A stretch of 64,000 nucleotides of DNA, from assembly GCA_943704425.1 (NCBI GenBank), contig CALSCP010001735.1, forward strand, positions 1 to 64,000. Reading direction: 5' to 3'. The DNA is from Ministeria vibrans ATCC 50519. Taxonomy: Eukaryota; Protista; Filasterea. How positions within the stretch are numbered: the stretch's first letter is position 1; every line of letters starts with the position of its first letter. The notes below the pieces were generated by a model, which saw nothing but the letters and a program-made list of their open reading frames with translations, was not told the DNA's origin and made no database searches. Position numbers and translations under genes: made by a program. Positions 1-64,000 of the stretch are shown one piece after another.

Positions 1-31
<31 letters not shown>

Positions 32-1940
32 ACGCCAAGCTCTGTGTGTGACCTTGTGTGCATCGGGAACAGACGAGACGAGCTCAGCGGCGGCAATGTC
101 AAAAATGAGCAGACGGCCGTCCTTGGTGCCGCACACGACATGGCGGTTGCCAGGCACAAACCCCAGCGAGAGGACATACTCGCCGCTGATCGTCCGGATG
201 CACGCGTGCGACCGGCTGTTCCACACTTTTATTCCGTCGCTTCCGCCAGTGCACAACAACTACGATAAAAAAAAAAAGAAGAGGAGGAGAAACAAAATTG
301 AGCAAGATGAATCTTGTCGTGGTCTCTCTTCTCTTCTATCTCCCTCGCCCTCTTTTTCTCTCCAAACATACATGACCATCGTAGGAAAAGGCAACGCAAC
401 GCACGTCGGAACGATGGCCGGCAGAATCCAACAGACCCACGGCCGTGTCACTCGAGGCGTCCTTACGCGCCACTGAAACACGATACAGCTCAACCGTGTT
501 AGCATGGGTCGCGACACTCAAACTCATGGCAAGCACGCCATCGTCACCCTCGCCAGCACCCGCCACGCCACTGCCCACCACGCCGTCGCTAAAGTCGAAT
601 GACCGTCCCTTGTGCTGGAGTCGCACAATGTGCACCCGCGCAAAGTAATCGTCAATGCCCAACTGCTCCTCCTCTGCTTCCTCGTCGCCCGTCGCCACCG
701 CCACTTCACCCGTCTCGCCCTTGGCGCGCTTCTTCTCTCGCATTCGCTTCTGTCGTCGCTGCAGCTTCTTCTTTGCCTCCGCCTCGCTCCGCACTGCCAC
801 AATCTCAATGCTCTTGTCTGCTGCCTGCACCGCCAGAAATCGTCCGCTGCGATGCAACTTCATCATGACACACCGGTCCTAACAACGAAGAATCAGTACA
901 CGAAGAAGAGCACCACACAAGACACAATCAAAACAATAATACAACAAAATGTGAACCAACAAGCAATGTTCCTTACTCGACTCTGACGTGCAATCGAGCC
1001 AATCTGATCGTAGCGGACCTTGCTCGTTGCATCTGCCTCCCCCGCGGTGTCCACCAGTTTAAAGATGCGCAGCTCAATGTCGGCTGAGCCGGTCACAAAG
1101 CGCTCGGCGTCTGCGTCGAGAGCTACAAGGCTCGTCACTTCGCATCGATGTCCCACAATCGTCTGCAAACAGTGTCGAGTGTCCACGTCCCACACTTTGA
1201 CATAGGTGTCGCGTGAGCTGCTCAGAAGAAGCGAGTGCTTGGGTGCAAATTGTAATCCGGTAATGGCGCCCTTGTGTCCTTTGAGTCTGTAAATTCCCGC
1301 CTCGCCAATCACATCCCACACAACAATGTCGCCGTCGGCGGAGCCAGACGCAAGTTGCGTGCCTACACGGCGTGAAAAAAAGGAGAAAGGGTGAGAATCA
1401 CCAAGTTGGACAAAATGAGGCACGTCGAACACTCGTGAGAGATAGGGAGACCAGCATACCTGTACTGTCATACTGTAGAGTGGTGATCGCAGACGAATGG
1501 CCGGCAAACGTGACCACGAGCGAGCCGGGTCCGGCAAGGTTGAAGAGCAACACGCGACCATCAGCATATCCGACGGCCAGTCTATCGTTGGTGTCGCCTG
1601 TCGCAATGCACGTCACCTCGTCGTCACTGCCACTCTTTAACACGCACATTTCCGTGGCGGTCCTACAGAGAGTGCATCAAACAGTTGGAAAATGGTTTTA
1701 AAACTTGGAATAGGAATAAAGCTTGGAATACATCCCTCTCCTGCGCGCCACCACACGAGGCACGACACAAATACACGACAAACGCGCTTACCGAGGATTC
1801 CAGACAATCACATTTTGAAGAGCGGGCACGGCAAGGCCATTGCGAGTCGGGACATGCGCGATGTTTCCTCGTCCGCTGCACACAACCCCCAATGGGTTTC
1901 CCGACGGCGAAAAGCGCAAGTACGACCGTACGATGGGCAT
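1..1940 (-). CDS. WDR3: WD40-repeat SSU processome component WDR3/UTP12 (Dip2); multi-exon, 3' end runs off the window
   Basis: Start MPIVRSYLRFSPSGNPLGVVCS at 1940. WD40 exons include LASGSADGDIVVWDVIGEAGIYRLKGHKGAIT, SSSRDTYVKVWDVDTRHCLQTIVGHRCEV and GHRSDVRCVAFS. The RSEAEAKKKLQRRQKR basic segment is typical of UTP12. Confidence 0.9.
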
Positions 1941-2027
1941 GGTTAACAATAAATTTAAGTGGCGACTAACGACTCAGCAGGTGAGTGCCGATTAGTATTA
2001 TTTAAGAAACGACTCTTCAGTATCAAT

Positions 2028-2795
2028 ATGAGTTTTCATCTTGGCAGCAGCGGAGTTGAATACAATGAACGTGAAGTGGGTGACGCAGAACGGCCTTTAG
2101 ACGAGTGCGCTGCGCGCGATATTCAGGCGTGTTACGAGAGGCACGCCAAAGAGCTCCATCGGCATTGTTTCCATTGACTTTTACTGTACAGTGCCGATAC
2201 TGCCGCCGCCGTGGACGCTGGTTGCCAGCTTCAGCAGAGTCTTGTGCACCATGGTAAGTTGAGTGAGGTCGACTGGTCGACTCGTGGTCTAGAGGAGTCT
2301 AAAAGACCAGATTGACTACCGCCACCCAAAAAAAAACCGCCACTTTTCTTAGACGCATCGCTCGAGCGTTCGCTTGACTTCCTCTTGTCCCATTTGCGAT
2401 CGTCCCTGAGCGATGAAATACATCAATTTCGAGAGCAGGTTCACTGGTCGGCATGTGGATGTGCCGCGGGAGAATCGATGCGAGAAGAAGAGGACGACTG
2501 TGCGGATGTGGCAAGCGAAAACGCGTCCGTGGTGGATCAACGCGTGCCCTCCTGCCAGCACCCCAGGGTGTCGGACGACAGCGAGCGCGAAGGGCAAGCT
2601 GAATATGGAAGTATTCATGAGGCACACATGCAGCTGGCGCACGAGGATCGCCTCGACGGACGGCAGCTCAAGAGTGAAGAGGGCGCAGACGACACTTCTA
2701 CAGAGGACGCACTGGATCAGCTCGCGCCGCTCGCCCAGGAAAACCTCATGCTGCGTTATCTCTCCCACATGGTCGTGCTAGTGTATCAATTGTAG
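2028..2795 (+). CDS. Hypothetical acidic protein, probably 3 exons
   Basis: ATG at 2028 (MSFHLGSSGVEY). GT..AG introns at ~2106-2191 and ~2254-2352 join in frame to ORF 2385-2795. No family recognised. Confidence 0.45.
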
Positions 2796-2849
2796 AAGAG
2801 TGCCCAAGTAATTTTTGGTTTTGTTTTGCTATCTTTTCGTATTGTTCGT

Positions 2850-4796
2850 TCACTTTTCTTCGACTTTGACATCCACTTGCATTGGACCTGCGTCGCTTTC
2901 CGCCTCTTCGACAGCGGCAGTAGCAACCGCAGCATCATGTGCACAAGCATCGGCAGACACACCGACGTCTGCTGTCTCCATGGGTACGGTCGGTGTGGCC
3001 GCCCCTTCCTCCTCCTCCTCCTTCACCGCGACGTCGCTATTCGCATCATTCAACGTGGCCGAGGGCGGTGCTTCAGTGGACACAGCAGCTGGAATGCGCC
3101 GCTGACCCGAGCCGCGCGCAAACTCAACATGAAGCACATTGCTCTGGCGCTTGTTAAGCAGACCCACCACAGCTGGCTGATTGAGATCCAAAACACACGA
3201 CGAGCCGCAAAAAACCGTCTTTCCCTCACGACCCACACGGTTGCAAGCGACAAAGACGGTGTCGGTGCCGACAAGGGGTGCCAAACGATGGCACCAGTAG
3301 TTGGGGGTGCGCAGTGCGTCGCCATCGCCACTGTCTAGCCAGCAGCACATCAGTACCACGAGACCCACGCCACCGGCCCTCTCGCCCTGCTCCTGTGTCC
3401 CCTGCTGTTGTGCCCCTTCAATGAACCGTGCAAACTCGCGTGCCTCAAAGGGCGCTTCAAACTTGTACGGATTGATATCCATGCAAATGCCAAACACCAC
3501 CTAAAAAACACGCAATAGAATCAAAATGTATATAAGAGAGACACTAAACACACCACAAAAACACACCACAATACACACCACAAAAACACACCACAAAAAC
3601 ACACCACAAACACACACACACACCTACACACATACATACACCACAAAACACGCATATACATACACACGCACCACAGAAACACACCACAAAGACACACACA
3701 CACATACACACATAACCACAAAAACGTACATGTACACACACATTTATCTGCCTCTCTTACCGACCCGATGTTGGGCACCTGGGCGACTGCAAACCCCTGA
3801 CCTTCCTCGGCCCAACGCTCATCCGCCTCAAACAGAAAGTGCTTGTCGTACATGTGCGCTAAGGTGCCGTCGGGACCCACTACCGCCGCACTGTTGTAGT
3901 AGCGGTCGTGCAAGGACGCCGCTGTTGTGTCTGCGCCGTTTGATATCACTGGTGATGTAGACTTGGTCGCCTCGCCACTTGCCAGTGGGGCAGTCACGTC
4001 GCCTGTTACCGTTGTCTCAGCTGCCGCAGTCGCTGCACTGTTGTCTACTGCAGCCTCCGTACTTTCCATTGCTGCTGCTGACGATGAAACGACATCTGCC
4101 GAGGCTGCCAAAGCAGCTTCAGTTGTTGCCTCTTGCCCAGTGATGGCTGTTGTTGTCACCGCGGTCCCTAACCCCACTTCTGTGGCTCCCCCTTCTACTT
4201 TGCCAGCCTCCGTCGCAATTGGGGCCTCTACAAGCGGTGTTGCTGCTGCCTCCGACGGCGTGTTGTTCGCGCTCGTCGCGTCTGTCGCAACTGTCGCATT
4301 CACGATGACTGCCGGTGGCTCTGCGTTGCCCTCGGCGACTGCATCTGTTGCTGTCTGAATGGTGGGCGAGGGTGCAGGTGCACGGACGACGCGTGGGAAG
4401 CCCACGGCGACGGAGCACTGCAGCCGTCGTGCGGTGCGCACTGCCCAATCGCCTGAAGCGCCAGTCAGCCCCTCTTCAACAAAGGCACTCACGTGCTCCC
4501 GATCCTGGAAGCAATAGCCCGTAAAGGACATCTCGGGAAGGACAAGAAGATCGAGCGAGCCCGGAGTTATGCTAGAGCGTCCAAAAGTGTTTTGAGTCGA
4601 GGGAAAAATTTCGTTCCTTCTTCTTACTCAGAAATCATGTCGTCGACAAATTCAATGCTCTTGGCCACATTGGCAAACTGTGGTGCGTATTGGCACAAGG
4701 CTGCATGGGGAGGTGAAGAGAGAAAGGGTTGCAAAGGAACGGTGTGTTTGTTGATTTGCACTACCACTTACCCACTCGAACATTTCCGGCGCTCAT
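2850..4796 (-). CDS. NTA1: Protein N-terminal Asn/Gln amidohydrolase, fungal Nta1 type (nitrilase fold)
   Basis: Spliced MSAGNVRVALCQYAPQF, LLVLPEMSFTGYCF, YYNSA..YDKHFLFEADERWAEEG and GICMDINPYKFEAPF give the E-K-C triad and Nta1-specific motifs. Confidence 0.88.
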
Positions 4797-4943
4797 GGAT
4801 AGGCTAGGTGTCGTACAAAACAGACGAGACCTGACCACTGATCTTAACAAACTTGTTGGAAGCACAGTGGAGAGATAATATGATTCAAAAAATCAAATTG
4901 AAATTCTAAAATCTCAAGTTTTAATCAGAAAAATACATTCTCC

Positions 4944-7314
4944 ATGTCGTCCGATGCAATTGAAGAGGTATGCTGTTACTTTGCGGTGGTCGGTGAACTA
5001 ACTCGATGTGCGTGTGTGTGCTTTTTTTTTTCTTTTTTCTTTTCTCCTTTTTTTTTTTTTTTTTTTTTTTTTGATGAGTCTTCACAAAACCATTCGTTTC
5101 TCTCCCAACGCGGCTCTTTCCCACTCTCCCTTGCGCGCTACAGCCCCTCAAACCCCGGCTCACATCCATTCTGCGTCGTTTCAGGCCCCTTCGTGGCCTA
5201 TCGCATGTGTCGTGTGTGTGAAACATATTTTTTTTTCTTTTTTTTTTCTTTTAGCTCAACGCTCGTTCTTCTTTTCTAGTCACCCATGGCGCAATACGAT
5301 CTGACGCCTGCACTGGCGGAGTACCTGGACGGTCACTTGGTGCTGCCCTTGTTAGAATTTGTTGAATCCAGAGCGGTACGATTGTTTTTTGACATGTGGC
5401 CAATCTCAACCCTCCCAGAGGGAGGGTCAGGGCACCAGTGGCTTTCATCACACCACCCGCTTACTCCATCTTCTTTGGTGTCTAATTTCGTATTGTAGAT
5501 TTTTCCTGTCGAGGAAGTTTTGCAAGAAAAGTTAAAAGTCCTCTCTCACACCAAACTCGTCGACTTTGCCATCGAATGCCACAACAAATTGTTCAACACC
5601 GACACAGCACCTACAGGTAAGGCGCCGTCAGAGCCAGAGTTTCAGAGACAGATGTCTTATTATTATTATAATGTGTTTTCTTTTCTTTCGTGGCGCAGAC
5701 TTTATGGAGCGGAGAGAATCCGCCGTTGCCGAGCTGCACACGCGGCGGCAAGAGATGGAGCGGATACAGAAGATTCTGGACGAGCCGGACATTCTCGATC
5801 AGTTGCGACAGGACAAGACAGAGAGTCTTGAGTGTCTCAAGCGCAAGTACGGCTTTCAAGTGGAGGATCTCGACACGCTCTATTCGTATGCTAAGTTTGA
5901 GTTTGACACGGGCAAGTACGGCGACGCAGCGGCACATCTTACCTTCTTCGTTATTCTCGTAAGTACCGTTCACCAGGAAGAAAAACAAACGTCTTTAAAC
6001 TTATTCTTATTTTTATTGTTTTAGTCAACTGACGTGAAGAAATTGGCGAGTGCCATGTGGGGCAAGACCTCATCGGAAATTCTCATGCAAAACTGGGAAG
6101 CGGCACTCGAGGACATTGGGGAACTGCGCGATGGAATTGATAGCAAGGTACACTCATGAATTTAAGAGGAGAGTGATATAACAAGCACTTTTGACCCTTT
6201 TTTAGAATATGACACAAGTGGAGCAGCTGAATGCGCGCACGTGGCTGTTGCACTGGTCGCTGTTTGTCTTCTTCAACCACGACCAAGGGCGCGAGGCCAT
6301 GATTGACATGTGCTTCCATCCCGCGTAAGCACACACTCAAAAACAAACCACACTGGCATTGAGTCTGCTTGTTGGAATGTGATGATTTTCTGTAATTGGT
6401 CTGTGTTTATGATGCGAGTTCAAGACGCATTTGAATTGAACATACAGTTTTTATCTGATCCCATACATGTGATTGTTTTTTATAAACGTGTATCTCTTGT
6501 GCATCCACATGATTACCCTCTCACACGCAAACATCTCTTATCAGGTACATGAACGCCATCCAGACATCGTGTCCGCACATCCTGCGCTACCTTGCGACCG
6601 CCATCATCACCACGCGCAAGCAGCACCGCCGTCTCAAGGACCTTGTGCGTGTCATCCGCACTGAAAAGTACCGCGATCCCATAATTGAGCTTCTCGAGTG
6701 CCTCTATGTCAAGTTTGACTTTGACGAGGCTCAAACCAAGGTCTTTTTTTTTTTCTGTCGTGATTGGTGTATTGACTGCTTTTTTTTTCTTCTTTTTTTT
6801 AAATTGCAGTTGCGCGAGTGTGATGCAGTGCTTGAGAACGACTACTTCCTGTCGTCCCTGCGCGATCAGTTTATGCAGAATGCGCGTCTGTTCATCTTCG
6901 AGACGTACTGCCGAGTGCACCAGTGCATCCGCCTTGACATGCTCGCCGAAAAGCTCAACCTCTCCGTTGACGATGCTGAGCGGTACGCACACATATACAC
7001 ACAATGCATGACGCTTACACTTTTTTTTTTTTCGAAGATGGATTGTGGATCTGATCCGCAATGCGCGTTTGGATGCCAAGATTGACAGTGCCACCGGGAC
7101 AGTTGTGATGGGCACTCCCGTCAAGAGCATCTACCAAAAGGTTCGTCGATGGTTTTCTTTTTTTGACACTTGCTCACTTTCACTTCCTCCCTCCCTTTGC
7201 CGCTTTCAGGTGATTGAGCAGACCAAAGACTTGTCCATCCGCTCGCAAATGCTCGCGTCCACCGTCGAGAAGCGCCTGGTACAGCAACAACAGCGACAGA
7301 CGACGGCCAAATAA
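4944..7314 (+). CDS. EIF3E: Translation initiation factor eIF3 subunit e (INT6)
   Basis: [54 protein letters not shown] and PCI-domain [17 protein letters not shown] short upstream exon MSSDAIEE (4944) splices in frame; the conserved Met is at 5286. Confidence 0.95.
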
Positions 7315-7409
7315 ATACGCCTCAACCCAACACACAAACTTGTATCCGAATTGAATCATGAATATTTTAAACATAAACAGAGTTGAGAAACAAGAGAGGG
7401 AATGGAGGA

Positions 7410-8953
7410 TTAATCGGACTTTGGCTTGGCGCCGGGCAGCTTGCTCTCGATGAGGGCATTAACAGTGACAAGATGGTGCTTGGCAACGGCAAGGAGAGGG
7501 TCAATGTCGCCCGCAAACTGTGCATAGGCACGCGGCACTGAGAAGGCCAGCAGCACCGCAAGGGTCACAAGCGAGGCAAACGGAAGAAGCCACAGTACAA
7601 TGTGTGCCGCCCACATCCCAAGTGCAAACTATATTTAAAATAATCAAGTATGAGAGCCTCTCTCACACATACTCTCTCCTCCATATCCTGTGTGTACCTT
7701 TGCCGTGGCAAAGACAGAGTCACAGAGGAAGGCCTTGCGAATGCAGGTCCATTCCTTGGCAACAAGGTCAACGCAGCAGACTGCCGTGCTCTTGATGGCC
7801 TCCTTGGGCAGTGCGATTGTCGTCGGAATGAAGGGGCTACATCAACCACGTAGTTATTACAATCATTAGTATACAGAATGAATAGCATTGCATATTATTG
7901 TTATTATTATTATTAAGATAACATAATTCATATTATATTTATACCGAAGGTCTGGAAGACGTCCCGGGAGGAACCGCTCGACGAGATCGCGCGTCTTTAC
8001 AGAAAACGCAACGAGGACGGTCGACCAGCAGAGGGTCCAGGTGACCGTCGACAGAAGCGGTGTCTCCGAGTAGAACACAAAATAGAGCGCCGTCAGGGAC
8101 GATACAAACGCGACAGCTGTCTTTTTCACGTCACGCCACTCGAGAAGTTCCTTGACTGCAGAAACACAGAGCAGAAAAAAATAATAAGGATTGTGGTCTC
8201 TTTCTCTCTCTTCTTCTCGTACACTCGGCACAGTTCTGGCACAGTGGGCACGAGTCGGCAGAGGTGGCGGTGTCTTCCTGAGACGCCTCAGGAATGGCGG
8301 CTTCGACGACAGGGGGGGTGGCGGCTTCGACAGCGGGAAGAGGGGTCGAGTTGGACGAGGAAGTGGCTGTGGCAGGTGTGGGCGTAGCGACGGGAGTGTT
8401 GGTGGGCACTTGAGCGGGTGCGCTCTCGCTCGTCGGCGACTCCTCTACAGGCCATTCAAGCAATGAGACATACAAACAAACACACAGAGAAATAATACAC
8501 ACATGGCGAGCCATGGCGTCTGCGTGCAGTCTCTCTCTCTATCGATTGGCGATTGTGAAACGAACGAAAAGCGGTCGAACCCTTTTGAATGGGTGTTCAG
8601 CCGCTTCCTCGGAAGCCTATGGGGGCACCCACGCATACCACGACGAGTGGTGCACTGCACGGACTGATACCCCAAATAGGAGCGGCGCAAGATGCCCTCG
8701 TTTGTAATGTCAGCATGGGACAATTTTGGGGGCTTTTTTTTTTTTTTTTTCACATGAAATTTCTCAAAGAGTGACTGGCAGACAGAGAGAGGAGCGAGGG
8801 AGTCTTACTTGCGGATTCGACTTTGACGTTATCTTCGCTGCCGGCGACGCTGGAGGCGGGGACGGGCGAGTCGCTCTCATGGTCGCTGTCGCTCTCGTCT
8901 TGGAGCAGCGCCAGGCCCTTGTCGGTGTTGTCGAGGTCGTCGTGGTCGGACAT
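7410..8953 (-). CDS. Reticulon-family ER-shaping protein
   Basis: Acidic/Ala-Pro-Thr N-terminus, then VKELLEWRDVKKTAVAF, two long hydrophobic segments, AFSVPRAY and C-terminal IESKLPGAKPKSD. Confidence 0.85.
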
Positions 8954-9327
8954 GATGGTGGTGGAACGGAGTGAACGACTGAAGCGTGAAAAAATGTGAA
9001 CTTTGCGGCGGTCTTGGGTAGCTAGGGAGTGATCAAGCAGAGGGAAATGGTTGCATGACTCAGATCGAAATGAACTTGAAGCGCAATTGCGTTTGAAACA
9101 CGGCAACGACAGGCCGTAGACGCAGAAGGAAACACACCTATATTGTTACGATCCTTTAACTTCCTTAGAGACTTCTCTTATCAGAGAGCATTATTGGCAT
9201 TGTGCGGAGGGAGAGCCTTTGTTTAGAAAAAGCAGATGACAACTTCTCAACTTCAACATCACACTGTCTGTCTTCACAGCTCACATTTGAGTTTTGCCTG
9301 TTGACGCTTCTGCTTGTGCACTTTTCA

Positions 9328-10261
9328 ATGATGCGTCTGCGCTTGCTCGTTGGGCTGGTCGCCGTTGCGTGTGCGGTGCAGGTTGCGCACTCGGCAATGC
9401 ACGAACTGCTTCCGTACAATGCGCGCGCCTCGGACAATGCCACTGTCGTCAGTGGAAACGCCCGCTTCACCGTGCTCACCGACCGCCTCGTGCGCATGGA
9501 ATACAGCGACGATGGCCACTTTGAAGACCGCCCCTCAATGGCCTTTGTCAATCGCGCTCTGCCCGTCCCCAAGTTCGCTGCGTCTACCAACGCCGGCGTC
9601 CTGACCATCACCACGGCTGCAGTTGAACTGTCCTACACGGTGAGGATCGCGCGCGAGTCTGCACAGCGTGAGGCACTCTGAAACGATCATCTCGCTCCCC
9701 AAATTGCGCGTAGGTCGGCCAAGCCTTCTCCAGCGCTTCCCTGCGCATGCGCAGCACCAACTCCTCTTCGACGTTCAAGGCGTGGTCCTTTGGCATGGCC
9801 AACGACGGAAACCTCCTCGGCACGATCCGTTCGCTGGATGACATTGGCGGACCCATCTCGCTCAACTGCACTACGAATGCTGCAACCAAAGTACGCACAC
9901 TACGATGGCTCAAAGCCCTTGCGCCGTCGTTCTCGAACCGTGTTTTTGATTGTAGGTTCACGACGAGCACCTTCACTGCGAATGGGGTCTGGTTTCGCGT
10001 TCAGGATGGAGCGTTGTGGACGATTCCGACAACGCAATGTGGGACGAAACAACCGGCTACGTTGCGGAGACGCCCGTCGTCCGTAACCGGTAATTATTCA
10101 AAATGACCAGCGTAGATGGTGTCCCTTGTGTCTTGAACCCCCCCATTACTGACCGTATCTCGTCTCTTCGTCCAGCGATACGCACGATCTGTACATGTTT
10201 GCCCATGGAAACGTACGGAGAGAGAGTGAGAGCCAAGATTCTAATCGTGGTCTATTCGTCG

Positions 10262-10297
<36 letters not shown>

Positions 10298-10875
10298 CAT
10301 ACACATATACAGGACTTTCGTGGCGCACTGTACGACTTTCAGCTGATTGGTGGCAAGGCAGCGATGGTGCCCCGCTATGTTCTTGGTGTCATGTGGAGCC
10401 GTTGGTACGACCTGAGCTCGTACGATATTCGCAAGGTACGAATGAGTCCCGGATAGACATCTCTCTGACAACTCTCTCTCTCTCTCTCTCTGTCTCTCAA
10501 GGTTGTCGAGTCGTACTCTTCGCGCTCGATTCCGCTGGATGTATTTGTGCTGGACATGGACTGGCATCCCCTGCCTTGGTCTGGCTACTCCTTCGACAAG
10601 GCGCTCTTTCCATTTCCCAGCGACGCCATGGGCTGGCTTGCCCACAAGGGTACACCTGCGCCACTGCCACACTCTCACTCACTCACACACTCATTCACAC
10701 CACTCACTGTTATGTAGGGCTTCACACGGCCGCCAACCTGCACGATGCAATGGGCGTCAACTCCTTTGAGGCGACCTATCCGGCATTTGCCAAGGCTCTG
10801 GGAGTGGACCCATCGAGTGGCGCGACGATTGAATTTGACGTAGTCAACGCCACTTACATGTACACTGCAATTCTT

Positions 10876-10925
<50 letters not shown>

Positions 10926-13579
10926 ATGTGTGTCATTGATGTCTCTTGTCTCGTGCTAGGTTCAATCTGGAGGACCTTGTGCTTAAACCTGTGGCCGATG
11001 CGGGACTCGATCACTGGTGGATCGACTGGCAACAGGTATACACACACATCATTGACACACTACCACTCGCTGCAGCACACACACATATATATTATAAATT
11101 GAATATTATAATTATATAATTATATTATATATGACACACGCACGCACACACTCACACATTTATGACGCACACACATATACTCATACATACACATACTCAC
11201 ACACACATACTCACACACACGCTCTTCGGTAGGGTGGCACTCAGGGCGGATGCACGGGTGGTAAACACAACCCTACCATCCTGACGAACCAAGTGCGCGC
11301 TACAGATCCCTTCCGCACCCACGAGAACACGCGCACCTTCCTCCTCTCGCGTTTTGGTGGCCTTGGCAATCATCGCTACCAGGTGGGCTTTAGCGGCGAT
11401 GTTGCTCACTCGTGGAGCTCTCTTGCATTCCAGCCCTACTTCAGCGCCACTGCAACTAACGTCGCCTTTGGCTACTGGTCCCACGACATTATTGCGGCAG
11501 GAACCGATCATGAAATGCACACTCGCTGGATCCAATTTGGTACACTCTCACTCATGTACAAACACTCCTGACTCAATCCAAATCTTTTTTTTTATAGGTG
11601 CGTACTCGGGCGTGTTCCGCTCGCACGACGCGGGTGCTTCGGGCGGGGGTTGTGCCGACACGTCCCCTCCCTCCTGCTCCATTGTCGAAGTCTGGAAGGT
11701 GCCCACCGAGTATTTCGAGGCAAACCGGGACGCGCTTCAGGCACGCGCCGCCCTTCTTCCTTACCTTTACACGCTCGCTCGAGAGGTTTGCAGCATTATA
11801 CCCGTCCGCACTTCTCACGCACACATTGTACTCTTCTGTCCCATCTTAGAACTACGACAGTGGCGTAGGACCCACTCGTCCCATGTACTACGACTTCCCC
11901 TCCTTTGACGAGGCCTACCTCATCGACCCCAACGGCAACTACGCTCAGTACATGATTGGCTCCGACATGATGGTCGCCCCTGGTCAGTACCTTCCTCCAG
12001 TTGTTTCTTTTTTCTGTTAGTAACAATCATGCCTTACTTAGTCGTTGTGCCAATGGACTCTGACTCGCAAATGGCCACCATTGAGTTCTGGATTCCTCCC
12101 GGGATGTGGTACGAGCAGACGTCAGGTGTGCTTCACAAGGGCCCAAAGAAGCTGCGCAAGGCATACGCACTCAGCGAAGTGCCTGTCTTCATCCGCGCTG
12201 GCGCTGTCCTGCCCACTGTGCCTGTGCGCGCCGGCGACACTCTTGCCATGGCCCGCCGCCAGTTTACCAAGCTTATTGCGTCTATTTACCCCGGTGACAA
12301 CGCTGGCTCTACCTCCGTCTACGAGGACGATGGTATGTCCCTCGACTACACTTCCGACAAGGTATGTATTGGCGATGACCGTCGTTTCTTTTTTCTCACC
12401 CACACTCACATACCTTGTCCACTCCTCTCTCACACACACATACCCTCTCTCTCACACACACTTTTGTGTCTTTTTTTCTCCTTTCTCTCGTCTTTCCTTC
12501 TCTTTCTCTCTCAGTTTGAGCGTACACACATTAGCTACACAAGGAAGACAGGCACTTCCTTGAGTGTGTCCATGAGCACTACAGGGAATGGATTTGCGGG
12601 CTCTGAGGCCAAGCGTGCGTGGGAGGTGCGTGTGGTGTCATCCATGATGGCTAGCAAGGTCACCGTGGATGGCCACGAGGTGCCCTATGTTCGCTTCGGC
12701 GTGTCTGAGTCGGCAACGGATGCGTGGAGCTACGACGGTGTGACCCTCGAGCTTATTGTGGCCCTGGCCCCGCGTAACAAGAACAGTGCCGTTACTGTGG
12801 ACATTGAGACGAGTGCCACGCCCGCCGGCTTCGACTTCTCGGGTGTGCGTGGGGCTATTGCACATGCCATTCTGTGCAAGCTGACCGTGGACGCCGACCG
12901 CACCAACGTTGGCTCTATCCAGGCGACGACGCGTCTCTCCACCAGCGGCGATGCCCTTTCGTACCTCGCGGGTCACGATTCGTCCGCGTTTTCGCACGCC
13001 CTCATGGAGACAACCATGCTGCAGAACATGGCGGCGACCGAAGTGCTCAACTTGCGTCCTGACGTTGTGCCGGACAACGCGCTCAGCCAGGCGTACAGCG
13101 ACGAGCGCCGCGACACCGTCCTATGTGGCACCAATGACTGCCGCACCACCAACGTCGCCTATTCGCGCCAGCGCATTGAGGGCTACCAGCCCAAGCAAGG
13201 CGACACGGACGTGGTGCCGCTCAAGTGTTACTGGAATGCCGCCACTAACGACAACTACGTCACGACAGAGACGACTATACCCGCCGGCTACGCTCCCTGC
13301 GACTGGGACGACGGAAACGTCTTCTCGGTCGCCAAGGCTAACACGGCGGCGCTCGACGTTTACATTAGCAGCGACCACCACCACCACTTGACCACTGCGA
13401 CGCCCCAGGGACGCGACTGGGCTACCTTTAACGGTTACACTCTCCTGCACGCTGCCATTGGGCACGTCTACACCTCGTCGCAGGGAGGTTCCTCCACCTC
13501 CTCTCCTCCTGTGGGCCTTACGTCGCCCTCGCGTGCCGCTCACTGCATGTCCCTCATGAAGAACGCCAATAACGAGTAG
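9328..13579 (+). CDS. Secreted glycoside hydrolase family 31 (WWIDWQQG type) with an extra C-terminal repeat domain
   Basis: Signal peptide MMRLRLLVGLVAVACAVQVAHS; ARFTVLTDRLVRMEY; VPRYVLGVMWSRWY; VLDMDWH; nucleophile motif WWIDWQQG; SRFGGLGNHRYQVGFSGD acid/base; WSHDI; YEDDG. Confidence 0.9.
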
Positions 13580-13661
13580 ATTGAAACGTGACTGGTCAAA
13601 TAAGTTTTTAAAAATTAGAAAAAGGACATGATTTATAATAATATTAATATCAAGGGGAATA

Positions 13662-14993
13662 TCACCAGGCGGAGTTCTCTTCAACAAGCGTCTCATAGCC
13701 CTGTTCGTCGTACTCGTCGCGCCACAAGCACACCTCATCAAAACTGTTCAATCCTAAAAGTGAAAGAGAGGGGCCCACAACACAGTAAGAGTCAGTCACA
13801 CAAACACACACAAAAGATAAAGACTGGGAGGGGGAAAGGAAAGAGAAAAACATGTGTAGAGGAGTGTCAGTAAGTTGTACCTGCGACAATGCCGGCACCA
13901 CGATACGCGGCGTAGATGCATTCCTTCTGGCTGTGCACCTGAACCGCCAGCGACGAATGTACTAGTTGTTGCACCTCTCGCTAATCAAAGAAGAGTGTGT
14001 GTGTGAGAGGGAGAGTTAGTTAGTGAGCAAGGGCCAGCACAGCCAAGTGCGTACTTGGAGTCGCTCTGCAAAGCCAGGCATCTGGACTGCACCGCCCGAG
14101 ACACATATGTTGCGCGCCATGTCCTTTCGTGAGTCGTGCGGACACGCGTTAAGTGCTTTGGCCACCAAATGGTGCACTCCCACATTGTCCTATGGCGACA
14201 CAATCGTCAGAATTACTCTCCGACAAGCAGACACACAGAGAAAAAAAAAACACCACTCACAGACACGCACATTCAGATGTACCTTTCCATATAGGTTTGG
14301 GTCAAAGAAGCCCTCTGCAACCCGGAAGCGCGCGGTGTCAATAGTCACCTCTTGCGTCCCATCCGGCACTGCAAACTGCGAAATGTCCAACGTCTACGCG
14401 CAACAAGAAACATAACATAAGTTTGGAAGTGCGGTGAGAGTTCAGTGAGTCGCCTACAGTTTGGCAGAGGGGTGTCTCTCCCTTGTCTTTGGCGCGCGTG
14501 GCGTCTTCCAATTCGCGCTGGGGCTGCATGCTCACGTAGCACATCTTCTCCTTGAGGTAGCGTACTATGTAAGACTCGACGGGCGAGAAGAACCGATAGC
14601 CTGACTCTAAAAATGGACAACACAGACAGCAAAAGAAAGAATGAAAAAAACCATCAGTCGCCAAAAAAAATCGATTTTGAGTTGCGCTGCGTCTGTACCA
14701 GAGAGTAATCGTGCGAAGTGATCGGTAAGATTCTTTCCGCCAATTTGCAATTTCTGCTCTCCACCCTAACGACACAAAAGCAAACACCAGACAGAAAGAC
14801 AGAAAGAGGCAAAGACACACAAATCAGACCTCACTCACTAATGTATTGAAACATACCGACACGTTGAAGCCGTCAATGAGCGGCACGACGTCTGTGCGGT
14901 CGCCCACATCCACCACAATGCCCGACGTTTTGCCGTATGAATACATTGCAAGCACTGCCGAGTCAGAGAGAGAAAGAGGAGTCAGAGAGAGAA

Positions 14994-15054
<61 letters not shown>

Positions 15055-18000
15055 TGTGTAACAAAGAAATGAAGAGAGAGAGAATATAATTATAATATCA
15101 GTCTTTCAGAAACACCTCACAGCTTTCGGATACTGACCTGCTTGGGACTGAATAAAGAGCTTTGGTGCACGGTATGTCTCAAACATAATCTCGGCCATTC
15201 GCTTCTTGTTGCTATAAGTATTGTGCTAAACGCAAAACAGACCGATTCAGAATCAAACTGTCCCTTATTTTTCACTCACCTGAGGTGCAGTAAGCACAAA
15301 ACCATGAGCATTGGGCTCGACGTCGAGAGCTGAGAACACCTCCGCCCAAATGTCCTCGAGAGCATCTAGGTCGTAGACGGTGCGAGGGTCAAGCGGATTA
15401 GACGTGTGTACGGCGCGCCGGACGGCGGGACGGAGAGCCTCGGAGCCAACAAAAGAACGGACGGGGTCGGTGGCACTCGACGTGGCGTTGGTGGTGGCGT
15501 ACACGGTAGGGAAGACGACGGAGGGCGCAGTGGACTCAACAGAGATAACGCCCGCCTTGACGTCGCAGGAGCCGGCGTCAATGACAATGGTCGGCATGGA
15601 GGGCGCCGTGGGACGAAACATGGCTGCAACCTTGGACGACACATCAAAGGTGCCGCCGTTCTGCGCCATCTCCTCGAGTGCATGGTGCCACTCGCCCACC
15701 AAACCCGACGCGCTGTCACATCGCAGCATGATCAGCGTGTCGCCACGACGCAGAATCTCAATAGTCCCGTTGGTCGCCGACACACGGATGGTGGCACCGT
15801 GGACCGGCACACTTCCCAGAACCATGGGATCATCGAGTTCCTTGTAGTAACACAGTTTACCATCGCGCAACTCAAACCAGCGTCGCTTCCAGCCGTTGAA
15901 AATGGTCGCAGTGCGCTTGCCCGTCGCCAACTTGTCCATGTACCCCGCGTACGTGGCACGCTCGCGCTCCTCTACACGCTGGCGCTGTGACGGAGAGAGG
16001 CGCTGCATCGCCGGCGAGGGTGCCGGATTGACCGGCTTGCGCGTGCGGGCCTGGCGCTCTTGCGTGCCATAGAGCGCCGCCAGAAGCGGAGATGGATCCC
16101 ACTGGCTCGCCTTGCTCCACGTCACACTCGATGCACCAGTCGCGTGCTTCGCCAGCGACGCAGCATCCGCCTCTTTGGTCTCACTCGCCACATCGGCATT
16201 GGCGAGTACCTGTGCGATAAGCAGTGCCATCTCGGCCTCCTCGTCCATTGTGAGCGTCTCGGGCACTTTCATACCTTTGGACAACACCAACTCGCGCAAT
16301 TGCTCCAGCGACAGCTGACCAAGTTCGGACGCGAGTGACTGTTTCTCCTCCGTAGAGGGTGGTGATGGCGCAGGAGCAGATGCGTCAGCGACAGTCTCAG
16401 GAGCGGCAGTAGCCGCAGTGATAGTGGCCTCGGTCGTAGAGGTCTCCTCCTCGGGCACATCGTCCAGCAGGCTCTCTGGTGCTGCTGCACTGGCTGGGTT
16501 CGCTGACGCCTCTTGAAGCTCGAGAAGAGCTGCCTCGTCGGTGGCAAGCCAGGAGGTGGCGCGCGTATCCGTCGTCGAAAGCCGGTTGTGTGACTCGGGG
16601 CGATGGGAGCGCAGGAAGCGTTGGAAGCCTGGATGCTCGCGAACAGTATGGTCAGCGGCAAGGACTGCCAGGAAGAGCTCGAGACGACGACGGTCGTCTT
16701 CAACATCCGCATCCGTCGTGGGCTCGTCATCGTCGTCGTCGGGTACTAGCTCAGGCAGTCGCACATCGCACGGCAGAATCCCAGCCTGCGCGAGCGAATC
16801 GCGTAGCCACTGAAACTCGACGTAGCGACGACGGACACCGTGGGAGCGCGACGAACGAAACGAAGGAATGTCCGAGCGAACACGCAAGCCAAAGTCGGTG
16901 TAGGGTTTGCCTTCGGTGTCGTTGAGCACACGCGGATCACACACACTCACCGTGAGGTACTGAGACAGCTTCTCAATAGGCTCGACGACGGAAGAGGATG
17001 ACGGACGGTCGCTGCTACTTCTACTTCTCTCGGGTGCCGCTGCGACTGAAGCAATGTCGTGATCTTGTGCTTCCTCCGATTTAGTCTCCATGTCGGTGGG
17101 CGTCGCAGGCAAGGGCGCGTCGTCGGGACGCTCGTCACAGTCGACGCTCGTCACCAGAATGGACGGGGTGGTCGGCGTGGACGATGGCAGCGAGCTGATC
17201 ACCCGCTCGTACGTCAAAATGACATCGTCAACGCTGCTGTCACGTTTGCCAATCGTTGTGTGTTCGTTCTCGGCCCTTTTCGATGGCATGTGGCCAAAGT
17301 CGTCGTGGACTTCCGCCCGATCCTCTGTCGACTCGCTCGCGTCGGTGTTGTCCGCCCCGTCTTCGGGAGCGGTCACGACCACGTCCGTCTTAGCCTCAGT
17401 CTCGGCCCCAATTTCAATTTCGGGCTCGGTGTTGCTCTGTGACGTCTCAGCGGCCTCCACTGTTGTCTCCATTGCCGCCGCTGCTTCTGTATTGGTGCGA
17501 TTAGATGCCGGCGACGCAGGTGGTGATTTCGGAGTGGGCGTCGTGGTGGACGCCTCCTCAACTGTCGATTCTTCGATGGAGGGAGCGACGATGACTGGAA
17601 CGGAAACGGCAGTGTCGTCGTCGTCGTCGTCGTCGGCAAAGACACCGGCAGAGCCCCGTGCCCCAGGAGGAGGAGCAGAGGGGTCGACGGCAAACACCGC
17701 AGAACTGCTTCCGAGCCGCCCAGCGCTCTTTCTGTGCTCCGCAATGTCGGCGGCGGTAGCGATGTCTGGAGGGTCGCTCGATGTCGGGGTGGTGGTGGAG
17801 TCTGTGTCCTTGCGGCGCCTCATTTTAGGCGACTTTGGCGGGAGCACAGGTGACTGAGGGCGATCGGAGGGCCCGGGCGGAGTCGACGCGGCACTCTCGT
17901 CGGCAATGGCGGCGAGGGGGGCCGCCGCAGCATCCATACGAGTCGATGCGATGGGACTGGTGCTCTTGGGGCGCATCGACTGCGCTCTGGGAGCGAGTTT

Positions 18001-18181
18001 GGGTGTCTCTTCTGAAGTTTCCTTTGTCAGCAACACCGAGCGAGGCCGTGAGGGCGCGTTTGACTACACACACAAGGCGGGTGTAAGTATCCGTGCGAGG
18101 GTAGTGCCAAAGGAGGCTGAACGGCCCAGGGGCATGAGCGAAAAGGGCTTTTTGTCCCACAAGAGTTCACAGCCAAATTTT

Positions 18182-18226
<45 letters not shown>

Positions 18227-18295
18227 TCGTACGTAGCGCGTTTTTGGTGTTTGTTTTGCCGCATAGGCGTTGAGCAAATCATCCAAGTCCGCCAT
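13662..18295 (-). CDS. Large protein: disordered N-terminus, PX domain, PH domain, C-terminal actin-related domain
   Basis: Exon 1 MADLDDLLNAYAAKQTPKTRY splices in frame to ORF 15265-18036. PX: VRRRYVEFQWLRDSL. PH: YAGYMDKL..WKRRWFELRDGKLCYYK. Actin fold: IVIDAGSCDVKAG, YSYGKTSGIVVDVGD, YLKEKMCYV, SGGAVQMPGFAERLQ, DEYDEQG. Confidence 0.85.
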
Positions 18296-18412
18296 GCTTG
18301 AAACAGGAAATCAGTCAAATCACTGATGATAACTGATCAGAAATAATCTAAAACAATAAAATATTATTCTTATTTACTCCATTCATTTCTTCTTCGCCGT
18401 CACGATAGTTCC

Positions 18413-21400
18413 ATGACGCAGGCGTCAGACGTGGCCGACTTCCTGCTGAGTCGCCGTCTGTATCTGACGGCGCTGGAATTGCACACAGAGCTGTTGGAGA
18501 CGGGCGAGGTAGAAAACGAAAGGGAAAGGGACAATCGCAAACCCTTTTGTCGCTTGTGTGTCTGCTAGGAATGCAAAGCGCTGTCCGACTACTTTGCACA
18601 CGGCATCGACATGCAGGCGGACGACGATGGGGCGAGCAGCCACAGCCAGAGCACGACCACAATGCAGGAAATCGACGAATTGTACTCGCGAACGGGCTCG
18701 GACGGCCGTGCCGACGATCGCCTTGCTGTGCTCGAGTTTGAGCTTCGCCAGGCGCGCGAGACGATTGAGTCGTTGCGCGAACAGCTCACACACACAGTGG
18801 GTGGGAGTGCGGTGCAGCGAACACCCTCCAATGCCGCAGCAACCCAGCAACACTCTGCGGTGGACAGCATCAACAACAACAACAGCGCCGCCAATGGCAC
18901 GCCGACTAGCGCTGCGGACACTACTACTACTACTACTGCTGCTGCTGCTGGTGGTGGTGGTGGTGGTTCAGGCAATGGTGCCAACAGTGACGGCACCGAC
19001 AGCGAATTGGACACGTCGCCGATCCGCGAGTACGAACAGCGCGCCATCAACTACCTCGTCAACGACTACCTTCTGACACGCGACTACAAACTGACGGCGA
19101 TTACACTCGCAGACGAGGTCCCCGACCAGGACGTCGAGCGTTGGTCTGATGTGGGTGTCGACATTGAGCTGCCGCCGTCGCTGCTCAACGCCTACCGTCT
19201 GCATTGGCGTGGAGCGCTCGGGAAGAACGGTGTTGAGCGGGATCGTCGCGAACAGAGCGAGTTGCGTGAGCGCATTGAAGAGCTTGAAGAAGAACTGGCA
19301 GTCACGGTGTCGTCACGAAGCACCGCTGAACGCCGTCTGAACCGTGTTTTGCACGACAACGAGGAGCTTGAGCGACGACTTGCCTCCAAGAGTCGCGAGG
19401 GCGACGCGCCCAAGTCGGACGGCAAGGCACACTCGACACAGCGCAACAACGCTGACACTACCGGCGACGATGGTCGTGATGCGGACGAGGGTGGGTCGGC
19501 TGCGATGGCGAGTGCAGGAGACAAGGGAGCGGGTGAAGGGGGAACAGGAGCAAACGGAAAGACAAAGACTACTTCTGGCAAGCAGCGGATGACTCGACTG
19601 CGACTGCAAGGGCTCGTGCAGGGCTGTCGCAAGTCGCTGTCGTTTCAGCGGATTGTGCGTCGTCTCTCGCACACTCCCATCAGCACGCGTGTGGGGCGCG
19701 AAGTGGAGCTTGTATCGACGCAACACCACGACTCGGTGAGTGTTCTGGCACGCTGCTTGCCCTACGTCGTGCCCAACGTGCTGCTGAAGCGACGTGACGA
19801 GCTCATTCCGTTGATGCTATTGGTGATCCGCAAGCACGACGATGCAGGTGTGCGCGATGCTCTCACGCATAGCATGTTCAATCTGATGAAGCGTCCTAAC
19901 GAGGCGCAGCGCCAAGTCATCATGAATGGCTGCCTGGCTCTTGTCAAAGCAGTCGGCAGCGAGCGCACTGTCGAGGAGCTGTTGCCGCAGTGCTGGGAGC
20001 AGATTGGCCACAAGTACGAGGAGCGACGTGTTCTCGTTGCAGACTCGTGTGGAGTACTGTCGCCCTTTGTGCCCGCCGACCTGCGTCCGTCGCTGCTCTT
20101 TTCCATTCTGCAGCAGCTCGTCGACGACAACAGCGACATGGTGCGCGCGAGCGTTGCCAAGAATCTTGGAGTGCTTGTGGCGGCACTCGAGACGGGCGAC
20201 AAGTACGCAGCCATTGTTCGCGTGGCGCTCAAGCTCATGGTGGACGCATCAGACGCCGTGCGCGATGTTGTTACGTCCATTCTGCTACCGTCGCTCGCCC
20301 AGTGGGGCTCCGAGTGTGACCAGCTTGAGCAGCAGTACTTTTCGGCGGGTCTCTTTGCGCAGATTGACGATGTGATCAAGGCGTGCGGCGACGACGCGCG
20401 CTATGGAGTCGCCGAGACGGACCGCCTGTGTGCACTTATTGAGGCGGCGCGTCTCGCGGTGCCTGCCCTTTGGTGCACGGTGGTACGCACGTCACCCTTT
20501 TCCGGTATATCGGGCGATACTGGTGGCGGAGAGGATGGCAGTGGGGGTGCGACAGGTGTGGATGGTGAGGAGGAGTTGGCACGGGCGCTCGAGACGACGG
20601 TCGAAGCGGCCGACGCCGAAGCCAAAGCAGAGGCGCTTGCGTTTGCATCGGGACAACCTGCAAAGTCTGCGACAATGAAGGATGAGAGCGATGCCTTAAC
20701 AGTCGCTGCAGCTGCTGTTGCCGTGCCGACCGCAACAGAAAATGACGAGACGATCCTGGACAATCCGTTTGCTGGCGACGCTGCATCCGACGACGAGGAC
20801 ACCTCTGCGGCGCCCCTGACTACCATGCCTGCTCCGAGTGCGTCTACGTCAAGCACAGCAAAGTCACCGCCAGCGAGCGCGACAGCTGCCGAGGGTGCGC
20901 AGAAGAACACGAGTGCTCGTCGCAATGCCGCTGCGGGACTGCTCACGTGCAGTGTGATCCTTGGCAGTGACGCGCGCGTCGAAATGGCGCGCGCCAACTT
21001 TGATTCGTATTTGGATTTGTACGAGCACGACGAAGCGGCGGCAGCCGCGGCAGCAGCAGCCTCAGCGAGTGAGGCAACGGAAGGCACAGACGAAGGGAAT
21101 GAAGAGGGGGTTGCCGCGTCGCACAAGCGCGACGAAGGCTGGCCTGCCTTCAACTGGCTCGTGCACGAGTTCCTTCCGCACCTATTGAGCATTGTGGGCA
21201 GTGTGGACGCTGCCAATGTTGCTGTGGTTGAAGAACTTGAGACACTCGTGTTGACGGTGTGTCGTCAGTTTGGCGATCGATTCACGCGATTGTGTGTGCG
21301 TCCGCTGTTTGAGCGTGTACTTGCTATGCGGCAGGGTGAGGGTGAGGGCGGCGAGCGCGTGTTGACCTTGCGTGGACGTGTTCTTCCGTGCTTTGTTGTG

Positions 21401-22851
21401 GGTGTGCTGGCGGCGGAGGGCTACGAGGCGGCGCACGAGGAGACACTGGCATTTGTGCGCGCGACGCTGGTCAAGATGTGTGCGGGCGTGGATGACTGGC
21501 AGGCGGCGCAGGTGCCGTTGGTACAGCGAGCCGTTGAGCAGCTGTACACGTCGTCGTCGCGCCAGTACGTCGACCAGGTTGTTCATGCGGCATGGGAGTT
21601 TGTCGTGAACAGTGATGCAGTGCTGCGTGGGGCCACAGTGGAGCTGCTGCAGCGGGCAGTGCCGTTCCTCGATGGCGATGTGGTCTCGCGCCGCGTTGTC
21701 CCTGCGCTGGTGACGCTGGCGACGGACGCTGAGGCGCTTGTGCGTAGCAGCAGCATCTCTGCGTTTGGCGCCATTGCGGCGTCGACCAAGACGAGTGTTC
21801 AAGTGCAGGAGAAGATCAAGATGCAGTTTCAGGCATTTCTCGACGATACAAATCGTGACATTACTGCCGAGGTAATGCATCAGTACGAACATGGGCTATT
21901 CTGATTATCTGTGTTTGTTTGTTTGTTTGTTTTTTTGGTTTTTTTGGTTTTTTTTTGTTGGCTTTTTAGGTTGTGCGAACATTTTGCGAGATGATTCCGC
22001 GCGCGGATCCGTCTCTACGCGATCGGTTCATTTTGCCACAATTGCTATCGCTGAGTCGGTCGTTGGCCAAATTAGATAGTGTGGAGCGACTGGAGGAGCG
22101 ACGGGTTGTGCTTGAGCCGCTCTTGACAGCGTTTAGTGCGATTATTGTGTGCTGTACGATCGTTCGTTACCCATGTCATCCGACTGCTTGCCTACCAGTC
22201 GNNNNNNNNNNTCAGGGAGACGGTTGTGCTGTTGGCCGCCGTTCCCGCTGTCCAGCCATGTTTGAACTGTTGATGGTCATGCTTATTTTCTTGTTGTGAA
22301 ATTTTAATATGTGTTTTCTCTGTGTGTATGTGTGTCTATAGTTGTGGAGGAGGACATGTTGGCGGAGTATGTTGTTCCTGCGTTGCAGGTTCTATTGGAG
22401 CATGGTAAGAAGACATAGCGTGTGTATGACAATCATGACATTGGGTATGTGTTTGCTGTTTGTTGTGTAGAGTCACTGTTAGAGAAACGCGCACAGGCAG
22501 AAAGTATGTTGGCGGACTGTGAGGCGCGCATTGAGTCCAGGAACAACCTGAGGTAGACACGGGCTTTTGATGACGATGCTGTTGTTGTTGTTGTATTCAT
22601 ATTCTATGGTCTGTTAGTTTGCAAGGAGACGATGGAGGAAAGATGCGCAAGAAACTCATGAGCAAATTTCGCCACACGAGTGCACAAAAGGTATGAAATA
22701 CAGATGTGAGTCTGATCGACAGCTCAAACCCGTTTGTTGTTGCATGTGAAAGGGAGATGAGGAGAAGCGATCGATGCGGGACATGTTCAAGCGCAATCGC
22801 AAGTCGGCTGCGACAGGTGCGACGCCCGAGACGGACGACAAGGAAAAGTGA
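18413..22851 (+). CDS. RELCH: RAB11-binding protein RELCH/KIAA1468 (LisH, coiled coil, HEAT repeats)
   Basis: DFLLSRRLYLTALELHTELLE, LAVLEFELRQARETIESLR, LisH AINYLVNDYLLTRDYKLTAITLADE, CLPYVVPNVLLKRRDELIP, ELLPQCWEQIGHKYEERRVLVA. The 3' exons near the 10-N gap are approximate. Confidence 0.92.
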
Positions 22852-22970
22852 TAATAATGATGGTTATTATTAATAGAATGATACACATGAAAAAAACATA
22901 AAAAAGAACAAAAGAAGGAAAGGAACAGCAAAATATTTTTGTATTTTAGGGGGCAAAGGAAAGTGACAGA

Positions 22971-23784
22971 CTACTTCTTACGGCCGCCACGCTCCTTGAG
23001 TGCGACCTGAAGGAGAGTGCGCGAAGTGACGTTGTAATGCGCGAGCGAGTGCGCGTCCTTGAGGAACAGACCCATGATCGACAATTTAGCTTTGCTCGTG
23101 GGCAGTTGTGTGCGCTCGAAGATCTTCGTCTTGAGAGTGGCGACCGTGTCTGTCACGTCTGCTTCGATGGCGTGACGCGTGCCGTCCAGACCCCACTCCA
23201 CCCGTTTGCTCTCGTCGTCGTTGTAGACCATTTCAATCGTGAATTGCACTGGTCCCTATATGTTATTATTTTTGTAAAAAAAAAAGCAAACGAAAAAAAA
23301 AAACGCAGTGTCAGAGGGAAAGGGGAGAAGGGGACTTTGAGATTACAGAATTTTCTTTGAGAAACTCTTCTTCGGAGACGAGCTGGAGAGTTTGTGCGGC
23401 AGCTTCCGCGGCAGTACGGGGACGCTTGACGAGTATTTCATGGTCGTTGGCATGTGAATCGTCCTCCGTTGTGTCGAGCGGACGCTTGGCGGGAGGCGGG
23501 GGCGGCTGAAAAGTCAAAAGAGAGAAAGTAAGGCGCTCAGGTGGGAACAAGTAAGTGCGAAACGTACTGCGATAAAACCGCCCATATGAGGTGCGGGAGC
23601 GGCAAAGCCAGGGAGGGCACTGCGCTGCTGGGGCACAGTAGTGGGTGTGGGCAGAAGGGTGGCGGCTGCACTAGCTGCTGCAATCGCGGCATCTGCGCCA
23701 AATCGCTAAAAACGGGTGAGAGAAGGGGATTAGAACACGACGAAAAGGAAATGAAAATAATAATAATAAGAAAATAATTAATAA

Positions 23785-23873
<89 letters not shown>

Positions 23874-25021
23874 TAATAAAATTAATAATAATTAATAAAA
23901 ATTATAGTATTATTGATATAATTATTTTGTTTGTGTGCTTGTCGTACGGAAGACTTGGTCTCGTCGATGGTGGTTGCTGCTTGTGCTTGAACCACAGCAG
24001 CGGCAGCGCGTGATCCAAGACTCGAGATCTACAAGACAACACACACAAATTTCAGATAGGTCGAGCTTGTGCACAAAGAGGGCTAGATGGTGGGTACTGA
24101 CCTGATTCCAGGGAACGGTACCGCGCGGAGGCGCCACAGCAGAAGTAGGCGCGGAGGGGGCAGGTGGCGTGGGCACCGCCGAGGCTGTCTTTGTAGCAGC
24201 AGCAGCAGCAGCAGCAGCAGCGTCTGAGCCAGTCGCACTGGGGGCGACGGCAGCTGCAGATGCTGTTTGCGCTGCTTTCTGCTTGGCCGCCTCGTCCGCT
24301 TTCACTCCAATCAGTCCGGTTTCGCTTGAGCCAAAGATATCCGTTCGTCGTTCCGCAAGTTGCTTGAGCGAACTCGACACGTTTGTTCCAATGCGATGAA
24401 CCGCCTAAGAATAGTAAACGTAAAGAGAAGGGAGGGAAGCTTGGTTGATGTTGGAATGGCGATACCTCAAGTTCGCGCTTCTCCTGCTCGTGTTTATCCT
24501 TGAGCTCCTTCCAGCGGGGGTTGAGCATGCAGACCTTCAAGTGCTGGTCCATGTCGCTCATGGGCACCTTGAGGCCACAGCGCGGGCACTGCTGCTGAGT
24601 GCCAATGCGGACTGTCTGGCCCTGCGCAGCCGCTGCTGCTGCCTTGGGGTTATAGTTCTTAACGACCTTGACAGATTCGTCGATTGTCACGCCCTGTGGC
24701 ATTGGGATGGGAGCAGGTGCCGGCAGAGTCTAGGCGCAGCAACATCAGCAACGGTGGGGAAGAAAGAGGTTAGGTTGGAAGAACAATGTACTCTCTTTCT
24801 ATCACTTTGTTCTATTGGTCCATCACGTCTTTGTTATTTCTCTCTCAATTTGATCTTCCTCTCTCGTATTGCTTTGCTTTGGTTCTCTCTCGTATCGTTT
24901 TGTTTTGGTTCTCTCTCTCTATCACTTTGTTTCTTTCTCCTTCCCTCCTCTCTCTCTCTATCACTTTGTTTCTTTCTCCTTCCCTCCTCTCTCTCTCTAT
25001 CACTTTGTTTCTTTCTCCTTC

Positions 25022-25083
<62 letters not shown>

Positions 25084-26651
25084 TATATCTACCTCCCNNN
25101 NNNNNNNNNNNNNNNNNNNNNNNNNNNNNNNNNNNNNNNNNNNNNNNNNNNNNNNNNNNNNNNNNNNNNNNNNNNNNNNNNNNNNNNNNNNNNNNNNNNN
25201 NNNNNNNNNNNNNNNNNNNNNNNNNNNNNNNNNNNNNNNNNNNNNNNNNNNNNNNNNNNNNNNNNNNNNNNNNNNNNNNNNNNNNNNNNNNNNNNNNNNN
25301 NNNNNNNNNNNNNNNNNNNNNNNNNNNNNNNNNNNNNNNNNNNNNNNNNNNNNNNNNNNNNNNNNNNNNNNNNNNNNNNNNNNNNNNNNNNNNNNNNNNN
25401 NNNNNNNNNNNNNNNNNNNNNNNNNNNNNNNNNNNNNNNNNNNNNNNNNNNNNNNNNNNNNNNNNNNNNNNNNNNNNNNNNNNNNNNNNNNNNNNNNNNN
25501 NNNNNNNNNNNNNNNNNNNNNNNNNNNNNNNNNNNNNNNNNNNNNNNNNNNNNNNNNNNNNNNNNNNNNNNNNNNNNNNNNNNNNNNNNNNNNNNNNNNN
25601 NNNNNNNNNNNNNNNNNNNNNNNNNNNNNNNNNNNNNNNNNNNNNNNNNNNNNNNNNNNNNNNNNNNNNNNNNNNNNNNNNNNNNNNNNNNNNNNNNNNN
25701 NNNNNNNNNNNNNNNNNNNNNNNNNNNNNNNNNNNNNNNNNNNNNNNNNNNNNNNNNNNNNNNNNNNNNNNNNNNNNNNNNNNNNNNNNNNNNNNNNNNN
25801 NNNNNNNNNNNNNNNNNNNNNNNNNNNNNNNNNNNNNNNNNNNNNNNNNNNNNNNNNNNNNNNNNNNNNNNNNNNNNNNNNNNNNNNNNNNNNNNNNNNN
25901 NNNNNNNNNNNNNNNNNNNNNNNNNNNNNNNNNNNNNNNNNNNNNNNNNNNNNNNNNNNNNNNNNNNNNNNNNNNNNNNNNNCTGTCTCTCTCAATCTGT
26001 CTCTCTCAATCTGTCTCTCTCAATCTGTCTCTCTCAGTCTGTCTGTCTCAATCTGTCTCTCTCACCTTCTCTTCGTCCGCCGCTGCTTTCTCCTCTGCGT
26101 TTTCTGCAGGCTTCTCTGTCGCGTTTCCTGTCGATCAATGGGGCATTTGTTAGAGACGAAGGGGGAAGCTCACCCCACCAGCTTGCCCCGTACCTGATGT
26201 GTACTCGCGCACCATGTGGTTGTAGTAGGCATGGTATGGACTTGACGGTTTGAGGAAATCGAATTTTGCGTTGTTTGCCTGTCAAAAGAAAGAGCAGCAT
26301 CCACGCGCGTGTAAGAAGTACGGACAGGCAAATGTAGTCGGAATGGAGGCAAGGCGGGGCGCGAGAGAGGGGCGAGGGGAGCGAGAAGAGAGCGAGAACC
26401 AAGAGACGACGAATTCTGTGCTGTGCGCTGGAGAAGAACGGGGCGCAGCGAGGGGCACGAGGGCGCGGCGTGAAGCACCGCCGAGACATGCGTGGGATGG
26501 CCCGTACCTCGGTTTGTGCGATCTTGTTTTGAAACTCATAACCATTTCGAGCGACAAAACTGGCTGTTTTGTCGACGACTCCCCTCACTTCGGGCGGGGG
26601 GTAGATCAGCCCGATGCCTGTCTGTCCGGGTAGCTCAGCCACATTCACCAT
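22971..26651 (-). CDS. SF3A1: Splicing factor SF3A1 (SAP114/Prp21); middle lies in an assembly gap
   Basis: SURP GLIYPPPEVRGVVDKTASFVARNGYEF; LKQLAERRTDIFG; C-terminal ubiquitin-like domain ending LAHYNV..LKERGGRKK. Confidence 0.93.
23785..23870. repeat. (AAT)n microsatellite in an SF3A1 intron
   Basis: Long perfect AAT run visible. Confidence 0.95.
24910..25060. repeat. ~39-bp minisatellite x3 merging into (CT)n
   Basis: Unit CTCTCTCTATCACTTTGTTTCTTTCTCCTTCCCTC occurs three times in tandem. Confidence 0.9.
25098..25983. other. Assembly gap (N run); smaller gaps at ~22202, ~34227-34277 and ~50634
   Basis: N characters flanked by microsatellites. Confidence 1.
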
Positions 26652-27056
26652 ATTGAGGAAAAAAGAAGAAACAAAAAATGTATCCCTTGAGAGTAAATAA
26701 GTTGAGGTACCGAATGTTTTAACAAGAATATATTTCCAAACCGATTGTGCCTTATTTGTGTGTTTTGATCTGGAAAGAGGAAGTCGGCCAATCGCTGATT
26801 ATTCGCTGTAGTGTCGAGAAGGCTTTGGAGGTTAGTGCCCACCCACAGTGTGTTGAATGTTTACTCATTGTATTGTTTCATTACTCTTCATTGTATTGTA
26901 TTTCAATACTCTACAATCTACATTGTACTGCTTTGTATTTTGTATAACATTAAAATAATAATAATAATAATACTTATTACTATTTTTATCTCCTTATACT
27001 TTTTTCCAATCTTTTTTAATTTAATTGAGGTCAGCATATTTCCATTTTCTTCTTTA

Positions 27057-29375
27057 TTAGCGCCGATCCAACTCAAGGGACGAGGCCCAACCATCGACCA
27101 TTGGCACCTGCGCCTCATGTGCCTCTTCTTCATCCTCTCTCTGTCGGAGCTGCATCTGACTGTCTCCACTCGCACTACGACCACCACTACTACTACTAGC
27201 AGTACGATCTACACGCAGACTATTGGCCGCTGCTAAGCGGCGACGAACAACCACCAAAAGAAGGAGCGAGAGGAGTGCAACAGCGGCGACAGCGCCCACT
27301 GCAACACCCACGACCTGCCAAGTGGACAGTGTTGTGCTACCACCACCCGTGAGTCCACCACTCGAACTCACTGTGTACACACTGAATGAGGACACACACA
27401 GCGTCGCAATGCCACTTGTCATGTTCACGCGCGTCGGTGCGACAGGTTGCCAGTCATCCGACGACTCACTGCTTGCACGCAGAAACACAAGCGTGAAACC
27501 AGTCTCCAAAGCACTAGCATTGAATGCCATCTCAATGCACACTGACTCGCTCAGCACCGTTCCGTGCGGCAGCAACACCAAGTAGCCCAGTGCAAGGGCT
27601 GTCGTCGCCGTTGCGTCCGACACCGCCGTCTTGTCCACCAGTGCCGCAGAGACGACAATCGAGGCGTTGTTCAGCTCCCGTGCGCCCGTGGGTATGCGCA
27701 CCGTGACGCTCGAGTCTACTTGCAAGATAACTTCGCCCGTCCGCTCGGTCGCGTTGACAGGCACAGACACAGCTGACGCACACACACGATTGTTGACCAA
27801 CACGTCGGTGGACGTTGCGCACGAGCACTCAAACACCGAACCAACGACTGTTGTGCAGACAGCACCCGTGTGACAAGGAGACGACGCGCACGCATCCACC
27901 GGCGTCTCACAGTGCACGCCCGTGAAGGAAACAGCGCACTCACATGTGATACTAGCCACACCATCGCGACACACACCTTCGTTCAGACAGGGCGACGACC
28001 CACACTCGTCAACGTTCTCAGTGCATTGCACGCCCACAAAGCCATCGGTACAATTGCAGAAAATCCACACACCAGACGCGACATCGACAAGACACGCACC
28101 TCCATTGGCACACGGTGACGAGCTGCACCCGTCAATGGCAATGTCACACTGAGCGCCGGTCAGAGCCGCGCCACACGCACAGACATACTCATAGGGTGTG
28201 GTCTGCACACACGTACCGCCACCACACTGGGCGGACACACATGGATCAAGCTGCTGATCACACGTGTCTCCATGGTGACTAGACGTGCACTCGCACTCCC
28301 ACGACGTCCCATTCACTGCCACACAGGTGCCACCATTGGTACACGGGCTGCTATCACAGACGGTGCCAAGGAACACGTCGCACTTTGCGGCCGAATAGCC
28401 CGCCGAGCATGAACACTCAAACGTGCCCACACTTGAGCCTTCCGCACACGTACTACCATTAGCACACGGAGACGACGCACACTCATTGATGTCCTCCGTA
28501 CACTCAGAACCAGTCCAGCCGACAGTGCAGATGCACGCAAACGCGCTGGAACCGTCGACACACGTTCCGTTGTTCTGGCAGGGTGACGACACACACTTGT
28601 CCATCGCGGTATCACACGCGTCGCCAGTCCACCCGACAGCGCACTCGCAGCCATAGAAGAAGCCTTCGCCGTCCTCGTCGTCCTCCTGACACGTCGCTCC
28701 GTTAGCACAAGGCGATGATGCACAGGGTTCGTAGCGGACGACCGCAAAAACGTACAGTCCCTCGCCACACACCATCAGCACACCCGTCGTCGCATTCCGC
28801 TCAAACACCGCGTCCACGTCGCTCCCATCATCCGCCGTCATCTGTAGGTCAACCCAGGGAGCGCCGTCAGTGGCGCTTGCCGCTCCAAGCACAGTCATGT
28901 GTGTGAGCCAGGTGCCAAGCAGCTCGGCTCCCTGAACAAACACACATATTTGATCGGTGTATGCTTCGCCGGCCAATGTCACAACGGTAATGTTGTTTCC
29001 GCCCACCAGCGCAGTGTTCGACGGCAACGGAGTCCCATTGTCCTCGATCCACGCTGGCAGCGACACCATCGTGGCATCTAGCACATCGTCACTCGTCCAC
29101 ACTTCGGGCAAGTCATTTTTTACGAGAACACTGCGCGCAACAACCTTGATCGTCTCCGATGCATCTGTCGTTGCCTCATCAAATTCACTAACTGACCCCG
29201 CAAGTGCACGACGCGAAACTTGTCGCAACTCCTCCACTTCGCGACGTGTCACGACTCGGCGACGACGACGAAGAGGGGTGCGCCGCCGCCGCCGCCGACG
29301 AAGTGTAGTTCGTCGTCGTCGGCGCAAAACACGCGAGCGACGGCGCGTCGTATATCGACGCCTTGCAATGTAGAC

Positions 29376-29418
<43 letters not shown>

Positions 29419-32400
29419 GCATTGGACCAGCTGACTCGGCGCCGAACAGCGAGCGCTCGACGTCGCGTAGGTACTGGCAGTGGAGCTCGTCGTCGGCGCC
29501 GCTCGTTGTACCTGCATGTGGTAGCGGATGCACGCAGGTCACGGGCATCGCATTCGCAACGGAACGAAAGTGTGCCCGTCACAATGCACTCGGGAGTGCC
29601 TTCACAAGAACTGTCAACGCAAGTACACGCGCCTCCAACACCACACGGATTGCGCTGTGTCTCACACACCGCGCCAGAGTACAAGATGGGACAACGACAC
29701 CTATATCCTGGGAAATCTGGCACGCAGGTACCGCCATTGCGACACGGCGTGCTCAGACACGGCTCGATGAGACTCTGACATTGAGAGCCAGTTGTGTCTA
29801 TCGGGCAGACACACAATTCACAGTGTCCGCTCGTGGCAGAGCGAAGACTGCAGGTGCCCCCATTGCGGCATGCGTAGCTTGCCACCCCACTTCCTAGGCT
29901 CACTCGTGCCAACCAGGCCCCGCGCGAGTCTGCTGCACCAACAAGGAAGCCCGGTGCGCTCACGAGTGGCACGATCGAAAGTCGACCAACACTTGGTCCC
30001 CTCATACGTAAACTGCCAACCACCCTTCCCGCAACACAGGACGCTTTGCTTAGAGCACACTGAAAAAGCAACACCGTGCCGTCAGCTGTATGACGCATCA
30101 CAATAAACGCCGAGCCAAAAGCCGCTACGATGCGAGGCCAGGTACCTTCGGCGCGTCCCACACGCACGTCAAAACAATTTGTTCCCGTAAACTCACAGCT
30201 CGTCATCACAAGCATTTCGTCGCCGCCACCACCAGTGTTACCGCCGCTGCTCCATAGACTCGCCGCTAGCACACGGCGCGTCGTAGAATCAGTTGCGACA
30301 GCCGCATGACGCACAGTTGTGCCAAAATCGCCCCGTGTACTAATAACCATCGCCGACTGCACAACTCCCTGCGAGGTCGTGGACACGGATATAATAACAA
30401 GCTGCCCTCGCCAAATATCGGCGACAAAAGCACGTAGACCGTTCTGTTCGCTTGCAACGTCCGGCACTCCGTACACGTTTGAGGCGACCGTGTCACTGAC
30501 TGGCAATGCGCCATTTGAATTGCCGGCAAAGGCAATGACGTTGGCACGCAAGCGATCAGCCTCGCTGCACACAGTCGAAATCTTACCATGCGCAGCAGCA
30601 TACATTACACGCCCGCCAGCAGTACTAACCATTGCCGGTGAAATAGCGACAAGATCAGCGCCATTAGGAGCACTGCCAGAATAGACTGCCGTGCCACATA
30701 CACCATCGCTGCCTTGCTGGTCGGCTGTCGGGCGTGCCGGAGTCTGCCCAAGACCATAGACTGCACCCGACGCCGCTGCCGCAACCACCCGGGGGCCGAC
30801 TAGTTTCCCGGTAGGATTGGGTGTGTTCACTTGTACGATTGTGTCGCATGTCAGATTCGCGGTACAAACAGCCGTTGTACTGCGGAGCTGAGGTATAGCA
30901 CGAGGAAAAGCAAGCTGCTCCGAGAGTACGGCGTACACAGAGTCAGACTCGGCATTTACGCGACTTAGGGAAATGTGGGTAGCCGAGCTTGACGACATCG
31001 CTGGCGCAGTCAATGCAAGACGCCACTGAGAAGTGTGCCAGCTGGCGGCCTCACAGCGCGCACCATGCCGTCCAAAGGAACATTCGCAGCGAATCGTGCC
31101 CGCGCCGGCCAGACATCGCCCTCCCGGTCCACACGCGTCAACTGTGCACAAATCGAGAACTCGTTCACAGCGTGTGCCGGTGAATCCATTGGCACACACA
31201 CACGAAGGCGTACTGCCAATGCTGTAGCATGTACCTCCGTTGAAGCACATGCCCGCACATATGCTGCACTCGCTCATTAGCACTGTCACATCGAGCTCTG
31301 TGTTCACCACTGAAACAACAGTGTCAGTCAGTTGAGGTCGGTTCCGGGCGCTGGCAAGCATTGTTGCTCCAGAGCGAAGCGCGCTCATGCCCACCAGACC
31401 ACGAGCACTCAGGTTCAATTCAAGGCAACCGGTTGCGTTACGCTGACAGCGGAACACGGTGCGTGGTAGATCGACTGCTGCCTGAGGAGCCACAGTAAAG
31501 TCCACCGCGACGCCGGACACAGCTTTGACTGCATTAATAGATGCAGACGCTTCTGCCAAGGTCTCATTGCGCGAAGCAATGTGCTGCCACGCAAAGAACA
31601 AGTCGCCACTCGAAGAGCCCATAGAACTCACAAACACAAGCGGCACAACCGGCGAGGAGGGCACAGTCACGTGACTCATCAGGGTGCAGATGACCGCAGT
31701 ATTGTACACGACGGGGCACCGTAGTGCAATGACTGACAATGCCGGTGTCTGCGCAGTCAGCACCACGATCAGGCTGCTGCTGCCGGCGTCAAAATGCACA
31801 CCCGTGTGAATTGAGGACGGCAGCGCATTCCGACTCGTTTCCATCTGACTAAACGCAAAATCAGCACGCCAGTCGGACGCAATGCTGCTCGCCGCGGTGG
31901 GCGCATCAACCACAGTCGAGACAGCCGGATGGATGATGGCCACACTGATGGTATCGTTCGTCAAGATCACACAGGTCAAGAGAGCACCGGAACGCAGGGT
32001 GACGTGCAAGTGCGTGCAAAAGGGCGGAATACGCGGGTCGTTGACAAGAAGGGGGGAACCCCTGAGAGGCGTTGAGGTGACTGCAGCGGCATCGGCGGCC
32101 AGACGTGCACCCTGTTGCGTCTGTTGCACAAGCTTTACGAGGGTCAAATCACTCCATGGCAAAGCCGCTGGGTCTGTTGCAAGGGAGACAGCAACATATT
32201 GCTCGGCTGCGTCGTCCACAACAGAATCATCTATCGCAACAATGTCTTGGAACGACTGAAACGCAGCGACGAGGGTAACGCCAATGTCACAAACAACCAC
32301 GTCACTCCCGTTCAACAGACACTCGACAGCACCGAGACGTGCTTCACTGTCGGATGCGCGCAGCATCACTGCAAACCGATTACCGTACAGTTGATGCACA

Positions 32401-35400
32401 GAGCCAGTTGCAGTCCACCCCTCAACCCTGTACGCCGGCTGTGCTACGCAGGTCCAGGCTGGGGTACATCGGTCAAAATAAATGGTGGTTGCGCCCGCAG
32501 AGAAAGGGGCACCACGGAAGACAACTGCACCGCTACTCACGGGAAACACGCGTGGCTGCGCGGTAGACCTTGTCGACGGCATTCGGACGTCTACTACTGT
32601 CGCAACACAGCCGCACGTTGGCCCGAAAAACGTGGGAGGGCAAGTACAGGTGAAACTGCCAACTGTGTTGACACATGTACCGCCATTTTCGCACACATGA
32701 GGGTCACGGCACTCGTCAATGTCCCGTTCACAGTTTGCTCCGGCATAGCCAGCTGCACAGGTACAAGCGGCCGCGCCGGCGGGTCCCGCCACGCACTCAC
32801 CGCCATTCCGACAAGCGCCGTTGATCGAGCATACCGCCGAACAGTTCGTTGCGCGCCACGAAAGCCTTGATACAGTATTGTCCAGTGCGTGAACGAGAAC
32901 GTGTGCGTCGGTTGACTCCCCCCTCGATGACAACGGTGCTATTGTACGCATGGGGGTGCCGGATACGAGAAGAGTCAGGCGGTTGGAGCAGGATACAGAA
33001 GTGGTGCCAGCCAAGTCGGTTATAGAGCAAGTGGCGGTCGCCAGAGTGCTTTGCGTCCTGAACAGAATGACTAACGTGTCCGAGGGCGAGGAAGCAAAGG
33101 TGACAACCTCGGAGAATGGACCATTTCCCTCGTCGACAACACCCGACGTACATCGCAAGGAGGCTAACGTGCATACCACAATCGTTGGCCGTGGGAGAGC
33201 GCATACAATCGCCACTTTTCCGGCGTCCGCCAGGAGCTTCATTGCCGGCCCACCAGTGCACGCAACGCTTTCGACAAGGGACACGTCGACGGCGACACAG
33301 GTTGTATTTGAGAGCTGCTCCGACACAGAGCAGCGCACTACAACCACACGCGTTCTCTCAATGCTCAGCAAGACTATCACTTGCTCACGAGCAGCAAAAT
33401 ATAGCACCTGGTTCACAGTGACGTCGGCGGAGTCAGGCACAATCGAAACGGCGACAGCGATGCTTGTGCATGTCTGCGGAACAGCTTCAATCGACGTGGG
33501 GCACTGCGTGAGCAAGAGCGAAACAGATGTTCCATTTTGGTTTCGAAACTTCGTTGCAACGTACGTCACACTGCTGTCACCGTCTGCGGCACTTGATGTC
33601 GCCAGTGCCCACGAGGGCATCGCTTGACCACGACAAAATGTCTCAGGTGAATTGCCATCGCAACGTAAAATGACAGCGACGTCATCTTCTTGGCGAACAA
33701 CAGCAAATGCATTAGTGAGCGACGGTAAGGATGGCTCCAACACAGCGAGGACTTCAACAAATGGCGACTGCGTATCGTAAGCCACTTCAACGAGCTCCAC
33801 CGCCGCTTCACGAATAAGCGTCATATTTCCCGTGCCGTCAACGGCGACAATGAGGCCGGCGGTAAGACTAGCACGTGAGCTGGAAATGCTTAAAGATGAT
33901 GTGTCGAAAAGCACGGTGGAAGAGTCGACTAAGCAAACACGCTCACTGCACAGTGGTCCAGCGGTACCCGGGAGGCAGACACACGCAAAAGTCGATGCTA
34001 GGTTGATGCATGTTGCTCCAGCTGCACAAGGGTAGGAGAGGCAGCTGTCAATGCTCTTCGAGCACCGACGCCCTGTGAAAGTCGCCGAGCAGAGACACGT
34101 GTAGCCAGCGGTGGAAAGATCGTCGATGCACGTTCCACCATTCCAACACGGGTTGTTGGCACAAGCAAGAACGCACTGCCGTGTCTTAGCGTCACGCAAC
34201 ACCAGAACAGCCGAACGACTGGCGGANNNNNNNNNNNNNNNNNNNNNNNNNNNNNNNNNNNNNNNNNNNNNNNNNNNCCCCGGCTGTTTCACACGCGATA
34301 ATCGCCAACTGAGGAGCGGCGTTTGTGGCGGAGTTGACGTGACCGTTAACGACGCTCAGAAGCCGCGAGTTTGCCCCGTCGACAGCTGTGCGAATTGTGT
34401 AGCCCGAATTAGCAGTGGAGCGCTCCAGGGCGACTCTACACCGAGGGTTGCAAATAAAAATGACAAGATGGCCGGCGGTGGAAGAGATAGCAAAGCCCCA
34501 CAGAGACTGGGTGTCGTCAAGTGTAAAGGCAGCGAGGGCGAACGCATCGCTGGAAAATGGCACGGAAAACGTTTGAGAGACAGTCTGGAGAAGGGCACGT
34601 TGGCTATGTAGTGCTGTGCCAGTGCTCAGTTGCCCTATGGTCGAGCGCAACGACGGTAAAAAACTGGCAAGGTCACGCGTCACGACAGTGATGCGACGGT
34701 CAGGCCACACACGGACTACGCGTGAGCCGGAAGTTGAGCTGCTCAAAACGGACGCGCCAGAGTGCACGTTGAGAGGGACACCTGTCAAACTGACCGTCGA
34801 TGTCAATGTAATGTCGTACGAGGCGAACCCGTCAAGAAGATCAACCGAACCGCCAAGTGTCACCGATGGTGGCAAAACAAAGTTCCCCTTTGCGGCCGCA
34901 GCGAGCGTCGCCATTGAGGGAGAGGCCAGGCCAATGGGTGTCACGCTGCGCATCGACCATTTGAGGGTGCAGCCACTGAACGAGCATGTCAGCAGCTCTG
35001 TAAAGGCGCCAGCGTCGGCGCGTTGACCAAGCAATGACACGGTCATATTGGGTTCCGCCGTTGACATATATGTGCGGACGAGGTGAGATGACAAATGAAC
35101 GACGGCAAGCGAGCAGACTTTGACAGACAGTTCGCAGTCGCTCCCAGTAAACCCACTCGGGCAGACACAGCGATAAAGACCGGCAGAAACACCTTCTTCG
35201 GTGCACGAGGCGCCGTTGGAGCACGGAGACGAGGCACACTCGACAATGTTGCTTTCACATTGGGCACCGGTGAAGCCGGCGGGGCACTCGCACAAAAACT
35301 GTACAATATCGTCCAGGCATGTTCCGCCCGCAGCGCACGGCGACGACACGCACGGATCGACACGCTCTTCGCAGCGTCGTCCGATGAATTGTGATGGGCA

Positions 35401-38400
35401 CGTACACGTCCAATTACCGGAAGCGTCCGAGCATATACCGCCGTTCAGACAGGCGCCCAAGAAGCAAATGTTAAGGGCGGTCTCGCAGGCGGAGCCGGTG
35501 AAGCCAGCCGCACATGTACACACATGGGGATCCAGGGCAGACGTTGTACCGTTGATGAGCACGGGTGAACAAGATGCACCATTCTCACAGGGGTCCGAAA
35601 AGCACGAGCCAACAATCTCTGAGCAGGTGAGACCTCCGGTGATTCCATCACACTCGCATCGAGCTGCTCCATAGAGATCTTCGATACATGTAGCAGAGAC
35701 ATGACACGGCGATGACGAGCACTCGTGTATTTCAATGCCACAATGAACTCCAGTGAAACCAGGCAAGCACAAACACACATAAGGATCTTGTGCGTTGGTC
35801 GTCGCTACGTCACAAGTCGCGCCATTTTGACATGGTGACGACACACATGTGCCAAGAAACAGTTCGCAGTGCGCACCAACGTATCCAGCGACACACACAC
35901 ACGTTTTGAAGCCCAAGGTGTCCTCGGAACAGGTTGCGCCGTTTTCACATGGCGACGAAGCGCACTCTCCTCGGCGACACACGGGTTTGTATCGCGAGAA
36001 AACAGGACCCGGAATCACAGCAACGGTAGGTTGCAGCGGATGGCTCCACTTGAGCTGTAGCGACGAGACGGACACACCCTCAAAATACTCAACTTGAATG
36101 CGAACAGGGGTGCCAAGAAGGAGCGAGACGGAGGCAGAGTTCTCAGTGAGAGCAGGCGAGAACCAGCCGTCGATAAGAAGAACGCCGTTCAAGTAGAGAC
36201 GCGAGCCATCGTCGGCGACCAGAGAAAAGGAGTGCACTCCATTGGCAACTGGGCAAATGTAGCCATAAAGACGAAGTCCCCAATAGTCTGCCTCTGTCGC
36301 AGTGAAAGTGGAACCGTGGCTGAAGACATCATTTGTCTGAAACGACACTGGGCCTGACCAGGCAAAGAGCTGGGAAGGGAACGCTGCGACGTCCATGGTG
36401 GGAAAGTACTCGCTTTCCAAGCCAAACCCGTCCGCGTCGATTGCCGTCTCGCACGAGGATCCAGTGAATCCTGGCGAGCAAGCACATGCGACCGTGCTCT
36501 TCGCCACGGTGTGAGAGAAAAAATCACCGCTGATTAGGCGCCGAGCGAGACCAGGCGACGACCAAGAAAGCGCGAGACGATCGACGTCGACGCCCTCGTA
36601 ATAGTCGATGGCAATGGAGTGCAAGCCCTCCGTCAAAGTCCGTGTTGTACTGTGGTGGTCCACCGATGGATTGTGCCACTGTTGATAAACAATAGAGGAA
36701 AAACGAAGAGAACGACAAAAAAAATTAATAATAATAAAAATAATAATAATAATAACAATAATCAACGATGATAGTGTGTTACCAAATCGAATACAATGAC
36801 CCCGTCAATGTAGAGGCGGCATCCATCGTCACAGCTCAGGTACAGCGTATACGTGTCGGTTGATGGGACAGTAAGATTACCACGCAAGGCCAACGACCAG
36901 AGGTTGCAGACGGCCACACCTCCGATGGTCGCACCGCAGGCCGGCCCGAAGTGGAACTGCACTGGTCCAACTGTCGTGTAATTGCCAGAGACAGGGCCCT
37001 CTTGATGAATAGTATTCTGGTATACTTGGCCTAGAAGACCCGGTTTGACGTGTGTCGACGCGCAAGAGCCGCCATTGAAGCACGACTTGACAGCACCAGA
37101 GTTGCTGTCCTCGAGACAGGGATCACTTGTGAGAGTCTGTGCGGGCGCCGAGACATTGCCGCAAGGCTGGACAATACTGCCGACGGCACACATGCAAGCT
37201 GCGGTCTGTGTTGACGCGTACACCATAATGTTGTCGATGGCCCAAAACCAATCGTTGTCAGCGAGCAGAAATGCCCACTCGAGATCAACGTGTGTCAACC
37301 CCGCCTCGTGGGCCAGGGAGAGAATGACCTTGCGATTGTGTCCTGACCCGTTGGGTGTGTTCCAGTCGGGCATTGTGTTCGAGTCGACAAGGGCAGTCAC
37401 AGTGCCGTTTGGGAGTGTCGCTTTCACCGTCACACTAAAAGGAATTAGAAGAGGAATTAAAAAAGGGAGAAAGAAAGAAAAAAGGAATTATAATAACCAT
37501 TATCCAATCATTATACTTCAACAATTAATGCAAAAAAAAGTATGCGTGTCTCTTCCTCACCGGCTGTCAGAAGCTGGAATCCACAACGAGTCAAATGAGA
37601 CTTGGAGTGAATTAGAAACGACGTAGGCACTTGCAAAAGACACGCGTGTCCGCAAAAAGGTGTTGAACAAATTGTTTGCAACGTTGGTTCCATCACTGAA
37701 TTGATCGCCATCGGCTACAGCGATAACACCAGAGCCGAGAGTGAACCTAGGAAGTAGGGAGTAGCGTTGAAAGGATGAGGGAAATAAATTTAATATTATT
37801 ATTATAGAAGAAGAAGACGACATTTCCAATATTATAAAGTTTCTCACTGTGATCGCCCATTGTCGGCAGCTGTGGTAATCCACCATTGCTTGGAAAGAAA
37901 AGACCAACCATAAAACTCGATAGGGTTTCCGCTGGGTGTTTGGGAACGGTCTACAGTGAATCCCAATGGAGGGGTTTTCGTGTAGACAGCAGTCCCAGCG
38001 GACTCGGTCGATGAAACAGCGTCTTTGAGGACTAGTTGCTCAAAGTTCTCGTTCAAAAATGTTTCCGTGACAGCACCCGAGAGCGTGCAGGTACCGCCAC
38101 TCTCGCAAACTACGGCGGCGCACGGATCCGGATACACCGCCAAAGATGGCAAGGGCAACGTGGCAACAAGCAGAGTTATTACCAGCCCTATTGACCTCAC
38201 TGTGAGTACGAAACACGGAGTTACATCGGCAAAGGCAAAACAATAATAATAATAATAATAAAACAATTGAAAACATTATTAGAATTACAAGAATTAGAAG
38301 AAGAAGAAACAATATAATATTGGAGTAATAAATAATAAAATATTATTATTACTATAATAAAAATATTATTAGTGAAATTAATCATTTTCTGCCCAAGCCC

Positions 38401-38482
38401 CAAGGAAAGAAAAGTCGAAAGGCAATAAAAATAGACCTGACGGAAACATCCCAACCACATTAGCCCTCCGTGACAGTATCAT
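27057..38482 (-). CDS. Giant (~3,600 aa) type I membrane protein: signal peptide, bacterial-like beta domain, 2 PA14, many EGF repeats, Cys-knuckle modules, poly-Arg, 2 ZU5-like, TM, short tail
   Basis: Exon 1 MILSRRANVVGMFPS splices to VRSIGLVITLLVATLPLPSLA. ORFs 37844-38266, 37557-37907, 36762-37433, 34192-36765 and 27057-34292 are linked by GT-AG introns and one N gap. EGF motifs such as CASSPCANGATC and DINEC; PA14 SCDDGCRLYIDG and ADDGSRLYLNG; TM WQVVGVAVGAVAAVALLSLLLLVVV-RRR. Confidence 0.88.
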
Positions 38483-39249
38483 AATGCTATAACCGATTAA
38501 CCGTGGCGGACAGCAGTGTTGCAAAAGGAGCGGTCGATCTCAAACAGGGAGTGTTGGGGAGTGTGAGGTGTCAGCGATTTCGACGAAGGAAAGAAATTAG
38601 GCATTAGCTGCACAGGGAAGCGCATCCACTAGCCCGAAATCAGCACAGGACATGCATAAACAGTTAAAATCTACCTACCAGTAGCGCAGAGGTCCTGCAC
38701 AATTTATGCGACGCGAAATCGTTTTTTTTTTTTGTTTTTTTCACTAAACAATCAAAAAGCAGCCAAAATGCTATACCCCCGATCATATCAGCTTCTGGTG
38801 ACCACCGAAAAGGGGTTAAAACAGTCATAAATACCACGGACTAAACGGAAGCGATGAATGTTCCGCAATAATACCACATGTCGAAAAAAAATATTAAAAA
38901 TTAACAAAACGAAAAAGCCACTCGAACTGAACGTAGCCACACGTAAGGCCAACATCATACATGGGTTAGTTCACTTGTGCGCCTTACTGTTGGGTTGCTG
39001 AAGGGCTAGACGTTTTCAAGTTCTGAGGGGGAAGCAAGTGAAGAGAAAATAGATTGATTCATATCTAAGATTAAGGCAGGAAGATCGAACAATACCATTC
39101 TCCTTGCTTGGGGATCTTTGCATTCTTCCGAGGATATCCGCCAAGCATATCACCGCTCCACAGCTGTATCAACGAGCGTGTTCGCGACGACCGGCACTCC
39201 CTCGAAGAAGAAAATTCGAAGAAAGAGTGCAAGTGAATCTTCGACTCAG

Positions 39250-39372
39250 CTTGCTTAGCTTAGTGTGTTTTCAGCTTAGTGTGCTTGCTTAGTGTGTGCT
39301 TAGTGTGTATGTGCTTAGTGTACCTATAAGTGTGTGCTTAGTGTACCCCATAGGTGCGTCGTGCTAAGTGTG
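39250..39372. repeat. Degenerate GCTTAGTGT(GT) tandem array
   Basis: About seven copies of GCTTAGTGT or close variants in ~120 bp. Confidence 0.85.
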
Positions 39373-39417
39373 TGTGTGTTTTGTGTGTGTGCAATATAAA
39401 GTTAGAGAACTTGGTAG

Positions 39418-39590
39418 ACTTCTGACGCCTTCTCATTTTTTTCAGTTTTCACATGACTGTCATTAAAAAATAACTGTTTATAATTATTATTATTTACTTA
39501 TTTACTTCTGAAGCGTTCTCATTTTTTTCAGTTTTCACATGACTGTCATTAATAAATAACAGCTGTTTATAATTATTATTATTTATTATT
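39418..39590. repeat. ~87-bp imperfect tandem duplication
   Basis: TCTGA..TTCTCATTTTTTCAGTTTTCACATGACTGTCATTAA..CTGTTTATAATTATTATTATTTA occurs twice in succession. Confidence 0.9.
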
Positions 39591-39713
39591 CTTTATTTCG
39601 AACATAACATATTACAAAACAAAACCCGCACAACGCAAATTAAACTCAAAAGAATTCAAGAGAGGAAGTGGAATTGAAGAAGAAAATATTTAGTTTACGA
39701 GATTACAAGAAGA

Positions 39714-42153
<2,440 letters not shown>

Positions 42154-42227
42154 TAAGAACGAAGAACGATCACTTCACTGAATGCAGAATGACTGAAAAT
42201 TACTAAAATAATCACAGCTCTTTATTT

Positions 42228-42268
42228 TTCTATAGAATAATCTAATACTTCTATAGAATAATCTAATA
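42228..42268. promoter_or_regulatory. Duplicated palindrome TTCTATAGAA in the divergent kinase/NSE3 promoter
   Basis: TTCTATAGAATAATCTAATA occurs twice at 21-bp spacing. Function is inferred from position only. Confidence 0.4.
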
Positions 42269-42287
42269 TCAGACTTATTCAAAGGTT

Positions 42288-43775
42288 ATGCCGCGAGGAA
42301 GAAAGAGAGTCGTCGACGAAGAGGAGGACGAGACGGAACAGGAAGTGGCGGCGGCCAAGAGACGGCGAGAGAAAGGAAAACAGGCAGGATCGCAAGGGCG
42401 AGCACCGCCAGTGCCAGTGCGGGAGGAGCCGGAAAGCGACGACAGCGAGTACAATGGAGAGGACGGAACGCAGCGGCAGGGCGGTGCGGGTGAAGCCAGG
42501 GAGGTGGTCCAGAGCAAGGTACAGCAGCGGTCTTGTGTGTTGTGTGTTGTGTGTTTGTGTGTTGTGTCTTGTGTGTTGTGATTGAGTTTCGCAAACGATT
42601 ATCGTCTTAGTCAAACGAGATTGTGCGTTTGGCCATCTGCTCAACGAGCTCACGGGGCGTGGTCAATCGAACGGACATTCGCGAGGTAGTCTGCATTGAT
42701 GCTTATGCTTTATATTCCGAGCAGTGTTTCATTTCTGAAAAAAAAAAAAATGGTGTGTGTGTGTGTTTCGCGCTCTTTCTTTGTGTGTAGTGCTTTGGGG
42801 TCGAGCAGCGCCCCTACATCGGCCAGGCAGTCTCGCTAGCACGCAAGAAGTTACGGGATGTCTTTGGTATGGATCTGGTTGAGATTCGCGACAGGAAAGG
42901 GGCAAAGCCAGACGAGACAGCGCGACAACAGCCCAACGACGAGTGCGTCAAGAATACCATCACTTTCGGGTGTTTTCAGGCCTCATGAGCATTTTCATTG
43001 TGTCTGTAGAGAGAGGGAGGAGGACAGGGTATTGTCGGGTGCGGGAAAGCAGTTTTCTCTGTGTAACATACTGAAGAGCGAGGTACGACTGAAAAGTGAA
43101 GGGAGGAGACGTAATTTTGTGCATGCTTGTAGATTCGTGACGAGTTTGTGGATTGGAAGCACGAGTCTGCGCAGCGTCTATTGCTTCTTGTAGTGCTCAG
43201 TGTTGTGTACTTTAACCAAGACTCTGCCGAGGAAGGTGCGCTGTGGCACGGCCTTGGCAAGTACGTCACACACACGATAAGATGAGATATCCAAAGCGTA
43301 CAAATTCTGAAACACTTACCTCCCACTCTTCACTTAAAAACCATAGACTGGGTCTTGTCAAGGGACAGAAACACTCTGAGTTTGGTGAGGTGGACAAGCG
43401 ACTCTCTGACATTGTGCGCCAGCGCTACTTGGAACGCGTCAAAGCGCAAAACGCAGGAGACGTACGGAGAACAGCTCATTTTGGCTGCACATCTCATTGT
43501 GTTCAATTGTAGCGTTCATGGCTCTACCGATGGGGGCCGCGTGCGTATTCGGAATTTACAAAGGTTGAGATTGTTCAGTTTATTGGGACTGTGCTGGAAA
43601 AGGTATTCTTCGAGCGTAACATGTTCTGGTCTAACTGCTCGCACACTCACCTACACACGATCACTTTGTTCTTTCCCTCTTACTGACTCAGTCCGAGGAG
43701 GAAAGAGCGCGACTGGTGGCGGCAATGGAGCCCGACACGGTGCAGAGGGAGAGTTCGCCCGAATCGGATGACTGA
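42288..43775 (+). CDS. NSMCE3: MAGE-domain SMC5/6 subunit NSE3
   Basis: Spliced exons give EIVRLAI..VNRTDIRE, ARKKLRDVFGMDLVEI, LLLLVVLSVVYFNQDSAEEGALWHGL, IVRQRYLERVK and YRWGPRAYSE, matching MAGE winged-helix motifs. Confidence 0.85.
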
Positions 43776-43841
43776 TATGTGTGATGTGGATGTGCCGTTA
43801 ATGGGCTACTGGTAATAATGATATATAAAAAGAGACGTTTT

Positions 43842-44653
43842 CTACACTTCGCTTGAATCAAGAGGAGATGAGTTGGAGAGGGCGGCGGCAAAAGAGGCAT
43901 TGCGACCCCTGTGGGCGGGGGGAGGGACGTATTCAAGATTGGACACGGCAGCCAAAGTGGCAGCAGCTGTGGCAGCGATGGCGGCAGAGGGAGCGGCAGG
44001 GGCGTCCTCTGTGATAGTGGTGGTGGTGGTGGGCATGGAGGGCGGCGTTGTCACCTGGATGGACGGACTGCAACGGAGGGAAGGGGAGTGTGAGAACAAA
44101 TGAAGAATGCACAGAGAGTGCGAATTCATACACTGAGACGGGGTTGGTGGCCGTAGCAGTGCTGATGGTGGGGGTGAAGGCAGGGATGGTCGAGTACGAC
44201 GAACTGGGCGAGAGGGCCATCGAGTGGGGACGTGGTTGCTTGGAGCTGTTGGCGTCGGAGCGAGCGACCATGGACGCGACGTCAGAGCTCGCTGGACGGG
44301 GCCTTTGCTGTTGTGGCGAGCGCAGTAAGCTGGCAGACACGGCCGGGTTGGCTGTGCGGTGCGCGTTCTGCGGCGACATTAGTTTTTCTGCAAACAACCA
44401 GAATCAATGACAGGAACAAGTGTATTTGGTAGATCGAACCTTTACTGTCGCCTTTGTTGTCGCGGCGTTGCAGCATCTGAACGCAATTGTGATGCTCAAT
44501 AATGATCTCGCTTGGAGCGAGCAGACAAGGCTCGCCATCGACCTGCACAGGCAAGTCCTTGAGCGTCACCACGCGCGCACGACGGCACTGAGCAATCCGC
44601 AGTGCTTTGCCCAACCGCGCTTGTTGCTTCGCCTATCGCAGAAAAAAAAAAAG

Positions 44654-44689
<36 letters not shown>

Positions 44690-47275
44690 GTTTTCCGTTT
44701 ACTCGGGAGAATTATTATTTTTGTGTTGTACCAGATCAAACGCACTAAAGAGACCAATCACTTCTACCAGTCCATCGTCCATTCGCTGAGGCATAAACTA
44801 CAAAAAAAAAAAGTCAGGACAGATATATACAGAGGGAAGAGTGAGGGAGATATAAAGACTATAAAAACAATAAAGAAAAAAGAAAACGTACGCCATCGGA
44901 CTTGGAGGATCCCCAGGGGTCAGTCCCACTGCCATAGGAGGTAATGTTGAGAAAAACGAGCCCTTCCAGCTTGCGCTCCTCCAGAATGTGAGTCATGTCC
45001 ACTCCGTCACACTCGAGTCGCACATGCTTGGCAAACCCCTAATCACCATAGGGTTAATATTTTCTTTTACATTTTTGCTCTTTTTGCAAAATTTCTTTTT
45101 CGTACTCTTTGCGAATGCTTGAACATGTCTCTAAGACCATTGAGACCGTAGTAAATTTTGTTGCCGACGCGGCTCTTGAAGCGCTCGGGGTTCTTCTCGC
45201 GTGCTTCGTGAAAGGCCAGCACCGTCTGGGCATCGACGCCAAAGCTAAAATAGTTATTCATGACGTTGAGCGGGAGATTGGCGACACCGGCGCCTTCAAA
45301 AATAGGCGAGCCGGCACCGGAGTCGACGAGCGACGAGATTGACTGGGCGGCTGTAAGGGTGGGTGAGAATGCCATCTTGTCCTTGTCCTTGCCCTTGCGT
45401 CGCTTCTTGCCCTTGTGCGCTTTGGTGTCGGGCATCGCTGAGAGCGACATGCCCCCGGTCGCGTTACTGGTGCCCGCCTCATCTGACCGGTCGAGTCCAC
45501 CACTCCATGACTGAGACATGCCCATCAGCTTGTTGCTTGTCAATGCACTTGCGCCACTACCACCGGCACCCCCATCGGCCGTTTGTAAGGTGTCCTGGAG
45601 CGAGAGCGACTTGTTTCCGTCAATTGCCGTGGTCGTGGGCGACTGAGGAAGAGGCGAGAGCGAGGGCGAGTGAAGGGAGCCGTTGGAACTGGTGATGTTC
45701 TCGTGGTAAGGAGTCACACGCAGATACCATCTGTCCATGGGCATGATCTCGGCGTCTTCGACGGCCGTCAGCATTGGCGACACGTCTTCGTCGCTGTACC
45801 CACCGCCCCACTTGAGTGCACGCGCGAGGTCGTTGCCCGTGCCGAGCGGCATGACAGCAATGGGCGGGCAGGGCACAATGTTCAGTTCGTCGAGCACCGA
45901 CAGAACCCACCCGACCGTACCATCACCACCGCACACGAGAATGCGAAAATTGGGCACGTCCGCAAACAGCGACAGGCCCGTCTTGGGACCACCATTAGTC
46001 AGGTCAAACACCTACGGAATAATAATAATAATTGAAAAACAAAACAAAAAACAACAACAACAACAACAACATTAATAATAAAAAATTATTATTATTAAAA
46101 TTTTGAAGTACATCCATGTGGTAATCATTACCTGCACTGGATTGAGTAGCCATTGGAAATCTTTCATGAGTTTCTGACCCTGCTTGGAGCCACTCTTGGG
46201 GTTGATAAAGACGACCAGAGGAATAGAGTCGGGAAGCGTGCGGATGATGACGGAGCCAAGTTTGTTTTTGCTACGACGGCGCATGGAGCGACGCTGGTTG
46301 CGACGCTGTGACTTTGTAAGAGAACTGGTGCGCGCAACGGCAGAGCCGGACGTAGACGAGGAGGGCACATCGCCACTGCCAACGCTGCCGAGGGAGCGAA
46401 GGGACTCACTGCGCGTGACCTTGTCGTCCGATTGTGGTGTGGCTTGTGGCGTCGTGGGCACCGAAGCAGTGGCAGAGCCGTGATCACTGGAACGACGTAC
46501 AGGCACGCCTACGCACGAGTGCGCAATGGGTGCGACAATCTGATGTTGTGGGCCCGGTTGGGGTGTGGAAGGGCCCGAGTGAGGGGGAGTGCCGGCGCGA
46601 CGGCCACGCACCGACGAGCTGCTGGAGTCGAGAATGACTGTGATGGAGCTGTTGGGAACCATTAACCTAGCGTGCTTTCCAAGAGTACAGCTCTACAGCA
46701 GCATATATATTGTTAACTCACATACACCTCGCCATCTCACCCAACTGTTTCCATACCTGATCTTGGGTTCGTGAACACTCGTAGTGCGCAATGATTTTGC
46801 ACCAGGCACAGCGCACGGCACACGGCCTAGTGACGGAGAAACCGCCCTGGATGCGCTTTCGACAGATGGAACAGTCGCGGAGATTGAAATTGCCATCAAT
46901 CCATTGGTGCTCGACTTCGTGGACGGCTGTGCGATCGGTGGACAAGACAAACTTGTGCGAACACGGCGGAGTAATGTCCTGTCGTTCGCGACACCGTCCG
47001 TCCACTGTGTACTTGCAGGCACCACAGCGGTAACCGTGCTTGAATCCAAGACGCTTCTTGCAGGTAAGACAGTACTTCATGCTGGACGAGTCCTACAAGA
47101 AAAGGGATCAGACAGTCACAATTAACACCAATCCTGTTGTGAGGTACCATTTCATGCCAAATGTGAGCGCCATCGGCAATGGCCGTGAAGTGCGATTGCA
47201 TTGCGCTTGTCAGCGGCTTCTCAACAACGAGTCCCGAAACAATGGACAGGCGAGGACGCGGCGAGGGCTGTACGT
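43842..47275 (-). CDS. Diacylglycerol kinase (two C1 domains, DAGKc, DAGKa); 5' end uncertain
   Basis: C1 cysteine patterns; PLVVFINPKSGSKQG; RILVCGGDGTVGWVL; PLGTGNDLARALKWGGGY; MNNYFSFGVDA; LPVQVDGEP; ends ..DSSEV. Confidence 0.92.
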
Positions 47276-48486
47276 GTAGAGAAGAGGATAAGAGAGGATA
47301 AGAGAGGAGAGAAAACCCAAAACGGGTCAAGATTAGATGAAAAAGGCCTTCTTCAAAAGCGGCGTCGAAGGTGATCCATAGAATAGAGGAAGGTACGTAG
47401 GACTGGAGAATATCGATCGATCAAAAGAACGGAGACAGAAGAGAAAAAGAAAAGAAAAGAGAAAATCTCCAAAGGGAGTTCAAAAAGGAAGCAAGGGAGC
47501 AAATGCACACCGGAGTGCTACAGGACGTCTTGGGCGGGCCTTGCTGATGGGCTTGAGGCAGCGTGTGTTCAGCGACAAGAGTGTGGGAACAGAGGAAGGA
47601 CTTTTTTTTGTAAAAAATAATAATACAAAAATGGACAAGAAGAGAATTGTGCAACGAGAGAAGGCGGGGAGGTTGGGAGTGGACGCGGCGCGGTCTGAGT
47701 AAACTGTCCACCGGCAAGGCTGTGGCGGGGACGACTCTCACGCGAAACCGTTGAATCGATAAGAGTTTTTGAAATTTCCACTTTGAATCTCGTTCGAAGC
47801 GCAAGCAGACAGCGCAAGAGTGCTCCCACGTTCACACCAGCGGCGATACAAATGCGGTCAAGCAAGAGTGCGTGCGCATAGGATTGTGTGGCGAAAATTG
47901 CTTGCGAAGTTTTTTTTCTTTTTTCTTTTTTGACTCTCTCCCTCACACACAGTTAAATGCCAGTGAGCGAGGGTGAGAAGGGTGGGTGAGGACGTACGTA
48001 GTCAGCGTCGGGAGCCTTGTGAGAGTCGTCGTTGTCGTGGCCAGCAGAGATGTGAGGTGGCTCTGACGTGGGAGCACCCTCGACGACGGGAGATCCTTCC
48101 GTGCCCGCCATGTTGTGCACACAAGAACGTGGATAAAAGCCGGTAGTCGGTGGTGCAACTTGTTGATAAATAAGCTAATCTTAAGTCAGATTAATGATTA
48201 TTCATTATTATATTACGTGACATATTATACTTAATAGTCTTTCCGGAGTCTGTCCATGATCAAGTGAGTGCCAGTGATGCAATAGACATCTAGATCAACT
48301 CTCTAAGCTCATATACCACTAATCTAGTATCCACTATATCCAGTATCATCGAGTGAGTGACGTCGAAGAGACATTTCACACACAAAGTCATAGGAATTGT
48401 CACGGAATTATGCACATCTCCGATGAATACAAAATAATTAATAATAACAAACTTCATTCTTCTTTTCTACTTAAGAGAATTCATCA

Positions 48487-50620
48487 ATGGACGAGAGCAA
48501 CGTTGCCGAGGGATCGGGTGCGGGTCAGGATCGCGAAGAGATCCTCAACCAGTTCAAGGTTTGAAGGTCGTTGACGTTTCGTCTGGCTTGTCAACCTTCT
48601 CTGGGCCTTTATCCGTTTCTAGATGGTCACCAGCATAACAGATGACGACGAAGCAAGAACCTACCTCGATTTGTTTGACTACAATCTTGAGGTAATAAAC
48701 CAGTCCGTTTCGGTCGACTCGCGTCGACACTGCACTCTGGTTGACGCTCTGCTCGGCGCCTTCACCGTGACACGGCGCGCAAGAGCCGCCTCTGATTCCA
48801 CACGCGGGGTCAGCGATGCCACGCCAGCGGTGCCGCATGGCAACCCCTTGCAGAGGGAGACAGAGGGGGGTTTTTTGGTCGCGTTCTTTTTTCCTCGTCG
48901 TCTCATTGCTTCGTCGACCCTTTGTGTTTGGTGGCACTACGCGCGTTATACTTCTCCATCTTTGCTGCACCGTCTGCTCCGCAGACTAGGCTGTGGATTA
49001 GTATCCATGGCGGTCTTGCAGTGTGTAGATGGAACCCCTTTCGACGGTCGTACAACATTCTCTCATCGTCTTTTTCTTCTTTTTCGTCTTTTTTTTTGTT
49101 TCTTTTGTTTTTTTACATTGCAGAGTGCGATTGCTGGCGCCTTGGCGAGCGGTGTTGGCGACCAAGACAATCGACCAACGCGACGAGACGCTGGCTATGG
49201 TGGGGCTGTCGGTGGAGAAGACTACGCCAATGTGCGACCATTCGACAATGTTGCTGGACGTCAACGCGTCGCCGGTGCTCGCACTGGCAACAACAACAAC
49301 AATAACACCACATTTGTATCGCGTCTGCTGGGCACACTCTTGTCACCCGTCACCTACATCCTTTCTATGTTCAGTGTGTTTCTGCCAGTCTCCGTACGTA
49401 CCTTTGTTACCTCCCTTGTGCCCTACTCGGCTGGCGGCGCAGACGATCCTGCCGCACCAACCATACGGCGCTCCTACCCGCCAGGTGCGGGCAGTGAGCC
49501 ATCCAATAACGCCATTGACGAAGTGACAGCGCTAGAGCGTGAAATTGAGACGCAATTCAATGCACCCACACACCCAGGGTTTTTCCAGGGCTCCTACAAC
49601 GACGCCATGGCGCACGCCCAGCGCGAGTTCAAGGCCCTTCTTGTGTATGTCCATGCGCGCGACCACGAAGACACCGAGTCCTTTTGTCGCAGTACGCTTG
49701 CCAGCGCGCCTCTTGCGCGCTACATTGACGACAATATGATTTTTTGGGCGGGCAGTGTGCAAACGCGGCAGGGGTTTGCTGTGGCGGAGGCGCTTGGAAG
49801 CGAAGGATTTCCATATCTGGGTGTGCTTGCCCCCATAAGCGGGCGAATGCGACCAATTGCAGCCATGGTGGGAATGCGTGCGGCCGGGGATGTGCAGGAG
49901 CGCGTGGAGGCTGCCCTTGCAGGGGTACAGGGTGCAATGCGCCGAGCACAACGCGAGCGCAAAGAACGCAACATGGCCCAGCAGCTGCGTGACGAGCAGG
50001 ACTATGAGTACCAGATGAGTCTTGCGGCGGATCGAGAGAAGGAGCGATTGCGCGAGGAAGAGGCGAAGCGGGAGCGCGAAGAGAAGGAGGCACAGGCACA
50101 GCGGGAAAGAGAGGAGGCGGAACGGGAACAGAGACGCATCGAGGAGGAGCGCGAAGAGGAGTTGAAACGACAGAGGGAGAGTGAAGCGAAGCGCATGGAG
50201 TTGCCTGAGGAGCCCGCTGTGGGCACCGAAGGTACGCTTTTTGCAGGCACATTATGATTGCTTCTGATTTTTATTTGCATTGAATTGTAGGTGTGACTAC
50301 CATTATGGTGAAACTGCCCAATGGAGACAGATTGAAGCGACGTTTCCTCAAGACGGACCCAGTGTCTCTTGTGTACGACTTTGTTGCGTCGCAAGAGGTA
50401 CCACTTTCGTTTGTTCTTTTTCTCCCTCTCACTTGTTTGTTTGTGTGTTTGTTTGTTTTTTTTTTGGTTTTTTTTTTCGTTGTAGAATCTGGAATGGGCT
50501 CACTTTGCCCTGCGGACGAACTTTCCTCCGCGCACAGTCGAGCGAGAGAGCGGAGAGTCCCTTGAGACTGCCGAGCTGTGTCCTCAGGCAATGCTTCTCC
50601 TTCAGGATCTCGATGCTTAG
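48487..50620 (+). CDS. FAF2: FAF2/UBXD8-like p97 cofactor (UBA-like, UAS, coiled coil, UBX)
   Basis: EILNQFK/MVTSITDDDEARTYL..YNLE; membrane hairpin LLSPVTYILSMFSVFL; HPGFFQGSYNDAMAHAQREFKALLVYVH; LRDEQDYEYQMSLAADREKE; IMVKLPNGDRLKRRF. Confidence 0.88.
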
Positions 50621-50746
50621 CCAAGCCACCCCCNNNNNNNNNNCCCCCCCCCACATACACACACACAAATACACACATCATATTTACTAGTATATATACT
50701 CGGGGTTTACATTATATATTACACCGTTTCACACATATGGTTTGGA

Positions 50747-52088
<1,342 letters not shown>

Positions 52089-52358
52089 AACTGTCAATTG
52101 AATAAAGATAAAAAATAAAACTAAAATAAATTATTATAGAGAGAACCTTAGTATTCAATGTCAAAGCAAAACTATATAAAAAACACAAAGAGCAGCACAA
52201 TTGACAATACTGAATAGTGAATATACTGAATAAGTGAAATAAGTGAATACTTCCGCCGTAGACTTCAAAGTTCAAGACGGCTATTAGACGAAAATGTCCC
52301 GAAAGCCAATAATCATTATTTTTTTTTTTTTTTTCGCTTCGTTTCTATTGTCTGTACG

Positions 52359-54130
52359 ATGATTCTTGGAAACCGTTGCGAGTATGGAACGAACAACCCA
52401 GTGCACGAGTTGTCGCGGGCTCTCGAGTCGCGTGCAGCGCTCAATGAGGATCCCGACGATACTTCGTCTTTTGTCGATATCTTCGCCACAAGCACCACCT
52501 TGCCATGGGATACCCCCAAAGACGCGAAAATGGAAGTGTCTGCAAGCGCGAGTGACGATGCCCTGCGGATGCTGGGACTGACTGGTGACCAAAAAATCGA
52601 TCCGGCGGTCGAGTGGTTGTCTCCAGAGGCCGTTGTGCGCACTGTCTCGTCGCTGGTTGCCGCCGACATGCCTTTTGATTTGGCTCTGCTTTCATTAAGG
52701 GATCTTCCTGTGAGAAAAACGCTGTGGACACCACAGGTGAGCGTCTTTGTTGCTTTTGTTTTCAGTTTTGTGCTGTTGCCACAACTCGCCACCAGCCCAA
52801 ATCTCACTGATATCCTTTGTTATTTCTCTTATTATATCCACACACAAACACATACACTCGTACATGACTTCGTTTTGCAAACGAATGAGTCATCGACGAA
52901 ACGTTGCGTCATATAAAAAAAACATTCGAGTTTGTGCAACCAATTGAAATGCAACGGACAAGCCCAAGCAAACTTAACAACTCACACCCGACTCACACCC
53001 GACTCACACACAACTCACACACAACTCACACCACGTTTTGCATCTCTCCCTGTGTCACATATGTGTGCCACGCATATGCGTGCCACGTCGATTTTACTCC
53101 TTGATGAACATAATGACTTGGTGAACATAATGAGAATTATTATAATCTCACTCGTTTTAATGTTTAGGGTGTTGCCAGTGTTTTCGTATACGATCCTTCG
53201 TGGAGCGCTCCGTTACGAGCTCCACGTGGGGCCACCACGTTTAAATCGGGATCGTCGAGACCCGTCGAGTGTGTTTCCGTTTGTGCACCCACCGGTGTTG
53301 GTGTGTCACGTGTGTGTCTGACGCAACGTCAGGTGACGGGTGCCGTGGCCATGGAAGGTCGCATGTGGTTGTTTGAGCAGCCGGCCTTACGCCAGCGCAT
53401 TGGTATTGCTCAGGTCAAACTAAAATTTGACCATATTGTCGCCAGCTGTCAAGGGGACGTGAACACGGTTCCTCATGTCATTGCCGCGGCGCCCCACGAG
53501 CTTTGCGGGTCACAAAATGGCCTTACATACGCCACAAATGCCACAACTTTGAGTCAAGGAGCACAACAGCAAGTTGTTATTGTGGAAGCACTTGTTCCCT
53601 CAGCCACACCGGCACTTGTGCCCCAGCCAAGTGCTCTCGTGCTCGACTGCCCTGGCAGCATCACAGAGGGCGAATGGCTCGCCCACGACCGTGGCTTGCG
53701 TCTCCTCGTCACCTGTTTGTTATCCCTTTGTCCGTCTCCGGCTCTTCAGTTGCCCACTGAAATAACCCTGCCAGTCTCGGGCGAGCGTGTCGCCATTTAC
53801 ACGCGAGTTCTCAATACCGACATGACGCCGTCGTCGTCGTCGTCGTTGTCGAGCTCTCATCTTCGGCGTCAGTCTCGGCGTCCCGTCAAATTTCACAGTG
53901 TCACTTCGTCGTCACCACCCTTGTCCGATTACTACTCCGACGAGTCTGCCGACGAGACAATGCACAATGTAAATGAGGACAATGACGGTAACGGCTATTG
54001 CAGCGACGATGCAGCTTCCAATTGGTCACACGCTTCGTCGGTGGTGCACTCCCTGCACGATACGTTGCGTACACGAACCAGTCGTAAGCGTCGCCGTGTC
54101 GCCGATACTTGTGATCGAGTTCGTCAATAA
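52359..54130 (+). CDS. Hypothetical protein, 2 exons
   Basis: GC-rich ORF 52359-~52736 joined by a GT..AG intron in frame to the exon ending at 54130. Basic C-terminal RKRRR (NLS-like). No family recognised. Confidence 0.6.
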
Positions 54131-54543
54131 ATAAGACGTAATAAGAAAATAAAATAATTATCGAGAATTGAGAGAGCTGTACTCATGATGTCAAAACAAG
54201 ACAATACACAAATACAAGGAAAGAGCTTTGCCGTCGACTTGTAGACGAGAATGTCCCGAAAGAAGATAGTACTAAGAACGAATAAATTAAATAATAATAA
54301 AGTAAAAAATAGGAATAAATGAAGTGAAAAGTTTCCTCAAGAAGATAAAAATTAAAAACTAAAATACAATACAATAATGAATAAGGACTAAGGAGTTTTA
54401 ACTTTTAAGAGTAATAGTAAATAGAGAATAGAATCGAGAGCTAAAAAGATAGAGATAGTTACACGGTAGGTGCACGATAGTTATCAGTATAAAATATGTA
54501 AATCGAAGAATAAGTATTTTAAAATTTAAACAAAAAATTTGTC

Positions 54544-57438
54544 ATGTCCAAGAAAAAACCAACGTTGACCATGTCTGTGGAGGACATGGAAGTAGAGGAG
54601 AAACGGTTGGAGGAAGCACGTAGCAAGGAAGAAGAGGAGACGCGCAAGGAGGTGAGTGGAAAGACAGGCAACAATCTCGTCGCGAACACGTCGCCACTTT
54701 TGCCTGCAGGTGCAACGAGAACTCTCTCGTCAAGATTCAAAACAGTCACAACAACGTCTCACTAACCTCATCGAGAAGGCCTCGCTCTACTCGAGCTTCC
54801 TTCGACAGCAACTTGAGGAACATCAATCGCGCGCCAAATCTCAAACGACCGACACCCACACAGACACGGTCGCAAACACGGCCAAGGGCAAGGGCAAACG
54901 CAATGCCTCACACGAGCTGTCTTCTTCCAATGACAAGCGAACACGCACAGATACCCACGGGCGTCAACCTGTACTGGTGAGTGTCATATTTTTTATATCA
55001 TATTGAACAAGTGCATGTCTAACTTTCTTTTCCTTGCGTCCAACATCAGATTACCGGCGGCACCCTTCGCGACTACCAACTTGTCGGCTTTGAGTGGCTC
55101 TCATCACTTTACCAAAATGGCCTCAATGGAATTCTCGCCGACGAGATGGGACTGGGCAAGGTAAAATGCAACAGACATGCAAATGCCATTCTCTATCATA
55201 ATTATATTTATGCATAACATAATAATAATAATAATATTATTATAATGCTTTATTATATTATTGACTTTTATCATACTTAGAGCTCGCTGTATTCTTCTTA
55301 TTATATGAATACGTGTATTAATATTAATTTTATTCTTATTAAATTTTTGTTTTTGTTTTTTCTTTGTTTGTAGACTCTTCAGTGCATCTCGCTGATTGCT
55401 TACTTGGTTGAGAACGGTGTCCAAGGACCTTTTCTTATTGTCGCACCGCTTTCCACCCTGTGCAACTGGATCTCCGAGCTGAATCGATTCGCTCCGCAAC
55501 TACCAACCGTCCTGTACCACGGCTCGCCAGTGGAGCGTGAGGCACGTCGACCGCTCCTCTCCAAGCGGACCACGGTGCACCTTGGCGAGGGTCGTAACCC
55601 AGTCAAGACACTCCCTGTGTGTGTGACCTCCTATGAGATTGCCATGCGCGACCGCAAAGTTTTACAACGTCACGAGTGGCGCCACATCATTGTCGACGAG
55701 GGCCATCGCATCAAGAATCTCAACTGTCGACTTGTGCGCGAGCTCAAGCAGTACACCTCGGCGAACCGTCTGCTTCTCACTGGCACCCCGCTTCAGAACA
55801 GCCTCGCCGAGCTCTGGTCACTGCTCAACTTTCTCATGCCTAACATCTTTGACGATCTCGATGTCTTTCAGCGCTGGTTCGACTTTAGTGATGTCGACCA
55901 GGCGGCCGCAGACGACGCCGCCGTCCTCTCGCATACGGTCCAACAGCAGTCACAGGTGCTCGACAAGCTCCATCACATTTTGCGTCCGTTCCTACTGCGT
56001 CGCGTCAAGACGGACGTCCTCAAGCACTTGCCCAAGAAACGCGAGCTCATTGTATACGCGCCCATGACGAGTGCTCAACAACGTTTTTACGCCGCCACCG
56101 CAAATGGCACCATTGCAAACATTGTAGGCGATGCCTCCGAGAGGGCCGCCATCGCCGCCAAAGTCGCAGCCTCAGCGGCACTCACCAAGAGCGGTCGTCG
56201 ACAACGCACATGTGCTACCAACACGGATACATCTGGTGTCCATCGTGAGCTCTCTGACGACGAGTTCTTCCAGGCGCTCTCCGACGACAATGACGACGAC
56301 GACAGCGTCGACTGCGCCAACAAGAGCAGCGAGAGCAAGGAGAACACCTCGACAACAACCGCCACCACCGCCGCCACCGCCACAACTACAGCACCCACAA
56401 CATCCAAGAGTCACTCGGTCGTGAATGTGCGCATGCGCAACAAGCTCATGCAGCTACGCAAAGTGTGCAACCATCCCTACCTGCTCGAGTACCCCACCGA
56501 CAGCGATGGCTACTGCCTCATCACCGAGCAGATTGTCCGCTCCTCCGGAAAACTCAAGCTCCTCGATCAGGTCCTGCCCGAACTCAAGCGACGCGGTCAC
56601 AAAGTATGACAGATGTTGTGAAGAGCCGCTCATTCATTATTAATAACGTCATTATTATTATTTTTTACTATTATTATTATTATAATTAATTTTATTGTTT
56701 GTTTGTATGTTTTTTTTTTTTTTTTTTCAGGTGCTGATTTTCTCGCAGTTTACGACCATGTTGGACATCATTGAAGACTACCTTTCGCTGCGATCCATGT
56801 CGTGTGCGCGTATTGACGGGTCCGTATCGGTTGATGTGCGTCAGGAGGCCATCACGTCGTTCAACCAAGACCCCGAGCAGTTTTTATTTCTGCTGTCGAC
56901 GCGTGCTGGAGGTCTGGGTGTGAATCTGGCGTCGGCCGACACGGTGATCATCTTTGATAGCGATTGGAATCCACAGGTGGACTTGCAGGCACAGGATCGA
57001 GCCCATCGCATTGGGCAGACGCGCCCCGTGCTTGTGCTGCGTCTGTGCTCGCGCAATACCATTGAGCAGCGCATCCTCGATCGTGCCGAGTCGAAGCGCC
57101 GTCTGGAGAAGATGGTGATTCACAAGGGTCGCTTTGTCGATCCCAAAGCGCAGAGCACAATGAAGATGCTCAGTCGCGACGTTGAAGAGCTCTTGCGCGA
57201 GGTCAAAACGGAGCTGGTGGCCGGCAACGACGAGAGTGTCGACGAGGATGCGCCCATCTTCTCACACGAGGACCTCGAGCGCATTCTGGATCGCAGCGAG
57301 TCGGTCATGGCCAGCGGGGGTTCCTCCATGGCGTCGTCGTCGACGACGACGACGACCTCGGCCACTGCCGCAGTACCGTCCGGATCTGGTGGTCTCTTTA
57401 GTGTTGTCCCTTCGGCGGTCGATGAGGCGGCGCTCTAA
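54544..57438 (+). CDS. HELLS: SNF2 chromatin remodeller HELLS/LSH/DDM1
   Basis: [16 protein letters not shown] coiled coil; [13 protein letters not shown]; [15 protein letters not shown]; [23 protein letters not shown]; [12 protein letters not shown]; [24 protein letters not shown]; [11 protein letters not shown]. Confidence 0.93.
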
Positions 57439-57678
57439 CAAGAGATTGGGTGACCGAGAGACCGAAAAGAAGGAGAGAATCATGAGAGAAGGAGAGGGAG
57501 GCTCCCAACAAGTAGTAGAAGAAGAAGAATACAACCCATTTTCGAATACAACCCATTTCCATGATACCATATTGAATAATTATCGAAAAACATAATAATA
57601 ACTATTATTATTATTATAATAATGCTAAAAATTATTTTTATTTTTACACTACACACAGAGAGATCAACTTATACAAAA

Positions 57679-59190
57679 TCAAAAATTGTGACGGGCAATG
57701 ACAGACTCGACAAAGAGCATAGCAGTGTCGCGGGCCATTGGAAGATGCAGGGGCTCGCGCGCTAGACGACCAACGGGTGTGTTGCTGTATGTCTTGAGCA
57801 GCTTGTAGAGTGTTGCGCACACACTCCTGTGTACAGTCAGTTCAGTCAGAATAAGTAAGAATTCATTTTAGAGAACAATAATTATGTGAATATTCTGTGA
57901 ATAAATGGGCTGTTACTTTGCAAAGGGTGAATCGGCTGTCTTCAGACGTTCAAGAACCACCAGACGACACTGGGTGTGCAACAATCGTTTGTTCCGTTCA
58001 AGAATAGTAGTCTCTCCGCCACTCTCATCCTCCTCTGCCTCTTCGGCTTCTCCTTCTTGAGGATCGTTCGACTCAGGGACGGGGAGACGCAGACGTTTGT
58101 GCGTCAGTCCGCCGCTAATGTCGTGCTCGCTGAGAGACGCACTCTCGCGACTATGTCGCTTGATATACTGGCGCCGTGTTGATGATGTGGTGAGTGCCCC
58201 GTCTAGCTCACTGGCCGGCACACGACTGTGCTTGTTCTCCTGCTCGCGCTTGGCGCGTGCCAAAGCCCCTGTTCGACTCAGATAGGCGATGGAGAGAGAC
58301 ATAGTTTGGTTGTGCGCGTCCGAGTGGACGGGAGCACATTCAATATCCTCATTGGATGTATCCTTGCTGTTCTTGAGATAGGTTGCAAGGGTCTGGGCCA
58401 ACCCAAGGGTGGCGTCCGAAGAGGCAAGGGCATACGCTGTCTGTCGATAGATGAGCAGCAGGGGCCGGTCGCGCTCGTGTGCGTCTTCGTCGCCTTTTTG
58501 CAAGAGGCTCGCTGCTGCCGCATCGTCCGTGTCGTTGAGAAGCACGGAAATGTGCTGCAGGACTGTGTCAGTCGCTGAGTTGTTGTGTGCACGCGCCGAG
58601 CGGAAACGAACGATGGAGACGCCCTTGCCGATGTGGCGAGAGTCCACGCGCAAACACGGGTAGTTCGGATCAATGAGGTGTATCGGAGCATTAAGTTCAC
58701 ACTCACTGGTCCACACGACTTCGTGTTGGCGCCAGGGTAACAGACGAGAGCGCCACGAAGCGATAGAGTCCGCAGACGACGAAGTGTCGCAAAACAATCG
58801 GAGAGCACTCGCCGCTTCGTCGCGCCAGACAAGCTCGTCGAACGCGCAATGGTCCAACCAGGGCTGCTGTCCCTGTGCGGCGTCGTCAGCGGCATAGAGG
58901 CGGGCATTGAGAATGGTGGACCATGCAACGACCGTTTCGTTGTCGACAAAATCGACGACCAAAGAAATGGAGACATTGCAGGTGAGTCTAAGGCGCATGA
59001 GTTGGTTTAACAGCCCAATTGAGACAGTGTCGTCGGTCGCGGGGGTGCCCACAAAGACGAGGTCGAGCAAGGGAGGCAAATCAAGAAAATCCAACGTCAA
59101 CAATTCATGTTGTGTTCTCAGCACTTCAGCGGTGCTCACTTCAGTCTGCGATGCGTTACAATGGACATACAAATACACAGAGGATCCCAT
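57679..59190 (-). CDS. Hypothetical protein, possibly a divergent MTBP/Sld7 homologue
   Basis: 425-aa ORF plus a spliced last exon (SVCATLYKLLKTY..MARDTAMLFVESVIARHNF). The gene is likely real; the family call is weak. Confidence 0.55.
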
Positions 59191-59314
59191 TCATATACAA
59201 GAAAGTATTATTTTTCGAAGAAGAATTATCAATTATTAAGATTTACGATGTTCCGTTATCATACAATTGTCGTGCAATAAGATTTTTTTTTTTTGAAACA
59301 ATCATTTTGTTCAG

Positions 59315-61513
59315 ATGAGATCCGGCCCATTGCCCGAGGTTGAATCCGCTATGGGAACGGGCATCTCACCTCCAGAGATTAGCAAATTATCTGCGTCGCC
59401 AAGGAGATCGGCGTCGTCGCCAAGGAGTCGCATCGTACGCGAACCCCGTCAGATGCTCCTGCCAATGAGGGTAACAACAATACTGACCTATTCAACACAC
59501 AGCAAGACTCGTACACGGCAGTGGTGCATCCAGGACTAGCGCGCTCGTATTCTTCACACATTCCCGCTTGTGACTCTCTCCTCTCTCTCGCACCCCCTCT
59601 CGCTCTCTCCTTTGTCAACGCCCAGCGTGTGTGCATCTATCGCTCTTTCTCTCTCTCTATCTGTTTGTTCAAACAGTCAAACAGTAGAGCACACTACAGA
59701 CGAGCGACCCTTGCTGAGGCACCTGGGTACATGTGTTGGGAATCCTGTCAATTGACCTCAAAAAAAAAGGAGAAAAAAAGAAACCGCGAGTTTTTATTTG
59801 CTGCGTGTGTCGTGTGCGCACTCACTGTGGCTCAACGCGCACATGGGTGTGGTTATTTTGTTTTTTATTTTTGAATTTTTTGCGCAAAAAGAGCACAACG
59901 TTGATAAGAAGTGAAATTGAACGCCTTGTGACGCTCGTAGCAACCCTCTCCGGGGCGTGCTGGCGACGCCTCGGAGGCGTCGGCAACTGTAGCAAGTGGT
60001 GACACTGTAACGGTGCACGTTGAAGCACCACAGGCGTTGGCATCGCCGACAACGCGAAGGTTGTCGCTGTCACCAAATTTCGACATGAGCAGCGAGGTGT
60101 CCAGTGTGTCACCTGGCAGCTCTCTTCAAGACTTGGCTGGGCCCCCGAGTACCGCACGATTATCACCGCGCCTCGTCCGTCGACACGTCTCGATGGGCCC
60201 GTCATCGTCACCAAGCGCACGCCGAGGCCGAACGTCACCTGCGCCACCGCCAACTGGATCCGTTCGTCTGCCGGTGCTGGGCACGACACCCGATCGGCCT
60301 TCTTCAGGAGGTGGTCGTAGCTCACGACCGATCACTGCTGATCATCATCAACAGCAACAGCAACAACAACAGTCGCCGAGCAGTTCACCGAGCAGTTCAC
60401 CGCAACAGCAAACGGGAAGAGGGACTTCGATGGCACTCAGTCGAACAGTCAGTGATAACATTGGACGCCACGCTGCACGACGTACCCACAGTAGCGTTCC
60501 AGGTGGCACGCCTACCTCGTTGCATGTTGAGTCAGTCGGACCATCGCCTGTCTCGCTGGTGGTCACGAGCAACTCAAGCTCACTTGACAGTCTCAACGAC
60601 GACGGTGACAGCCAAGTGGAGACGACTAGAATCAAAAAGGCCCCCAACACCCACCTGTTGCAGCCGCGTCCCGGCAGTGGCCATCGACGCTCCACCAATC
60701 TCATTGTGCGCTCGGCGAGTGTACGTGAACTCGAGCCCGAACCCCTCCTCACCGACGATCGTGACGAGCCCATGTCGTCTCCATCGTCGTCGTCTGCGCC
60801 CGCCCAGCCAATCGCTTGCAGCGCCGTGACAAGACGTGAAAGCACCGATTCAACCCTTAGCGGCCGGTCCACCAGTTCACAATTGCCCCCCAGCGGCCTC
60901 CGTCGTGCCAACAGTCTCAACAGCAAACTCCGAGCGCGTCTGGTGCCTCCTCCCGTGCCTAAACTGCCCCCACGACGGAGCTCCAACGACAGTGCCGCGT
61001 CCGCCACATCGTCGTCGGCTGGCACGTCTGGCCGTAAAGCATCCATTGTGAGTCGTCGTGACAGCACCACACCCTCAAGAAACGACGATGACAAAGAAGA
61101 AGAAGAAGACGCAGAAGCAGAAGAAGAAGAAGAAGAAGAAGAGGAGGAGGAGGAGGAGGAGGAGGAGATGCCGCGAAGCATTCTCAAGGTGAGCAACCTG
61201 TTCAACTCGGAGGAGCGCGCAAACGGCGCAGACCAGCGACGCCGTCTCACTTTCTGCCGCAAGGTCAGTGTGTGTCTTTGTGGCGTGTGTGTGCGTGTGT
61301 GTGTGTCATGATACGGTAACATATTTTTGTGTCGGGGTGTAGGTGACGGTGGCCAACTGTCTGAGCAAGTTTGACTACGACCGCGGTGCGTGTGTGACGT
61401 GGAATCTGACACAGACGGAAAAGGAGCGTATTGCGCGCGAGCTCAACCGCTTCAAATGCGAAGAGATGATTGTGCACAAGGCCAGTCGCCACAACACTCA
61501 CTACATCAGATGA
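59315..61513 (+). CDS. PP1 regulatory subunit with Phactr/Bni4-type C-terminus
   Basis: Ser/Pro-rich disordered body, poly-Glu, SILK motif, RRLTF (RVxF-like), last exon DYDRGACVTWNLTQTEKERIARELNRFKCEEMIVHKASRHNTHY. Exon 1 at 59315 splices in frame at ~59941. Confidence 0.82.
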
Positions 61514-61587
61514 CCCTTTTTAACTTATTAAACGAAAAAATAAATCGACTGTATGAACCATTATGTGATTTTGGTAGTACCTGTGGT

Positions 61588-62911
61588 TTACAGTGGACAG
61601 TTTTGGTGCATGAACCGCTCAATCCACGAGCCCTCTTGACAAGGAATACCTTTGGACTGAGCCCTAACGAGAATCGATTGTGTTATCGTTTGATGTGCAA
61701 TGGTGATGAATCTCACATGTGGTTCCACAGGTGCACCGCAAATGGGTTGCGCTGCTCAATTGCCTCGGTTGCCTCGACCTGTCGCTTTCGAACTTGGGTA
61801 ACGAAAATGATAATAATTAGACATGACTGTCATGCTTTTGGTGTTTCCGTACTCCATAACCGACTAAAGTGGCGCCAGTGAATAGGATAAAACGCCGCTT
61901 CGTCTAGCACTACAAACTACCTCTTCAGTTTGATGAAGCACAAAAATAATAATAATAGTAATAATAATAATAATAAAAATAAATAATAATAATAACAATG
62001 ATAAAAATAAAACAATCGTATGAACCTGAGACGTTAAAGTGCTGATCGCTTTTGTAGTAGACACGCGTTAAGAGTAGCGGCCCGGTTGCGGCAAAGACAT
62101 TCTTGGCCAACAGAATGCCTCGCAGTTGATGCATCACATGCAGAAGAAATGGACTGTGTGTGGAACGAACAATCATCACGGCCGTTCCCTACGCGAGAAG
62201 TTAGATGAGGGGAAAAATCGGACATGCAGAAGGTACCAGTTTGAGGGGTGAACGCCCTTCAATCCCGAGGGTATCCGTCTGCAGCGGGTGTAAGGACCGC
62301 AATACAAACACGTCGGTGTCAAGGTAGACACCCCCAAAGCGATAGAGCAGAGCGTAGCGCAGAGCGTCCGACAGGGTGAGAAGAGGCCAGTCGCTGTGAG
62401 CGTACTCGCCACTGGCGTAGTAGCCTTCAAGAGGGGTGGTGTGAAACGCAAGCTCGTAGTCAAATAACACAACGTGCACGTTGGTGTGATTCGTCCAGAC
62501 ATTGAGAAGGGGGGCTGACGCGCGGGCGAGGACAACAACATGGGCGCACGGATGGGCAATGGCGGCGGATATCACGGCACACCGCACGATATCAGACACA
62601 TCAGCAGAGAGCTGGGCCATGAATACATGCTGGCGTGGACCCGTCGCTGTGGAAGAGGCGTCGCCCAGCGGGAGTGTCGAATGGCACTGCGTCACTGGGT
62701 GTTTGAGGAGCCAGTTGAGCTGCTCTTCGAACTGGTGCGCGGCAGTCACAGTGATTGTGACCTGCGCTGCGCCGGGAGCAGATTGCGCAGGCGGGAGTGG
62801 AGTGTCTTTGGCTGTACGCTGGGGTTCCAGTGAGAGTGTTGTGAAGAGGTGGACCAGAGCAAAGACGACGATGCAGAGCGTCAGCAGAATGGCATTTCGA
62901 CGTGGTCGCAT
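61588..62911 (-). CDS. GT32 alpha-1,4-glycosyltransferase (A4GALT/A4GNT-like), type II membrane
   Basis: N-terminal TM; CAVISAAIAHP; LSDALRYALLYRFGGVYLDTDV (DxD); TGPLLLTRV; AFYPIHWR; AVHLWNH; ends NCPL. Confidence 0.88.
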
Positions 62912-63308
62912 TTTGAACGACTTATGGATTTTGTTCGTGTAAATATATTACACAAACTAAAAGACCCACGGTCACACAAACTGTTCACTACACAGCTCGT
63001 GATCCCTTATCGTCAAAGAGGGAGTAATAAGTCTAATAACAAAAGTGAGAAGTGAGAACTAAATTTAGAGTTTCGGTCGAGTTTGCAAGGCGGTCTGGCT
63101 GTGTCTTCGCGTGGTGACTGTATCATTAATAAATGGGTTGTATTCTTCTTCTAATTAGGTCATTGGGTGCGTATTATTATTATTTTATAATTATTTTATT
63201 GTTGTAGTCTTCTTCTTCTTTCCTCTCGATTCTCTATTAATGCTGTACATTATTATCATCATAAAACATTATTATCATTGCTACTATTTTAATTATTGGT
63301 TAATTACA

Positions 63309-64000
63309 TCACGGCGTCTTAGCGTCAATCATGACACTGCCTTTGGTATCTTTTGTTCGAAGAGAGTACTGTGCAAGACGCTTCCACAGCGGAATTTCTC
63401 GTGTAAACCGCCTGAGCACAACAGGACATCGGGCGTCGTGGACACTGCGCGCAGACGATGGATCGCACGTGCATGTGCACTTGCTCCCATGCTTGCTGTT
63501 GTGACCCACCACACGCGAGCGTTGGCGTTGCCTCTGTTCCGGACTTGGCACTTCAATGACCGTGGTGGTGTCAGCTGTGGGCTCATGCACCGTGTCATCT
63601 TCATCCACGCTCTGTTCAAGCCTCTCCAGCATTTTAGCAAGAAGTTGCTGACAAATGGCAACAGTGTCTAATCTCTCCGATTCATCTCCTACGTATACGA
63701 CATGATCAGCATTGCAAAACAATTGAATCACATGAAATCATATTAAAACAATTTTTCTTATAAATAATTATTTTTTTTAGTATTATTACCTGCGTGACAG
63801 CCGCGAATGGACTCGGTGACGTCTTCCTTTGCAAGAGCAAGCAAGGTGGTTTGACAATAAGGCGTGCCTGTAGTTGAACCGTAGGTAACAAGTGCTTTGA
63901 GGGCTTCGGGGTGAGAATAGAGCGCTGCAAGATGAACGGGCAGAGCACCGCGCGCGTCCAAGGTGTTGACAATGCGCGAGAGCGTGTCATAGTCTTCGTC
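63309..64000 (-). CDS. 3' end of an ankyrin-repeat-containing protein (partial)
   Basis: VNTLDARGALPVHLAALYSHPEALKALVTYGS is an ankyrin-like repeat. An AT-rich intron at ~63710-63790 leads to the last exon ending at 63309. Confidence 0.65.

What the first reader, a model, noticed from the sequence alone, without database searches (positions are those of the whole stretch)
29241..29501. Extracellular protamine-like poly-arginine segment inside the receptor
Seen: about 50 Arg in 87 residues with no Lys, Asp or Glu, in runs of 1-13 separated by short hydrophobic or hydroxyl spacers (RRRALAVRRRVSWSNASR13VYIARRRYTTRRR..). Only the R13 run is mostly pure (CGT)n; other runs mix CGC/CGG/CGA, arguing against simple slippage. 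It lies N-terminal of the only TM, so it is extracellular. Known: RxRR is the furin/kexin site, and poly-Arg peptides bind polyanions and penetrate membranes. Inference: either a multi-site convertase cassette that sheds the distal ectodomain and releases cationic peptides, or an electrostatic trap for bacteria, DNA or polyphosphate.
Basis: partly seen in the sequence, partly recalled or inferred. Interest (0 to 1): 0.85.

Follow-up and report, generated by a model that had tools for sequence, protein, structure and literature searches.

The report
Real arginine-rich tract in surface receptor
A giant cell-surface protein of this protist really carries, in its outer part, an 87-residue stretch that is more than half arginine; it is transcribed, not spliced out and kept in a sister strain, and it most likely serves as a cutting site for furin-like enzymes, though this has not been shown.

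Summary
It lies on the minus strand at 29241-29501: 50 Arg in 87 residues, no Lys, Asp or Glu, runs of 1-13. It sits in frame inside a 2411-codon ORF encoding a PA14/EGF single-pass membrane protein.

RNA contigs from two studies splice the neighbouring SF3A1 introns and leave the intergenic DNA empty. The same contigs run unspliced and without indels through the tract, so it is exonic.

A sister strain (1% coding, 4.6% non-coding divergence) keeps the 3' half in the same frame. It has an in-frame 27-nt duplication and three changes that are silent only in the Arg frame.

The tract is built from short triplet microsatellites. In 25 of 27 other (CGN)n loci examined in this genome, such DNA is read as Asp, Ser, Thr or Gly.

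The two exceptions led to a family of seven secreted proteins. Each has a signal peptide, a pro-region and a pure Arg run: exactly 21 residues in six members, 17 in one. Long poly-Arg is therefore used in this organism's secretory pathway. The genome also encodes two kexin/furin-type convertases.

My best reading is a disordered polybasic hinge cut by convertases. This is inferred and cleavage is untested. A tolerated repeat expansion remains a serious rival. Splicing, misassembly and a frameshift at the tract's 3' boundary in the near relative are refuted.

The parts
29241..29501 (-). Core Arg tract: 87 codons, 50 Arg, no Lys/Asp/Glu
   Evidence: Translation; counts and codons
29199..29516 (-). 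Whole low-complexity linker (106 codons, 54 Arg), from the last Cys of the EGF triple to the start of the next domain
   Evidence: RNA fold z = -1.9 only
29377..29415 (-). (CGT)12-CGA microsatellite encoding R13. Every short-read contig, RNA or DNA, breaks here (the tool skips 29370-29424)
   Evidence: TRF; read laying
29514..29876 (-). Three EGF-like modules directly N-terminal of the tract
   Evidence: Pfam EGF hits; coordinates
28720..29198 (-). Orphan domain directly C-terminal of the tract, predicted all-beta
   Evidence: No Pfam hit. No homologue other than the sister strain's copy in 1.8 billion representatives. No paralogue in the genome. AF2 pLDDT 39
27057..34292 (-). 2411-codon ORF carrying the tract. 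It continues upstream across an N gap into PA14/EGF ORFs at 34192-36765 and 36762-37433
27225..27320 (-). The only strong transmembrane segment, followed by RRR and a short tail
   Evidence: Hydropathy scan
38132..38224 (-). Signal-peptide-like hydrophobic segment at the 5' end of the gene. The exact start codon and first intron were not resolved
27025..27056 (-). 3' UTR. RNA contigs end at 27025/27026, 32 nt after the stop codon
   Evidence: table 8

Best explanation
Shown: the tract is a genuine, transcribed, unspliced, in-frame stretch. It forms an Arg-rich linker (57% Arg, net charge up to +21 per 30 residues) in a giant type I PA14/EGF membrane protein. It lies between an EGF triple and an orphan beta-rich domain, about 640 residues before the membrane anchor. 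It is assembled from short CGN triplet arrays and changes by in-frame duplication between strains.

Inferred: because it passes through the secretory pathway, it is exposed to the organism's two kexin/furin-type convertases. It offers them 20 overlapping R-x-[KR]-R sites and 40 overlapping Arg-Arg pairs, and the rest of the ORF offers no R-x-[KR]-R site. The most likely working is therefore a polybasic processing hinge. The receptor would be cut there into a distal PA14/EGF part and a roughly 710-residue membrane-bound stub, as Notch is at its S1 site. The short spacer peptides and Arg residues would be trimmed away or left as cationic ends.

I put about 0.9 on 'real exonic Arg tract' and about 0.4 on cleavage being its main role.
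For: Exonic:
- RNA runs X1, X3 and X5 skip the SF3A1 introns (26127-26192, 26278-26506) and give zero depth over the intergenic DNA.
- X1 and X3 contigs run 27025-29369 and 29425-32000 with no joint and no indel.

Frame:
- One ORF runs through both flanks.

Conservation:
- Sister-strain contig L022 holds the 3' half in the same frame. The spacers and run lengths there are kept.
- It differs by a 27-nt tandem duplication, three CGG>CGT changes silent only in the Arg frame, and one Thr>Asn change.

Topology:
- A single transmembrane segment and an N-terminal signal-like segment.
- An N-A-S sequon sits just before R13.

Enzymes:
- Peptidase_S8 + P_proprotein genes at C2383 (777-aa ORF) and C257.

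Precedent in the same genome:
- Seven secreted paralogues carry KR sites followed by an Arg homopolymer at the junction of the pro-region and the Cys-rich domain.

Translatability:
- Yeast YHR131C has 14 consecutive Arg and is not a ribosome quality control target (PMC8102910).
Against: - No protein-level data of any kind.
- A cleavage site needs 4 residues, not 87.
- Polyarginines are known furin inhibitors as well as substrates (title of PMC4482483; otherwise my own knowledge). A long tract could therefore block rather than feed the enzyme.
- The tract uses more of the rare CGA codon (14 of 54 Arg codons, against 10% elsewhere in the gene). It also varies in length between strains, which looks like weak constraint.
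- No orthologue outside one near strain could be found, so long-term conservation is unknown.
Confidence: 0.4

Rival explanations
1. Tolerated repeat expansion with no function of its own. CGN microsatellites grew by slippage and duplication in an inter-domain linker where length and composition matter little, and the Arg frame is an accident of where they arose.
For: - Each run is a nearly pure triplet array.
- The strains differ by a 27-nt tandem duplication and by repeat-unit changes.
- The residues just after the tract evolve fast: 5 of 13 amino-acid changes fall in the first 29 of 731 residues.
- Gene-wide dN/dS is about 0.5 (my rough estimate).
- Excess of the rare CGA codon.
- (CGN)n arrays of 10 or more units occur at 314 overlapping positions in the genome.
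Against: - In 25 of 27 other such loci the longest ORF reads the array as Asp, Ser, Thr or Gly (one ambiguous Val/Asp). The Arg frame is therefore normally avoided.
- The only other Arg-frame cases are under clear length selection.
- The three single-base strain differences in the runs are silent only in the Arg frame.
- A stretch with +21 net charge in 30 residues in a translocated protein is unlikely to be neutral.
Confidence: 0.3
2. Uncleaved polycation. The tract stays in the mature receptor and binds polyanions (own glycocalyx, prey or bacterial surfaces, nucleic acid, polyphosphate) or membranes.
For: - The charge density.
- The exact-length R21 modules in seven secreted paralogues argue for a role beyond a cleavage site, since a cut site does not need a fixed length.
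- Polyarginine is cited as binding phospholipid bilayers strongly (a reference title listed in PMC11878562, seen; that paper was not read).
Against: - With two convertases present, survival of 40 Arg-Arg pairs through the Golgi needs explaining.
- The receptor tract, unlike R21, varies in length between strains.
- No binding data.
Confidence: 0.15
3. Relic of a compensated frameshift. An ancestral Ser/Thr/Ala/Pro-rich mucin-type linker, which is the +2 frame of the same DNA, is now read one base off as Arg. This concerns origin and could coexist with any of the functions above.
For: - With the gene's own codon table the +2 frame scores +21.6, which equals a typical true-frame window (21.7, sd 7.6). 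The Arg frame scores -38.8, like an off-frame.
- The +2 frame is open across the tract.
- Elsewhere in the genome the same repeats are read as Ser, Thr or Asp.
Against: - The score comes from the repeats themselves, because NCG codons are the preferred Ser/Thr/Ala/Pro codons. On spacer codons alone the two frames tie at +0.10 and +0.06 per codon.
- The sister strain already has the Arg frame at the 3' junction.
- The strain differences are silent in the Arg frame, not in the +2 frame.
Confidence: 0.12
4. Artefact: an in-frame intron, a misassembly or two sequencing errors.
For: - Only that no single short-read contig crosses the 55 nt at 29370-29424, so the exact repeat number is unverified.
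Against: - RNA contigs enter the repeat from both sides, and no GT-AG joint is seen.
- The one candidate donor/acceptor pair (29511/29192) gives a 320-nt interval, which is not a multiple of 3 and would break the frame.
- DNA and RNA from three studies agree base for base outside the repeat.
- An independent strain has the same frame.
Confidence: 0.03

Closest known systems
Furin (S1) cleavage of Notch and other EGF-repeat receptors (own knowledge)
   Same: A large type I EGF-repeat receptor with polybasic sites in the ectodomain between the EGF arrays and the membrane. The genome has S8 + P-domain convertases.
   Different: Notch has one R-x-R/K-R site inside a folded heterodimerisation domain. 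Here there are 20 overlapping sites in an 87-residue disordered tract. There are no LNR, NOD or ANK domains, and cleavage is not shown.
Multi-site prohormone and pheromone precursors cut by Kex2/PC enzymes, such as the yeast alpha-factor precursor (own knowledge)
   Same: Short peptides separated by basic sites in a secretory protein.
   Different: Those use KR/RR pairs with conserved product peptides. Here the spacers are 1-7 residues with no sign of being products, and the basic runs reach 13.
Protamines
   Same: Composition: more than 50% Arg, in runs separated by short neutral spacers.
   Different: Protamines are small, free, nuclear sperm proteins that bind DNA. This tract is an internal segment of a protein of over 3000 residues on the lumenal side of the membrane.
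Natural and reporter polybasic tracts (yeast YHR131C with R14; R12 stalling reporters; PMC8102910)
   Same: An Arg homopolymer of 13-14 residues encoded by CGN codons.
   Different: Those are cytosolic or nuclear proteins. Here the tract must also pass the ER translocon and is flanked by ten more Arg runs.
R21 module family of the same genome (found here; not known to me from the literature)
   Same: A long Arg run followed by aliphatic residues, in the lumenal part of a signal-peptide protein, upstream of a Cys-rich domain.
   Different: No sequence homology. R21 is a single pure run of fixed length using preferred CGT/CGC codons. The receptor tract is a mosaic of variable runs with many CGA and CGG codons.

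Membership tests
Proprotein-convertase substrate | R-x-[KR]-R or dibasic motif | tested here: met
   20 overlapping R-x-[KR]-R motifs and 40 RR pairs in the tract, none elsewhere in the ORF
Proprotein-convertase substrate | Site exposed in the secretory pathway lumen | tested here: inconclusive
   A single C-terminal transmembrane segment and an N-terminal signal-like segment. The start codon and first intron were not resolved
Proprotein-convertase substrate | Cognate enzyme (S8 + P domain) in the organism | tested here: met
   C2383 ORF of 777 aa with Peptidase_S8 at 1.6e-41 and P_proprotein at 1.4e-22. A second locus lies on C257
Proprotein-convertase substrate | Cleavage products observed | not testable with these tools
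   No proteomic data were available
Spliceosomal intron | Absent from mature RNA, GT-AG bounded | tested here: not met
   RNA contigs cover it with no joint, while the neighbouring SF3A1 introns are skipped in the same runs
Microsatellite-derived homopolymer or low-complexity region | Pure triplet arrays and length change between strains in multiples of 3 | tested here: met
   TRF arrays, codon list, 27-nt tandem duplication in L022
Protamine | Small free nuclear basic protein | tested here: not met
   The tract is internal to a 2411-codon ORF with EGF, PA14 and a transmembrane segment
Mucin-type Ser/Thr linker (read in the +2 frame) | The Ser/Thr frame is continuous with the flanking domains | tested here: not met
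   Stop codons bound the +2 frame on both sides. The mRNA has no indel relative to the genome
Notch | LNR/NOD/NODP and ankyrin domains | tested here: not met
   Pfam finds only EGF-type and PA14 families

The most novel reading that the evidence does not exclude
Long poly-arginine modules are a lineage-specific working part of secreted and surface proteins in this protist. Seven paralogous signal-peptide proteins keep an Arg homopolymer of exactly 21 residues in six copies and 17 in one. Their codon interruptions differ and their flanks are saturated at synonymous sites. The receptor's 87-residue tract would be a second, independent use of the same device. The function would go beyond a cleavage site, for example a length-measured polyanion or membrane binder, or a convertase regulator.
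Probability: 0.3. Interest if true: 0.8.

Novelty: new variant of a known kind. Interest (0 to 1): 0.55.

Why it matters
Arginine homopolymers and Arg-rich low-complexity regions are among the rarest in eukaryotic proteins. A fungal survey finds low-complexity regions and homopolymers depleted in Arg (PMC11878562). The longest Arg run highlighted in a yeast proteome survey is 14 residues (PMC8102910). Polybasic tracts are also used in the laboratory to stall ribosomes, and by my own knowledge strong positive charge hinders passage through the ER translocon.

Here an expressed surface receptor carries +50 charges in 87 residues on its outer side. The same genome keeps exact R21 runs in a secreted family. 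If these tracts work, they give a natural system for three questions: how cells translate and translocate extreme polycations, how convertases deal with them, and what an extracellular polycation does for a unicellular eukaryote. If they do not work, the tract is a clear case of a microsatellite tolerated in the least-tolerated frame.

Tried and rejected
1. Orthologue searches.
- A word-indexed search of the region around the tract returned only EGF proteins of animals.
- The non-EGF domain after the tract gave nothing in the 1314-4180 aa length class.
- The 750 residues upstream gave only EGF hits.
- A full HMMER scan of 1.8 billion representatives found one true relative, P0121. This is the sister strain's copy, wrongly begun at a GTG inside the tract by a gene caller.
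- Its 90% identity cluster has one member.
- I could not obtain the 5' half of the tract in that strain.

2. Paralogue of the tract or of its neighbouring domain in the same genome: none.

3. RNA structure: the fold is very stable (-149 kcal/mol) but little more so than shuffled sequence (z = -1.9), so I claim no structural element.

4. Frameshift origin: the whole-tract codon score favours the Ser/Thr frame. This vanishes on spacer codons, so the test is inconclusive.

5. Candidate splice sites 29511/29192: the interval is 320 nt, not a multiple of 3, and no RNA uses them.

6. The 'skips 1231' joint 28493>29725 in X3 rests on 21-23 shared letters of another EGF transcript and lacks GT-AG ends. 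I treat it as a k-mer link, not a splice.

7. AF2 of the post-tract domain gave pLDDT 39, so I ran no fold search. Pfam at E up to 10 gave nothing for that domain. The membrane-proximal domain gave a sub-threshold ZU5 hit.

8. Metagenome scan for the R21 family: no relatives.

9. A literature search for the sister strain's run accession found nothing. The organism's name was not available to me.

Full report
**What is there**

The plus strand at 29241-29501 reads as a Thr/Ser-rich peptide. On that strand the 87 codons hold 50 Arg and no Lys, Asp or Glu, in runs of 5, 3, 3, 13, 3, 3, 1, 5, 7, 5 and 2. The wider linker at 29199-29516 holds 54 Arg in 106 residues.

The rest of the 2389-residue ORF is 4.9% Arg. 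Its highest net charge in any 30 residues is +5, against +21 in the tract. All 20 R-x-[KR]-R motifs of the ORF lie in the tract.

R13 is (CGT)12 followed by CGA. The other runs are mostly small pure arrays, (CGA)3, (CGA)4, (CGG)5 and (CGT)3.

**The gene**

The tract lies in frame in a 2411-codon ORF at 27057-34292 on the minus strand. This ORF continues upstream, across an N gap, into ORFs at 34192-36765 and 36762-37433. Pfam finds many EGF-type modules and PA14 domains and nothing else.

The only strong hydrophobic segment is at 27225-27320, followed by RRR and a short tail. A signal-peptide-like segment lies at 38132-38224, though I could not fix the start codon or the first intron. This is a type I topology, so the tract, about 640 residues before the anchor, is on the outer (lumenal) side.

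The tract sits between three EGF modules (29514-29876) and an orphan domain (28720-29198). That domain has no Pfam hit, no paralogue in the genome and no homologue beyond a sister strain. A single-sequence AF2 model of it was too poor to use (pLDDT 39).

**Is it exonic?**

Runs X1, X3 and X5 behave as RNA. Their contigs skip two introns of the neighbouring SF3A1 gene (26127-26192 and 26278-26506, with GT..AG ends on the minus strand). They give zero depth over the intergenic DNA, and they end at 27025/27026, 32 nt after the receptor's stop codon. The DNA run X6 covers everything.

Contigs of X1 and X3 run 27025-29369 and 29425-32000 without joints and without indels. They extend 35-38 letters into the (CGT)n core from both sides. 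Only the 55 nt at 29370-29424 are not bridged by any contig, RNA or DNA, as expected for a 39-nt perfect repeat in a 31-mer assembly.

The one plausible donor/acceptor pair (29511/29192) spans 320 nt, which would break the frame, and no RNA uses it. The odd 28493>29725 joint in X3 rests on about 21 shared letters of another EGF transcript and is not a splice.

The tract is therefore in the mRNA, in the Arg frame. The other two frames are closed by stop codons just outside it.

**A near relative**

The full HMMER scan found P0121, a 731-residue 'protein' that a gene caller began at a GTG inside the tract. Its contig L022 is DNA from another sample, because it carries the intergenic spacer and the unspliced SF3A1 exon and intron.

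Against the window:
- The 732 shared codons differ at 22 positions: 9 silent, and 13 replacing if the caller's Met-for-Val at the GTG start codon is not counted. There are no indels.
- The 1 kb of non-coding DNA downstream is 95.4% identical, with 7 gaps.

L022 starts inside the (CGT)n core and holds the 3' half of the tract in the same frame as the downstream domain. All the spacers and run lengths there are kept. The differences are one Thr>Asn change, three CGG>CGT changes and a 27-nt tandem duplication that adds nine residues, five of them Arg.

The three single-base changes are silent in the Arg frame and would be replacements in the other two frames. They may, however, be repeat-unit turnover rather than point mutation. 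The 5' half and more distant relatives remain unseen.

**How unusual it is in this genome**

CGN arrays of 10 or more units are common, at 314 overlapping positions. I examined 27 other loci. In 25 the longest ORF across the array reads it as Asp, Ser, Thr or Gly, with one ambiguous Val/Asp case. A protein search with the tract found no second copy.

The two exceptions, on contigs C327 and C942, turned out to be paralogues. Searches with their first exon found seven in all: C942, C1441, C2584, C327, C1696, C642 and C1865.

Each first exon encodes, in order:
- a signal peptide;
- a mildly acidic pro-region of about 70-140 residues after the signal peptide (net charge -3 to -11 counted over everything before the Arg run), with conserved RPEKRGAD, LQASLDEAALSG and IVKRWG motifs;
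- a pure Arg run;
- LIVCPPG and a GT donor.

The next exon of the C327 copy matches Ephrin_rec_like Cys-rich repeats.

The Arg run is exactly 21 residues in six copies and 17 in one. Each copy has its own pattern of CGC or CGG interruptions in (CGT)n, and in the copies compared the flanking codons differ at most synonymous sites. That pattern means selection on the Arg run and its length, not recent copying. No relatives were found in JGI metagenome contigs.

This family is not homologous to the receptor tract. It does show that this organism translates, translocates and keeps long poly-Arg in secretory proteins.

**Mechanism**

The genome has two kexin/furin-type genes with Peptidase_S8 plus the P domain. 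A lumenal, disordered stretch with 20 overlapping furin-type motifs and 40 Arg-Arg pairs is the only such target in the protein. My best reading is a polybasic processing hinge that splits the receptor into a distal PA14/EGF part and a roughly 710-residue membrane stub, by analogy with Notch S1. This is inference, and I put it at about 0.4.

Four points count against it:
- A cut site needs four residues, not 87.
- Polyarginines also inhibit furin (title of PMC4482483; otherwise my own knowledge).
- The tract is rich in the rare CGA codon: 14 of 54 Arg codons, against 10% elsewhere.
- Its length varies between strains.

Rivals:
- A tolerated repeat expansion without a function of its own (0.3).
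- An uncleaved polycation that binds polyanions or membranes (0.15). The fixed length of R21 speaks for roles of this kind in the family.
- An origin as a frameshifted Ser/Thr/Ala/Pro linker (0.12, and compatible with any function).

For the frameshift origin, the whole-tract codon score favours the +2 frame: +21.6 against -38.8, where true-frame windows average 21.7 with sd 7.6. The signal comes from the repeats themselves. On spacer codons the two frames tie, so the test is inconclusive. RNA structure is not special (z = -1.9).

**What is known**

Fungal low-complexity regions and homopolymers are depleted in Arg (PMC11878562). A yeast proteome survey highlights one protein with 14 consecutive Arg and finds that such natural tracts are not targets of ribosome quality control. 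It also states that +12 or more in 30 residues is extremely rare in most proteomes (PMC8102910). I found no description of Arg tracts of this size in ectodomains, but the searches were few.

**Verdict**

The convertase reading is plausible but untested. I class the tract as a new variant of known kinds, namely a polybasic processing site and a microsatellite-born low-complexity region. Its moderately high interest comes mainly from the R21 family found alongside it.

Noticed in passing
G000 contigs C942:33468-33854 (L048), C1441:123353-123748 (L049), C2584:8016-8423 (L050), C327:138-716 (L051/L046), C1696:70834-71205 (L052), C642:50061-50411 (L053), C1865 about 10750-11190 (L054): A family of seven secreted proteins. 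The first exon encodes a signal peptide, a mildly acidic pro-region with conserved KR sites, an Arg homopolymer (exactly 21 in six copies, 17 in one), then LIVCPPG. Ephrin_rec_like Cys-rich repeats follow in the C327 copy. Different synonymous interruptions and saturated flanks imply selection on run length. No Pfam hit for the pro-region and no metagenome relatives.
   Followed up: partly
Genome-wide; examples L004-L045: (CGN)n arrays of 10 or more units occur at 314 overlapping positions. In 25 of 27 loci examined they are read as poly-Asp, Ser, Thr or Gly inside long ORFs, so coding triplet microsatellites are common in this genome.
   Followed up: partly
window 26034-26664 (minus strand): 5' end of an SF3A1-like (Surp) gene. 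RNA contigs confirm introns at 26127-26192 (66 nt) and 26278-26506 (229 nt). The spacer to the receptor's 3' end (26665-27024) is AT-rich and untranscribed.
   Followed up: yes
window 25000-25983 and about 34230-34280: Runs of N (assembly gaps). The second gap interrupts the receptor ORF, so its full length and the frame link between the two large ORFs are not established.
   Followed up: no
window 27258-27800 (minus strand): The membrane-proximal domain gives a sub-threshold ZU5 match (E 0.021, 15.5 bits against a cut-off of 21). The domain right after the Arg tract gives none, and the two are barely alike (E 0.39).
   Followed up: partly
L022 (Logan contig of another sample) against window 26000-29400: A sister strain or species with 1% coding and 4.6% non-coding divergence. 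Five of the 13 amino-acid replacements cluster in the 29 residues just after the tract. P0121 is a gene-caller artefact that starts at a GTG inside the tract.
   Followed up: yes
G000:C2383:2033-4363 (L003:91-2421) and G000:C257:30302-31624 (L002:1438-2793, minus strand): Two kexin/furin-type proprotein convertase genes (Peptidase_S8 + P_proprotein). The C257 gene is split by at least one intron.
   Followed up: partly
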